64,000 bases of DNA from Selaginella moellendorffii. Lineage: Eukaryota > Plantae > Lycopodiophyta. Location of the stretch: positions 327,380 through 391,379 of the forward strand of contig NW_003314371.1 in the NCBI RefSeq assembly GCF_000143415.4, read 5' to 3'. The stretch's first letter is position 1; each line of letters opens with the position of its first letter. Below the pieces are notes generated by a model. That model was not told the DNA's origin and searched no databases. It was given only the letters and a program-made list of their open reading frames with translations. The position numbers and the translations under genes are program-made. Shown one piece after another: positions 1 through 64,000 of the stretch.

Positions 1-2827
1 TGATGACTTCGGCAATGCTCACAACGGTGCAGTGCGATCAGAAAGATGATCCACAAAACGACCAAGATATTGCACCTTGCCCAGGAAGCACTGCACATCA
101 TTCACACACTTCGGAGTAGGGAACTTTAGAACGGCTACGAGTTTGTCAGGATCAACTTGTAAACCCTCACGAGAAATACGGTACCCAAGATAAGTTGTGT
201 CTTTGGACCTAAACACACACTTCGACCGCTTCAGCTTTAAACCAACATCCCGTAACCAATCCAACACTTTACACACATCACGAATGTGCTCTGCCCACGT
301 CCCCTCCGAGTGAATCAAGACATCATTAATGAAGTCAGCAGTCACCTCTGGCATATCACAAAGAATTTCGTCCATCATCCGCTGGAAAGTTGCTGGAGCA
401 TTGTTCAAACCAAACGGCATCACCAAGAACTCGTTCAAACCAAACGGTGTACGAAAATCAGTCTTAGGAATATCTTCGTTGGCCATCGGTACTTGCCAGT
501 ACCCAGAAGCAAGATCTAGCTTGGTGAACCAACGACTTCGCCCCAGACGATCCAAAAAATCAACAGTGTGAAGAAGAGGGTACACATCTGGGATCGTCAC
601 TTCATTTAACAGACAATAGTCGATGTAGAAACGAATACTCCCATCAGGCTTTGTCACAAGATGAGGTTCACATGCCCAAGGACTCTGCGACTTCCGAATA
701 ACACCCTTCTCCAACATGTCCTTGATGTTTGCATATAAAATCTTGATCTCCTTGGGTGACCGACAATGAACAAGAACCTTGATTGGATGAGCATCCCCGG
801 CTGGAATGGGATGACGTGTGGCAATCTTGGCCCCAGACGATAGGTCAAATTCAAAGAAATCAAAATACTCCTTCATGAGCTGGTCAATAGCTGCAACACA
901 AAGATCATCAGAGGGATCGGAAAAGGGAAGAGCAGAACAAGATGGAAACACAAGAGGAAATAGTGGGGGAACAAAAGTAATGGAAGCAGAGGTAGAAGTA
1001 AAAGGACGAAGAGGTATGGAAATGAGAGGAATGAATGAAACATGAGGAAGTATGAAACAAGGGGGAGAAGCCTGAAAGTCACACTTGGCATGATTGCGCT
1101 GCAACCAATCCATACCAAGAATGAGGTCAAAAGCTTGACTCAGCACTACCTGCAACGACTGCAACTCAAGCTCGAGATCGCCCACATGCACAACCAGGTC
1201 CGCCTCATCTCGTGCACATGCATGGGTACGGCCGTTGCCATAAAGAATGAAAACTGGATCCGCCGCACGACGCAAGTGTAGACGACAACGTGTAGCAACA
1301 GGTCGAGCAATAGAAGATAAACTCGAACCTATATCAACCAACACAGAAAGAAGAATAGGAGACCTTGTGTTATAAAAATGAGCTTGGAAAGTAAACACTG
1401 GATGAACCGGTGCCGAGTGAACCCCTTGATGATACTCCCGAAAGAAAGATGGAGGGGTCACTAACTTATTCGCGCAAGGTCCCTCCGTTACTCGCGCGAC
1501 TCCTCATTTCCCGGATGCACCTCGGTATCCAAACCTTCCACCGCAGCAGCACCAACGGGACGTTGCTGACGCCAAGGTCTCCACCCAAGAAAGGGAGGTC
1601 GCCAATTCGGAAAGCGCCAACAACACCAATAAGTATGACCAACTTCATCACATGCCCAACAACAAACATCACGGCCACGACTATGTCCTCGCCCATGTCC
1701 TTGGACTCGAGTAGAGCAGCATCAACCTTCATTGGAACAGGACCATCACTCATAGGAAGGGGAGCGGAAGGATGTGTAGTGAGATGTGGAAGAGGCGACG
1801 TCTCATAACGTTGTGCCAAGCGAAGAGCATCGTCAAAGGTGGCAGGAGCAAGTGCATGCACAAGTCCGACAAGATCTTGATGAAGTGCTAGCCACAACGT
1901 TCCTAGCTTGATCCGCTCCGACATATTAGGCTCCGCACGAAGCAAAAGACTTCGGAAACGAACACCAAATTGCATCACCGACTTAGATGACCCTTGGCGA
2001 AGACGATGCAATTGTTGGAAGGCATCATCACAATCGTCGGCGTGTCCGAAGGCGCATTTGAAGACGTCCGGAAGAACACTCCAATCGCCACGAGTGGCTG
2101 TGCTCAATCCATTGTACCACTGCAACGCTGTCCCTTGGAGACATGTAGGGAACTCACACAAACGTCAAGCATCATCCCAAGAATGATATGTGGCAATTAT
2201 CGTGAAGTGATCGAACCAATGGTACACATCATCCCTAGGATTCCCACGAAAGAACTCCGGCCGAACGCGAGGATTGGCACCAAGAGCAGGAGGAGTTGGA
2301 CCACATGCCGTGAATGTTGCCATCAATTGAGTTTGGTTGTTCAATTGCAAGTGCATAGCATCAAGCAATTGAACCAACTGCTGCTTTAGAGTCAAAGGAG
2401 GAGATTGCGGATCGACCATAAAGATAAACGAAAAAGAAAGAGCAAAAAAAGAGAAATGACAAAAAACTGGAAAGAAATGGTAGATCTAGACAATGCAAAA
2501 AGCTAGATCTAAACCAAAATCTTGAAAGGAAAGAACAAAAAAAAAGAAATGGAAAAAGTTAGATTTAAACGATGCAAAAGCTAGATCTAAATTGAAATCC
2601 CAAATCCAAACACTCCCTAGGGACAATCAAAGGTGCCCCTCATCTTCACTAATGTGAGTGCATGGAATATGGAAAGGGAATACAGAAATGTGTATATCAA
2701 TTAGCCCAAAAACCCTAGTTTATATACAGGAGCGAGTGGTCCAGATTGAAACCAATCTGACAGCTACCAAAATCCCACTACGCTAATATTAGTATACGGC
2801 ATCGTAACCGTACACTTGGCCCTCACA
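1..2827 (-). mobile_element. Decayed Ty3/gypsy LTR retrotransposon (5' LTR, PBS, gag, protease, RT); runs off the left edge
   Basis: Gag-like ORFs 2165-2419 and 1466-2161 are split by a stop. A zinc knuckle CWACDEVGHTYWCC lies in a shifted frame near 1620-1665. Protease remnants (LVDIGS, DLILGMDWL) precede RT motifs (KLDLASGYWQV, MPFGLNNAPATFQR) in gypsy order; catalytic YxDD is decayed to FIND. Confidence 0.93.
2653..2827 (-). repeat. Putative 5' LTR (~175 bp)
   Basis: Bounded by inverted termini TGTGAG (2653) and CTCACA (2827), upstream of gag and next to a PBS-like sequence. The second LTR is outside the window. Confidence 0.65.
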
Positions 2828-3234
2828 TCTAATTAAATATGTATTTATGCCTAATACAAATATCTTCAATACCAATAAATATTTAACCTATTCTAATTCA
2901 TATAAAATATATTTTAAAACTTTTTGAATTGGTTTTTATAATCGTGGCCAATCTTGCCCAACTCAAAAACCTAGAGCTGTTACTATACTCCTATATTTCC
3001 AACTCAAAGAACACGATGAAGTGGCGTGGATGGCGCTCATCACTGGGTTTGCGCGGCAGAAAGATTGCAAGAGTGCAAGCTATGGCATGAAGGTTTACAC
3101 GATGGTTTAAGAGAAACTCTAGTAAAATGTGTTCGCCCAGCTTCAGCGTACCTTTCTTCTTTATTTCCTCGGCTTGAGACGACTTGGACAAGATCTTAAA
3201 GTCGGCAGAGTCCAAAAACTTCCAACACTTTTGC

Positions 3235-5249
3235 TCAACGCGGCATGTCCATGGAATTCAAGTAATCGCTACTTGTACTCGTTGAGGAGCTCATTACCTG
3301 GCCAAAGTGAAAGGGAGCTTGAGTGGGAAGAGCGCCAATCTCGAGATATCCCAGCAACATGGCCACAACGTCACTCATTGTTGGTCGAGCTTCCTCATGT
3401 TCTTGCGTACACAGCATGGCAACACGGAGCAGCCTAGAAACCTCGTCCACCGCGTAGTCACCGCCCAGCCTCTTGTCAATGCATTCGCTCATCCTGTTTG
3501 CCATGACAAGTTTCCAAGACTGCAGCCATGACAGCATTGGTTATCGGTTCTAATTTGATCGACTTACCAGTTGAAGTAAGAGCTCTTCTTCGGCTGGCAA
3601 TGCCGGATCCACGCACTTTCTGCCGCTGGCGATCTCCAGGACGAGGATTCCATAGCTGAAGACATCGGCTTTGGCCGTCAATCGCCCTCGACTTGTGTAC
3701 TCGGGTGCCATGTATCCACTAGAAGAATGGCGTGAGTTTCGTCCAGACTGTGGAAGGAAGAGGAGATCAAACTTACAGTGTGCCGGCCACCTTTGTGCTC
3801 GTGAAGCCGAAGCCTTTGTCCAAGTCGAAGAGCTTTGATATCCCAAAGTCGGAGATCTTTGGCTGCAGCTTGTCGTCCAAGAGGATGTTGCTGGCTTTGA
3901 TGTCTCTGTGGATAACCTGGACATGGGACTCCTCGTGCAAGTAAGCAAGACCACGAGCTATCCCAATGGCGATTTGAAAGCGTGACTGCCAGTCAAGGAA
4001 CGCATTTGATTCAGAACCTGCGGATAAAGCTTATCGTTAGAAAGAATGGAGAGAAACAAGGATTATTACTGAAGAGTGCTCGGTCAAGGCTGCCTTTGTT
4101 GAGGAACTCGTAGACGAGCAGCCTTTCATCTGCCTCAACACAATAGCCTTTGAGCCTTACAAGATTTCGGTGCTGAATTCCCGTGATAATGGTGATCTCG
4201 TTCACGAACTCTCTTTTGCCTTGGTTAGACTGCAAGGAGAGCTTCTTCACTGCTACTTGCGAGCCATTGTTTAAGGTGGCCTACAAGAAACAGGATAGTT
4301 CTAGGCGTGCAACTTCACAGAATAAAGAACTAACCTTGTAAACAGTTCCAAATCCACCTTGTCCAAGCTTGTTCCTCTTGCTGAAGCTATCAGTGGCTAG
4401 AGACAAATCCTGGTACGTGAACACAACAGGACCCTCAATGCTTCCTGTTGTCAACGAAGCAAACCACGTCAAAAACGGGAAGAACACTCGAGAGAAAACA
4501 ACACTTACTTTGGATGTCGGCATCGTCTCCACGCCTGTGGCGCCCAACCAACTTGGTATGCATCCTCCATCTCCATATGGCAAAGCCAGCAACACCCAAG
4601 AGCAAACAAAGCCCCACTGCTCCTCCCACGAGTCCCCATCGCCACACTAGAGCTCTATTGTCTCTAGAAGAGGAACTGGATGCTTGAGCCGGAGGAGAAG
4701 AACTTAACGGAGGTATTGGAGCTGGCGCAGGAGCTGAAACATTTGGACCCAGCACCCCCAAGACACCTAAATTTCTCATGTGAGATGCATCCTCCCTTAT
4801 AGAAACTTACTCATATTGACCAGCTCGGCAGTAAAGTTGTAGTTCTCGAATCTCAAGCGGCAGCGATTGGAGGTGTCGTTGGTCCAAAGCACGCCACCCA
4901 CGGCAAGAGGAGCCACTTGCCGGAACTCATTGTAGGTCTGCTGGATGCACGAGGCGCAGTTTGTCTGATCCGACATGTTGTAGCAGCCAGTGTGGCCGTA
5001 AGCGGTGTCGGGGAAATCGCCATAGCCAAGGCATGACGCGAATCCATTGGGAGGATTGTGTTCGTAGAGGAACTGCATGACCGTCTCCACATTCTTCTGG
5101 AACTGGCTCCCTTGGGTGGTCTTGCGGGTGTTGTAAGCCGCGACACCAGGTCTGGCGTCGCTTCTTCGCTCGTCGGGTGGAATGCCTTGCGCTGCCGAGC
5201 GATCGAGCAAGAACAGGGGGATCATCCATAGCAAGCTCAAGAGCGCCAT
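3235..5249 (-). CDS. Single-DUF26 cysteine-rich receptor-like kinase (multi-exon)
   Basis: Signal peptide, one DUF26 motif C-X8-C-X2-C ([13 protein letters not shown]), Pro/Ser linker and TM helix. Kinase motifs [29 protein letters not shown] and DVFSYG are spread over GT-AG exons; stop at 3235. Confidence 0.92.
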
Positions 5250-5359
5250 TGCCGTGCTTCACGCGGCTGAGCCAAAGAGAGTATGTCAAGTCCAAAGCTG
5301 GTCAAGTCACACTCTAGCTGGTCAAAGTCATGCTTATCACATCGTTTTCAGCTTTTTTC

Positions 5360-5362
<3 letters not shown>

Positions 5363-5402
<40 letters not shown>
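5363..5402. repeat. (AG)20 microsatellite upstream of the CRK
   Basis: Direct dinucleotide run. Confidence 0.97.
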
Positions 5403-5405
<3 letters not shown>

Positions 5406-5747
5406 CAAGAAGCAAAGATTGCAAGGAAGCTCGATTACCTTTAGTTATATAAGTACACAGCAAAGTATAAAAATTCCCAGTGCATATCCCGGGTAGCATC
5501 ACAAAAGGTGCCCGAATTTTTTCCCATCTTATAAAAAATATCAGCCTCCTCTCCCTCCACCGCCATAGCCTTTTTCTGCCACTTTGTACACCGAAACCTG
5601 TAATTTTCGTAGTCCTCACGTACACACCATAAACCACACGAGATCATCAGCCAGGCAAAGAGCTCGACGATTACCCCCCAGTTTTTCGCGTCTCGACAAT
5701 CACCGCCGCGTCCCGAGGGGAGCGCTCGAAGCTTTCCCCGGATCCGT

Positions 5748-6257
5748 CTAGACCGCATGGGGAAGGAGCCTCTCGCAGGTCCGAGCCAGCGACTGGAGAT
5801 TGCAGCGCACCACCGTGTTGGTGAAAGTGAGCGTGTCCTCCCGGGTGTTCCCGTCCGGGATCTCCACCACGTACGACTCCATCACCAGCGTCCCCGGCCG
5901 GTCCTGGACCAGCGTCTCGTGCAGCGTCGTGATGGACCTGTAGTTCCTGAGCCTGTGGTCGCCATCCAGCACCTTGAAGCTCAGTATGTGCTTGTCCTCG
6001 TCCAGGATCTCCAGCTGCTCCTTGCTCGTCGTCGCGGGAAGCCCCGACACCACCGTGATCTCCCGGGTGCTCCCCACTTTGAGGTCGCCCTGCGTGGAGC
6101 AGCTGCGTATGAATCGCTTGTAGCACTGCGGCTGGTCGAACCGGCGAACCACTGACCAGACCACCTCCACCGGCGCTCGGACCTCCTGCACCAGCACGGA
6201 GCAGCACTCGTTGGAAGCCGGCTCGTGAGTGTGGTGCTCGCCCACAGCCTCCTCCAT
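5748..6257 (-). CDS. PYL: PYR/PYL/RCAR abscisic acid receptor
   Basis: START-fold signature VWSVVRRFDQPQCYKRFI, gate SGLPA, latch HRL, ESYVVEIPDGNT and NLQSLA. The first in-frame ATG is at 6257; an upstream exon is not excluded. Confidence 0.95.
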   Translation of the reverse strand: MEEAVGEHHTHEPASNECCSVLVQEVRAPVEVVWSVVRRFDQPQCYKRFIRSCSTQGDLKVGSTREITVVSGLPATTSKEQLEILDEDKHILSFKVLDGDHRLRNYRSITTLHETLVQDRPGTLVMESYVVEIPDGNTREDTLTFTNTVVRCNLQSLARTCERLLPHAV

Positions 6258-6680
6258 TCTAGCGCTCTCCCGCTCCAACTCTTCTATCCATTCTCCTGTA
6301 GAGGGCGCAACAGTTTCCTGCCAGCGGAGGAAATCAAGCGCGCGCGCGCGCCCCTTGCTTGTCAGGCCCCGCAATTCACAATGCAAAACAGATCACACAG
6401 GAATGGATCTTTTCACTCTCTTCTAGCCACCGCCCTAGCAAGCAGCTACCAGCAAGCAGCAATGGCATGAAATTCTGGCAATGCGCTGCTTACCTTGCAC
6501 ATACCAGCTGCTGGAGAAGATCCTAGCGACGAAATTGCGCGGCCAGCAGTGACTTTCACTCCCGCGAGACCATGTCAGAGCCAAAAACCCTAGATAGCAA
6601 ATCCACCGACCATATCTATCTGGGAATATGCCGCGGGCATCTCCTTGTCCGTACGATGCGCATTAGGGCGAGCGCGGGCG

Positions 6681-8615
6681 ATGGCGGCCAGCAGCAGCAG
6701 CAGCAGCGGCAGCAGCGATGGCGGCGGCGCCAGCGGCAGGCGCGCCATCACCAGCATCGTCGACGACCAGGGCGTGTACAGCTCCCGGTGTGGCTACTGC
6801 AAATCCGGGCGGACGAGCAGCGTAGCTCACGGTGAGCGAAGTATGTGTGCTGTGGCTGGTCTTGACTGGGAATTATGCGTGCTTCTTGGCAGGAATGGCC
6901 GCTCGCAGGCTTCACGTGAACGATTATCAAGGTATCTCTGTGATCTCTTCCTCTCGATTGGTGAAAGTTCTGTTTTTTTTTTCTTCTCCAGAGCTGCTGG
7001 ATCGAGGGTGGAGACGATCTGGAAGTTTTCTCTATAAACCCGAGGGAAGGACGTGCTGTCCTCCCTACACCATTCGGCTCAAAGTGGACGCGTTCGTTCC
7101 TTCCAAGGAGCAAATCCGTGTAAGACGTCGCATGAACAGGCAAGAACTAGAACTTTATCGGTCTTTCACGCGCACTTTTGACGATCTATTCTATCACAAG
7201 CAGGTATCTAGAAGGCGACTGCATTGGAAAAGATGATGATGCCTCCAAGGGAACTATCAGTGGAATGGAGACTGGGAAAGAAGAGGATGGAGTCTCCGCG
7301 GCCCTTGTAGATAGCTTGAAGGCAGCGATAAGAGATTGGATGGTGGATGCCGGTGTTGGCTCGGACTTCCAGGTTCCGGATGTTGGAGTTCGCAGGATAT
7401 CGGAGAAGGTTAGACAAAAGCTCCAGGAGGACAGCACTTCTGAGTGGGAAGCGAGCTACACGAGCAACGCTGCGTTTTTAGTGGCATCAGCCTTGAAGAA
7501 GAGGCGCAATTTAGATGGTGGTCAGCTAGCTATGGAGGTGGTACCGGCGGACTTGGCTTCTCAGCTGGCAGCGAAGCTCTCGGCTCAACAGCTGAGCGGT
7601 GTAGTTGTCAAGGCTTGCAAGGGTCACGTCAACTTTTATCTCTCGAGCTCAGCCAAGGGGAAATCTTCTGTGGCTGCCATCCATGGCGAAACAAAAGCTG
7701 GCCATGGAGATGGAGAAGCTCCGGTACACAGGGTGAAGCGGACTTTGGAGGTGCGAATGCAAAGGTCGGCATTTGATCGTGAATCGTTTGAGCTTTACAA
7801 GAAATACCAGGTTCTTGTCCACAACGACAAGCAGGTCCTGGAATCGTCGTATCGAAGATTTCTGGTGGATTCTCCATTAGTTCCTTTTCAAAGTGCCTCC
7901 ACTAGCTATGGCTCTTTCCATCAGCAGTACAGAATCGATGGACGCCTTGTTGCTGTGGGGGTTGTCGACATTCTTCCAAAGTGCCTTTCCAGCAAGTATT
8001 TGTTTTGGGATCCCGACTTTGCCTTTCTTTCTCTGGGAAAGTTTTCGGCCTTGCAGGAGATCGAGTGGGTTAAAGCTGCCGCCGAGCCATCGTTACAGTA
8101 TTATTATCTCGGTTACTACATACACTCCTGTCCAAAGATGCGCTACAAGGCGGCCTACGCGCCAGCGGAGCTTCTCTGTCCTTTGACTCTAAAGTAAGCT
8201 TTCAAGTTTTACCGCAAAGTAAGAAACTAATGTGTGCTCGATAGATGGATACCCTTTGATATTGCTCGTCCACTTGTGGAAACCGGGGCCTTTGTTCGAC
8301 TTTCAGGCGAGAACAAACAAGCCGATATCACAAGCAACGGCACCGAAGCTCTCGAGCTACACGAGACTCCCAAGAACCTCGGTGAAGTTCCCATTCTTCT
8401 CTACAGCAGCGCTCGATGCATCTTACTCAAGGTATCATCTTTTTCTTTCAATTCCCATTTAGTCTCGGATGGTTTCGATACACCAGGATTTGGAACTAGC
8501 AGCTCCAAAGCGCTTCATTGAAGGACTGAAGTGGCAACTGTTGCAGTATTGGCAGCTTGTTGGGGAGGGCCTCGCATCTCGAATGGCGTACGCCATCCAG
8601 TCCAAGTTTTCCTGA
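6681..8615 (+). CDS. ATE1: Arginyl-tRNA--protein transferase (N-degron pathway), 6 exons
   Basis: CGYC, LLDRGWRRSG, TCCPPYTIRL, YGSFHQQYRIDG, SKYLFWDPD and YYYLGYYIHSCPKMRYK; the last exon ends LASRMAYAIQSKFS*. Confidence 0.95.
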
Positions 8616-8666
8616 CTGAAAACGACTTACATGTACAGCCACTATTTGTATTTTCCGATTCGATTC

Positions 8667-9979
8667 TCATAAAGCAGCACGCTTGCGAGACGAGTTCATG
8701 TATGGCCGGATGACCCACTCGTTCTGTGCCTCGACTTGGTCCACCGTTCCCAGCTTGATTTGATACAGCCGCAGCTCGAAGCGCGGTCCTACCTCTTTGA
8801 GCTCGATGGATTTGACGCCCCCCTGCTTTTCGTAGACGTGGTGCCTGCGAATCAAACAACAAAACGTGCTGGCTTCAGACAGGAAGAATGCGGAGGTGGA
8901 ATGTACCTGAAAGAGATGTAGTCCTGCTGGTTTGCGAATGTGATTAAACGCTTCGAGTCCGGCTTCGGGACTGGGAAGAGGTATTTGAGTATGTTTGAAG
9001 TTCTCATTCCCAGCTGGAAGAGAGACAAAAAGTCAGAAACGAAAACGGATAAAGACGAAGAAAACTTGCACCTTGGTGTTGAAGTTATTGAGTATTAGAT
9101 GTGGATATGCTTCAGACATTGTTCCCAGGCCTTTCTTGTCCTTGATATCGTGCCTCGTTACCTGCAGAATGGCTCATTAATCAGCTTGGTTCCTAGAAAC
9201 TTCAAGAAAAAAACTCCAAACACTTTCACTCACCACATTCATGAGACCGAAATACGCAGTCGGACCATACGGGAGATGGCAGACGATCAAGCCATCTGGC
9301 TCTCCTCTGTGTTCATGAACCATGATTATGTCGGTAAAATCGTGAGCTCGACAAGATTCCACGATCTCTGCAATCACCTGTCCAAAAAAGCTTAGTTTCT
9401 ACGGGGAAAAGCGTGAATGGCGAACCTGTCCTCCACGGTTCATCCTTTGCGCATTTGGAAAGACGATCTTTAGTTCCTGTAAACAACCGGCCAGAACAGT
9501 TTTCCTAGACTCATGGTAACACCTCAAGCTACCTTGACAAACTGCGTAAGTCGACTGCTAGGATCGCGGGAAGTGGTCAGGAGAATTTTCGGATCAACCT
9601 CTCCAGCATAAGCGTACTCATCATCGACGTGCGTAGTAGGCTCTGAAACACGAATACACACACCCCCATTCACTAAACAATCTCGACGACGCAAAAACGT
9701 AAGAAAGAACCTGCCGTGTTCTCATCCTCGAGGTCGATTTCCTGCCTCAAAGACGCCTCATCGTTCCGCAACTCAGTCGGCAAGGGCTTCCCTTCTACAA
9801 AAGCACAAAAGAAAAAGAAAAAGAAAAGAAACGCTGCTCATCTCCTCGCAAAAAGAGATTCTCGTACCTTGCAGCGCTTGCTTGATCTTGCGCTTCTTCT
9901 CGTACACCTCGCGCTCCTTGCCCTCCAAGCTCTTGCGATACAGATACTCCCGCCGGAGACGGGCATTCCGCCGGATCAT
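8667..9979 (-). CDS. IMP4: U3 snoRNP protein IMP4 (Brix domain), multi-exon
   Basis: MIRRNARLRREYLYRKSLE, HEHRGEPDGLIVCHLPYGPTAYF and IELKEVGPRFELRLYQIKLGT. Confidence 0.95.
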
Positions 9980-10486
9980 CGCCCCCAAGAGCCCTAGCAA
10001 AAGCCCTAAATCCCAGCACGGAATATTCCAGGCAGCATCACCGAATATTCGTAAAACGCCCTTTCGGAAAAGGTGAAAAGTAAAGAAAAGAAAAGATTGC
10101 CACGAAGGCAATGTGATTCATGCAACGCAGGTGGGCGCAAAAATATCAACGTGTGACATGGCGCGAGTGGCCATTCTCGCGCTGCCACGAAGCCGCCACC
10201 GTCCATGCTCCGCGTTGGACCCGGGGCATCTCCACGCGAATATGCTTCGCCCTCATGTCCAGTGTCGCGTTGCGCCATGCTGGGGCGTATCCCGGATTCC
10301 AGCTGGGACCCTTCGCCTCCTTCTCCACACATTGCCCCGCGCTATTGATATTTTTTTCTACCAGGCCTTACTTAAGCTACCACCCATTCTTCTCTCTCTC
10401 ACTCCACTCCGTCTCTCTCGCTCGCTCCGCTCGAGGAGGAGGGAATCTGATCGAGAGAGCGGATAGAGGGAGAGGACCGAGGAGAA

Positions 10487-11359
10487 ATGGCAGCAACAGT
10501 AGCCAGCACCGGCGCTGCTTCGTCCTCTTCTTCTTCGTGTCCTTCTTCTTCTTTTTCGAATTCCTGTTCTAGAGCTCTTCCCAGATCCACCATCGTGAGG
10601 ATGAGGACGAGGGCGGTCGAGTGCTGCGCGTCCTCGAGAAAATCCGCCGCGGTTGGGTCGAGCGTGCGCTGCCCAATCTCAGCTCCGGTGCCGTCCCGAT
10701 TCGTCCTTCCGCCGCAGATGATTCCAATTCCGGTGGTGATCGAGGTAACGTCTCGGAAGCTATGTCTTGTTCGTTGAGTTCCGTGCTCATGTCGGTGTGC
10801 GTGGTTTGTCGGTGGTGGCTCAGGTTGATCAAGACGAGGAGGACGAGCTCACTTTCCTGGATTACGACGACGACAATGAAGAGAAGAGGAAGTCTCCTTG
10901 GCTCACGTCTCAGTACTTGAGCTTAAGGCTGCGATGTTCCTCGTAAGTTTTCTCTCTCGGCAGGCTCTTGGATTGGAGCTCACAAACGAGTGCTCTGTCT
11001 AGGTTGATGATGAAGGAAGCGAAGGATGCTCTCAGTCGCCACTTCAAGGGACGAGAGCCGACCGTCTCCGTGAACTCCATGCTCAACACCACCGCTGACA
11101 AAGTCTCGAGTTCTTCCGCCGGTAGCAACAAGAGAGCAACCGACAAGGTAGGAGTTTTCGCATTTGATCGATCTTTTCTCGTCAGTGCCCCTGACTGACT
11201 TGAATTGCTCGAAAAACTTTCCAGAACCGCCACCTCCAGCTGAATCTCATCAGCGAAAGCTACCACGGGGATACCGTTAAGTTCATCACGGATGTGGTTC
11301 TTTCCGACGAGCAGGGAGGTTACTTTGGAGACCGGGCCGTCAACTCCACCGTTGCTTGA
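10487..11359 (+). CDS. Hypothetical 218-aa protein with transit-peptide-like N-terminus (exons 10487-10744, 10824-10942, 11003-11147, 11225-11359)
   Basis: Three canonical GT-AG introns join four exons in frame without stops; Ser/Ala-rich MAATVAS... N-terminus. No family recognised. Confidence 0.6.
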
Positions 11360-12810
11360 GGATCGAGCTTGGGAAAAAGTGAGAATCTTCCTCTTCTTCA
11401 TCCTCATCGAAAGGATAGAACACAATGGTGGAAGCGTTTTGCTAGGCCCTGCTTCTACACTCCCATCCTGATCTGATGAACACCGGAACTTGGATGATCT
11501 GTGCGAGGATGATCTGCTGCCTGGAAACTCTATTAAAAGCTTGGATCAAGAGAAAAATACGACTTTCGAGGATACATGATCGCGGCAGAGCACAGTTGGA
11601 TCGTCGTCGTCTTGCTCCGGAAAAAAAGATAGAAAAGAGAATGCTGAGCTCGAGATGGCTGTAAAATAATAAGCGGAGGAGAAGAAACTAGAGAATAGAA
11701 TACTCTCTCATATCACTCTCACTTGTTAGTGTGTGTCGAGTGATTGCCCACAATGTCAGGAATAATTCGAAGGCAATCACCAACAGGAATCCGGGATAAC
11801 ATCGAAAACGGTTGACAGTGCTGGTCTCGAGATCTCCGGATGAGAGAAGGGAAATGCAAAGACGAATGTTCAAAGTGGAAGTCCAATTGAGGAGTCCAGC
11901 TCCATCGCAGTTCATGGCCTGTCAGTGAAGATTCCATCCTCTTTGAGCACGTAACTGTTGCAAAACAGCCAAGAAGTTGGGAAAAGATAAGACAGGAATC
12001 ACGCCCATGCTCCACGGATGGATGGATCCGTCCAGCTATTGTTTTAGCCAAAGCAAAGTATTTGATGGTTTGATCGTTAACCAGAAGCTCGACTACGGAG
12101 GTTCTTTCCACCACAAGAACTCGGTAGTAAAGTTGCAATGTAGCAAAAGCCAAAGGTTGTCGCTGGCACGAGATGCCTGGCGAATCGAGTAAAGTTCTGG
12201 CCCTGCACGTCTGTTCGAAAGCTCGCAAGAGACGAATAGAGGTGGCTATTCTTCTTCAAGAGATTCCCAAACTGTTTTGTTTGGTGTCCCGCTGAGCAAC
12301 AGAGGGATCCGCGCTCTCGCCTGCTTGTTTGCGTGAGGCGGTTCTTTGTACATGATTCTAGCATCAAGTTGCCATTGATCGTGCAAAGTACTTCCAAGTG
12401 TGGTCCTTGTGAGCGAATGAAGGATGGAAACTCGTACAAGCCTCTCCACCATTGTTCTCGAGAGAGCATACATTAAGAAACGGTCAGAATTCCAGTATTT
12501 CTCCTCAGACCGCTGTCCTTCGGAATGTCGACAGCTTACCATTCTTCTTGCAACAGATCTAACTTGAAAGCTCATCTATGAAAACTCAAGGGGAACATGA
12601 ATTTAAACTCACCAACAGTGCACACAACTCCAAAACACGTAGACTATCCCGCACAAAAACCATGGAGCCTCAGTGCCGATTGCTCTTCAAGCTACCCAAG
12701 TGCCACTAATTCTGGCGGCCGAATGCTGGCTTTATTGAGGAAGTGTTCAACGAAGTTCTATCCATAATTCGAGTGATAGATGCGAGTTGAGCTTAATTTC
12801 ACGTCAGTCT

Positions 12811-12876
12811 TTGACTCAGTGGAGTCAATAAATGTCAAAGAAGGTCTTCAGAAGACTGGATTGACTACTATTGACT
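12811..12876. promoter_or_regulatory. Cluster of four W-box cores (TTGACT/AGTCAA) upstream of the second CRK
   Basis: TTGACT at 12811, 12861 and 12871; AGTCAA at 12823; TATAAAA at 13266. Confidence 0.5.
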
Positions 12877-13305
12877 TTGAGCTCAAATTAGCTGATATCT
12901 TTAACTATAACTTTACCAGAGCTTGTAACTCCACAATGGATCGTTGCATTGTTTAATCTTTGCGAGGCCAGGAAGAGTACAGATACAAAATCAGGAGGGC
13001 TATGAGTGATGTTGTGGCGATACTCTGTCTACTTTGGCCGCCTTAGTGACATTATTAAGCTCCACCAGGTGTCTTGCATACGACCCCTGCTGTCTGAAAC
13101 AGAGTGTCAATCCCAGTGACTTTAATTAGATTATCTTGGTGCATTTCTTTCCTTAAACTAAGAATATTTTCAGGTGTTACAGGCATGCCGTCCCGCCTCA
13201 CAAGCCAAGTTCTGACTTCCAACGAGGTTGACAACTGTTTGTATTGCCGCTCATGAAAGCCCACCTATAAAACCAAGGGGGCAAATGCTGTCTATCAGAT
13301 AAGAA

Positions 13306-14871
13306 ATGGCTGTGGAGATCCTCTTCTTCTGCTGGTTCCTGATCGCAACCCATGTTGATCAGGCTGCGGCACAGCCCATACCAGGCATCTACTTCAACCC
13401 CGGGAGAACCACTGCAGGGAGCCAGCTCCAATCCAACATAGACTTCGTAGTCGGGTTCCTCGCGCAGAACACTCCTCCCAATGGCTACGCGACATGTCTC
13501 GGCTATGGCAAGACCCCGGACACCGTCTACGCGAACACGGGCTGCTACAACCGGCCGGATCAACAAAGCTGCACCGTTTGCATCAACATCGCCTACTCAA
13601 GGGCCCAAACCTCGGCTCCACTCACCATCGGTGCTACTGTGTGGCTCAATGAAACCGTGCACCAGTACGCATGCAGCCTGACCTTCGAAGTATACAACTT
13701 CACGGACTCGTTGCTCGCTTCGCGTAAGTGCTTCCAAAGCTCTAAAGTTGTGGTTTCTCTCAGCTTGCAAAGTTTGCCACTAGATATGCTCGGCATCTTG
13801 GGTCCCAATGCCTCGGCTCCAGCGCCTCTTACATCTTTCCGGTTCCCTGGATCCTCGAGACTGAACGTGGCTGCTTATTTTGCTGGAGGAGTCGCAGGGA
13901 TTTGCTTCGTATTTATATGCGGCGTAGTGTTTTTCGTCTTGAGATGGAGATGGAGGCCACGGGGAAAGGTCTCGGATTCGGAGAACTCTGTCTATAACAT
14001 GGGCAATCCAAGGCTGTTTACGTACAACGAGTTGTCCGTGGCCACGGATAGTTTCAGTGAGGAAAACCAGCTTGGTCAAGGTGGCTTTGGAGTTGTGTAC
14101 AAGGTAATCTCGTCCAAAGGTGTCCACTCCAGTTAGATTCATAAGTGTTAATTGCCAGGCCAATCTCAAGGATGGGACGCAAGTGGCAGTGAAGAAGCTC
14201 TCGCTCCACTCCAAGCAGGGAAAGCAAGAGTTTGTCAACGAGCTCAACATTATCACAGGGATTCGCCACCGGAATCTTGCCAAGCTCCACGGATATTGCG
14301 TCGAAGCCAATGAGAGGCTCTTGGTTTACGAGTTCCTGGAGAACGGCAATCTCGACAGTGCGCTCTTCCGTTAAGTGTTTGTCTCCACTTCTATTCTTGA
14401 AGTTAAAGATCTTATTTTTTTCCTCACAGAAAGTTCTTTGGCCTTGAATTGGCAATCTCGGTTCCAAATCACGCTCGGGATCGCTCGGGGACTTGCTTAC
14501 CTGCACGAGGAATCACACTTTCAGATAATCCACAGGGACATCAAGGCCAGCAACGTTCTCCTCGATGCCAAGTTACAGCCAAAGATATCGGACTTTGGCC
14601 TCTCCAAGCTCTTCGATCTGGATGGAGAGTATGGCGTCTCAAAAGTGGCTGGAACATTGTAAGTTCTCTTCTAGTGGATGATATGGTTGACAGACTTACG
14701 TCGTTTTGCAGCGGATATATGGCACCAGAGTATGCGGTTCACAGGAGATTGTCACCGAAAGCCGAACTGACTCACCGTCAGAAGCCAAGAGCATTAAGAC
14801 ACAGTCGCAAGTGTGTCAGGACTACAGAATATATGATCCTTATACGAGGAATTCCAATCCCTTTGCAGTAG
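13306..14871 (+). pseudogene. Second single-DUF26 CRK paralog with kinase truncated after subdomain VIII
   Basis: Signal peptide, [32 protein letters not shown] and GYMAPEY. Homology stops at ...LSPKA (~14763), with no DVFSFG or subdomain XI. Confidence 0.8.
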
Positions 14872-16372
14872 GAAGGAGGCCATGAGTTGATAGATAGTCT
14901 GAATTGTAGAACTTGCTCAGATGGCGTGAACCACTATCGCAAAGAATGGTGACGATGGTGTGGCCGGGACCAAGCAAGCGAGCAACCCGCACAGCGCCTA
15001 CGCAGTTCATCGCCGAGGAGCTGCCGACGAAGATTCCATCCTCTCTCAATAAGAACCTGTTGCAGGAAAGGCAACCAAGCTCAAAAAGGAAGGCCAAAGA
15101 ATACAAAACTGACCTCGACATCTCTACGGCTTCCTTGTCAGTGCCTCGGATGGCTCCATCAAGTTTAGCCAAAAGGAAATTTTTCGTCAGACGGTTGATG
15201 CCAATTCCCTCCGTTATGGTATCGAATGGATTTTTGAGTCTCTTTCCTTCTGCTTCTTCTCTAGCATACAGGACACCTCTTGAAACCCTGTTATAAAGTC
15301 CAGAACCAGGCGGGTCTATCAAGTAACACTTGACTTCTGGCCTTTGATCCTGCAAGAAGGAAAAAGATCTCTTTGACAAATGCAGCTGGGAAATTACCTT
15401 GAGATAGCATGTAATGCCCGCGATTGTGCCACCGGTGCCAGATGCCGCTACAAAAGCATCAACTTTGCCTCCAGTTTGCTTCCATATTTCTGGCCCCGTT
15501 CCTTGGTAATGAGCCCGAAAGTTTGCCAGGTTCTCAAACTGGTCAGCAAAATATCCCCCTTGCGCTTCATCTTTGCTGTCGACGATATGTGTACCATTTT
15601 TCGTTGGATTCTTGTCATTTTTATCGAAGGGGCAAACGATCATTCGCTCTTTGTACTTTGCTTCAGCTTCCTGTGCTCTTCGTCGTGCAATGTTTACGAA
15701 GTGGTCCTTATGCGTTATGGAAACCGGTCGAACTCTCTCCACAGTGGCACCTAGCGCTTCCAGAAGTTGAGCCTACAACGAATGCGTTTTGAGTCATACA
15801 AGTGAGAAAGAATTCCAAAACCAACCTTTTCGATTGCTGCATCATCTGGAATCACTACATGGCACTTGCAACCACACGCCACGGCAACCATAGCCAGGCT
15901 AATGGCAGTGCTTCCAGCGCTTCCTTCGGTGACCACACCTCCAGGACGTAGCTTTCCGGATTGCAAAGCCTGCAAACACGAGAAAAACGAAAGAAGCAAA
16001 GTGACAAAGTAGAGAAAAAAATACAAACAGACCTCTTTGATGATTTTCACAGCTACTCGATCTTTGATACTTCCTCCAGGATTTAGAAACTCCGCTTTGG
16101 CATAAACCTGGCAAGAAACACTGAGCGCTGCTCAAGATCCGTAGAAAACAACTCACCTCGCAGCCTGTTGCCTCGGACAAACTCCGAATTTTCACCAGCG
16201 GCGTGTTGCCGACAGCTCCCAGAATCCCGTGCGCGTGTTGCCGATCGCAATGCGCCGCGCTCCACACGATCTGAGAGCTGCGACGCCGCCGCCGACTGGA
16301 GTGCACAATCGCGATGGCGCCAATGACGAGAGCTCCTCCGGAGATCACCACCGCGATCGCGAGCTTCCTCAT
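14840..16372 (-). CDS. PLP-dependent cysteine synthase-like protein (cysteine synthase 2/MCY1 type) with N-terminal hydrophobic anchor
   Basis: GNTPLVKI, PLP-Lys motif NPGGSIKDR, TEGSAGSTAISLA, GTGGT, EGIG and VTILCDSGSRHLSKF. Confidence 0.92.
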
Positions 16373-16440
16373 ACTGACCTAAAACATTTGGTGGAATTTA
16401 ACGGGCAAATGTACAAAGATCGCAATAAAGAGAATTTAAT

Positions 16441-18895
16441 CTATCCCAGGTATTGGACGGCCTGGATTTCTTGGTTCCGTCGCTCTTGCCTGAGGCGCTT
16501 GGAATACGATGGAAGATGTAATCTCTTCGTTCTCGTGGCTTGTTTCATAGTCTCGAAAGTCGGCATGCTGTCAAATCCTCCAGGAGGAGCCATGGATTTT
16601 CTGGAAAGATCACTCGAGCAATATAAGTTCTTGACCACTCTGGATTGAAAAGCTTACCTCGCAAGGACTGGGAGCTTGAGCGGATCCTCGGGCTTTGGTA
16701 TTTGTTCTCCTCCTTCACCACCAGCAGCAGTGGCATCAGGAGCTCCAGGAGCTCCAGGAGCCTGTTGAAGATATGCCGAGAGAGATGAGTACGTTATAGA
16801 TTGGAACGCTCCGTTACCTGAGGAACGATTTCGGCGGGAGGAGCAACGACGGACTTCTTCGGGGACAGAGTAACAGATTTTCTGGGAGCAGCGGCAGCGG
16901 CAGCAGCAGCATCGATTGTCGGAGCGGGGACAACCGGTGGTAAAGTCACTACAGTCGTCTGATCCTCGGGAGATTTTTCATCTCTGGGTAGCTGTTCCGG
17001 TGTTGGCTTCGTCACTGCTGGTTTCAGGATTGGCAGAGTCCTTGTGGCGATGCCGGGAGGATCAGCAGGCATGAAACTCTTGAATGTCATTTCTCGTTTA
17101 GTGTTTTCTTCCTCAGATAGCTGCTCCAAGTAACTAGAGATTAAGAAAATACTGTCAGAAATGAAACCAGATAAACGACTTTGGTACCTCAAACACAGCA
17201 TTTCTCTTGGTGGAACAAGCGGACTTCCTTGCTTCACTAAAGGATCACCAGTGATGACATTGACCAGGTGATACTGATCCTCCACTCTGCGTTGCAAATT
17301 AAGTACATCCTAGCGCTGCTTAGAAAGATACCACTTACTCTTTCATTTGCCTTTTGCCAGTCCGACCCGTCTCCTCCAAAAGGACTTGCAAGCCCTGACC
17401 CAAGTTGCCGTATACGCCTTCCCACTGATCTTGGCCATTTCTCTTTGCCACGATCTTTTCAAGCCTGCTTGGACAGCTTACATTACAGAGACCATAGAAA
17501 AGATAGTCATACCCGCTGGGCCATCTCAGGCACTTCGCAAATCTCAAAAATCTGCAGAGGTAACAGAATAGCTCAGCAGAGTTATAATCAGAGGAAAGTA
17601 TACATACGGCACACATCCTTCTCCCTCCTTATCCGCATAAGGAATCAATCTTCGAAACTCTTCGTCCGTGTAGTATACACCAAACTGCTCTAAACTAGTA
17701 CGCAAGTCCTCGTAACTAACCTGCAGAGACGAAACAATGAAACTAGTTCTAGGAAAGAAACTAAGTAAAAGAAAACACCCATGTAATGCTAGTTATATCA
17801 CTGACCCTATCTGTACTGTTTGGATCAAAATGTTTGCACGCATCTGGAAGCTGGCCTGACTTCCAATACAACTGCACAATCGAAAACAAGGATTTAGAAA
17901 AAAGAAGAATGTAAGAAGAGTTCGAATGCAAGACGTACTTTCTCCATCAATCTGTCGATTACAGGCTCTCCTCCGGATTGCCATAACCGTTTTCGAGGAG
18001 CTATCATTTTCCTCTTGAGCCTCTTGAACTCTGGAGCGTTTGTTTGTAAGTAAATAGTCATAATGTAAACTTTCTAAAGGAAACTTACTTTGTTCGGCTG
18101 TCTCCTCAGGCTCAGTGGGATATAGCGGTTCCAATGGATTCGATCTGGGATTTCTGTCGAATCCAAATCTCTTCTTCCCGATATTGATGTCGAAAAGCTC
18201 AAGCCCCGTGCCAACCTTGCACCGAAATCGTCTATGAACACAAAGAATTCAGTCAGTAAACAAACACGCAGAATAAACTTAAGCAGCTCACTCGCGAGTC
18301 CATTTTGCAGGATGAGACTTCTTATCAAACAATATGTCCTCGAGACGAACACGCACGGGGCCTTTGAAAAGAATCCTTGGTTTAGCACCAACAATGTCGC
18401 TCACATCCAGGAGATCGGTTACTCTGTTGGAAAATATCTGGAGAAACCACCACAGCCGAACGTAAGGAATAATCTAAGCAGAGGAGAAAAGCACCTGATC
18501 ACCAGCTGGGAGGAGATTTGGACCCTCAGGAATTACGTAATCTGGATCCAAAGGATTGACGCAGCGATCAGTAATAAGTCGCCTCGATGGTCGCTTCTTC
18601 CTGTAAAGATCTTGCGGCAGCCATGTATCTGGAAACATTTTGCTGGCGTCCTGCATTCCAAAACCTGTGCTTCGTGAGTTTGGTGGATGAAATTTTCAAT
18701 CGAAGTCTAAGAAGAAGATCTAGGAAATAATTTTTTCTTTCTTACTTCTGGATGTAGATACGTCCTGATGGTGGGAGCAAATCTAGCTCCTTCGATGTCG
18801 TCCGTGGTGAGCGAACGAGGGATGCCCTTGGGCACCATGCACCGGTGGACATCCCCATGGTTGGCGTAGGGCGCCCAATCGATCGTCTCCGCCAT
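16441..18895 (-). CDS. Multi-exon hypothetical protein with an EF-hand pair and DIEGA/NPLDPxY motifs
   Basis: Spliced reading FDPNSTDR|VSYEDLRTSLEQFGVYYTDEEFRRLIPYADKEGEGCVP (two EF-hand loops). N-terminal SLTTDDIEGA and VNPLDPDY; C-terminus ERRNQEIQAVQYLG*. Confidence 0.7.
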
Positions 18896-19275
18896 CGCGC
18901 GCCTCCCTCTTCTTCTTCCTCTCCCCTTTTCTCACCTGTGTCTCCAAAATCCCCTCATCTTACTCGAGCTGTGAAGCTCCAGACCGCCCCAGGAATCTCC
19001 TCCCAACGCCAGGAATCAAGGCGAGGTGCTGCTGATCGCATTGTGCTCGCAAATTACCTCCGCATCATCCAAGATCTCGAGGGATCGGGCGCGCTCCCTC
19101 CACTGCTCTCTTGCTGTTCATTCCTCCAAGAGGTGCGCGGCCACGCTGCTGACGCGGCTAGGGTTTTGCAGCCACTACAAGTGTACGGCCAGAAATGGGC
19201 GGGAGAAAATTTTCAAAAGCTTCAAAGCCCTAAGAACTAAACTGGTAATTAGGGCTAGGGCTTATGTTCTACCCT

Positions 19276-19317
19276 ATCCCACATGCCCTGGCGCACGTGA
19301 AGAGGGCCAAGATATAA
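19276..19317 (+). promoter_or_regulatory. Plant snRNA-type promoter: USE (ATCCCACATGC) plus TATA-like GATATAA with Pol III spacing
   Basis: USE at 19276-19286 matches RTCCCACATCG, with TATA ~25 bp downstream. A G-box CACGTG lies between them. Confidence 0.85.
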
Positions 19318-19340
19318 CAAGCTCCATGAACAAAGCTTTC

Positions 19341-19557
19341 ACGACTGTACTTGAACAGGATCTGTTCTCTAGGTCGTACTTCAGTCCATACCCAGAGGTA
19401 TAGACAAACCGATATGCCCGGACGATGAGTCCGAGAGCCCACCGGCTTGAGCGCGACCGTACGGGTGCTTGGTGCTATTGTGCCATGCGGCCCATAGATG
19501 ACCGTTCACTCCGAGCTTGCTCGGTTGTGAAGGCCGGGCGGGCAGTCTGACGGGTCC
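19341..19557 (+). ncRNA. U3: U3 small nucleolar RNA
   Basis: 5' ACGACTGTACTTGAACAGGATCTGTTCTCTAGG matches plant U3 boxes A'/A. Also box C' GACGATGA, box B GAGCGCGA, box C AGATGA, box D GTCTGA and a terminal stem GCCCG/CGGGT; ~217 nt. Confidence 0.93.
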
Positions 19558-19562
19558 AAAAC

Positions 19563-19570
19563 TTTCTTTT
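19563..19570 (+). terminator. Oligo-T Pol III terminator of U3
   Basis: TTTCTTTT immediately after the terminal stem. Confidence 0.65.
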
Positions 19571-19651
19571 ACCTTTAGATAATGACCTTTTCAGATATAA
19601 CATGACGTAACTTCTTACAGATACATTACATCGTCTAACATTGATTTCTCG

Positions 19652-20527
19652 CTATAAGGTATAGCTATTCTCGCTTGGAACACCAAACGTTATTCTGTTG
19701 GCGAGCTTTCTCAAGTTGGTCATCTTATATTTTTCCTTGGTCTTGCGAAGCCTCCTCCCGCCGCGTTTCTTCTTTGATTCTCCAACCCGGGGAACTGGCA
19801 AGGGCGTGGCGGACTTTAGAAGTGGCCGCTCTTGCCACTTGTTGATCGTCTTAAGTATCTCCTCGCGTAGAGCTCTCCCAATCTCGCCACCTTTAGTGCT
19901 GTTGATCGTCGTGGTAGCATCCACACGAGCTGCTAATGCTGCCTTTGAGCAAACGAGGCGACACGCCCTGTTTCGAAGCGGCGGTGGCGTGGACTGTACA
20001 ATCTCACACTCGAAAACATGCCCCATCCCATTGTTCTTCACCGTCGCTGATGAGAATCCTAATAGATCGTCGATCTCCTCCCTGCCTAGAAGCTTTACGT
20101 TGCATGCCGGCATGCTAGCCAGCGACACGAGCCCGCCAGCTTCTTCGATGAGCTTTGCGGTTATGGAGCTCCCCAGAATGGCTGACAAGTTTGGAGCGGC
20201 AGAGCTCGTCTCGCTCTCCAAGAACCCTAAAACCTCCTTTCTTGTCTCCGTGAGCTCGATAATCCTATCGCATGCATCTAACACGCGCTGCAAATCAGAG
20301 TCCTCCAGTGTTGGCATGTCCATTGTCGAGAAGAGCATCGAAATCGCCAGCGCTGTTGGAGCTGGAAGATCTTCCAGACTAACTTCACTAAGATCCATCT
20401 TGTTCCCAATCTTTTTCACTAGCCGCGCATAATCTAATGGATCCCTCACCATTAACTCTAGTTCTTTGAACCTCCTCCCGTACATAGTTTTCACGAAATC
20501 ATACAAGCTTTCAATCTCCTTCTCCAT
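19652..20527 (-). CDS. Divergent, N- and C-truncated PRP31-like Nop-domain protein, intronless
   Basis: RFKELE, APNLSAILGSSITAKL...MPACNVKLLG, AALAARVD and the PRP31-specific KKKRGGRRLRKTKEKY...LRKLANRITFG; about 290 aa from ATG 20527. Confidence 0.85.
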   Translation of the reverse strand: MEKEIESLYDFVKTMYGRRFKELELMVRDPLDYARLVKKIGNKMDLSEVSLEDLPAPTALAISMLFSTMDMPTLEDSDLQRVLDACDRIIELTETRKEVLGFLESETSSAAPNLSAILGSSITAKLIEEAGGLVSLASMPACNVKLLGREEIDDLLGFSSATVKNNGMGHVFECEIVQSTPPPLRNRACRLVCSKAALAARVDATTTINSTKGGEIGRALREEILKTINKWQERPLLKSATPLPVPRVGESKKKRGGRRLRKTKEKYKMTNLRKLANRITFGVPSENSYTL

Positions 20528-20710
20528 TCTGATTTGCCCTAAGTCCAATCCTTCAATTTATAGTACTACTACAAAAGGTATACAAAACTAATTACAATCC
20601 TTTATTTTCCTGTATTGTTTAATGAAAACCCCTAAAACCCTCGCATAGCTGCCACGTCATACGAAGATGGAGTGGCATTCCAGTTTCTAGGTTGAGGAGG
20701 AGCGGCCGCG

Positions 20711-23700
20711 ATGGATCAGCGCCCCGCCAGTACGTCTTTCTCTCCCTTTCTCGCGTCGCAGCTCTTCCTCCTCTCGATCGAGCGCCATTTCCGAGCTGAT
20801 CGCCAGGAGGATGAGAAATGCCAGATCTTTCTTCTTTTTTCGTTTCCTCTTCGCGATCGAAGCTAACGTCGTTCTTCTCCAGCGGTGCCGGCGTCATCGC
20901 TCTCGGAGATACGCTTTGGATTGCTGTCCCCGGCGGATATTGTGAGTTTCAAGCGCTTTGTTTTTTTTTTTTCTCCCTCTGACTCTTCCTCTCCTCGTTG
21001 TGTTCCAGGTCAGTCTCTCCGTTCGCTCTATCAGCAAGCCTGCCGATGTTAGCGATCCCTGCCTCGGACTTCCTTGCATTCGTGGGAGCAAGTGTTTATC
21101 GTGTGGAGCCAATGAGCCAAAGGAATGCCCGGGTAGGCATTCTTTTCATGTTTTCTTTTCTCTGTTCCTTCTTTGTCTAACTGGATCCTTCTTCCAGGCC
21201 ATTTTGGTCGCTTGGAGCTCTTAACCCCGGTCTACCACCCAGAGCATTTGCGAAAGCTTTGCAAGGTTCTGGGGATGGTTTGCTTGAAATGTGGCAAACC
21301 GAGGAAAAAGCCTGGGAGGAAAGAGGAAGAAGTGGACGTAAAGGAAGAGAAAGACGAAGAGGATGAAGCGAAGCAACAAGAACAGACGGCAGCTGAGAAG
21401 GGAAAAGCTATAGTGAAACATAGCTCGTGTCCCGCTGAAGAAAAGCAACAAGAACAGACGGCAGCTGAGAAGGGAAAAGCCATAGTGAAACATAGCTCGT
21501 GTCCCGCGGGGATCAACGATCCGACTATTTCCTACTTCACCATATCCGATAGCGAGGACGAAGGGCTTTTCATTGTGGACATAATGGCTGAAGATGCCAA
21601 AAAGGTACTTTCAACTGACCTGCATTCCTTGTTCACTGTAACGTAACATCTTTACAGGCCCGCTGCGAGTTTTGTGATGGAAGCTACAAATATCCCAACG
21701 TTAGAGTCCTTTCAATGAAGTTCCAGAAGTATCGGATTGAAGGAATTCGTTTGGAGTGTCCAGGCACAAAACCTCCTCCGAATGGGTACTGGAACTTTCT
21801 CGGAGGAGCTTTGAAGGGACGTCGGAAAGTGAAACTGACTCCCATTCAGGCAAGTTTGCTGTGATTATTTCTAGTCGTTTATGTTACTGTTATTAACTGT
21901 GGAAACTCTAGGCACTATCAATCCTGAAAAAGGTCCCAGCGAGGGTCTTACCCGGCGTAGATGTTGAGGCGTTCGTGCTGGAAAAGCTTCCAGTTCCTCC
22001 AAACTGCATGCAGTCTTTACTAGACGTGAGTAGTTCCTCTATTCGTCTTTCTTGTGTTTGCAATTAACAAAGCAACAGCCGAGGACTGGAAACGTCTCAT
22101 TTTCAAGCAGTGGAGCGATTCAGACACTGCGGAAGCTCGTGATGGAGAATGCAAAGTTCGTTGACAGCTCGCCGAAAGCTTTGAAGACAAAATGGAAGAC
22201 CCTGCAACACCTCATCTCGCAGTATCTGCGCCTGAAAGGCTGCCCAAAGGTATTCTTCTTGTGTATTTTATCCGTTGACACTATTCGCTGATAAACTTTG
22301 ATCTTTACAGATACGTAATAATCTCGAGCCTTCGACGAGGCCAGGAGTGACTGTGAAATGCGCCGAAATCTGGAAGAATAACGTGACTGACACTATCTTG
22401 TCGAAGATGACACAGTACTGTGCCATTGCGCTGCTCACTGGCGACGCTTACCTTGGTGTAGAGGAGATTCTCATCCCGGATGAGATATCTAGGCAGGTGA
22501 CGCTGCCAGAACGAGTGACATCCTTCAACGCTGACAAGCTTCAAGCAATTGTCAACGACTTACAGGTATGCTTAGCATGTTTGTATTGTTTTGGATTCGA
22601 TTTTCGTGAGTACCAGGTCGGTTTCATCGAGCAAAACGGCGTCACTTGTGACCTGCGAGGCCAGTCCGCTGAGAGAAGGCAGTTGGAGATTGGAGCTGTC
22701 GTTCATCGCCCTGTGCGGGATGGGGATCTTGTTTTCGTGAGCCGGCACCCGGCGGTTTACAAACACTCAGTCATAGCGCTTACTGCAAGGATCCATCCCG
22801 GGAAGTCTTTCAGAATCAACCCTTTGGTGTGCTCTCCTCTCAAAGGAGACTTTGATGGAGACCGGCTGCACGTTTACTTCCCGCAGGCCGAGGACGCAAG
22901 AGTGGAGACGAGAGAACTGATGGGACTGAAGCAACAGTTTCAGGCGTTATCAAGCGGAAATCCGGTGATAAGTTTGACGCAAGACATGCTAGTTGCAGCG
23001 TACATGCTGGTTTCGAGGCACAGTTTCTTTACAGCTCCACAAATACAGCAGCTGGGTCTTCACGCTGATCGGTGGTCGCTACCAGATCCAGCGATTGTCA
23101 AGCCACGGGCGCTGTGGACAGGTTTCCAGGCATTTGGACTGTTACTGCCTTCGGAGTTGGCATTCTCCACGAGGACGGGAGTCTTGATTTCCGACGGGGA
23201 GCTTGTTACTGCCGGTGACGATGGTAGCTGGCTGGGAGGGGGGACCGACTCTTTGTTACGTGCTATCCACGAGAAGTTTGGCGTTGCAGAAGCAATCGCG
23301 TACCTTGATTCCTGTTGCTCGATGTTGAAAGAGTTCCTACATATCGAAGGCTTCAGCATTGGCTTGGGAGACTTCAGCGTCAGCGACAGGCAGAGAGAAG
23401 CGATTTCGGAGCTTCTGGCGTATGCTAAAGAAAATTACGTGGAGGAGCAGGACTTCAGGGACGTTGAGCGGTGCCTAGAAGTTAAGATAAAGAACGAGAC
23501 GACGAAAGAGAACAGACTGCATATGATGATGAAAGCAGGCAGCAAAGGGTCCGCGTCTTCGGCGAGAATTCACGTCGCCTGTTTAGGCGTCCAGGTTGTT
23601 CACGGTCGCTCGGAATTCATCGACAAGTCGTTTTGGAGTGGATTAGACCCGTCAGAGTTTTGGCAACACAGCGTGTGTACCCGAGCTACACTCTTGAAGT

Positions 23701-26700
23701 CATTGACGATGCACGACGCGGGGACGCTGGCATCGACCCTGATGAATCATCTGGAAGACGTGTATCTTGCCTACGATGGCACGGTTCGTCACCGACAGAA
23801 TGAGCAAGTCGTTCAACTGGACTATGGCAATGAGTCGGCTCAACCGGGTGAAGCCGTAGGGGCCCTTGCAGCGAGCTTCATTACGGAGCAAGCTTACGAC
23901 ACTGCATACGAGGATTTCAAGGTATAGAATTTTTTTGGACATTCATGTCCAGAGACTGAGCTTTTGGAATTTTATCACCAGAAAACGCTGCAGTCAAGTG
24001 TTAACGAGGACAACGTTACGATTTTAAGACTGGAAAGGTGTGGCATCAACAACTGCCACTGTTTGGAGTGGAGATTGTTGGAGCTCAAGGAACAGCTACA
24101 ACCAGTTCACTTGAAGGAGATCACGAAGGAGGTGAAACTTGAGTATGCACCGACCATCGTGACTTATTGGCTTTGCCATTTCTCTCTGGACCTGGTACTT
24201 TTTACTCTTTCTTTGAGCGTCTCTCGAAGTGCCGGTGTTTGGCAGGAGCGTGTCGAGGAGCTAAATTTGAATCTAGAATCCATTCGGCAGTTGATTCTAG
24301 GCCTCGATTTTTGCTGTGAAACTGTTCTGTCCTGTGGCAATGAAGAAGCGTGCTTGCACGTTGCAGCAGCAGCTGACGGTGATGACATGGAAGACTCCTT
24401 GAACGTCTGGAACTACAAGCTCATACCGAAGCTCTTGGAGGTCTACGTTGCAGGTGATATACCAAATGTTTTGCTACCACGTTACAGATTTTCTGTGTGT
24501 TCAGGCAGCAAAGATGTTCAGTCCGTCACTGTCACTCGTGACTATCGTCAAGAATTAGTTCTACAACTAGCTGCCTCGTTTCAAACACTGGCAGGACTCG
24601 GCCTGGACACTGTAGATTGGCAGCGATCTTCTCCATTCACTGTTCGGGAAGTATACGATACGTTTGGTGTTGAAGCAGCTTGTCAGTTTATCTATGAGGT
24701 GAGCTGATTATAATCTATTTTTCAAATACTTGTCCTTACGCTTAGCAATCATGTAGAGGCTGATGACCATCACGAGCTCGGATGTTAATCCCAGCCATGT
24801 TCGTCTTCTTGCGGATTATGCAACGCATACTGGAAATGTGCTTGGCTATACAAATTCAGGTTTTAAGGAATTTCTCAAGAGTACAGGCTCGTTGGCACCA
24901 TTTCAACGTGTAACCACAATTTATACTTGTTTTTCTTCGTCTCTAACACTTGGCGAACAGGTTGCGGTGAATGAACTTGAAGCCGCCGCACAAAATGGTC
25001 TCTGTGATCGTTTAAAAGGCGTGGTTTCGTCTACGGCTTGGGGAAAGCGTCCACCGATTGGAACATCCACAGACTTCAAACTTGTTTGGAAGGTAGGCAA
25101 GTTCGTCATCAAGCTCGTCATTTGACATTTGTTTCTGAAGATGGATGATCCGAGCTGGGTCAACGTAGACCTTTACAAGTTCCTTGAAGGAAATGTATGC
25201 AAGCAGCCGCTCACACCAGCCATTGCCGAAGGCCGTAAAATGCTAAACAGTGAATGGGAGTCGCAGCCGCAGGGAACAACAGAAACTAATGGCTGGGACG
25301 TGCCATCAACAACTGAGAACCTGGACAGTGGATGGGGATTGTTAACCACGACAGCGGACGTTGACAATGGCTGGGGATCGTCAACCGCGACAGCCGACGT
25401 TGACAATGGCTGGGGGTCTTTGACGACAACTGATATTGGGGGAAGTGACTGGGGATCATTAGCGACTGACACTGTCAAGAATGCGACGTCGACTGTTAAT
25501 GCCGACAATGGCTGGGAGGCACCAAATTCCGGTAACTCTCCTCATTATTGTTCTTCATAAAGTTTGAACAAACGCGCTTGCTTGAACTTAGGTGCGGATC
25601 AAGGCAATGGCTGGGAAACATCACGTTCAGGTAAATGTTTTCTCAATCTTTTAGAAAATTCAAACGAATCTACTTCTTCGAACTTAGGTGTGGATCCAGG
25701 CAATGGCTGGGGAGCATCATGTTCAGGTAAACACCATTCATGGTTATTCATGTTAGAATATTGAACGAATGCATTCGTTTGAACTTCAGATGCGGAAGTT
25801 CAAACTGGCTGGGCGTCAATTCCCACTGATCGTCCGGATGTAGCTGAAGGCGAAGAAGTCTCCTGGAATACGGCCTTCAAGGATGACTCCAAGTTGGAAG
25901 AGCAGAGATCAAAAAGATCATTTGCTCCTCTTGGTTGCAGAAGGATTCCGAATCCCCATCTCTCAGGTTTCGTCTGATGCGTGATTTTGAGTTCAAATTA
26001 TTTTTTCTTGTTTTCAGAGGTATGCAACGATGGCTGGTCGTCGGAACCTGCGAACAAGGATGAGGGAGGTGGTTGGGGACAAAGCTCGGGTACAACTTCC
26101 ATGGTATCAAAGGAATATAGACTGCAACAATGTTTTTGATTGTTTCAGAAGTGATCAATGGAAGTACCTGGGATTCAACCAGTTTTGACGCTCCTGCTCC
26201 TGCTGCTCAAGGTCGTGACAGCAGCGACTGGCTACGAAATGACGACCTGGAGCTGCAAGAAGAAAGACCCAAGCGTAAGTTTGCTCCTACAGGAGCAAAC
26301 ACGATTCCTCTTGGCAAAAGAAGAGTTTTTCCAAAACTTGGCGTTGACAGTGCCAAACAGGACTCAGGTTAGTTTTCTTATTCTTCTACACTTTCGACGG
26401 TTTCTCCAACATTTTTCTCCAGGCACCGATGCCAAAGATGTGGAAAATAACGAGGAAAAGAACGTAGACCACGGCTGGACAAACTCCGGTTAGTTTATTG
26501 CGTATATTGAAATAATATTGATGTTAAATTGACTTGGTTCTCTCGAAGGCTGGAGCCCTGTGAAGAACGACGACCAAGTAACGGTTGCGGCTGACATTCA
26601 AGTTGACGGCTGGGGAGCAGCTCCAAACTCAGGTCAGACTTCTATTCAAGATGACGGCTGGGCAGCTGCTCCAAACTCAGGTCAGCCTGCTCTTCAAGAT

Positions 26701-27510
26701 GACGGCTGGGGAGCAGCTCCAAACTCAGGTCAGCCTTCTACTCAAGATGACGGCTGGGGAGCAGCTCCTAGCTCAAGTCAGTTTTCTACTCAAGATGACG
26801 GCTGGGGAGCAGCTCCTAACTCAGGTCAGCCTTCTATTCGTCTGATTTAGTCTTGTTCTTATGAAGCTGTTTGCGAAGGTGTGACGAGCAACGACGAAGA
26901 AGCCGTGCAAGCTCAGGGCTGGGGATGTAGTGCACCACAAGAAGTCGAAGGTGCTCCAAAGACTAGCGCATTGCACCCCCGGGACCGTCCCCCTCCGGAT
27001 CCCTTTAAAAGAAAGTTCTGGATGGAGGTGGTGGAGGTCGTGAATCAAGCCAGAATTGTGCTGAGAAGGTAAGGAAAAACGCTCAATTCATCCATGGTGT
27101 TCTTATCTGCTCGAGCGTTCTCTCCAGTTACCGAAACGGCGATCGACTTTCCGAGGAGCACGAGACGGCCATCATGGAGAAAATTCTCGTCCATCACCCC
27201 TCCTACGACCAGAAAGCTGGAGCTGGTATCGATTTCTTGAAGGTAGAGTGACTCTCTCTCTGGATTGTGTCTGAACTTTAGACGCTATGTCTCCTCTCAG
27301 GTCGATCGCCCAGCGAATTTCTCCGACTCGAGCTGCTTCTTCGTCGTCCGGAAAGACGGCAGCGAGGACGACTTCTCGTACCACAAGTGCCTGCGATCGC
27401 TGGTCGAGAAGAGCTTCCCAGAGAACTATCTCGCCAAGTATGACGCATCGTGCCTTCCCAAGGACTGGATCAAGAAAGTGGACGATTCAAGTGGAGACAA
27501 TGCAAGTTAA
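20711..27510 (+). CDS. NRPE1: RNA polymerase V largest subunit-like (WG/GW CTD plus DeCL domain), many exons
   Basis: EIRFGLLS, CLSCG...CPGHFG, metal-A site DFDGD (22848-22862), MKAGSKG, YDGTVR joined almost directly to PGEAVG (Pol IV/V foot deletion), and WGKRPPIGT. Followed by a GW-rich CTD and a C-terminal DeCL/DUF3223 (HHPSY...SCFFVVRKDGSEDDFSYHKC). Confidence 0.9.
21371..21507 (+). repeat. 72-bp coding tandem duplication (KQQEQTAAEKGKAIVKHSSCPA x2) in NRPE1
   Basis: Units start at 21371 and 21443. Confidence 0.9.
26605..26838 (+). repeat. Five 48-bp tandem units encoding DGWGAAPNSGQxxxQD (AGO-hook repeats)
   Basis: Units start at 26605, 26653, 26701, 26749 and 26797. Confidence 0.95.
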
Positions 27511-27558
27511 GTTCTGAGACAATGCAAGTAAGTTTCGAGACAATGCAAGTTAAGTTCT
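27494..27558 (+). repeat. Triple ~22-bp tandem repeat spanning the NRPE1 stop codon
   Basis: GAGACAATGCAAGT(T)AAGTT at 27494, 27516 and 27537. Confidence 0.9.
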
Positions 27559-27600
27559 ATCTTTGCTATATCACCTCCTAGAGAGAAACGCGAGATCTCT

Positions 27601-28668
27601 TTAGAAGTAGAGGAAGCACAGGATCATGACACCGCCGACGAACAAGAGCAGCCGGGAGAGCAGCGTTTCCTGCTGGTCCGGGCGGAGCGGCGGCGGCAGG
27701 GCCCTCAGCTGGTGGTGGTGGTGGTGGTGGTAGCTGGCCGGCGGCGGCGGCGGCGTGTGCAAGCCTCCATACGGCAGCATGGCCGGCCCGGGTGGCGGCG
27801 CATCGGGGAAGCCATGGAACTGGAGCCGGAAGAGCGATGGAAACAATCCAAATCCCGCGGAGAAAGTCACGTTGCCGAATCGCGCCGACGCTCCCGGCCC
27901 CGCGGCAGCTCCAGCCACGAAACCAATGCCGTATGGATCGTAGAGGCGGCGGGCGTGGTGGTGCCAGGCCGCGAGGCTGGCCTGGTGGTGGGGGTCCGAG
28001 GAGGAGCCCGACCTCTGGCCGGGGGGCCGAGATGGGATCTCCATCTCGGGCACCGAGCTGGTGGCGTGGTCGCGGTGGTCGGAGGAGGACTCCACGCAGC
28101 CTCGGCCATAGAGGGGGATGACTTTGTCCTCGTGGACGGGGGCCTTGCAAACCGGGCACTCCTTGCAGATGGATCGCAGCTGCGTCCACTTGTAGAGGCA
28201 GGGCCAGCAGAAGAGGTGGCCGCAGAGGGTGACGACGGGATCTTGCGCGAGCTCCAGGCAGATGTTGCAGTCGAAGCTCCCGGCGGCTTGGTCGCGATCG
28301 TCGCCCTCGTCGTCCTCGTCGTCTCCATCGTCGCAATCGCGATCGCGGTCGAGGGTGGTGGAAGCTGTTTTGCTGCTGGCTGGAGGAGGAGGAGGAGGAG
28401 GCTTGGTTCTTGATCCACCCGAGGTTCCCGGATGATCGTCGAGGCCTGAGTGATCAGCTCTTACTTGGGCATTGCCTTGTGGATCTTCTTCTTCTTCTTC
28501 CTCGCGATCGTGTTCCACTTCGTCGTCTCGAGCGCGTAGCTCCGCCTGGGACTCACCTGGCTTTGGGCGATCGCGAAGCTCTCCCGATCGATTGGAGGAA
28601 GAACTGGAATTGGACACCGCAGTGCTGCTGCCGCTCGCGTCCTCTGCTCCGGCGGGACTGTTCGTCAT
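27601..28668 (-). CDS. RNF5/RMA-like C3HC4 RING E3 ligase with C-terminal membrane anchor, intronless
   Basis: FDCNICLELAQDPVVTLCGHLFCWPCLYKW...CPVCKA...VIPLYGRG, IPSRP and a hydrophobic C-terminus. Confidence 0.95.
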   Translation of the reverse strand: MTNSPAGAEDASGSSTAVSNSSSSSNRSGELRDRPKPGESQAELRARDDEVEHDREEEEEEDPQGNAQVRADHSGLDDHPGTSGGSRTKPPPPPPPASSKTASTTLDRDRDCDDGDDEDDEGDDRDQAAGSFDCNICLELAQDPVVTLCGHLFCWPCLYKWTQLRSICKECPVCKAPVHEDKVIPLYGRGCVESSSDHRDHATSSVPEMEIPSRPPGQRSGSSSDPHHQASLAAWHHHARRLYDPYGIGFVAGAAAGPGASARFGNVTFSAGFGLFPSLFRLQFHGFPDAPPPGPAMLPYGGLHTPPPPPASYHHHHHHQLRALPPPLRPDQQETLLSRLLLFVGGVMILCFLYF

Positions 28669-29019
28669 CGTCGCCCGCCGCCGCTACCATCGCTAGAGCT
28701 TCTCGTCCTCTTCCATCGCCACGGCATTCTATCCTTCTTTTTTCTTCTTCCTCGTAGATTTTTTTTTTCTTTGCCCCTTCAGCACAAACAGACGCATTTG
28801 ACTGGCACGTCAGCGCTTGACTTCGCGGCGGTTGACCGTGCAATACCGTTTATTTTGTCCAAATTACAGGCATTTCGAATATGCCCCTGGAGAGAGAGAA
28901 GGTAGCAATTAGGGTTCATGGTTCTCGCCCAGTGGCTCGCGATGGTGCTAGGTCGCGGGCCAGCGCCAAAGCGCCGATCGACCAGGTGATTCTGTGAAAG
29001 GTCGCGGCTTGGCAGGGCG

Positions 29020-32000
29020 ATGGCGTCGGCGGGCTTCGTCCTGGGCTGGAAGGGGGACGAGGACGAGGAGGTGGATATTGGCGGGTCGGATGAGGAAGCG
29101 CCAGGGATCGAGAGCGCAGGCGCTATTATTCCAGCAGGGGTCGAGAGCGCAGCCGCGAGGAGGATTCAAGCCGAAGATTTTGAAGCTGAGAGGAACAAGA
29201 GCGCGCCGAGTCCGTCGATATTTCGGGGAAATGAAAGGGAGCTCCCGCTTCCTCCTGGCGGTAAGCAGCGTCTCGAGAATCGTGCTCTTAATGGCGCTCC
29301 AAAGCTTGGAATGGAAGCTCAGGATAATCGAGGCTGCAAGAAGGAAGCTGGCGCTGCGAGGCGGGCAGAGAATGCTAATGGCACGGCTGCTTCGATCAAA
29401 GGCAAGGAGCCAGTGGTGGAAGAGGAAGACGAAACCATGGCATTTAAAAAGAGAAAGGTCGAATCTAGCAGCCTCCGGGATCTCAAACGCCGAAAAGACG
29501 GAGACTGGAGATCCAGCCAGTGGGTAGCTTGCGTGCTCTGCAAAAAGTGGCGAAGGTATGGCCAGAGTTTTAATTTCTTTTTCCATCTCCCTCGGCTGTA
29601 CCAAACTTCTTGTCGGCAGGATTCCATTCGAGCTGACTGTGGAGAGGAGTACGTGGCACTGCAAGGAAAACGTCTGGAATTCCTCCATTGCAAGTTGCGA
29701 ATGTCCACAGGTAGTTTGTTGTGCCTAAGATGTGATTAAATTCTATGATGTGCAGGAAGAGGCGAGCACCTTTGACAGCATGCCTACGATGCGGGTAGAT
29801 TTCCCAAACACATTATGCATATCGGATGGCGTTTTACGGAGAACCTCCACGCCTCTGGACAAGTCTGCTGCTCCTGTACCAGATGATATGACCGTCGCAA
29901 GCGAGACGATCATCGGGAGCGCTACTGATGCCACTGATAGGGCCGTCTCTCCTGCTGAAAACGGTGCCGCCGCTTTGGACGTTTCAAAGTCTGCTCTCAA
30001 GACGCTTATCCCTGAAGAAGGTGAAGCTGTAGCGAACCAAGATGTGAGCCCCTGTCAAGTCTGTGGTTTGGGCGGTCAAACCATGTAAGCTTGATAATTG
30101 ATTTCTATTCTCGCCTCTAACTTTCAGTTCTTGCAGCTCCTGCTCTCTAACAGGATGCGCGAGTAGATATCACTTTCACTGCTTGGTTCCTCCACTGACT
30201 TCTCGTCCTAGTGGAGGGTGGTATTGCAAGAATCACAAAGTTGAATCAATATGGCTCTCGAGTGCTGAATGCGGGAATGGTGGTCAGATGTATTACGTGA
30301 AGTGGAGAGGTCGTGCTCACCTTTATGATAGCGTGCTCAGTGAAGCCGTAGTAGCGAAGCTGGCATCGAAGAAGCTGACTCATCTAAAGAGGAATGGAAA
30401 GGTATTTGCTTGTTTTTTGGATGCTTCTAAAGTCTGACATGCAGCATTGCAGTTGCTAGAGTGGCAGCCGAGCTGGACAGTGCCAGAACGAGTCATAGGA
30501 ATGCGACAAAATGATTCGCAGGAGATAGAATGGCTTGTGAAATGGACTCAACTCGGTTACGAACAATCCACATGGGAGTCTGCCTCTGCAAGATTTTTAT
30601 TGGAGGAAAAAGGGCGGCTTTTGATCGATGTGTATGAGAAGTGGTGTGAAGTAGCGCGGCTGCGGGCTCGAGCTCCTCAGGCCGACAAGGTAACAATGTT
30701 TGCGTTCATACGAATGATAACATTTTCTCTTACAGGTTTCTGAAAAATGTGCGCGGCTTATAAAGCAACCTTCTTGGCTACAAAGTGTTTCTTTGCAAGA
30801 CCATCAGCTGGAAATGCTAAACAATCTTCGCGATTGCTGGTGTAAGCAGAAGGGAGGCATTGTCTTAAGTAATCCAATCCAGGTACATGGGCTATTTGTG
30901 TCCCGGCGTGATTAACTCGTTTTGCAGGAAGAACCAGTTCCGGTTGTAGCCTTCTCAATCTCTTTGTGTCGGGAATTCAGAACAAAGGAGCCCATACTGG
31001 TGGTGACTTCTCCAGAGATGCTGCCGTTTTGGGAGAAGAAGCTTAAAGAGTGGACACTTGATCTCAACGTAGTTATGTACTGTGGCACTCCTAATAGTAG
31101 GTACTTCATTCGACAGCATGAGTTCTCTCTGATCGAAGGCTGCGTCAAGCTACACATCGTGGTAACCACGTTGGATGTTGTGGGCTCGGTAAGCTTCCCC
31201 TTTTTATTTTTTAATAACCATTTTCATAATCAATGCAGGATGTGGATGTGGACTTTCTTAAAGGGTTTAAGTGGTCCTGTCTATTAATTCATGACTCTCG
31301 TCGAGCTCGGAGAAGTATATACGAAAATTTGGCGAAGGTGTCTTCCAGTTTTTGTTTGCTTTTCTGTCCAGAGCCTTGGAAGGTAGTGTTTGCGTTGTCT
31401 CATTGTGTATACTCATTATTTCTTATCGTTCTCTCAGTGGGATTCCGAAGAGCGTCAACTTATTGCGGAAGTTCTTGGAAAAGATAAAAGCGTTGACTGG
31501 AAGGAGCTTGTGGCCTGCCAGTACAATGCTGAACCTGTGAATGATCTAAGGGAATATTGGGTTCCGGCGCAAATGTCCCCTGTGCAGGTTCATCAGTATT
31601 GTTTGCTCATTGTAAAACACTTTGAGCTTCTGCGGTCAGGCAATATGTCTCAGGGGGATAATATTCTTCACGAACTTGTTTCTGTGCTTCGAGATGTAAG
31701 TTTTTTTATGTAGTTATCTTCTGATAATATTCTCCTGTTTCTAGAGCAGTGTTGTAGTCATCCTTATTTGGTCTCGGAAACTTTGGCAAAATCTGTCGGG
31801 GAGCTCGTTCCTCAGGAGGAGTGGCTTAATGCGGGGATAAGAGCGAGTGGCAAATTGGAGCTTATGCACAAGATGCTCTCGCACTTTTATCTGAACAAAA
31901 AGAAAACCCTTATCATTGTCCAGGTATCAAAAGTTCATCTGCTTGAGTATTGTTTCATAATTTATATATTTTCTTTTTCAGAACACACGTTCCAAACAGC

Positions 32001-35000
32001 TCATGAACATTATTGATGATTATCTAAAGCAACAATTTGGCTCATATGGACGCATTGAGCGAGGAATGGATGCACAGGTTCGTCAGGCATCTCTCACAAG
32101 GTTCAACTCGCAGGACTCTAGCTGTTTTGCACTTCTTCTCGAGCGCGGTGCTGCTACATCTATTCCAAATCAGCTCACGGCCGTCGACGCGGTTTTTATC
32201 TACGACAGCGACTGGAACCCATGGAGTGACACAACGTGCATCCGAAAGCTTGGTCTCAACAACGTGACCGTGTATAGACTGTACAGCGGCCTCACTGTGG
32301 AGGAAAAGATTCTTGATGGAGCACGGGAGGATGTGGTGTCAAACGAACGCCAACTTAAGAATTTGAGCTTGAAAGCAATGCAAGAGATGCTTCGTTGGGG
32401 TGCGGCGGCTCTACTACAGATGGACGACTGGTGTACACAAAATGATGCAGTCACGGATCCAAGGATAGGATGGAATGGTGGAACGGTCCCAAACGAGATT
32501 GGCAAACAACTGTTTTCTCTAGATGACGATGAAGTGAAGGCTGTTTCTCTTGGCAACCACGGAACACGTCTCAGCGACAAAGCTCGAGCGATTTTGTCAC
32601 ACAGAGATGCGTCGTCCAAAGGAGTTCCTCTTTATGGTGTATCGTCCAAGGCTTGTGAAGACGGAAATTCGACGGCGGCGGATGAGTTCTGGTCCCCGCT
32701 TCTCAAGGGTAAACGCGAAAAGTCGCTCCAGTTACAGGGACAAAGAACGCGAAAGCCAGTTGAATATCGAGATTTTGAAGACATATCAAAGAGAAAGAAA
32801 AGGAAACTTACGTCACCAAGTTACCTAGCGGCCCACGGCGGTAAGATAAGTGTTTTGATGCTTGGGCTAGAATCGTACTCTTTTGTTGTTTATTACAGAG
32901 CTACGGCAAGTGGATGCTTCTGATACAGTCCGTCCAACTCCTGATGCTTCACCCCAGGTAGCAGCACCTCCAGTTTCGCAAAGTTCTGGAGGTCGTGTAA
33001 CAACTTCGAGCAGCCAACGAGAGGAGCAGCTTGAGCGTCTCAGCAGTTTGCAGGGAGAGCTGAAGTCCCTGGGCGAGTTCATAGAGTTACCAGTAAGCAG
33101 TGCTTGGGCTTTAACTGTTTGCAGTTGTCTCACTCGACTTTCTTTCGTAGGAGAATGTACTAAAGCGCGCGTTGGAATTGCTCACTTTCGTGGTAAAGAA
33201 CCTGCGGATGAATAATAATTTCCGTCACGAGGTGCAGTTGTCCTTGGTATGTTCTATATCTAATATTCGTGTTTTTAGCTTCTGAAAGACTTATGCCTTC
33301 TTCTTGGCAGTGCTGGATTGCAGCAGAACAGATGGGCGTTGACTTCGACAAAGTGGTGGCGACTTTAGCGGCAACGAGCGAGGGGTTTGATGTGGACGAC
33401 CAGTCGCTGGAGGCTGTTCACAACAAGCTCAAGATAGCTTTGGGAGCCTTTCCTGCGTCTCGTTCACAAAACGGACAGTCTCCAACGGTAGCTGCCACGG
33501 AAAAAACCCAGCCAGCGGCTGTGTCACCACGGGCTTGTTTAGATTCTCCTCCCGGGGGATGTCGTGTATCGGTAGAAAAAAGGGACCTGTTGGAAGAAAA
33601 AAAGCAGGAACTGAAGACGAGGAGGAAAGCCCAGACTCAAAAGCTCCTGAACTCTCAAAAGCGAGTGTGGTGCGAGCTTATGGAGAACGAAACCAAGCAA
33701 AAGGTCCACCTTGAGAAGGTTTACGAAGCTGAATGCAGAACTATTCAAGCGTTGGGGACGGCTGAGAGTAGCCGGCTGCTAGCAGAGAAAGCCGAGGAAC
33801 ACAAGTTACGGGTGAAAGAACTTCAGACGCGGCTAGATAAGGAGAGAAGGGAATTGGGAGAGAGACAAACGTTCACGAGGAACAGGATGGGCGCGTTCTT
33901 TGCTGATCGGCTAAAGCAGCTGGACAACGGTGTTATGCCAATTGATATCACTCCGGCAACCGACAATACCGCTGAATTGCGGGAATATCAACCTGAAAGT
34001 TCCGCCAACCTTAGCCACCAGGAACAGCAACTTCCGCGAGAAAGCGATGATCTCGGGCGTGGAAATTCTCGTGGTGTCCGTCAACAGCAATCTCCATGTG
34101 AGCAGCAAGCAGATCCTCCCATGATCCAGAGTGAAGACACTCCTGCTCGACCGCGAGTTTCTTCCGTTTCTATGACCACTGCGGAAGCCTCGCATCCTGT
34201 GCTTCCTGAAGCCCCCGTTCCAGCTCCTGAAATTGGTTCTAGCACAAGAGAAGAAGTCTCCGTTCCTGCTATCAGAAGTAAAGTAACTCAAGTTCATGCG
34301 AGCAGAAACGAAGTTCCAGTTCCGAACGTTCCTGCGAGCAGAAGACAAGAAGTTCAACCTCCAAGCATTCCAGCGAGCAGGACAACTTCCATTGCTGCGA
34401 GCCGAAGAGAGGAAGTTCCGCTTACACGGGACGTTGCTATTGCTGCGAGCGGAAGAGAAGAAGTTCCACTTACACGGGATGTTTCTATTGCTGCGAGCGG
34501 AAGAGCAGAAGCTCCGGCTGTTCCGGCTCCTGCGAGCAGAAGGGAAGAAGTCCCTCTTCCTGCGAGAACAGTAGAGGAAGTTCCACTTGCAAGTGACGTC
34601 GTCCGACCGCCAGCCAGCAGAAGCCAAGTCCCACCCGAGATCCCAGCGAGCAGAAGCCAGCAAGGACCAGCGACCGGGAGCCGAGCCGCAGTTGTTATTG
34701 CGTTACCAGCGAGCAGAGGCCAGGAAGAATTTCCACGTACTACTAGTGGTCGGGCCAACGAAATCTTTGCAGGGAACAGAAGTCAAGTTGTCGTTGCGCT
34801 TCCTGCAACGGGTCAGATTCATGCTGAAGCTCCTCTTCCCCTTGGCCAGAGTCCGCGGGTTCCACAGCAGCCGGTTTCCAACTTTGTGCCGCCAGCGCGC
34901 CTGTCTTCGCACTACGATCCACTGTCGCTGGAGGAGACGAGGCTGCAGAAAGAGATGGAGAAGATCAAGAAGGCGCGCGACGACGAGGTTGGGTTCATCA

Positions 35001-35957
35001 GCCTTTCTTTGCTCAACTTCCTCGTATTTGAGTTCAGGTGGCAAGGCTTTCGAAAGAACTGGAGGCGTTGAAACGGAAGCTCGAGGACGAGTGCAAAGCG
35101 TTCGCCCAGAAGGCGGAAGCGTTACAAGGCAACCTTGCAGCGGTGGCTGCGCAACGCCGCTTATCCGAGGCGCTAAGGCTGAAAGACAGCGTGCGCCTCA
35201 AAGGTACTATGTCATTTCTCCCTGTTTCTTTACAGCCATGCGTGGTTTCTCAGGATCTCCCGGACCGCCAGCTCCGGCAAGCGTGTGGCACAACTCCGTC
35301 ATGGACTTCGCCGCCATCGCGGGCGCCAACTCGCGGCCGCAAGCTCTGGCCGGCTCCTCCTCTCCAATGGCCGCGATCTACAACACGCAGCATGGGATAC
35401 TCAGAGTCCCAGGGCAGCACTTTGGCCAGCAGCAGCATCCTCAGCAGGTGATGGTCTTCCCGCCGCCATCGCCAACCAACGCGACACGAGCTCCAGATCT
35501 CCTCCGGCCAATCTCTCCCAGCTTCGCCACCCCAGCAACGCAGCAGACGCATCACCATACGAGGCTCCAGTTCGTGCCAGTCTCAGCTTCTACGATGATG
35601 ATGACGAGTCCAGCAGTAGCACCGCCTTCTCCCACGGTGGTGGCCACGACTCAAGAGCTCATGAACGCCCGCGTCAGCTCGCAGGTAATGTACAGGAACA
35701 TAAGCGAGAACCTGCGGCTGTCCTGGTTGAACCAGGCTCACACAGGGACAGGCGGCGGCGGCGGTAGCTTTAGTAACACAGGAGTAGTACCAGCTGCCGC
35801 GGTCACTGACGTAGCTGTGGATCACGCGGCTCAAGCTAGCGCCAGTTCTGTAGCACGAGTTCTAGCCGGAGGCAACGCATTTATCGCCCAGCACCCTCTG
35901 GACTCCCGGGTGAGCTTGGGACACGCTGACTACATCTGCTTATCAGACGAGGAGTAG
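29020..35957 (+). CDS. MOM1: MOM1-like CHD3-derived silencing factor: CW finger, PHD, 2 chromodomains, degenerate SNF2, CMM2 coiled coil, C-terminal SIM
   Basis: PHD (CQVC...YHFHCLVPPL...WYC), chromodomains (YYVKWRG; EWLVKWTQLGYEQSTWE), SNF2 remnants (CCSHPYL, ASGKL, YDSDWNP, VYRLYS..TVEEKIL), CMM2-like DPLSLEETRLQKEME, and terminal ICLSDEE like the MOM1 VCLSDD SIM. Confidence 0.85.
34240..34800 (+). repeat. Degenerate ASR/REEVP coding repeats in the MOM1 disordered region, including a near-perfect 48-bp duplication
   Basis: IAASRREEVPLTRDVA IAASGREEVPLTRDVS IAASGR, plus many PASR units. Confidence 0.8.
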
Positions 35958-36132
35958 GGAAAGAGAAAACTGTTCGAGTGACTTACTAGGAGAACACAAG
36001 GGGACATAGGAAAACGAACAAACGCTGTTCGCAATTTTGGCTTTTACACTTCTGGAAGACCTCTGAGCACGAGAGCGAGGTTTAGAGAAGATGTGACAAT
36101 AGTAGTAGTAAAAGAAGCTACGAACCTTTTCA

Positions 36133-38982
36133 CTAGCTGTCGTCTCCAGTGATCATGGCGTCTGCGTCCCTGTTTGCTGCAGCCATGGCTTCTACGTCGA
36201 CAAACTCGGTTGGATCTTGCTGTGCTACTCCTGCTGCTGATGATGGTGGCGATGAGGCATGCTGACTCCAAGCTGCCTGTTCTTGCGGTGTTTGTTCTTG
36301 TTGTCCGGCTTGGACAGCGCCTTGCTGGTTCCAGGAAGCGGGAGCGTGAGCGTGAGCTTCCCACGGTGCTGGAATGGGACGAGTTGCCGGAGGGAGGAGC
36401 TCCATGTACGAAGGCATTGCTGGATCGGCCGCTAGAGAGCCACTGCCGTTGAGAACTCTGGGACTGGACAGGGAGCCGCTCTTGCTGTACACGAGCTCCG
36501 TCCTGCCGGCGGAGTAGATGGCGGACGTCGTAGTTTCCGGGAGTCTCAGCTCGATTCCAAAGCCGCCGCCGCCGCCACCGCTGCCTCCGCCATCTTGCTC
36601 CATCCCGCCAGGCGAGCCGTTTTCGTAGCACCCCTGTGGCAGCTCGGCAACGCCGACGCCACCACCTTCAAATGCGTCCTTTTTCTGCCTCTTCCACCGC
36701 TTGGTCGACGAAGTACCGTCGTCCTCAAAGTCCTCTTCGCTCCTCTCCGTGTGGAGGTAGAGCCAGAGCTTCCTCTCGCCGTCGTAGCGTACGCACGGAT
36801 CTCTCTCGTAGTGAAGCCTGTCCAAGGCACCACTCACCACCTGGTGAACTTGAGCCTCGGAAACGTCCTCGACAACGAACTGTGAGTCCCGGATCAAGGC
36901 ACACACGTCCGCCCGTGTCCCCACGCCACCAGGAAGCCGAGCAGCAGCGTCCCTCACCAGGCACAGAATCGTGACGTGCGGAGGCCGGTCCGGCTTGAGC
37001 ATGGAATGGTCCCTGGCTTTGGAGTTCGGCTTTCCCCCGCCTCTTCTCAAAGGAGCCACCACCGACTTTTGCCCGTCCGAGCGCGTGTAAGCAAACGCCC
37101 GGTCTGGTACCGAGTAGCGAAGTATTTCCTCCTTCCGGAAGTAGGACCTCATGTCTTCCGAGCTCGGCGCGATGGTTATCAGACTCTTCTGCGCTCGCAT
37201 GTCCCTGAATCTCTCCCTCTCGTCCACGGCCGCCGAGGCAACCGGAGGCGGCGGAAGTTGCAACTGGACCATTTGCTGCCGAGTTTCTTCGCCGTGCTTG
37301 TACCACGTCGCAAACGCTTCTTCCAGCTTCGAAAGGATCTTGGACGGTACACCCCAGTCGTCCGCCAGCATGTTGCCAGACTCGTCCACAGATCCCTGGG
37401 GGCCGATCCAGTACCAAGACTTCGACTCCTTCTCGTAAGTCGTGAGCGGCTTCCACCCCTTGGCTCCAGCAGGAGCAATCTTGGATGATAGGACTTTCAA
37501 TGCTCCCCACGCTAAGTCTTGCAGTGGCTCCTGAGCCTGGAGGACTTTTCGATCCCCTGGATTTTCCTGCACTCTGCTGACAACCTCCGAGAAGGGAACG
37601 CAGAAAAAACCAGCTTTTGCTGCGCCATCGTCACTGCCGTTGTCATCAGTCGGACTCGACGGGCCACTGCTGGCATTCTTTGATAACGCTGCGTCAACGT
37701 TGGGGCCACTGTCCTTGGCCGGCGTCAGCAAAGCTCGCCTCAGAGCCGACAGGAACAAGATGATCGAAAATGGGAAGGTGACTCCCAGTTTCTTGATAAC
37801 CTTCGACTGTGGTGGAGATTCCGAAACCTCTTTCTCAGCCGCCACCTTTTTCTTCGTCTTCTTCTTCTGCTCTGCCTCCTCGTTCCCTGGCTCGGCCTTC
37901 GCCACTCCAACGTCCACAAGAGCTTGCATTCTCTGCTTTCCCGCACTGGAAGCCTTCTTGTCACTATCTTCCGAGCTCGTCATACTCTCATCCTCCCTGG
38001 TCCGCTTGGCCACCGAAGCCCTCTCCACATTCGACTTCCTCTTCTTCTCGCCACTCGTCAGCGAGGAGCTTGTATTCCCGCCACCACCACCACCACTGTC
38101 ATTTCCAAAGGCCTCCGGATCATCCGAGACTGGAGACGCCGCGTTCTCAGCCTTCCCAGGAACAGACTTCTTCACAACACCACCTTTGGAGGCAGCTCTC
38201 CCAGCCTTTGCTAAGCCCGGCTTAGCTACAGCTCCCTTCGCTACCATCCTCGTGTTTCCATGCACAGCTTCAGCCACTGGCTCGGCAGCCTTGCTCTTCA
38301 ACGCATCCTTCACTGTCTCGGGCATCTTCGCCTTCTGGACAGCCTTGAAAGTCTTCTCAGCCACCTTTGGGAGCTGCGGCTTCACCTTGGTGTCCTTCCA
38401 CTTCCTCCAAATCTCTAGCCTCCCCTCGATCTCCACGTCCGGATACTCCTCCCACAGCTTTTGCATCTCCACGAACGAGCTCACCATGGAATTGTGGTAC
38501 TTTCTCAGCAGCTGGTAGTGCTCTTTCCTCTGGAGACACTTAATCCCGTCCGAGTACTGCACCACATTGGGCTGGCAATGTCCTCCTTTCAAGCTCTCGA
38601 ACAACTGGGCCATTGGATTCCCGAAGAAGATATTGCTAGTGCCCGAGAGAAGCTCCTTGAGCGTCGTCGCAAATGCCTCCTGGTCGATCTCCGGGGGCAT
38701 GAAAGCCATGAGCTGCTCCCTCTCCTCCTCGGACAAGTAGAAATTCCAAGTCTCCAGGGACAAAATGTTCTTCAAGTCGGGAAGATCGAACAGCTCGAAC
38801 GGGAAGCTGGCGATGGATTCCCCGACCTGGCAAGTCTCCATACCCTTGTCCGAGAGCTCCGATTCCGTAGAAACCTCCGAATCCTCGAGCTTCACCGCCA
38901 GCATTCTCCGGGGCGCAGTGGCGCCGGCATCGCTCGACGATCTAGCACCGCCAGCCCTGTGATTGTTGGCGAGAATCGCCAT
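36133..38982 (-). CDS. NFRKB: NFRKB-like INO80 complex subunit (DEUBAD plus winged helix), intronless, 949 aa
   Basis: ILSLETWNFYLSEEEREQLMAFMP...IFFGNP, FRKEEILRYSVPDRAF, KARDHSMLKPDRPPHVTILCLVRDAAARLPGGVGTRAD and SGALDRLHYERDPCV. Confidence 0.92.
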   Translation of the reverse strand: MAILANNHRAGGARSSSDAGATAPRRMLAVKLEDSEVSTESELSDKGMETCQVGESIASFPFELFDLPDLKNILSLETWNFYLSEEEREQLMAFMPPEIDQEAFATTLKELLSGTSNIFFGNPMAQLFESLKGGHCQPNVVQYSDGIKCLQRKEHYQLLRKYHNSMVSSFVEMQKLWEEYPDVEIEGRLEIWRKWKDTKVKPQLPKVAEKTFKAVQKAKMPETVKDALKSKAAEPVAEAVHGNTRMVAKGAVAKPGLAKAGRAASKGGVVKKSVPGKAENAASPVSDDPEAFGNDSGGGGGGNTSSSLTSGEKKRKSNVERASVAKRTREDESMTSSEDSDKKASSAGKQRMQALVDVGVAKAEPGNEEAEQKKKTKKKVAAEKEVSESPPQSKVIKKLGVTFPFSIILFLSALRRALLTPAKDSGPNVDAALSKNASSGPSSPTDDNGSDDGAAKAGFFCVPFSEVVSRVQENPGDRKVLQAQEPLQDLAWGALKVLSSKIAPAGAKGWKPLTTYEKESKSWYWIGPQGSVDESGNMLADDWGVPSKILSKLEEAFATWYKHGEETRQQMVQLQLPPPPVASAAVDERERFRDMRAQKSLITIAPSSEDMRSYFRKEEILRYSVPDRAFAYTRSDGQKSVVAPLRRGGGKPNSKARDHSMLKPDRPPHVTILCLVRDAAARLPGGVGTRADVCALIRDSQFVVEDVSEAQVHQVVSGALDRLHYERDPCVRYDGERKLWLYLHTERSEEDFEDDGTSSTKRWKRQKKDAFEGGGVGVAELPQGCYENGSPGGMEQDGGGSGGGGGGFGIELRLPETTTSAIYSAGRTELVYSKSGSLSSPRVLNGSGSLAADPAMPSYMELLPPATRPIPAPWEAHAHAPASWNQQGAVQAGQQEQTPQEQAAWSQHASSPPSSAAGVAQQDPTEFVDVEAMAAANRDADAMITGDDS

Positions 38983-39180
38983 TTTCTCTACATCTACCTG
39001 AGCTCCACTCGCCTCCTCGATTTCTCCACTGGAGCCCTAGCTCCTAACGAACCGGGTTAGGGCTTGAGCGCCCAAAGGAATGATGACGTGGCGCTCGCCA
39101 GGCCGTTGGATCGGCCACTCCTTCTCCCTCCTCCCGGAAAGATCTTCCGCGAATGGTGCAAGCCTTCTTCCTCCTCCCGG

Positions 39181-40797
39181 ATGATTAGAACAGAGTCCAA
39201 GAGAAAGAGGAAGCTCGCCAGCGGCGCTGCCAGCAATCTCGAGTGGATTCTCGCCGTAAACGCGAATCGACAGCCCGATCTCGACACCGCTAGCTGCGCC
39301 GACCTCATCGCGGCCTGTGGAGCGGCCAGAGATCTCAATCGCGGCAAGCGCATCCGCGATTCCATCATCCAGAGGAGCCCAGCGCTGCGAGAATGCGCCT
39401 ACCTCTCTACCCGCCTGATCGAGATGTTTGGGCAGTGCGAGAGCGTGGAGGACGCGCGCAGGGCTTTCGACTCCATGGCTGGCCGGGACAAATACTCGTG
39501 GAACGCGCTCCTTCAGGCATATGCCCGGAATGGGCATCTGGAGAGCGCCAAGAATCTCTTCGACCGGATGCCACACAGGGATATTTACACATGGACGGCG
39601 ATGATGAACGCATCCGCGCAATCCGGACAGTTCCAGCTATCCACATTTCTTTTCAACCAGATGCCGTCTAGGGACATCGTTCCATGGACGGTGTTTATCA
39701 CTGCACTTGCCAAGACCGGGGATATTCCTAAAGCTGGGGAATTACACCAAAAGATGCCCCAATGGAGCATTTTCTCTTCCACGGCGCTAATCTCTGCATA
39801 CACGGAGAAGGGTTACGTTTCCCAAGCTAGAGAAATTTTTGATACTATGCCATACAAGACCGTCGTAACATGGAACGCTATGGTAACAGCCTATGCCGCA
39901 AACCGGCATATTGTTGACGCCAAGTGGGTGTTTGACAGTGCCACGGAGAGGAACGTAGTGACGTGGACTGTCCTCGTGGCGGGACTTGCGGAGTTTGGCC
40001 ATGCTGACGAGGCTGCCGGGATGCTGGAAAAAATGCCACGTAGAGACACCGTGACTTGGAATGCCGTGATGGCAGCATTTGCCCGTCAAGGGCATTTGGA
40101 TCAAGCACAGAAACTATTTGAAAAGATGCCCGAGAAGAACACTGTGTCTTACAATGAGGTTCTGGCAGCATTGATCGAGCAAAACCGGATGGACGAGGCC
40201 AAGAGATTTCTCGAGAGGATCCCAGATCCAGACGTGATCTCATGGACGACGCTGCTAGCAGGATTTGCCCGTTTGGGGCATCTGGGCGAAGCTCAAGCTC
40301 TCTTCGATCGGATGCCGCTACAAAACGTGGTTTCGTGGACTACCATGGTCGCGGCCTATGCCAGAAACGATCGCGCAAGCGACGCAGTGGAGATCTTCCA
40401 GTCTATGGATCTGGAAGGGATCAAACACGACGAGGTAACGTTCTTGGACATCCTCACGGCGTGCGCGCATCTCGGCCTCGTCGATCATACCCGGTTCTTC
40501 TTCCTGTCAATGTGCCAGAACCGAGGCATCGATCCGCTGCTCCACCACTACCTCTGCGTTGTGGACGCTCTCTCTCGCGCCGGGAGGCTGGGAGAGGCCG
40601 AGGAGCTTCTCTGGAGCATGCCTTTCGAGCCCGAGACCGAGGCGTGGACGACACTGCTGGGAGCTTGCCGGATCCACGGCGACGCCGATCGTGGAGCTCG
40701 GATCGGGCTTCTGATCCTCGAGCTCAATCGCGATCGAGAAGCCCATCGAGGAGCACCTTACATGCTCCTGTTTGGAATCCATGCCGAGGGAACGTAA
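39181..40797 (+). CDS. PLS-class PPR protein ending in an E domain (no DYW)
   Basis: Tandem ~31-aa motifs, then HYLCVVDALSRAGRLGEAE and WTTLLGACRIHGD. Confidence 0.93.
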   Translation: MIRTESKRKRKLASGAASNLEWILAVNANRQPDLDTASCADLIAACGAARDLNRGKRIRDSIIQRSPALRECAYLSTRLIEMFGQCESVEDARRAFDSMAGRDKYSWNALLQAYARNGHLESAKNLFDRMPHRDIYTWTAMMNASAQSGQFQLSTFLFNQMPSRDIVPWTVFITALAKTGDIPKAGELHQKMPQWSIFSSTALISAYTEKGYVSQAREIFDTMPYKTVVTWNAMVTAYAANRHIVDAKWVFDSATERNVVTWTVLVAGLAEFGHADEAAGMLEKMPRRDTVTWNAVMAAFARQGHLDQAQKLFEKMPEKNTVSYNEVLAALIEQNRMDEAKRFLERIPDPDVISWTTLLAGFARLGHLGEAQALFDRMPLQNVVSWTTMVAAYARNDRASDAVEIFQSMDLEGIKHDEVTFLDILTACAHLGLVDHTRFFFLSMCQNRGIDPLLHHYLCVVDALSRAGRLGEAEELLWSMPFEPETEAWTTLLGACRIHGDADRGARIGLLILELNRDREAHRGAPYMLLFGIHAEGT

Positions 40798-40806
40798 CCC
40801 GGATCA

Positions 40807-42339
40807 TCAAAAGGTGGCGGTCTTGGTTCCTCCATAGATGTTGGAGAGAAGAACATAGCTTGGAGCACAGCCAGGATCCAGCGCCAGTATGATTGTCTCA
40901 ATCCTTGCCGCGCGCTTGGAGTCCCGGTGGATCTTGCAACCCGCTAGGAGCGTCGTCCAGGTGATGATCTGGGGGACGAAGGGCATGGAGTTGACGAGCT
41001 CCTCAGCAGCGTCCATTCTCCCAGCACGCCCAAGAACGTCGATCACGCAGTGGTAGTGCTCCAGGATTGGGGTCACGCCGCGGTCCAGGATCATCCACAG
41101 GAACTGCTGGACGCTCTCCTTGACGAGCCCCGTGTGGCTATGCGCCGTGAGGACGCTCACGTATGTGATCTCGTTGGGCCGCGACGATCCATCCTGCTCC
41201 ATGACCTTGAAGAGATCGAGAGCTGCAAGGAACTCGCCGCTCTGGACGTATGCCGCCAGCATCGCGTTCCAGGAGATAACGTTACGATCCGGCATGGAAT
41301 CGAAGAGCTTCCGAGCTTGCAGCAAATGCCCCTTTTGAGCATACGCTGCAAAGATCGCGGTCCAGGAGACCACATTGCGATCTCGCATTGTATCAAAGAG
41401 GTTCTTAGCCTGTTCCAAGTTTTGGGTGTTGACATAGAGCTGGATCATGGAATTCACAGCTTGGAGGTCCTGTTCCGGCATTTCAAGAAAGAGGTTTTGT
41501 GCTTGTAGCCAATGCCCACACTGGGCAAATGCGGTGACCATAATTGTCCAAGCTATCACAGTTCTTCCCGGCATGGCATCGAAAATTCGCTTAGACTCCT
41601 CTACTCTCCTGTGCTGCGCATGGATCTGGAGGAGCGCCGTCCAGGAGATCGAATTCCTCTCGCCCATGATCTCAAACAGCGCTCGCGCCTCGCCAAGATG
41701 CCCATTTTGGGCAAATCCCACCATCATCGTCGTCCACGACGCCCCATCCTGATAAGGCATTCGCTCAAACACCGCCACAGCCTCTAGGGTTCTTCCAGTG
41801 CCCATGAATGCCGCGCACAGCGCGTTCCACGACACGAGATTCCGGCGCTCCATGCTCGCGAAGAGGCGGCGCGATTCCCCCAGGCGGCCGCGCTGGGCAT
41901 TGGCCGTGATGAGCGAGTTCCACGACACCAGATCCCTGTCGGGCGAGCTCTCCAGCATCTCGTGCGCGCGATCGAGGTCGCCGTTGATCGCGTAGGCGTG
42001 CGTGATGATGTTCCAGGAGAATCGATTGGGCGCCGCGATGCCGTCGAACACCATGCGCGCCTCGTCCACGCTGCCGCACCGGCTGTACATCTCGATGAGG
42101 AGATTCGCGAGGTAGCGATTGGCGTGGTGCTCGCCCTGCCGGATCCGCGCGTGGAGCTTCCGCCCCTCGGCGATGTCCTTGGCCCTGCCGCAGATCTTGA
42201 CAAGCTCCGCCAGGGACTGCACGATTCTCCCCATTGCTCGCCATGCTCCCCAAGAACACCAAACGAATCTGGGCCGTCTATTCTCAAGAACACCGCGAAT
42301 CCGAGCCGTCCATTTTGAAAGGAAGGGGCCGAGCACCAT
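40807..42339 (-). CDS. PLS-class PPR protein ending in an E domain (no DYW)
   Basis: Tandem PPR motifs, HYHCVIDVLGRAG, WTTLLAGCKIH and YVLLSNIY. Confidence 0.93.
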   Translation of the reverse strand: MVLGPFLSKWTARIRGVLENRRPRFVWCSWGAWRAMGRIVQSLAELVKICGRAKDIAEGRKLHARIRQGEHHANRYLANLLIEMYSRCGSVDEARMVFDGIAAPNRFSWNIITHAYAINGDLDRAHEMLESSPDRDLVSWNSLITANAQRGRLGESRRLFASMERRNLVSWNALCAAFMGTGRTLEAVAVFERMPYQDGASWTTMMVGFAQNGHLGEARALFEIMGERNSISWTALLQIHAQHRRVEESKRIFDAMPGRTVIAWTIMVTAFAQCGHWLQAQNLFLEMPEQDLQAVNSMIQLYVNTQNLEQAKNLFDTMRDRNVVSWTAIFAAYAQKGHLLQARKLFDSMPDRNVISWNAMLAAYVQSGEFLAALDLFKVMEQDGSSRPNEITYVSVLTAHSHTGLVKESVQQFLWMILDRGVTPILEHYHCVIDVLGRAGRMDAAEELVNSMPFVPQIITWTTLLAGCKIHRDSKRAARIETIILALDPGCAPSYVLLSNIYGGTKTATF

Positions 42340-42490
42340 GGAAAAAGCCCTAGAAGCGGGAGACTAGCTCACGGCCGGCATGGAGGTAACGCGTCGTATT
42401 CTCGTTCTTTGCAGGGTGAGGGTGATCTCCCACTATTCCAGCACAGTGCTTCCAGGATTCCATGATCGATCTTCTTTCTTCTCATCCGCC

Positions 42491-44324
42491 ATGACGGTCG
42501 TCAGGAGCAAATCCTTCGGCGGCTTTGCCTGCAAGGAGACTAAGGTCGAAATCCCAGATCAGCAGCAGGATGACGAGCTCTCGCGGCTGATTTCTCCTTC
42601 GGAATCCTTCTCCTTCGGCCACCAGCAACAGAGGCGGCGGAGGAGTCCGAGCAGCGAATTCTCGGGCCAGATCCAGTCGCAGCATTCGTTCCGCGAGGAT
42701 GTCTCTCACGCAGCATCCGAGACATATCTTCTTACCAGGCTCACGTTCAAGCTCTTGAGATACTTGGGGTAAAGTATAGCGTTTTCATTGGTTTCTTCTT
42801 TCTCTTCATCTTTTCTAACTTCTAGATCCCAGGATTGGCTATCGATGGATGGTGAAATTCATTGCCTTGAGCCTGTACGCTACCTTTCTTATGCCAGGAT
42901 TTATTCAAGGTAGCTCATTCAATCTTTCTTCTTCATTTTTTTTTCTCTGCGCTAAAATCTGGCTTTTCTTTGAGTTTTTTTATAGTTTCTTGGTACTATT
43001 ACTTCTCAAAGCGAGTACATAGAAGCATCGTGTATGGTGATCAGCCGAGAAACAGGTGAGAGTTTCAGTTCTCGTTTTTCCTTGATTATAGCATTTTGGT
43101 TGTAGATTGGACCTTTACTTACCAGAGAAAACTGACGGATCTAAGCCTGCAGTGGCTTTCGTTACTGGTGGCGCGTGGATTATCGGGTTGGCCTTCACCC
43201 CTTTTCTTACACGTGGAGCTGATAACTTTTACAGATACAAAGCGTGGGGAGCTCTTCTGGGTCGTCAGCTTGTCGACAGAGGGGTAATTGTTGCGTGTAT
43301 AGATTACAGGTCAATCTTCTATGGTTTAAAACATAAAAAAAACAAGTTCTGATTCTTGTTGTTTGATTGAACAGGAACTTTCCTCAAGGTGGGATAAGTG
43401 ACATGGTTGCCGATGTATCAACGGCACTTTCGTTTTTCTGCAATAACATTTCGAGCTATGGTGGGAATGTAGACAGGTAATTTGCTCCCTATCCATGCAT
43501 AATAGTCTAATTTTTTTTTTTCTGCGTGGCATAGGCTGTATCTAGCTGGTCAATCTGCTGGCGCACACATTGCTTCCTGCGCTCTCGTCAACCAGGCTAG
43601 GAAAGAGGCCATCCACGGAAAATGCAATCTTTTGTGGAGTGCCACCCAGTTCAAGGCCTTCTTTGGCATATCTGGAGGATACAATCTTTTCAAGCTTGTA
43701 GATCACTTTCATAATCGAGGCCTGTACAGATCGCTCTTTCTGAGGTAAGTGCTTTCCGCTTTCTTCACTTCAAAGTTAAATCTCTGATGCCTTGGTTTTT
43801 AATCCAGTGTAATGGAAGGGGAAGGATCGTTAGCACAGCATTCTCCGGAAATAGTTGTTAGCAGCAGAGAATTTCAGCCGGCCGTGCCTTTGCTACCGAC
43901 CATGGTTTTGTGCCATGGGACGGCCGACTACTCAATTCCTCACAGCTCGAGGTACGCATTGCTCCTTACTGGAGAAAAACTCACTTTTATTTTTTATTTT
44001 TTCCTTTCTGCTGGATTGCAGTGTTAGCTTTGCCGAGGCACTAGGACGTGTAAATGCGAATGTGGTCACTAATTTTTACAAGGACAAGACCCACACCGAC
44101 ATCATCATACAGGTAGGCCTCTCTTTCGATTGTTTCCCGATGGCACGAAGCGATTACCGAATGCATTCCAGGACCCAATGCGTGGGGGCAAAGATGAGCT
44201 TCTTTACGACATACTCGAGGTGATATACCGAGACAACGAGGCCGAGGTTGATCGAGGGCGGCTGGATAGACGGATGCTGCCAGAGATTTTGCTCAAGCTC
44301 GCGAGGAAGGTGAGTCCCTTCTAG
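42491..44324 (+). CDS. ICME: Isoprenylcysteine alpha-carbonyl methylesterase-like alpha/beta hydrolase
   Basis: [43 protein letters not shown], nucleophile GQSAG, HGTAD, KTHTD and DPMRGG...LARKVSPF*. Confidence 0.93.
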
Positions 44325-44949
44325 CAGCACCTCCGTGATACATATGTACAATATACGATTGTATCTATCAAAGAAATCAATAGAGATGTTTGGTTTTCCT
44401 GGCGTCAAAGTGGCCCCCAAGCACTAGAAGTGAGGTAAATGCTCGCAGAATCTAGCACCACACGCATTTGAAAAAGAAGGAAGACGAAGGGTATGATTAT
44501 AGCGGCGTTGTGGGGGTGTTTTTTGATGACTATATGGGGTTTTTGGAACGACAGATACGTGACGAATGGTGATGAAAGCTGATCTTGGCAATAACTCTGT
44601 CAATTGGCCACTAGAGGCTTAGACACAATCAAGAAAAAAGGTGGAAGAAAAAAGTCACGCGGGACTTTTATGTCCAAGTCGCCGCTGCTACATGAAACCT
44701 CTCTCCACTTCCATTTTGCGTGTGTTTCTTGACAACACATTCCATTGTGCCAACTTTGAGGAGTTTCCAAGTTTCTCCTAGAAAGGCTTTCTGGAGCTAT
44801 GGTAAACAACGGCACAGCTGACGGGAGCAAAGCGTCACGTTTGGATGGATTTGCCTATAAATTGTGGCGACAAGGTGATCCAGATCATCATCCAGCCAAG
44901 CCGGCCTTCTCTAGTCGAGCAAAGCAAAACGAGCAAAGCCGAGAAGGAA

Positions 44950-46103
44950 ATGGCCGCGTTTTACAAGCTCGCGATTCTTGTTCTTCTTGTTTCTCTCGGC
45001 GCCACTGCCAATGCGAGGAAACGGAGTCCCAACAAGCCACCGGCGGTTCCCCCGATGGTCTTTGGCACCATCTTCTGCGACCGATGTATGGACAAGACCT
45101 TCTCGTTCACAACCATCGCCATTCCAAGTAAGTTATCTAATGTGTTCTTCCAAGAAGTTTGGAACTAGATTTGCTCTAACGCTCTTGCTTGATCACCAAA
45201 GACGTGACCGCGATCATCCAGTGCGGCGACTTCCAGGCATCCAACACCACCTCCGAGTTTGGCGTCTTCACCATCGCCCTCCCGGCGGAGGTGGCCAGCT
45301 CCCCGGCGAAGCTGGCGTCTTGCTCTGTCAAGGTGGCCAGCGATTTCTCCAGAGTCGAGGGCGATCTCGGCACTTGCAACACTCCCGTCAAGTTCCAGTT
45401 CCAGCCTTGGAGCCCGCCATCGCCACCATCGATGCCGGCATTTCAGTCGTCGCTCAAAATTGCCCGTCCATGGCCCTTCTACAGCGCTGGGCCTTTCTTC
45501 TTCCAGCCGCCGGAACCTCTTCCATCCTGCAACGAGAATCCTTTCCGCCATTCAAAACCAGCAGTAGCCGATGATCAGGGCTCGAGCGCGGCTCCCCCTC
45601 CACACCCTGCTTTTCCAGGATTTGGAAACTTCCCACCATTCTTTCCTGGAGCCATTCCTCCGACTGCCAACAAAGTCGCTCCTCCTCCACACCCTGCGTT
45701 CCCAGGATTTGGAAGCTTTCCGCCTTTCTTTCCTGGAGCGTTTCCTCCAGTAGATCACTCGACTGCCAGCAAAGTAGCTCCTCCTCCACACTCTGCGTTT
45801 CCAGGACTTGGATGGAACTTCCCACCATTCGTTCCTGGAGCATTTCCACCGGTAGATCATTCGACTGCCTTCAAAGTGGCTCCTCCTCCACACCCGGGAT
45901 TTGGATATCCTCTGAAACCAGCACCACACGGCTCCAACAAGGCGGCTCCTCCTCCATTTGCAAACTCTCCACCATCCTTTCCTGGAGCATTCCCTCCACA
46001 TCCAAGCTCCAGCAAACCAGGAAGCGCTCCGCCAACGCATGGATCTCACTCCACTCAAGCACCGCCACCTTTCCACGGAACCAAGAAGCATCATCACCCA
46101 TAA
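44950..46103 (+). CDS. Pollen Ole e 1/extensin-like proline-rich secreted protein, gene 1 copy A
   Basis: Signal peptide, GTIFCDRC, VTAIIQC, GVFTIAL and CSVKV; Pro/Phe-rich repeats; one intron 45128-45201; TATAAAT at 44856. Confidence 0.88.
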
Positions 46104-46256
46104 AAGCTCTGCAAAAGTATATGGAACTTTAGATCATCAAAATAAACAAGCAAAGTTTTGGAGTTTACCTTGTGACCGTTTCCTCACTGATTCTTTCTCC
46201 CTTCCACTTGGCGAATCTTATAAATCCTCCTCTTCCTGTCCAAATGTCCAAAAAGA

Positions 46257-47196
46257 ATGGCGATGCTGCTCCTTCTCGCCATGCTACTCTCGCCACGACT
46301 CCTCGCGGCCAGCGCAGCGAGAGACCCCTACATCGCCGAGCTATTGTCTCCCTCGTCCACTTTCCTGCCGAGGATCGTCCTTGGCCACGCCATCTGCGAC
46401 ACCTGCTGGGAGATGTGAATCACCGCCAACTCGATGCCTCTTCCCATCCTGAGCTTTGCTCGATCTCCTCTTTTTCTTGTGTGATCTGTGCAGACGTTAC
46501 CGCAGCTGTCGAGTGCTTCGATGCTGGCGACCGGATCATCCTCCGAGAGACGAGTAGCACCCAACAAAACGGGAGCCTTCACGGTGGAGCTCCCGCTCCA
46601 GATCGCCTACTCGGTTAGCATGCTCCCAACATGTATGAGTCGAGTGGTGAGGGGGCCACTCAATCACTGGTTGCCGGATGGACGGCAAGTCTATGGAGTC
46701 GGGCCCTTCATGTTTCCTCACCGAGCAAAGCTCCCGCATTGCAATGGCGATCACTGGCAGCAGCAAGCCGACGCAATCCTCAATCTCTTCGCCTTCGTCG
46801 TCAGTTTTCCCTCGACTGCTACTGCTCTTTCCGAACCATCGTCTACATGGAGCGCTTCCAACACTGGAAGCGGTGGTCTCCAGGTCAACCTCTCCCTCCA
46901 AATCAGCACTTCCTCGTGTCTTCTCCCAGTTCTTGCAGCAACTTTTCCCCGTCCACTTCGTCATCTCCATCTCCGGGAATTCCAACCTTCCCATTTTCAC
47001 TATTTCCGTTCCAGACTATTCCACTCCCTTCACCATTCCTTTCCCAAACGTTCCCAGCATTTCTTTCCCAAGCGTTCCCATTCCTACGAGCAATTTTTTC
47101 CCAAGCGTTCCCATTCCTACGAGCATTCCTTTCCGGAAGATTCCCCCAATAACCATCGGTCCGACCACTCCAAGTACACCAGCCTTGATGTTGTGA
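46257..47196 (+). pseudogene. Ole e 1/proline-rich gene 2, copy A (pseudogene)
   Basis: Premature TGA at 46416-46418 (CAA in copy B), lost splice donor, deletions and frameshifts relative to 56398-57513. Confidence 0.85.
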
Positions 47197-47272
47197 AAAG
47201 TTAGTGACTGATCGGGATTGTCCAATACTTACAGGATCTGTATTTCAGCAAACCCCTTTCCCTGATCGATGA

Positions 47273-50200
47273 TCACAAAGCCTTGTACTGCTCGATCAAC
47301 TTCGACGCATGAAGACGTGAAGATGGATTCACAGTGCAACCGAAGCTCCGAAGAAACGCAATCTACAATCAGGGTTTTAGAGGGTCTATCGGTGCATATC
47401 CACAACCTGTTTAGCTGTTGCTGGAACGGAGCCCATTGTACGCTCAGAACATTTTTGCTGGAAGTACTCCTGGAGAGGCGCCTTATCAGACGAGTAAAAT
47501 AAAATAATGTGAGAACAAACCTGTCGTTCAGCCATGTGTACTGAGCGCTCATGTGCAGGAAGTTTTTCCCACTTGACAATCTTATACAAATACAAACCGA
47601 AACAGCTTGATATACGTATTTCCGGCCAGTAAAACTTACCTGGTCGGCGTACGCAAATGCTGCATCATCTGTCAATGAACGTTTCAACGCGTGCAATGTA
47701 TCCTGGGTAAATTACGAAATAAAAGTTGATAAAGCGTATTTCTATGAATATAAAGACCTTATTCTTCGCAGTTTTTGATCGCAGCCGCTCGTCTATAGCC
47801 AAACCAACCTACAATTAAAATGACCACCATCACAAAAGCGTGTAAAATTGGTCTTACTTTCATGAGCAGACGTTTTGGATCTTGAAAAGCGGACTTCTTA
47901 GCCCATTGATGAAATATAGATGCGATGGTAGACCTGGCTTCGATATTGAAACTACAAAAACAGCTTCGTTAGTTGCACAAAATTGATCTATCAATATTTT
48001 CACCTTCTCAAAAACGCGGACGAATCCGTTAACGCGTTCTCGTCCAAAACATCCTTGCTAGACGAGTTACACACTAAGCCTGGAGGTTGCAATACCTTAA
48101 ATTTACCAGGACAGTCAGATAACCCCTGAAAAAAATCTATGAGAACAATGGCAAGCACAAGCAGGACCTTGCCTCGAACTGCAAATGCTGTCGCGGCAAT
48201 TCACTTAAGAATCGCGATGGCTGCAAGATCTGAAAGAACAGCATCAGAAAACATTGAAAGTAAATGTGTTACAGACCTGTCTTTGTGGGTTAACCACTAT
48301 ATATACTATATACAATTTCTTCCTTGCGCGAGTCATTGCAACGTAAAACAATCTCCTCTCTTCCTGTAACGGAATGCCAATTAATCTACAAAGACTTCTT
48401 AGAAGAAATAGCCATACCTCCAAAGATGAAGACTCGTGAAGCAGTGGCGTTTCCAACTCGTTGGCCTAGAAAGATGAAATCAAAGCTAGCAAGAAGAGGG
48501 CAATCTTACCTTCACAATGAAGACGCTGTCCCACTCCAGTCCCTTCGACTGCAAATACAGAGAAAATGCTAAAAGAAACATATAAAGACGATAGGCTCAC
48601 ACCTGATGCATTGTTGTCAACGTTACTGAATTATGATTTTCTTCTCGGCGAGTTCGAAAGTTCTCGGTCTCTCGAACAGTTATATGGTCCAGAAAATCTT
48701 TAAGAAGCACTGAGCATCCCAGCTGCCGAGAATTTGGTTTCACTTCCTCTTGAAGCCTAATATGCTTACACAGAAATTCCGAAACATCATCCAAAAGATA
48801 GTCCAACACCTGGAGTCCAACACAAGTTAGACATATTTTAAAGAAGAATGTTTGCTCACAGTCCGACAATCTTCATCCTCGTTCAAGAGCTTTCCCCCCG
48901 ATTCATCCACGATTGCACGAGATTCAAAAGCGCGTCTCTGCATAACAGGATAAGCATCTTGTTGAGAAACTTACTCTTACCTGAGGTAGCATATTCAATA
49001 CAGCGGTCACTAGGCTCGACAAAGATTGTTCCTGGTTCAAAATGCAATTCATCGTAAAAATCAGATTGCCAGGGACTGCAAACCTTGGCAGCCAAGCGTT
49101 TCACCATCTCCACGGTAGTCAGTACTTTCCGGCCTTGGCTAAGTTGGCGCCTGAAAAAGAAAAGAAAAATGTTTTGCACGCATTTATAATGCTTATGCAA
49201 GACCTGCTAAAGGTACCCGAAACTTTTGCCGTAAAAATAATCTCTGCTGCTTCAAGAAAACTACAATTTTCATTTTTTCCGTACTTTTCCACGTACTCCA
49301 CTGCCTGAAAAATCCCAATGTCTGTATAAGATAGAAAACAGATATCATACCTTCTTTGTTTCCGTTTTATCACCACCATATAACGCCTTAAATACTCTTC
49401 TTTCAAACACGGTCCCACTTCTTCCTAAGGATGTCCACAATAAAGCAATCACGTCTTTCACAACCTACAATATGCCATGAAAGTCAGCCAACTAGAAAAG
49501 AAAAACGAGCATGGAACCTTCTTGCGGTAGACTGCTACTCCATGCATATTGAACGGAATCTTTCGACTACGGAAAGCAGATTGAAATATTTTGCCTGTGA
49601 CCTGCAAGCGAAAATGACGACAGAGAAAATAAATCAAATACACACCTGTCGTCTGTAGAGTATAGCAAAGTTTGCAAACACCGGCTTGATGTCACTGGCC
49701 ATTGAAGCCTTTTCCAGGATTTCATCGACCACAAATGCGCACTGTGCTTCTTCATTTCGGCACTCCATAACAACTATCTGGTAAACCAAAAATAGTCGGT
49801 AAAATATGTTCTGAATTCCTGATACCTTTTCTCCAAAATCGTTATCCGTTCGCACAACTTTAGCGCTGCAGCCTGAATCATTATTTTGAATGACACATCT
49901 CGCTGCTTCTACAATACAGCCAGTGGAGCGATAATTTTGGTGTAGTCTCACCTAAGCACGCAGACAACAAATCACATGACTACGTTATTTATTTCAGCTT
50001 TTTAGACCTCTTTGTGGTTTGGAAAGTCATTCCGGAATGTGGAAAAACCGAGAGAGTTGGCACCATTGAAGCTGAAAATGGACTAGCAAAAGAAAATATT
50101 AGCAGAACGTAGAGATGTCTTACTTGATCATCGTCCCCAACCACAGTGACCCTCCCGTGCAGAGAAAGAAGCCGCAAAAGCTTGTACTGCATCACACTCG

Positions 50201-51603
50201 TATCTTGGAACTCGTCAACGAGTACATATGCCCAAGTGTTGTGACATTCCGCTGACACTGTCAAAAAAGGGTGTGAAAACGCATTGCAGTACACTGCACG
50301 CTTTTACCATCAGGGTGATCAGTTAAAAGCTTTACAGCAAATCCAATGAAGTCATGGTAGTCCAGCGAATTGCAGGATGCCAGTATTCTTTCGTAATGCC
50401 TCAGAATATCCGCCTGCACGGGTTTCGCTAGTAACAAGTTGTCCAAACATAGAGACAAACAAGAAATACCCCAAGATGATTTCCTGATTTCTCAATCTGC
50501 TCAGAATCCTGTCCAGAAGCTTTTGCCTGCGACAAAATTCTTAGGCTCCGACATGTCATTATAATTTTCGACACAACCTGCGTTACGAACCGCTGCCATT
50601 TTTTCGCCCGTTCTCTCCACACTTCGGGTTTCTGAGCGTCACAGCTTTCTGTTGCTTCCAAAGCTAACCGTGTTGCCTCAATCACGGCCTTCCTTTGCTG
50701 GCTAGCTCCATAAACTAGAAACTCAGACGTCCTGTTCAACCTGCAAATCTACTGCTTAGCAAGCAGCATGACACAGGGACAGCTTACTTCTCCGCATGAG
50801 AGCGACAGAGTTGCAAGCAAAAGGAATGAAACGTCGAGATCATAAGTTCCTTGGACGCCTCCTTCCCCACCACAGCAGCGACGCGGTCCATCATCTCCGT
50901 TGCAGCAGCTGTCGTGAAGGTCATTCCTAGAATGTTCTTGGAGTCTACCCCCTGTGCCGAACCCTTGAGCTTTTTAACAAAAAAAACAAAGAGAGGACTG
51001 CATACCTCGTTTAACAATGTCAGAATACGTGCGACCATTGTAGAGGTCTGATAAACGAATCGAAGTAGTCAGAAAAAACTAGCAATGAAAAAAAAAGTGT
51101 GTACCTTTCCACTTCCCGGCCCGGCAACAATCAGAAGTGGCTTACCAATGCTGCTCAGCGCTGCATCCCTTTGGGACACATTGAGCTTCCGGAGATACGT
51201 TGGCATGTCCGCTGCAGAACCTCCATCGCGAGCGTCTTCATTCCTCTTGCTACAAAGCCTATCAATCTCCTCGAAAGCGTCCTCATCAAAATCGTCGAAG
51301 TCCTCAAACGCCCCCAATGAAGTACGGGGACCAACAGTGGATACTTCTGCTTTCCCTCCACCCACAGCAGCATTCACATCCACATCCGCGAGAGGCGGCC
51401 TCACCCCGCATACCTTCTTCCTGTCAGGGCTCTTCCTGCCACGATCTCTCACCACATTTTTCCGAGAGCAAAAGCATCAATCGATACCTCTGGTCCAAAG
51501 GAGCGCCTGCGCCGACGGATTTCCGAGCCAGCCGCGCCTTGGCAGCGCGATGGCTGGCCAGAATCCGTGCTCGCTGCTCCTCGCTGAGCACGCATCCCTG
51601 CAT
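47273..51603 (-). CDS. SRS2: SRS2-like UvrD/REP ATP-dependent DNA helicase, many exons
   Basis: [56 protein letters not shown] and C-terminal [14 protein letters not shown]. Confidence 0.92.
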
Positions 51604-51915
51604 TTCAAAACCCTAGAGCGGGAAAAACCTCCAAGGGTGTTTTGCTAAAACACTGTGGGAGACCCATAAACCCTAAAAGTAGAAAAGAGGAGAGCAATCA
51701 TGGCTTCTGCTTGAAGCAACGGATCTTTGAAAGGTAAGAAATTGCATTCTCGATTGACACAGTGATCTTCTCGAATTTTTACGTGCTACATATGAAATTT
51801 TTCCAAGTGGTATAATTCTAATCTTGCAAGTGGAGTGGAGTCTTGACCACGACGCCTGTGCACATAGGAATCGCTCCTTTCCAAATTTCAACAGGGAAAG
51901 AGGCATCGATTCCGA

Positions 51916-52338
51916 TCAATCCAGGGACCAGATGAAAGCCCCAATTGCATACTGGCGCTTGGCTTCCAGGCCTCCCATGCTCCGCGCCGGCAGCCCATAC
52001 TCCTCGAGCAGCCGATCCAGCAGCCACTCCGGCATCTGCTCGTACTCTGCCTTGGTGTACCTCGGGTAGTGAAGCGGCATCCGGAACTCGTATGGCACCG
52101 ATGGATTGTGGAGCGAGATCGCCGAGTAGGGGCACCGCTCCTTCGTCGCCCTGATCGACTCCCGATCCTTGTGCAAATTTGCCTGAGAGGATGGCGATGG
52201 CGATCCATTGAGAGAAGCAGACCTGCCGCATCGAACGATCTGCCTCAGCCTCGCGAAGGACGAAGATCGCCGGAGCTGGAAGCCCTCGGGCGGCGAGCCT
52301 CCTCCTCCAGCGCTCACGGAGCCCAGCAGCATCACCAT
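51916..52338 (-). CDS. Small conserved plant protein with F(R/Q)MPLHYPRY...YxxMPEW...AIGAFIW domain (unknown function), copy A
   Basis: Intact 140-aa ORF; the motif is typical of a land-plant uncharacterised family. Confidence 0.85.
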   Translation of the reverse strand: MVMLLGSVSAGGGGSPPEGFQLRRSSSFARLRQIVRCGRSASLNGSPSPSSQANLHKDRESIRATKERCPYSAISLHNPSVPYEFRMPLHYPRYTKAEYEQMPEWLLDRLLEEYGLPARSMGGLEAKRQYAIGAFIWSLD

Positions 52339-52967
52339 ACCTTGGATCTGCAGTGCGCGGGGCAGTGGGGTTTTAAATCGGAAAAGATGCGGTCGAATAT
52401 TCTCTTGACTGGGAGTTACGCGCGAATGCAGGGAGAATCTGTGTCCCCACTTTAGGAAGCCAACTAGACTCTTCTACCACCACAGCAGAAACACTCACTC
52501 ATTTCTAGAATAAAATTTCGTCGTGGATGATGGGATTCCTGGTCAGAAACAATGCGAAATTCATGGGTTTTTGTCGCGAGAGAGAGGAGATTTTGGCCGG
52601 CTTGGATTGCATCAATCTGGTCCTCGCATCCCAGGCTCCAAAACGAGAGCGGAATTCGAACGACCGAGAAGACTGGCGTCTCACCCTTAATCGATTGCAT
52701 ATAAGATCGTCGCGAGTCCCTCCAAAACCACTGGTTTTGTCTCGATCGTGAAGCTAGGCTGTCATATGAAACACCACGCACCTCCACAAGCGGCGGCAAA
52801 TCCACGTCCGTGTTCGTCCGGGAGTGGCCGCCACCCTCTCACGAGCGCCACACAAGCCCAAGACTTATGTAAAATCTTTTGGCCCTGTCTCTGGCCGGCC
52901 CTCTCTGGGCTCTCCACATTTCTCTCCACAGCCCCGACTCTCCCCTCGCGAGAATCACACAAACACA

Positions 52968-53287
52968 ATGCCTGTCTATGCCACGAGGATCATCACCACC
53001 ACGCGTTTCCCGCCTCCTGACTCTCCGCCACCAAGGAGGTGTCCGAGCCGGATAGATTGTTCCATCTTTTCGACAAGGAGGAGGAGCGAGAGAAGGAGAT
53101 GGCGTCATCATTCTGCCACCCGTACTCGGCGGTGACCAAGAACCCGGCGGTGCCGTACGTGTTCCTAGATGCCACGCCACTACAAGAGGTACACCAAGGC
53201 CGAGTACGAGGCCGCTTGTTCGCGCTCCTCACGGGAACTCTCCGTGACAAGCGGGACTACGCGATTGGCGCGTTTCTCTGGAAGTGA
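52968..53287 (+). pseudogene. MPLHYPRY-family paralog, frameshifted (copy A of the gene at 63645)
   Basis: PYSAVTKNPAVPYVF, then frameshifts and a deletion of MPEW, ending KRDYAIGAFLWK*. Confidence 0.8.
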
Positions 53288-53504
53288 GATCGATCATGAT
53301 CGAGTTCTTCCAAGGTTGTGGGAGAGAGATCTTAGAGCTGCGAGAAGTTTCAGGAATTTGAGCACCCACAAAACATGGTGAACATCGGTTTGTGTCTTAG
53401 CTCTTGTATAAACTGTATGTCAATCTGGAAGTTCGCTACCACTCAAAATGGAGGACGCAAGTCAACACAAGGAAAGAACACATCCCCCTTCCCTCTAGTT
53501 GCTC

Positions 53505-53700
53505 TGAACGCCAGATGAAGGTGCCCATGGCGTACCGCCTCTTCCAGCTGATTGCTCCGCCCTAGTAGATCCACCATCACGGTGTAATGCTCCGGAGCCC
53601 ATACTCCTCGAGCAGCCGATCGACCACTCGGGCATGGTGGCGTTCTGCTGCTTGCTAAAGATTGGAGTGGCATCTGGAACTCATAGGATGACGAATAGGA
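53505..53700 (-). pseudogene. MPLHYPRY-family fragment containing a PPR-like snippet
   Basis: YEFQMPL...MPEW...LLEEYGL...KRRYAMGTFIW, with frameshifts. Confidence 0.65.
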
Positions 53701-55263
53701 GGCAAACGTTTGTGTATTTCAATTGAGTGGGCCATTGAAGCCGAAGGACGTAGAATCGACCATCCTCGATGTAGGAGAAGGACACTGCACTATCTGCTCA
53801 AAAGTTGATCCGGGACTCAACCACAACGCGTCTACGTCGATCCGTGGCGAAACACTGGAACAGATAGTCGAGTCCGGCGTACGATCCGAGAGCTGTCGTG
53901 CCCACCATCGTCGAGTATCCCGAGCTCCACACCAACTTCGGGAGAATCAACGCCAAGCTGCCCTTGTTTCGTGGTGACCATCCAAGCAGCTGCCCTTGGC
54001 CCGGAATCTTTCGAACGCACGGCCTGGGATGTGCAAGAGTTTGGTGTGCGTCTTCGTTTTGGGTCAGTTGCTGCTCCTCGAGCTAAACCAAAACCAAAGG
54101 ACTACTGCGAAGCTGTTACGCTTCGTGATGGTCCCGAAGTGACTCATCTCAGTCACTCTCCAGCCAACCAAGTGTACAAAGTGCAGTACTACACTCGCCA
54201 TAGTATGATCATGAAGATTGGAAATCACAAAAGAGTCATTCAACTTTGCATTGATTCCAGGTTCTGGCATCAGGTGCGTAAAGCAGCTTAAATCAGCTGC
54301 GCCGCTGGCCAACACGGAACAATCGTCTTGCAGGTTGAAACAGAGAAAACCGATGCTCTGGTTAGGGGAAGACGGCGCTACTCTCATCGCTTGACGGATC
54401 GCCATTGGGACAGGGATACGACTCCTGGGCAATGCCAGCGATGGACGCGCAGTTGCTGTGTAGGGACTTGACGCATGCTATGCTTGAGCTTTACGTAAGT
54501 TGATCTTCTTGGATGTTATAGCACCACGCCATCTCCTGTGCAGCGAGGTGCCAAAAGGTGGGGATTTTCTCTTGAGCTTGCTCAGCTTGCCTACCGTTGC
54601 TGACCGTGCATTGCTCTTGTTCTAATCCTATTTACGGGCATTGGATATTATTGTTTATCTATAATATACCCAGAAAACGAGGCAGAATCAAGGGCAGATG
54701 ATTTTGCTCAAGCTTGCAAAAAAGTGAGCCCCTTATAGTAGCAGGAGCACCTTCTAAGTAAAGATTGAATGAAGATTTTTGGTGTCAAAGTGGCCCCCCA
54801 AGCACTAGAAGTGAGGTAAAAGTCTTAGCACCACACGCATTCGAGAAAAAGAAGGAAGCTGAAAGGTATGATTATGGGGGTGTTTTTCGGTGACTATTGG
54901 GTTTTGGGAACGACAGATACGTGACGAATGGTGATGAAAGTAACACTATCAACGGCTCAGACACAATCAAGAAAATGGTGGAAAAAAAAGTCAGGACTAT
55001 TATGTACAAGTCGCCGCTGCTACATGAAACTTTTCTCCACTTCCATTTTGCGTGTGTTTCTTGACAACACATTCAACTTTAAAGGAGGACGAGGAGGGAG
55101 GAGTTTCCAAGTCTTTCCAGGAAAGGTTTCCTGAGCTTACACACAGCTGACGGGAGCAAAGCGTCACGTTTCGAAGGACTTGCCTATAAATTGCGGCGAG
55201 GGGGAGAGATCATCCATCCATCCAGCTTCAATCTTCTCGAAAACGAGCAAATCCGAGAAGAAA

Positions 55264-56245
55264 ATGGCCGCGTTTTACAAGCTCGCGATTCTTGTTCTTC
55301 TTGCTTGTCTCGACGCCACTGCTGATGCGAGGAAATGGAGTCCCAAGAAGCCACCGGCGGTTCCCCCAACGGTATTTGGCGCCATCTTTTGCGACCGATG
55401 CATGGACAAGACCTTCTCGTTCGCAACCATCGCCATTCCAAGTAAGTATCTAGTGTGTTCTTCCAAGAAGTTTGGATACTTAACGCTCTCGCTTGATCAC
55501 CAAAGACGTGACCGCGATCATCCGGTGCGGTGACTTCCAGGCATCCAACACCACCTCCGAGTTTGGCGTCTTCACCATCGCGCTGCCGCTAGAGGTGGGC
55601 ACCTCTCCCGCGAAGCTGGCGTCTTGCTCTGTCAAGGTGGCCAGCGATTTCTCCAGAGTCGAGGGCGATCTCGGCACTTGCAACACTCCCGTCAAGTTCC
55701 AGTCCTACCCTTGGAGCCCGCCATCGCCAGCAACCCCGGCATTCCAGTCGTCGCTCAAAATTGCCCGTCCATGGCCCTTCTACAGCGCTGGGCCTTTCTT
55801 CTTCCAGCCGCCGGAACCTCTTCCATCCTGCAACGAGAATCCTTTCCGCCATCCAAAACCAGCACTAGCCGATGACCAGGGCTCGAGCGCGGCTCCCCCT
55901 CCACACCCTGCTTTTCCAGGATTTGAAAACTTCCCACCATTCTTTCCTGGAGCAATTCCTCCGGTAGATCACTCCACTGCCAACAAGGCGGCTCCTCCAC
56001 ACCCGGTTTTCGGATATCCACCATTCGCATTTCCTCCTCCAAGCCCGAAACCAGAACCACACGGCTCTAACAAGGCGGCTCCTCCTCCACACTCGACTCC
56101 ATTCCCAGGATCTGCGTGGTTTCCAGGAGCATTCCCTCCACATCCAAGCTCCAGCAAACCCGGGAGCGCTCCGCCAAAGCATGGATCGCCCTCCGCTCAA
56201 GCACCGCCACCTTTTCACGGAACCAAGAAGCATCATCACCAATAA
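55264..56245 (+). CDS. Pollen Ole e 1/proline-rich protein gene 1, copy B
   Basis: Near-identical N-terminus and intron to 44950-46103 with fewer Pro-rich repeats; TATAAAT at 55185. Confidence 0.88.
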
Positions 56246-56397
56246 AAGCTCTGCATTTAGAACTATGGACATCAAAGAAAAGCAAAGTTTTGGAGTTACC
56301 TAGTGACCGTTCCTCAATTCCAGGCACTGATTCTTTCTTCCTTCCACTTAGCGAATCTACAAATAAATCCTCCTCTTTTTGTCCAAATGTCAAAAAA

Positions 56398-57513
56398 ATG
56401 GCGATGCTGCTACTTCTTGCCATGCTGCTCTCGCCACAACTCCTCGCCAGCGCCGGGAGAAACCTCTACACCGCCGAGCTATCGTCTCCCTCTTCCACTT
56501 TCCTGCCCAGGCTCGTCCTTGGCTACGCCATCTGCGACACCTGCTGGGAGATGCAAATCACCTCCAACTCCATCTCTCTTCCGAGTACGTGCCTCTCTAG
56601 ATCTCCTCTTTTCCATCCTTGTGTGATCTGTGCAGACGTTACCGCGGCTGTCGAGTGCTTCGATGCCGGCGGCCGGATCATCTTCAGAGAGACAAGCAGC
56701 ACCGACAAAACGGGAGCCTTCAGGGTGGAGCTCCCGTTCCAGATCGCCGACTCGGTCAGCATGCTCTCGACATGCACGAGCCGAGTTGTGAGGGGGCCGC
56801 TCAATCACCTCTGCACGTATCCCTTGGCCCACGCTTACAACCCCTTCCTGTCTCTACGCTCGTTGCCAGATGGACGGCAAGTCTATGGAGTCGGGCCCTT
56901 CGTGTTTCGTCCCCGAGCAAAGCTCCCGCATTGCAGTGGCGATCGCAGGCAGCAGCAGCCGCAGCTTGTCAGTAGAGCAGTTTCATTGCAGCCGCAGACG
57001 CAATCGTCAATCTCATCGCCTTCCTCGTCAGTTTTCCAGTCACCTTCCTCGACTGCTACTACTCTTTCCAATCCATCGTCTGCATGGAGCGCTTCCAACA
57101 CTGGAAGCGGTGGTCTCCAGGTCAACCTCTCCCTGCAAATCAGCACTTCGTCGTCTTCTCCCAGTTCTTATATCAACTCTTCATCGTCCTGTCCATCCCC
57201 TTCGTCATCTCCATCTCCAGGACTTCCAACCTTCCCATTTCCACTGTTTCCATTCCCGACTATTCCCAGCATTCCCAGTATTCCTTTCCCGTACGTTCCA
57301 ACCATTCCTTTCCCAAGCGCTCCCAGTCCCACCAGTATTCCTTTTCCGACCATTCCTTTTCCGACCATTCCCCCAATAACCATCACTCCGGTACCAATTC
57401 CTACCACTCCACAAGCACCAGCTGCTTACCCGGCTCCATCGAAATCGCCATCGCCTCTATCATTTACTCCACCAAGTCCTGCTCCCTATCCTACACCGTC
57501 CCCGGCACGCTAG
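56398..57513 (+). CDS. Pollen Ole e 1/proline-rich protein gene 2, copy B (intact)
   Basis: Signal peptide, GYAICDTC, VTAAVEC, TGAFRVEL and a Ser/Pro-rich tail; 51-nt intron 56585-56635. Confidence 0.85.
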   Translation: MAMLLLLAMLLSPQLLASAGRNLYTAELSSPSSTFLPRLVLGYAICDTCWEMQITSNSISLPSTCLSRSPLFHPCVICADVTAAVECFDAGGRIIFRETSSTDKTGAFRVELPFQIADSVSMLSTCTSRVVRGPLNHLCTYPLAHAYNPFLSLRSLPDGRQVYGVGPFVFRPRAKLPHCSGDRRQQQPQLVSRAVSLQPQTQSSISSPSSSVFQSPSSTATTLSNPSSAWSASNTGSGGLQVNLSLQISTSSSSPSSYINSSSSCPSPSSSPSPGLPTFPFPLFPFPTIPSIPSIPFPYVPTIPFPSAPSPTSIPFPTIPFPTIPPITITPVPIPTTPQAPAAYPAPSKSPSPLSFTPPSPAPYPTPSPAR

Positions 57514-57629
57514 GACACCATCCTGGTTGGAGTTTTTGTACAGAAAAGTAAGATATACGTACACTGTAGGAAGGAACTGTATTTCAGAACCAGAGCGAAT
57601 GATTAAGTACGCCTTTCCTTGATCGATGA

Positions 57630-59590
57630 TCACAAAGCCTTGTACTGCTCGATCAACTTCGACGCATGAAGACGTGACGATTGTTTCACAGTGCAACCGA
57701 AAACAGAAAAAAAATACAAAAAGATACGACTTGATCTACGTAGTTTCGACCAATTAATCTCACCTGATCGGGGTACACTATCTGTCAATGAACGTTTCAA
57801 CGCGTGCAATGTATCCTGTGTAAATTGGGAAACACTTACAGTTAATAAAGCGTATTGCTACGAAAAATAACAGACCTTGTTCTTCGCAGTTTTTTATCGC
57901 AGCTGCTCGTCGATAGGTATACAATCAAACCTACAATTAAGATGGCCACCATCACAACAGCGAGTACAATTGTACTTACTTTAGTGAGCAGACGTTTTGG
58001 ATCTTGGAAAGCAGAATATAGACGCGATGGTAGACATTGAAACTAGAAAATCAGTTCGTCAGTTGCACAAAATTGCTCACATATTTTCACCTTCTAAAAC
58101 GCGGACCAATCCACTAACGCGCTCTCGTCCCTTCTAGACAAGTTAGACACGGAGCCTGGAGGTTGCAATAGCTTAACTTTGCCAGGACAGTCAGATATTC
58201 CCTGCAAAGAACCCGTAAAAACAATCGCAAGCACTGCCTGGAACTGCAAATGCTGACACGGCAATTCACTTAACAATCGCGATGGCTGCAAGATCTGCGA
58301 AAATAAAAGCATCTCAGAATAGATGTTTAAAAAAAATTCACGGACCTGTCTTTGTGAGTTTACCACTATATATACTATATACAATTTCTTCACAAGTCAT
58401 TGGAACGTAAAACAATCTCCTCTCTTCCTGTAACGGAATGGCAATTTAAATACAAAGTCCTATTGAAGAAATAGCGATACCTCAAAAGATGACGACTCGT
58501 GAAGCAGTGGCGTTTCCCAACTCGTTGGCCTAAAAAGGTGAAATCAAAGCTAGCAAGACGAGGCGAATCTTACCTTCAAAATGAACACGCTGTCTCACTC
58601 CAGTCCCTTCGACTACAAACGAGAGCACATGGTAAAAGCATATAAACCCAATAAGAAGCTAAAACCTGATGCATCGTTGTCAACGTTACTGAATTAGGAT
58701 TTCTTCTCGGCCGAGTTCGAAAGTTCTCGGTCTCTCCAACAGTTATATGTTCTAAGAAAGCTCTCAGAAGCACTGAGCATCCCGGCGGTCGAGATTTTTC
58801 TTTCACTTCCTCTTGGATCCTAAGGTGCTTACTCAGAAATTCCGAAACATCATCCAAAAGAGAGATGAAAATTTGCTCACAGTCCAACAATCTTCGTCCT
58901 AGTTCAAGAGCATTCCCCCCGATTCATCCACGACTGCACGAGCTCCAAAAGCCCGTCTCTGCAAAACAGGATAAGCATCTTGTTGAGAAACTTACTCTTA
59001 CCTGAGGTAGCATATTCAATACAGCAGTCACTAGGCTCGACAAAGATTGTTCTGGTTCAAAATACAATCGACAAAATCAGATTGCCAGGAACTACAAACC
59101 TTAAGCGTTTTACCATCTCCAATGCATACCTGTCAGAATACGTGCGTGATAATTGAATCGAAGTAGTCAGGAAAAACTAGCAATGAAAAAAAAAAAGGTG
59201 TGTACCTTTCCACTTCCCGGCTGGGCAACAATCAGAAGTAGCGCTGCATCCCTTTGGGACACATTGAGCTTCCGGAGATACGTTGGCATGTCTGCTGCAG
59301 AACCTCCATCGCGTCAAAGCCTATCAATCTCCTCGAAAGCGTCATCATCAAAATCGTCGAAAGAAACGGGACCAACTCCTCCTTTCCCTCCACACACAGC
59401 AGCATTCACATCCAGATCCGCGAGAGGCAGCCTCACCCCGCACACCTTCTTCCTCTCAGATCACTCACCACACTTTTTCGAGCACAAGCATCAATCGATA
59501 CCTCTGGTCCAAATGCGCACCGGCGCCGGCGGATTTCCGAGGCAGCCGCGCCTTGGCAGCGGGATGGCTGGCCCGCTGCTCCTCGCTGAG
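57630..59590 (-). pseudogene. SRS2 helicase pseudogene (copy 2)
   Basis: Intron-containing copy of 47273-51603 with large deletions, frameshifts and no start codon. Confidence 0.88.
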
Positions 59591-59654
59591 AGATGCTCCG
59601 ACTTGAGCTTTTTCCTCTTAAACTTTGTCATTCTGCCCTAGGCCTAAAGTTTCG

Positions 59655-60595
59655 ATGGAGAGGCTGGTGGCGCGGTGTAAGAGCATGATAAGTGCAGCCG
59701 AGAAGAAGCTGTTTGGGCGGAGCAAGAGCAAGAAGAAGAAAGAGCTCCAGGAGCAGCTGGATGACATCCAAAAGATACTTGAGGTAAGTAAATAGCTTGG
59801 ATTGGAATGACAGCTTTGCTTCCTTCTATAGCGAATGGAGGCGCTTATGAAGGCCTCCTGTTCTTTCTCCTCTGTGACGACGGCTGCGAACCCTCCTCCT
59901 CCTGCGAATCCTCCTCGTGTGAAGCCTCCTCATGGCGCTTTGAAGCTGCTGCAGTTTGTGGGCACCTGTAGCGATAAAGGGGTCGCTCTTTTCATCGGAA
60001 CTCCGCCTACGACTATGGCGTTAAGCCCACAGCCAACGTGCATCGTCGTGGGTTACAAGGAGAGCATGGTGTGGAAGGAAGGTGGAGAAGTTACTGTGAC
60101 GATCAATGGGCAGACTGTGAAAGGTGAGGTTGTTTCCCTGTTTCGCAGGCAGCCTTGGGTGGCTGCTGTTGAGCTCTTCGAACCGGTAAGCTACTGCTTC
60201 AATATCCTGACTGATCCTGATCGGGTGTTTTTCTGATTCAGTTGGAACTACCTCCTAAGGTGCCTCTTATGGTTGGTCTGCCTCGAAATGAAGAGGTGGT
60301 TTTTGTGCGGCGGGCTGGAGAAGTTGAAATCCCTGCAATCGTCAAGGAGCACTACTTACCAGATGAAGTGGCTGGCATCGTCCCTGGTGTCCAAATGGGT
60401 GATGTTATCGTTGAATGGGATTCAGATTCAAGGAGCATGAGGCTGAGTGGGATTGTTGTCAAGACGGAGGAAGATGGTGCTGTGGTGGGGCTGCCCGTGG
60501 ATGACGCCACGCTATACTTTATTGAGGCGGACAAGAAGAGCTGGTACCGAACAAAATACCCAGGGCGACTCTTGGCGGTGCCGAAGTATGGGTAG
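59655..60595 (+). CDS. 278-aa orphan protein: N-terminal basic coiled coil plus a beta-rich trypsin-like domain (exons 59655-59783, 59832-60185, 60242-60595)
   Basis: Two canonical phase-0 GT-AG introns give an uninterrupted frame; the fold assignment is inference. Confidence 0.7.
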
Positions 60596-60924
60596 TTGGA
60601 ATGGTATGTGGCTGGTTTACGGTGGTTTGATACGATAGCTACTGATGGTTAGTGACGATTTTTTGTGTTAGATTGTTCAGACTGAACAACGACGGAAATA
60701 TGTAAATTTTAGACTTCTAGATTAATGGAAGAGCTGCTTTTGCTAGGCTCTGCAAATTCGCCATGTGCTACGTCTTCAAAATGATGCATTTGTTTCAGCT
60801 TGAGCTTCTTTTCTATCTATTATTACTTCTGGAAAGACTCTCTTATGGTTCATAACCAAGGTTGACCATAATACTCCGGCAGCTGTGTTAAGTATGTTCT
60901 ATGTTAAACAATTGGAGCCGTTCT

Positions 60925-62080
60925 AAAAAGGTGAAAGCAAAGCTAGCAAGACGAGGCCAATCTTACGTTCCAATGAAGACGCTCTCCCACTCCAGTCCCT
61001 TCGACTGCAGACGCAGAGCGCATGGTAAAAGCATATAAACACAATAAGAAGCTAAAACCTGATGCATCGTTGTCAACGTTACTGAATTATGATTTCTTCT
61101 CGGCCGTCGAAAGTTCTCGGTCTCTCCAACAGTTATATGTTCTAAGAAAGCTCTCAGAAGCACTGAGCATCCCGGCGGTCGAGAATTTTCTTTCACTTCC
61201 TCTTGGATCCTAAGGTGCTTACACAGAAATTCACATCATCCAAAAGATAGTCCAACACCTACAGAATCAAACACAATTTAGGCATTTTAAAGATGAAATT
61301 TGCTCACAGTCCAACAATCTTCATCCTAGTTCAAGAGTTTTCCCCCCGATTCATCCACGACTGCACGAGCTTCAAAATCGCGTCTCTGCAAAACAGGATA
61401 AGCATCTTGTTGAGAAACTTACTCTTACCTGAGGTAGCATATTCAATACAGCAGTCACTAGGCTCGACAAAGATTGTTCTGGTTCAAAATACAATCGACA
61501 AAATCAGATTGCCAGGGTCTACAAAACTTAAGCGTTTCACCATCTCCAATGCATACCTGTCAGAATACATGCGACCATTGTAGAGGTCTGATAATTCACA
61601 ACCCGAGTCAGAAATAAACTAGCAATGAAAAAAAAAGATTGTACCTTTCCACTTCCCAGCCCGGCAACAGTCAGAAGAATGTCGCTCACCGCTGCATCCC
61701 TTTGGGACACATTGAGCTTCCGGAGATACGTTGACATGAACCAGAACCTCCATCGCGAGCGTCCTCCTTCCACAAAGCCTATCAATCCCCTCAAAAGCGT
61801 CATCATCAAAATCGTCGAGGTCCTGCAATGAAGTATGGGGACCAACAGTGGATACTTCTGCTTTCCCCCCACACACAGCGGCATTCACACGGCCTTACCC
61901 CGCACACCTTCTTCCTGTCAAGGATTTCGATCTCTCATCACATTTTCGAGAGCAAAAACTACAAAATCGATACCTCTTATCCAAATGCGCGCCAGCGCCG
62001 ATGGATTTCCGAGCCAGTCGCGCCTTGGCAGCGCCTAGGCTCCGTGCTCGCTGCTCCTCGCTGAGAACGCATCCCTGCAT
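60925..62080 (-). pseudogene. SRS2 helicase pseudogene (copy 3, 5' part)
   Basis: Retains [13 protein letters not shown] and GLGSGK; has the same internal deletion junction as copy 2. Confidence 0.88.
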
Positions 62081-62444
62081 TTCAAAACCCTAGAGCGGGA
62101 AAAATCCATAAACCCTAAAAGCAGAAAAGAGGGCTTCTGGCAAAGTAAGTGCTTGGAATCATATGGCTTCTTCTTCCAATTGCTTGCAGCAACGGATCCT
62201 TGAAAGGTATTAGATACGTGAAAATTGCATTCTCTGTTGGAAAATCATGTGTTTGATTGAAACAGTGATCTTTGACGTACTATACTTTCTAAGCTATGAA
62301 ATTTTTCCAAGTGATATAGATACTAGTCTTGCAAGTGGAGTGGAGTCTTGAGCGATGTCGGCTTTTAATCACATAATTCTCCACCTTGAGGTGGGAGGAA
62401 TCGATACAAATGTCAACAGGGAAAGACAGAGACATCGATTCCGT

Positions 62445-62897
62445 TCAATCCAGGGACCAGATGAAAGCCCCAATTGCATACTGGCGCTTGGCTTCCAGGC
62501 CTCCCATGCTCCGCGCGGGCAGCCCATACTCCTCGAGCAGCCGATCCAGCAGCCACTCGGGCATCTGCTCGTACTCTGCCTTGGTGTACCTCGGGTAGTG
62601 AAGCGGCATCCGGAACTCGTATGGCACCGATGGATTGTGGAGCGAGATCGCCGAGTAGGGGCACCGCTCCTTCGTCGCCCTGATCGACTCCCGATCCTTG
62701 TGCAAATTCGCCGGGTGAGACGATGGCGATGGCGATGGCGATGGCGAACCATTGAGAGAAGCAGAGCTAGTAGTAGAGCTGCCGCTGCATCGAACGATCT
62801 GCCTCAGCCTCGCGGAGAAGGACGATCGCCGGAGATGGAAGCCCTCGGGCGGCGAGCCTCCTCCTCCAGCGCTCTCGGAGCCCAGCAGCATCACCAT
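62445..62897 (-). CDS. MPLHYPRY-family small protein, copy B of 51916-52338
   Basis: The C-terminal ~85 aa are identical to copy A; Ser/Pro insertions in the N-terminus. Confidence 0.85.
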   Translation of the reverse strand: MVMLLGSESAGGGGSPPEGFHLRRSSFSARLRQIVRCSGSSTTSSASLNGSPSPSPSPSSHPANLHKDRESIRATKERCPYSAISLHNPSVPYEFRMPLHYPRYTKAEYEQMPEWLLDRLLEEYGLPARSMGGLEAKRQYAIGAFIWSLD

Positions 62898-63644
62898 ACC
62901 TTGGATCTGGCAGAGGGGTTTAAATCGGAAAAGATGCTGTAGAATATTCTCTGCTAGATGCATAAAAGCATGGGAGTTACGCGCGAATGCAGGGAGAATC
63001 ATTGCTCCCACTGTTCTTCTACTAGATTACTACCTCACTCATTTCTAGAATTCTTGGAAAATTTCGTCGTGGATGATGATAGCTCATTCACCCGGATTCT
63101 TGATCACGCAATCCAGAAACAATGATATAATCTCTGCGCGGAAAGGACCAATTCATGGGTTTTTGTCGCGAGAGAGAGATCCCGGCCGGGCTTGGATCAC
63201 ATGAGCTCAAATGATAGCCAATCGCGGCCGCGCCTGGCGCTGGTTTGTTCCTCGCATCCCAGGCTCCAAAATTCCCAACCATGAGAGGGGAAATTCGATC
63301 CGTCTATCGATTGCATATAAGATCGTCGTGAGTCCCTCCAAAACCATCGCGTGGTTTTGGCTCGATCGATCGTGAAAGATCAACTCGCAACCAACCAAGC
63401 CCGGCTCTCACATGAAACACCACCGCTTGCAAAATCCATGCCCGGGAATACCCAAGTGTCCGTCCGGGAGTGGCCGCCATTCCCTCACGAGCGCCATACA
63501 AGCTCAAGGCTTGTATAAAATCTTTTGGCCCTCTCTCCGGCCCGGCTCGCCCCATTTGCATTCGCGGGGATCGTCGCTTCTCATTCCCAGATTTGATTCT
63601 CCTCTCTCCCCGCGCGAGAATCATATATATACCATCTCGCCCAA

Positions 63645-64000
63645 ATGCCTGTCAACCCCGAGGATCATCACCATCATCACCGCGCTTCTCCCTCCCGGAT
63701 CGACAAGAAGCCCAAGGAGGAGGAGTACGAGCTCGCCACCACCGATAGATTGTTCCATCTTTTCGAGGAGGAGGAGCCAGGGAAAGAGATGGCGTCGTCG
63801 GCAGCGGCTTTCACCACCATTCTTCCAGCGGCGAAGTGTCCGTACTCGGCTGTGGCCAAGAACCCCACGGTGCCGTACGTGTTCCAGATGCCACTCCACT
63901 ACCCGAGGTACACCAAGGCCGAGTACGAGGCCATGCCCGAGTGGCAGCTCGACCGCTTGTTCGAGGAGTATGGTCTCTCGGCGCTTATCACCGGAACTCT
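63645..64000 (+). CDS. MPLHYPRY-family small protein (divergent partner), truncated by the window edge
   Basis: Open frame MPVNPEDHHHHH...CPYSAVAKNPTVPYVFQMPLHYPRYTKAEYEAMPEWQLDRLFEEYGL. Confidence 0.85.
   Translation, partial: MPVNPEDHHHHHRASPSRIDKKPKEEEYELATTDRLFHLFEEEEPGKEMASSAAAFTTILPAAKCPYSAVAKNPTVPYVFQMPLHYPRYTKAEYEAMPEWQLDRLFEEYGLSALITGT

Follow-up and report, generated by a model that had tools for sequence, protein, structure and literature searches.

The MOM1 orthologue of Selaginella moellendorffii, which occupies positions 29020-35957 (+) of the 64,000-nucleotide stretch of genomic DNA analysed here (the window), encodes a complete CW-type zinc finger at 29518-29555 + 29620-29761 (+) after intron removal. 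CW-type zinc fingers read methylated histone H3 in other proteins. We consider it reasonably probable (roughly 0.6) that the finger in this protein is ancestral to lycophytes, has been maintained by selection and binds the H3 tail as part of a multivalent reader array on a motor-dead scaffold. The gene is annotated in RefSeq as LOC9662892, and its predicted product of 2045 aa is identical to the public protein XP_024520221.1 (P0001 below); a UniProt allele named 'MOMa' is likewise identical to the locus product. We use the name that the gene already carries, SmMOM1 (PMC2507757). The order of domains in SmMOM1 is an acidic N-terminal motif, CW, PHD, two chromodomains, a degenerate SNF2 ATPase, CMM1 and a CMM2-like coiled coil.

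The coding sequence of the finger is divided among three exons. Exon 1 (29020..29555, +) starts with the ATG at 29020, encodes residues 1-178 plus two nucleotides of codon 179 and includes the N-terminal acidic motif GWKGDEDEEVDIGGSDEE, which is common to Diphasiastrum and liverwort MOMs. The last 38 nt of this exon (29518-29555, +) code for the opening part of the finger, QWVACVLCKKWR, and end with TGG GTA GCT TGC GTG CTC TGC AAA AAG TGG CGA AG/gt at 29555. Intron 1 (29556..29619, +; 64 nt, GT..AG, phase 2) separates it from exon 2 (29620..29710, +; 91 nt), where one G and then 30 codons provide the second part, (R)IPFELTVERSTWHCKENVWNSSIASCECPQ. Following intron 2 (29711..29755, +; 45 nt, GT..AG, phase 0), exon 3 (29756..30084, +) opens with GAA GAG at 29756, the two glutamates at which the finger ends. 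The spliced peptide given in the preliminary description was reproduced exactly from exons 29518-29555, 29620-29710 and 29756 onward.

We used Pfam profiles to examine the finger exon by exon and in the whole protein. The final 13 residues encoded by exon 1 matched positions 1-13 of the zf-CW profile (10.2 bits) and residues 8-30 of exon 2 matched positions 23-45 of 47 (21.4 bits, E 2.5e-4). Both matches lie in the same order as in the profile, and intron 1 splits the finger after profile position 13. On full-length P0001, zf-CW (PF07496) scored 36.1 bits against a Pfam gathering cut-off of 27.5 bits (E 6.5e-9, profile 1-47/47, residues 167-211), which bears out the domain call made previously from the letters alone, and the score was 41.7 bits when the N-terminal 365 aa were searched on their own. 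The zinc ligands are C171, C174, C193 and C205 and the conserved tryptophans are W168, W177 and W191, in the arrangement W-x-x-C-x-x-C-x-x-W ... W-x-C ... C that is typical of the family. These results confirm that the zf-CW match in SmMOM1, together with its splicing, is far above chance. A search of PDB sequences with residues 155-225 of P0001 returned the CW fingers of MORC3 (E 2.5e-6) and ASHH2 (E 9e-5), and the same search with the 30-aa exon 2 peptide alone gave no match. In word-index protein searches, where blanks are limited by the word matching of the index, the CW region alone matched only itself, the whole of P0001 matched only generic CHD proteins and the 600-aa exon matched nothing. 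Of the CW fold, in which two antiparallel strands form a sheet about a single zinc, AlphaFold2, run on the CW region with an alignment of only three rows, predicted a beta-hairpin (QWVAC / WRRIP) alone, at a pLDDT of 52.

RNA-derived spliced contigs from four runs belonging to four studies have both CW introns (64 and 45 nt) removed exactly, with each of the two joints seen in 4/4 runs, and every intron in the contigs is spliced out at GT..AG. The contigs begin at 28969 (28924 in X2) and continue through exon 1, and in all four runs single contigs join the CW exons to those encoding the PHD, the tandem chromodomains, the SNF2 region and the MOM1 domain. The CW exons are thus shown to be constitutively encoded in the SmMOM1 mRNA, and the proposed combination of CW, PHD and two chromodomains on one MOM1 is found on the same spliced transcript. 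A reading in which the CW exons form a transcript of their own upstream, or in which the finger is an artefact of the gene model or a chance match, is scarcely credible given the Pfam E value of 6.5e-9 and the single contigs from four studies that run from 28969 across both CW exons into downstream exons; the separate-transcript reading is refuted by those contigs, from which the GT..AG introns have been removed. Skipping of exon 2 would shift the reading frame because its 91 nt are not a multiple of three.

Beyond the finger, exon 3 continues with a linker of low complexity, after which the PHD starts (CQVCGLGGQT, from about 30053). Exon 4 (30137..30401, +) contains the remainder of the PHD to about 30227 and the first chromodomain at about 30240-30353 (Pfam PHD 23.1 bits and Chromo 18.4 bits; PHD at residues 309-350 of P0001), and exon 5 (30453..30689, +) contains the second chromodomain (37.8 bits; residues 417-452, about 30477-30584); the joints of both exons are present in contigs. 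Exons 6-11 (30736..32840, +), all of whose joints are likewise covered, encode the SNF2-type ATPase, with the Helicase_C lobe in exon 11 (31982-32840). The SNF2-rel_dom profile scored just 31.7 bits on P0001, over profile positions 1-137. In SmMOM1 the GKT of Walker A and the arginines of motif VI are missing, and motif II is IHDS; where CHD4 reads LADEMGLGKT, DEAH and RAHRIGQ, the aligned SmMOM1 residues are VLSNPIQEEP, IHDS and RKLGL. Judged by sequence, the motor is degenerate, with none of the intact Walker A (GxGKT), Walker B (DExH) and motif VI of active SNF2/CHD3 remodellers.

The locus is the Selaginella MOM1 orthologue; its place in the MOM1 family follows from CMM1 and CMM2 and from an ATPase-region tree. 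The MOM1-like domain (CMM1, PF25029), which spans exons 12-14 at 33021..33502 (+; residues 1142-1261), scored 67.5 bits against a cut-off of 27. The CMM2-like coiled coil lies at 34895..35199 (+; residues 1726-1810) and is interrupted by an intron at 34988-35037 whose junction agrees with P0001. When residues 1726-1810 were used in a local jackhmmer search, a matching region was found in 131 relatives, including the RefSeq-named MOM1 proteins of Diospyros, Pisum and Striga (E 1e-22 to 1e-31). The last exon (35254..35957, +) ends in ...ADYICLSDEE, with the stop TAG at 35955-35957, and a search of the relatives with the last 40 residues (the CMM3 position; tail ...DYICLSDEE) found only Selaginella alleles. 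In the ATPase-region tree, SmMOM1 and the Diphasiastrum protein described below both fall within a MOM clade of 71 rows that has 100% SH-aLRT support and a stem of 0.86; the branching order at the base of the clade lacks resolution, with a program warning of long-branch attraction where Selaginella joins the liverworts. The earlier identification of the gene as MOM1 therefore stands, and it agrees with the inclusion of SmMOM1 in a previous study of the family (PMC2507757).

Like SmMOM1, other members of the MOM1 family (Arabidopsis MOM1/CHR15, poplar PtMOM1 and rice OsMOM1; the MOM clade, CHD subfamily II) have CMM1, CMM2 and an SNF2 region without the Walker A GKT, and PtMOM1-type members share the PHD and tandem chromodomains. 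SmMOM1 differs from them in the CW finger that precedes its PHD and in having additionally lost the DE of motif II (IHDS). PKR1-like proteins, the sister clade within CHD subfamily II, also have a PHD, tandem chromodomains and an SNF2 core, but they differ from SmMOM1 in retaining GLGKT and DE(A/G)H and in having neither CMM1 nor CMM2, and no CW was found in them; some members (P0148 and P0159) have an N-terminal PWWP. Arabidopsis MOM1 has lost all recognisable reader domains. Its entire N-terminal part is dispensable for silencing (PMC2507757), so core silencing may proceed without the reader array.

We surveyed the N-termini of the 63 closest long relatives together with SmMOM1. The CW was present in 2 of these 64 N-termini according to Pfam, with a regular expression in agreement: those of SmMOM1 and of the clubmoss Diphasiastrum. 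A PHD and a chromodomain were each found in 51. The N-termini of the sampled liverwort, fern, gymnosperm and angiosperm relatives yielded no CW. Within this sample, which includes two lycophyte species, the CW therefore appears to be a lycophyte-restricted addition to MOM, although gain in lycophytes and loss elsewhere are inseparable with only two lycophyte species and an unresolved base of the MOM clade. An acidic stretch at the extreme N-terminus of SmMOM1, GW(K/R/Q)G-DEDE, occurs in this sample in seed-free MOMs only. The CW is unlikely to be the 'N-terminal homology region' of Caikovski 2008, because none of the angiosperm N-termini scanned contained it.

The Diphasiastrum complanatum orthologue (KAJ7544078.1, 2330 aa) resembles SmMOM1 in its acidic N-terminal motif, in the order of PHD, chromodomains and SNF2 and in its position in the MOM clade. 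The CW fingers of the two proteins have equal spacing and share 28 invariant positions that include every cysteine and tryptophan. The Diphasiastrum protein differs in having about 690 residues ahead of the CW and a PWWP after it; its gene spans 104 kb, as against 7 kb for SmMOM1, and its gene model ends where the MOM1 domain begins. Pfam found no PWWP in Selaginella MOM1. The CW-then-PWWP order is also that of the animal dual readers ZCWPW1 and ZCWPW2, a likeness in domain order only. The finger of SmMOM1 might be a neutral remnant without present function, left from an ancient domain insertion in lycophytes, in keeping with the loss from Selaginella of the adjacent PWWP seen in Diphasiastrum and with the dispensability of the N-terminal region in Arabidopsis MOM1 (PMC2507757). 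We regard this as very unlikely, however, because 28 CW positions are invariant between two lycophyte orders while the flanking regions are unalignable, all four zinc ligands and the three tryptophans are intact, the finger has the same sequence in both Selaginella haplotypes and skipping of exon 2 would cause a frameshift.

The subgroup of CW fingers that read H3K4me includes those of MORC3, MORC4, ZCWPW1/2 and ASHH2. The CW fingers of MORC3 and ASHH2/SDG8, the best matches among solved structures, have the same four cysteines and the same floor and wall tryptophans as that of SmMOM1, although one sits in a GHKL ATPase and the other in a SET methyltransferase rather than on a motor-dead CHD-type scaffold. 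W168 and W177 of SmMOM1 align with W410 and W419 of MORC3, which belong to its methyl-lysine cage (PMC10612106). In MORC2, replacement of the floor tryptophan by threonine is accompanied by loss of H3K4me3 binding (PMC5811534); SmMOM1 retains both the floor (W168) and the wall (W177) tryptophan. It is thus plausible, from these residues, that the SmMOM1 finger reads H3K4me. Alternatively, the finger might be real and conserved but structural or regulatory, as in MORC2, packing on the dead SNF2 lobes or the chromodomains or binding DNA or unmodified H3. Fingers with such roles are known: that of MORC2 rests against the ATPase module, and that of MORC3 has an autoinhibitory effect on the ATPase of its own protein (PMC5811534). 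The linker that follows the finger also differs between Selaginella and Diphasiastrum, so that the cage-closing C-terminal element seen in some CW fingers is not obviously conserved. We consider this alternative possible but rather unlikely, as both cage tryptophans are kept, including the one whose loss explains the failure of MORC2 to bind, and the nearest solved sequences are H3K4me-binding fingers.

Under our preferred reading of a selected, H3-binding finger, the CW would date back to the ancestor shared by lycophytes and would since have been retained under selection. It would bind the N-terminal tail of H3, probably methylated at K4, by means of a cage with W168 as its floor and W177 as its wall, in the manner of MORC3 and ASHH2, and together with the PHD and the chromodomains it would form a multivalent reader array that places the motor-dead MOM1 scaffold on chromatin. 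A CMM2 dimer might next bring in the silencing partners known in Arabidopsis (PIAL and MORC6). Silencing via CMM2, PIAL and MORC6 is documented in Arabidopsis only (PMC2507757; bioRxiv 10.1101/2023.01.10.523455). The finger might also target silencing to H3K4me-marked chromatin, as the preliminary description proposed, which we infer from the two conserved cage tryptophans.

Earlier descriptions of MOM1 name only PHD, chromodomains, ATPase and CMMs (PMC2507757, PMC9113485), and we found no link between MOM1 and CW in the literature searched. The claim that a CW is new to MOM1 holds to the extent that just 2 of the 64 N-termini contain one and no paper on it was found, but Diphasiastrum shares the finger, and the public record for XP_024520221.1 comprises both the RefSeq model and a precomputed Pfam list that already includes PF07496. 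The SmMOM1 CW is therefore not hidden but automatically annotated in public records. This annotation, together with the dispensability of the N-terminal part in Arabidopsis, leaves only a modest practical gain.

A bolder, unlikely extension is that an early MOM was originally targeted to chromatin by the CW, accompanied by the PWWP in clubmosses. This module would read H3K4me, alone or with H3K36me like ZCWPW1, and would supply in trans, to the CW-less plant MORCs recruited by MOM1, the reading that animal MORC3/4 carry in cis. If this were true, MOM-MORC silencing in lycophytes would be aimed at active or bivalent chromatin and not at DNA-methylated heterochromatin. Across the MOM lineage, reader modules were acquired or lost separately in individual branches, with CW and PWWP in lycophytes and PWWP in the PKR1-like sister clade. 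SmMOM1, whose motor-dead scaffold still carries a CW, a PHD and two chromodomains, is a natural intermediate that bears on how MOM1 finds its targets.

Exon 1 of the Selaginella moellendorffii MOM1 orthologue (window 29020-35957, forward strand) runs from the ATG at 29020 to 29555 and ends in phase 2 (...TGG GTA GCT TGC GTG CTC TGC AAA AAG TGG CGA AG, followed by GT). Intron 1 (29556-29619, 64 nt, GT..AG) separates it from exon 2 (29620-29710, 91 nt), the first G of which completes Arg179 and is followed by IPFELTVERSTWHCKENVWNSSIASCECPQ; intron 2 (29711-29755, 45 nt, GT..AG) precedes exon 3, which starts at 29756 with GAA GAG (EE), all on the forward strand. This reading reproduces exactly the CW peptide of the preliminary description. 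In a Pfam run on each exon separately, unjoined, the final 13 residues of exon 1 matched positions 1-13 of the zf-CW profile (PF07496, cut-off 27.5 bits) with 10.2 bits, and residues 8-30 of exon 2 matched positions 23-45 of 47 with 21.4 bits (E 2.5e-4); the two matches are colinear and their summed score exceeds the cut-off. The same run placed a PHD finger together with one chromodomain in exon 4 and the other chromodomain at 30447-30740; downstream of these came SNF2-related and Helicase_C matches, and a MOM1-like domain (PF25029) lay inside the long exon starting at 33269. The gene is tightly flanked on both sides, upstream by a RING-finger ORF (27601-28668, reverse strand) and downstream by a long ORF (36133-38982, reverse) and two intronless PPR-like ORFs (39064-40797, forward; 40807-42339, reverse).

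A word-index protein search with the 600-aa exon returned no matches. Because the claim of novelty depends on absence in relatives, we used an exhaustive HMMER search with exon 11 (31982-32839) as query. The best match, at 100% identity, was the 2045-aa P0001 (RefSeq XP_024520221.1, 'uncharacterized protein LOC9662892 [Selaginella moellendorffii]'), in which the query lies at residues 815-1100, exactly where the ATG at 29020 and the observed splicing would put it. P0001 includes ...SSQWVACVLCKKWRRIPFELTVERSTWHCKENVWNSSIASCECPQEEASTF..., the joined CW sequence of the window exons, and on this spliced protein the full zf-CW profile matched residues 167-211 with 36.1 bits (E 6.5e-9), above the cut-off and in agreement with the preliminary description. 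Pfam also found PHD (309-350, 24.9 bits), Chromo (417-452, 45.1 bits, the first chromodomain scoring weakly), a partial SNF2-rel_dom (509-645, 31.7 bits), Helicase_C (791-895, 24.9 bits) and the MOM1 domain (1142-1261, 67.5 bits). Local jackhmmer iterations seeded with residues 1726-1810 recovered the CMM2 region in 131 fetched relatives, including proteins called 'helicase protein MOM1' in RefSeq. The allele on the other haplotype is XP_024529348.1 / EFJ29853.1 (UniProt D8RCH6, 'MOMa'), a shorter model is named 'CHR15b', and SmMOM1 itself was already described by Caikovski et al. 2008 (PMC2507757).

We examined transcription in public runs sharing 70% of the 31-mers of 28900-31300, the value that spliced RNA would give, and compared 28700-34600 with Logan contigs from four runs, each belonging to a different study. 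One contig per run begins at 28969 (28924 in X2), and both CW introns are removed exactly in the contigs of every run. Further GT..AG introns are spliced out in the long X1 (5435 nt) and X7 (3720 nt) contigs and in two X2 contigs, and the shorter X8 contigs contain most of the same joints. Since the X1 contig extends into the long exon beyond 33310, the CW exons are physically joined to those encoding the PHD, chromo, SNF2 and MOM1 domains, so that the proposed linkage of CW and PHD exons in cDNA is borne out by single contigs. No joint skipping exon 2 was present among the contigs of the four runs, from which rare isoforms could escape; as skipping 91 nt shifts the frame, no mRNA can be productive without encoding the CW finger. 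At 31696-31749, alternative 3' splice sites in X2 put the exon start at either 31745 or 31750, 5 nt apart, and use of the upstream site would cause a frameshift. A GAA insertion after 34309 is present in all four RNA-derived runs, and SNPs relative to the window occur at about 30 positions (29327-34469), not the same ones in every run; these differences fit a second S. moellendorffii haplotype, with an allele of 2046 aa rather than the 2045 aa encoded here.

The CW finger is rare among the relatives sampled. Across all fetched proteins the strict CW pattern occurred only in the Selaginella alleles and P0003 (KAJ7544078.1), from the clubmoss Diphasiastrum complanatum, and phmmer with the Selaginella CW found no further match below E 0.2 in this set. 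A Pfam scan of N-terminal parts (up to 450 residues ahead of the exon-11 match) in 63 long relatives plus P0001 gave 51 proteins with PHD, 51 with Chromo, two with PWWP and two with zf-CW, the latter again P0001 and P0003. The suggestion that other MOM1 orthologues lack CW thus holds for all but one of these 63 relatives, the exception being Diphasiastrum. P0003 lies inside the MOM clade of our maximum-likelihood tree and carries CW (694-737), PWWP (796-882) and PHD (1214-1257), then chromo, SNF2 and Helicase_C; its model, from a 104-kb gene, stops at the start of the MOM1 domain. The two CW regions (WRSSQWVACVLCKKWRRIPF...TWHCKENVW...ASCECPQ in Selaginella, WKSSQWVECISCKKWRRIPF...NWQCKDNIW...ASCDAPQ in Diphasiastrum) agree at 28 invariant positions, all Cys and Trp residues among them, but their flanks are unalignable. 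Unlike the clubmoss protein, with its PWWP after the CW, the Selaginella protein lacks such a domain in the 97 residues separating CW from PHD; PWWP is also N-terminal in the PKR1-like sister-clade proteins P0148 (48-142) and P0159 (240-350). Residues 7-24 of the Selaginella protein (29038-29091) form an acidic motif near the N-terminus, GW(K/R/Q)G(S)DEDE-V-[IV]D-SD(D/E), which recurs in the Diphasiastrum protein, in liverwort MOMs and in one MOM derived from a transcriptome, and was found in none of the fetched seed-plant MOMs.

CW is missing from liverwort MOMs (Marchantia MpSNF1.4, Riccia) and from all angiosperm representatives in the sample; the fern (Adiantum) and gymnosperm (Taxus) proteins also show none, but their models begin inside the ATPase and are uninformative on N-termini. 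Within the available sample, CW is a trait of lycophytes and occurs in both of the orders represented. As the base of the MOM clade has no firm branching order, a gain in the lycophyte stem is no more than the simpler of two readings, the other being an older origin followed by losses in other lineages.

The tree (ATPase region, 88 rows) places the window's protein inside a MOM clade with 100% SH-aLRT and a long stem, sister to a PKR1-like group without CMMs, in agreement with a 2022 CHD survey (PMC9113485). The liverwort proteins P0182 (MpSNF1.4, BFI03805.1, 3394 aa) and P0131 (Riccia fluitans) carry CMM1 and CMM2 and fall in this clade, which makes the MOM family older than vascular plants, where the 2008 paper (PMC2507757) put its origin; the 2022 survey had one liverwort transcript only. 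In a ten-sequence alignment including fish CHD4 and a PKR1-like protein, Walker A GLGKT is missing in every MOM-clade protein with the N-lobe present and the motif VI arginines in all of them, whereas the motif II DE is lost in Selaginella alone (IHDS, about 31290-31301, versus DEC/DEG). Given these losses, the Selaginella protein is best regarded as a scaffold with a dead motor and reader domains, not a remodeller.

Among solved structures, the CW domains of MORC3 (E 2.5e-6) and ASHH2/SDG8 (E 9e-5) come closest in sequence, and both of them bind H3K4me. In MORC3, W410 and W419 form the methyl-lysine cage and their mutation abolishes binding (PMC10612106), and MORC2 does not bind H3K4me3 because its 'floor' Trp is Thr496, although the 'right wall' Trp505 is retained (PMC5811534). 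Floor and wall correspond to W168 and W177 in Selaginella, both Trp, and are also retained in Diphasiastrum. Because of these relatives and residues, the CW finger most likely reads the H3 tail with a preference for methylated K4. An AlphaFold2 model from three sequences only (pLDDT 52) shows just the expected beta-hairpin. A regulatory, intramolecular role is a serious rival, with precedents in the MORC2 CW and in autoinhibition by that of MORC3. If the finger does read H3K4me, it might, speculatively, direct silencing to chromatin that is H3K4me-marked or intermediate, by way of a MORC partner lacking CW.

We found no paper in the searchable full-text literature treating MOM1 together with a CW domain or zf-CW. 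Two evolutionary studies of the family (PMC2507757, PMC9113485) give only PHD, chromodomains, ATPase and CMMs, and a PWWP survey covering Selaginella does not mention the MOM1 CW. The CW exons are already in the RefSeq model, and PF07496 figures among the precomputed Pfam assignments of its protein. The architecture is therefore automatically annotated in the public record, but it is neither common among the relatives sampled nor present in searchable papers. The MOM1 CW is real, expressed, kept across the lycophyte split and undescribed in those papers, a predicted reader domain accreted onto an already known family.
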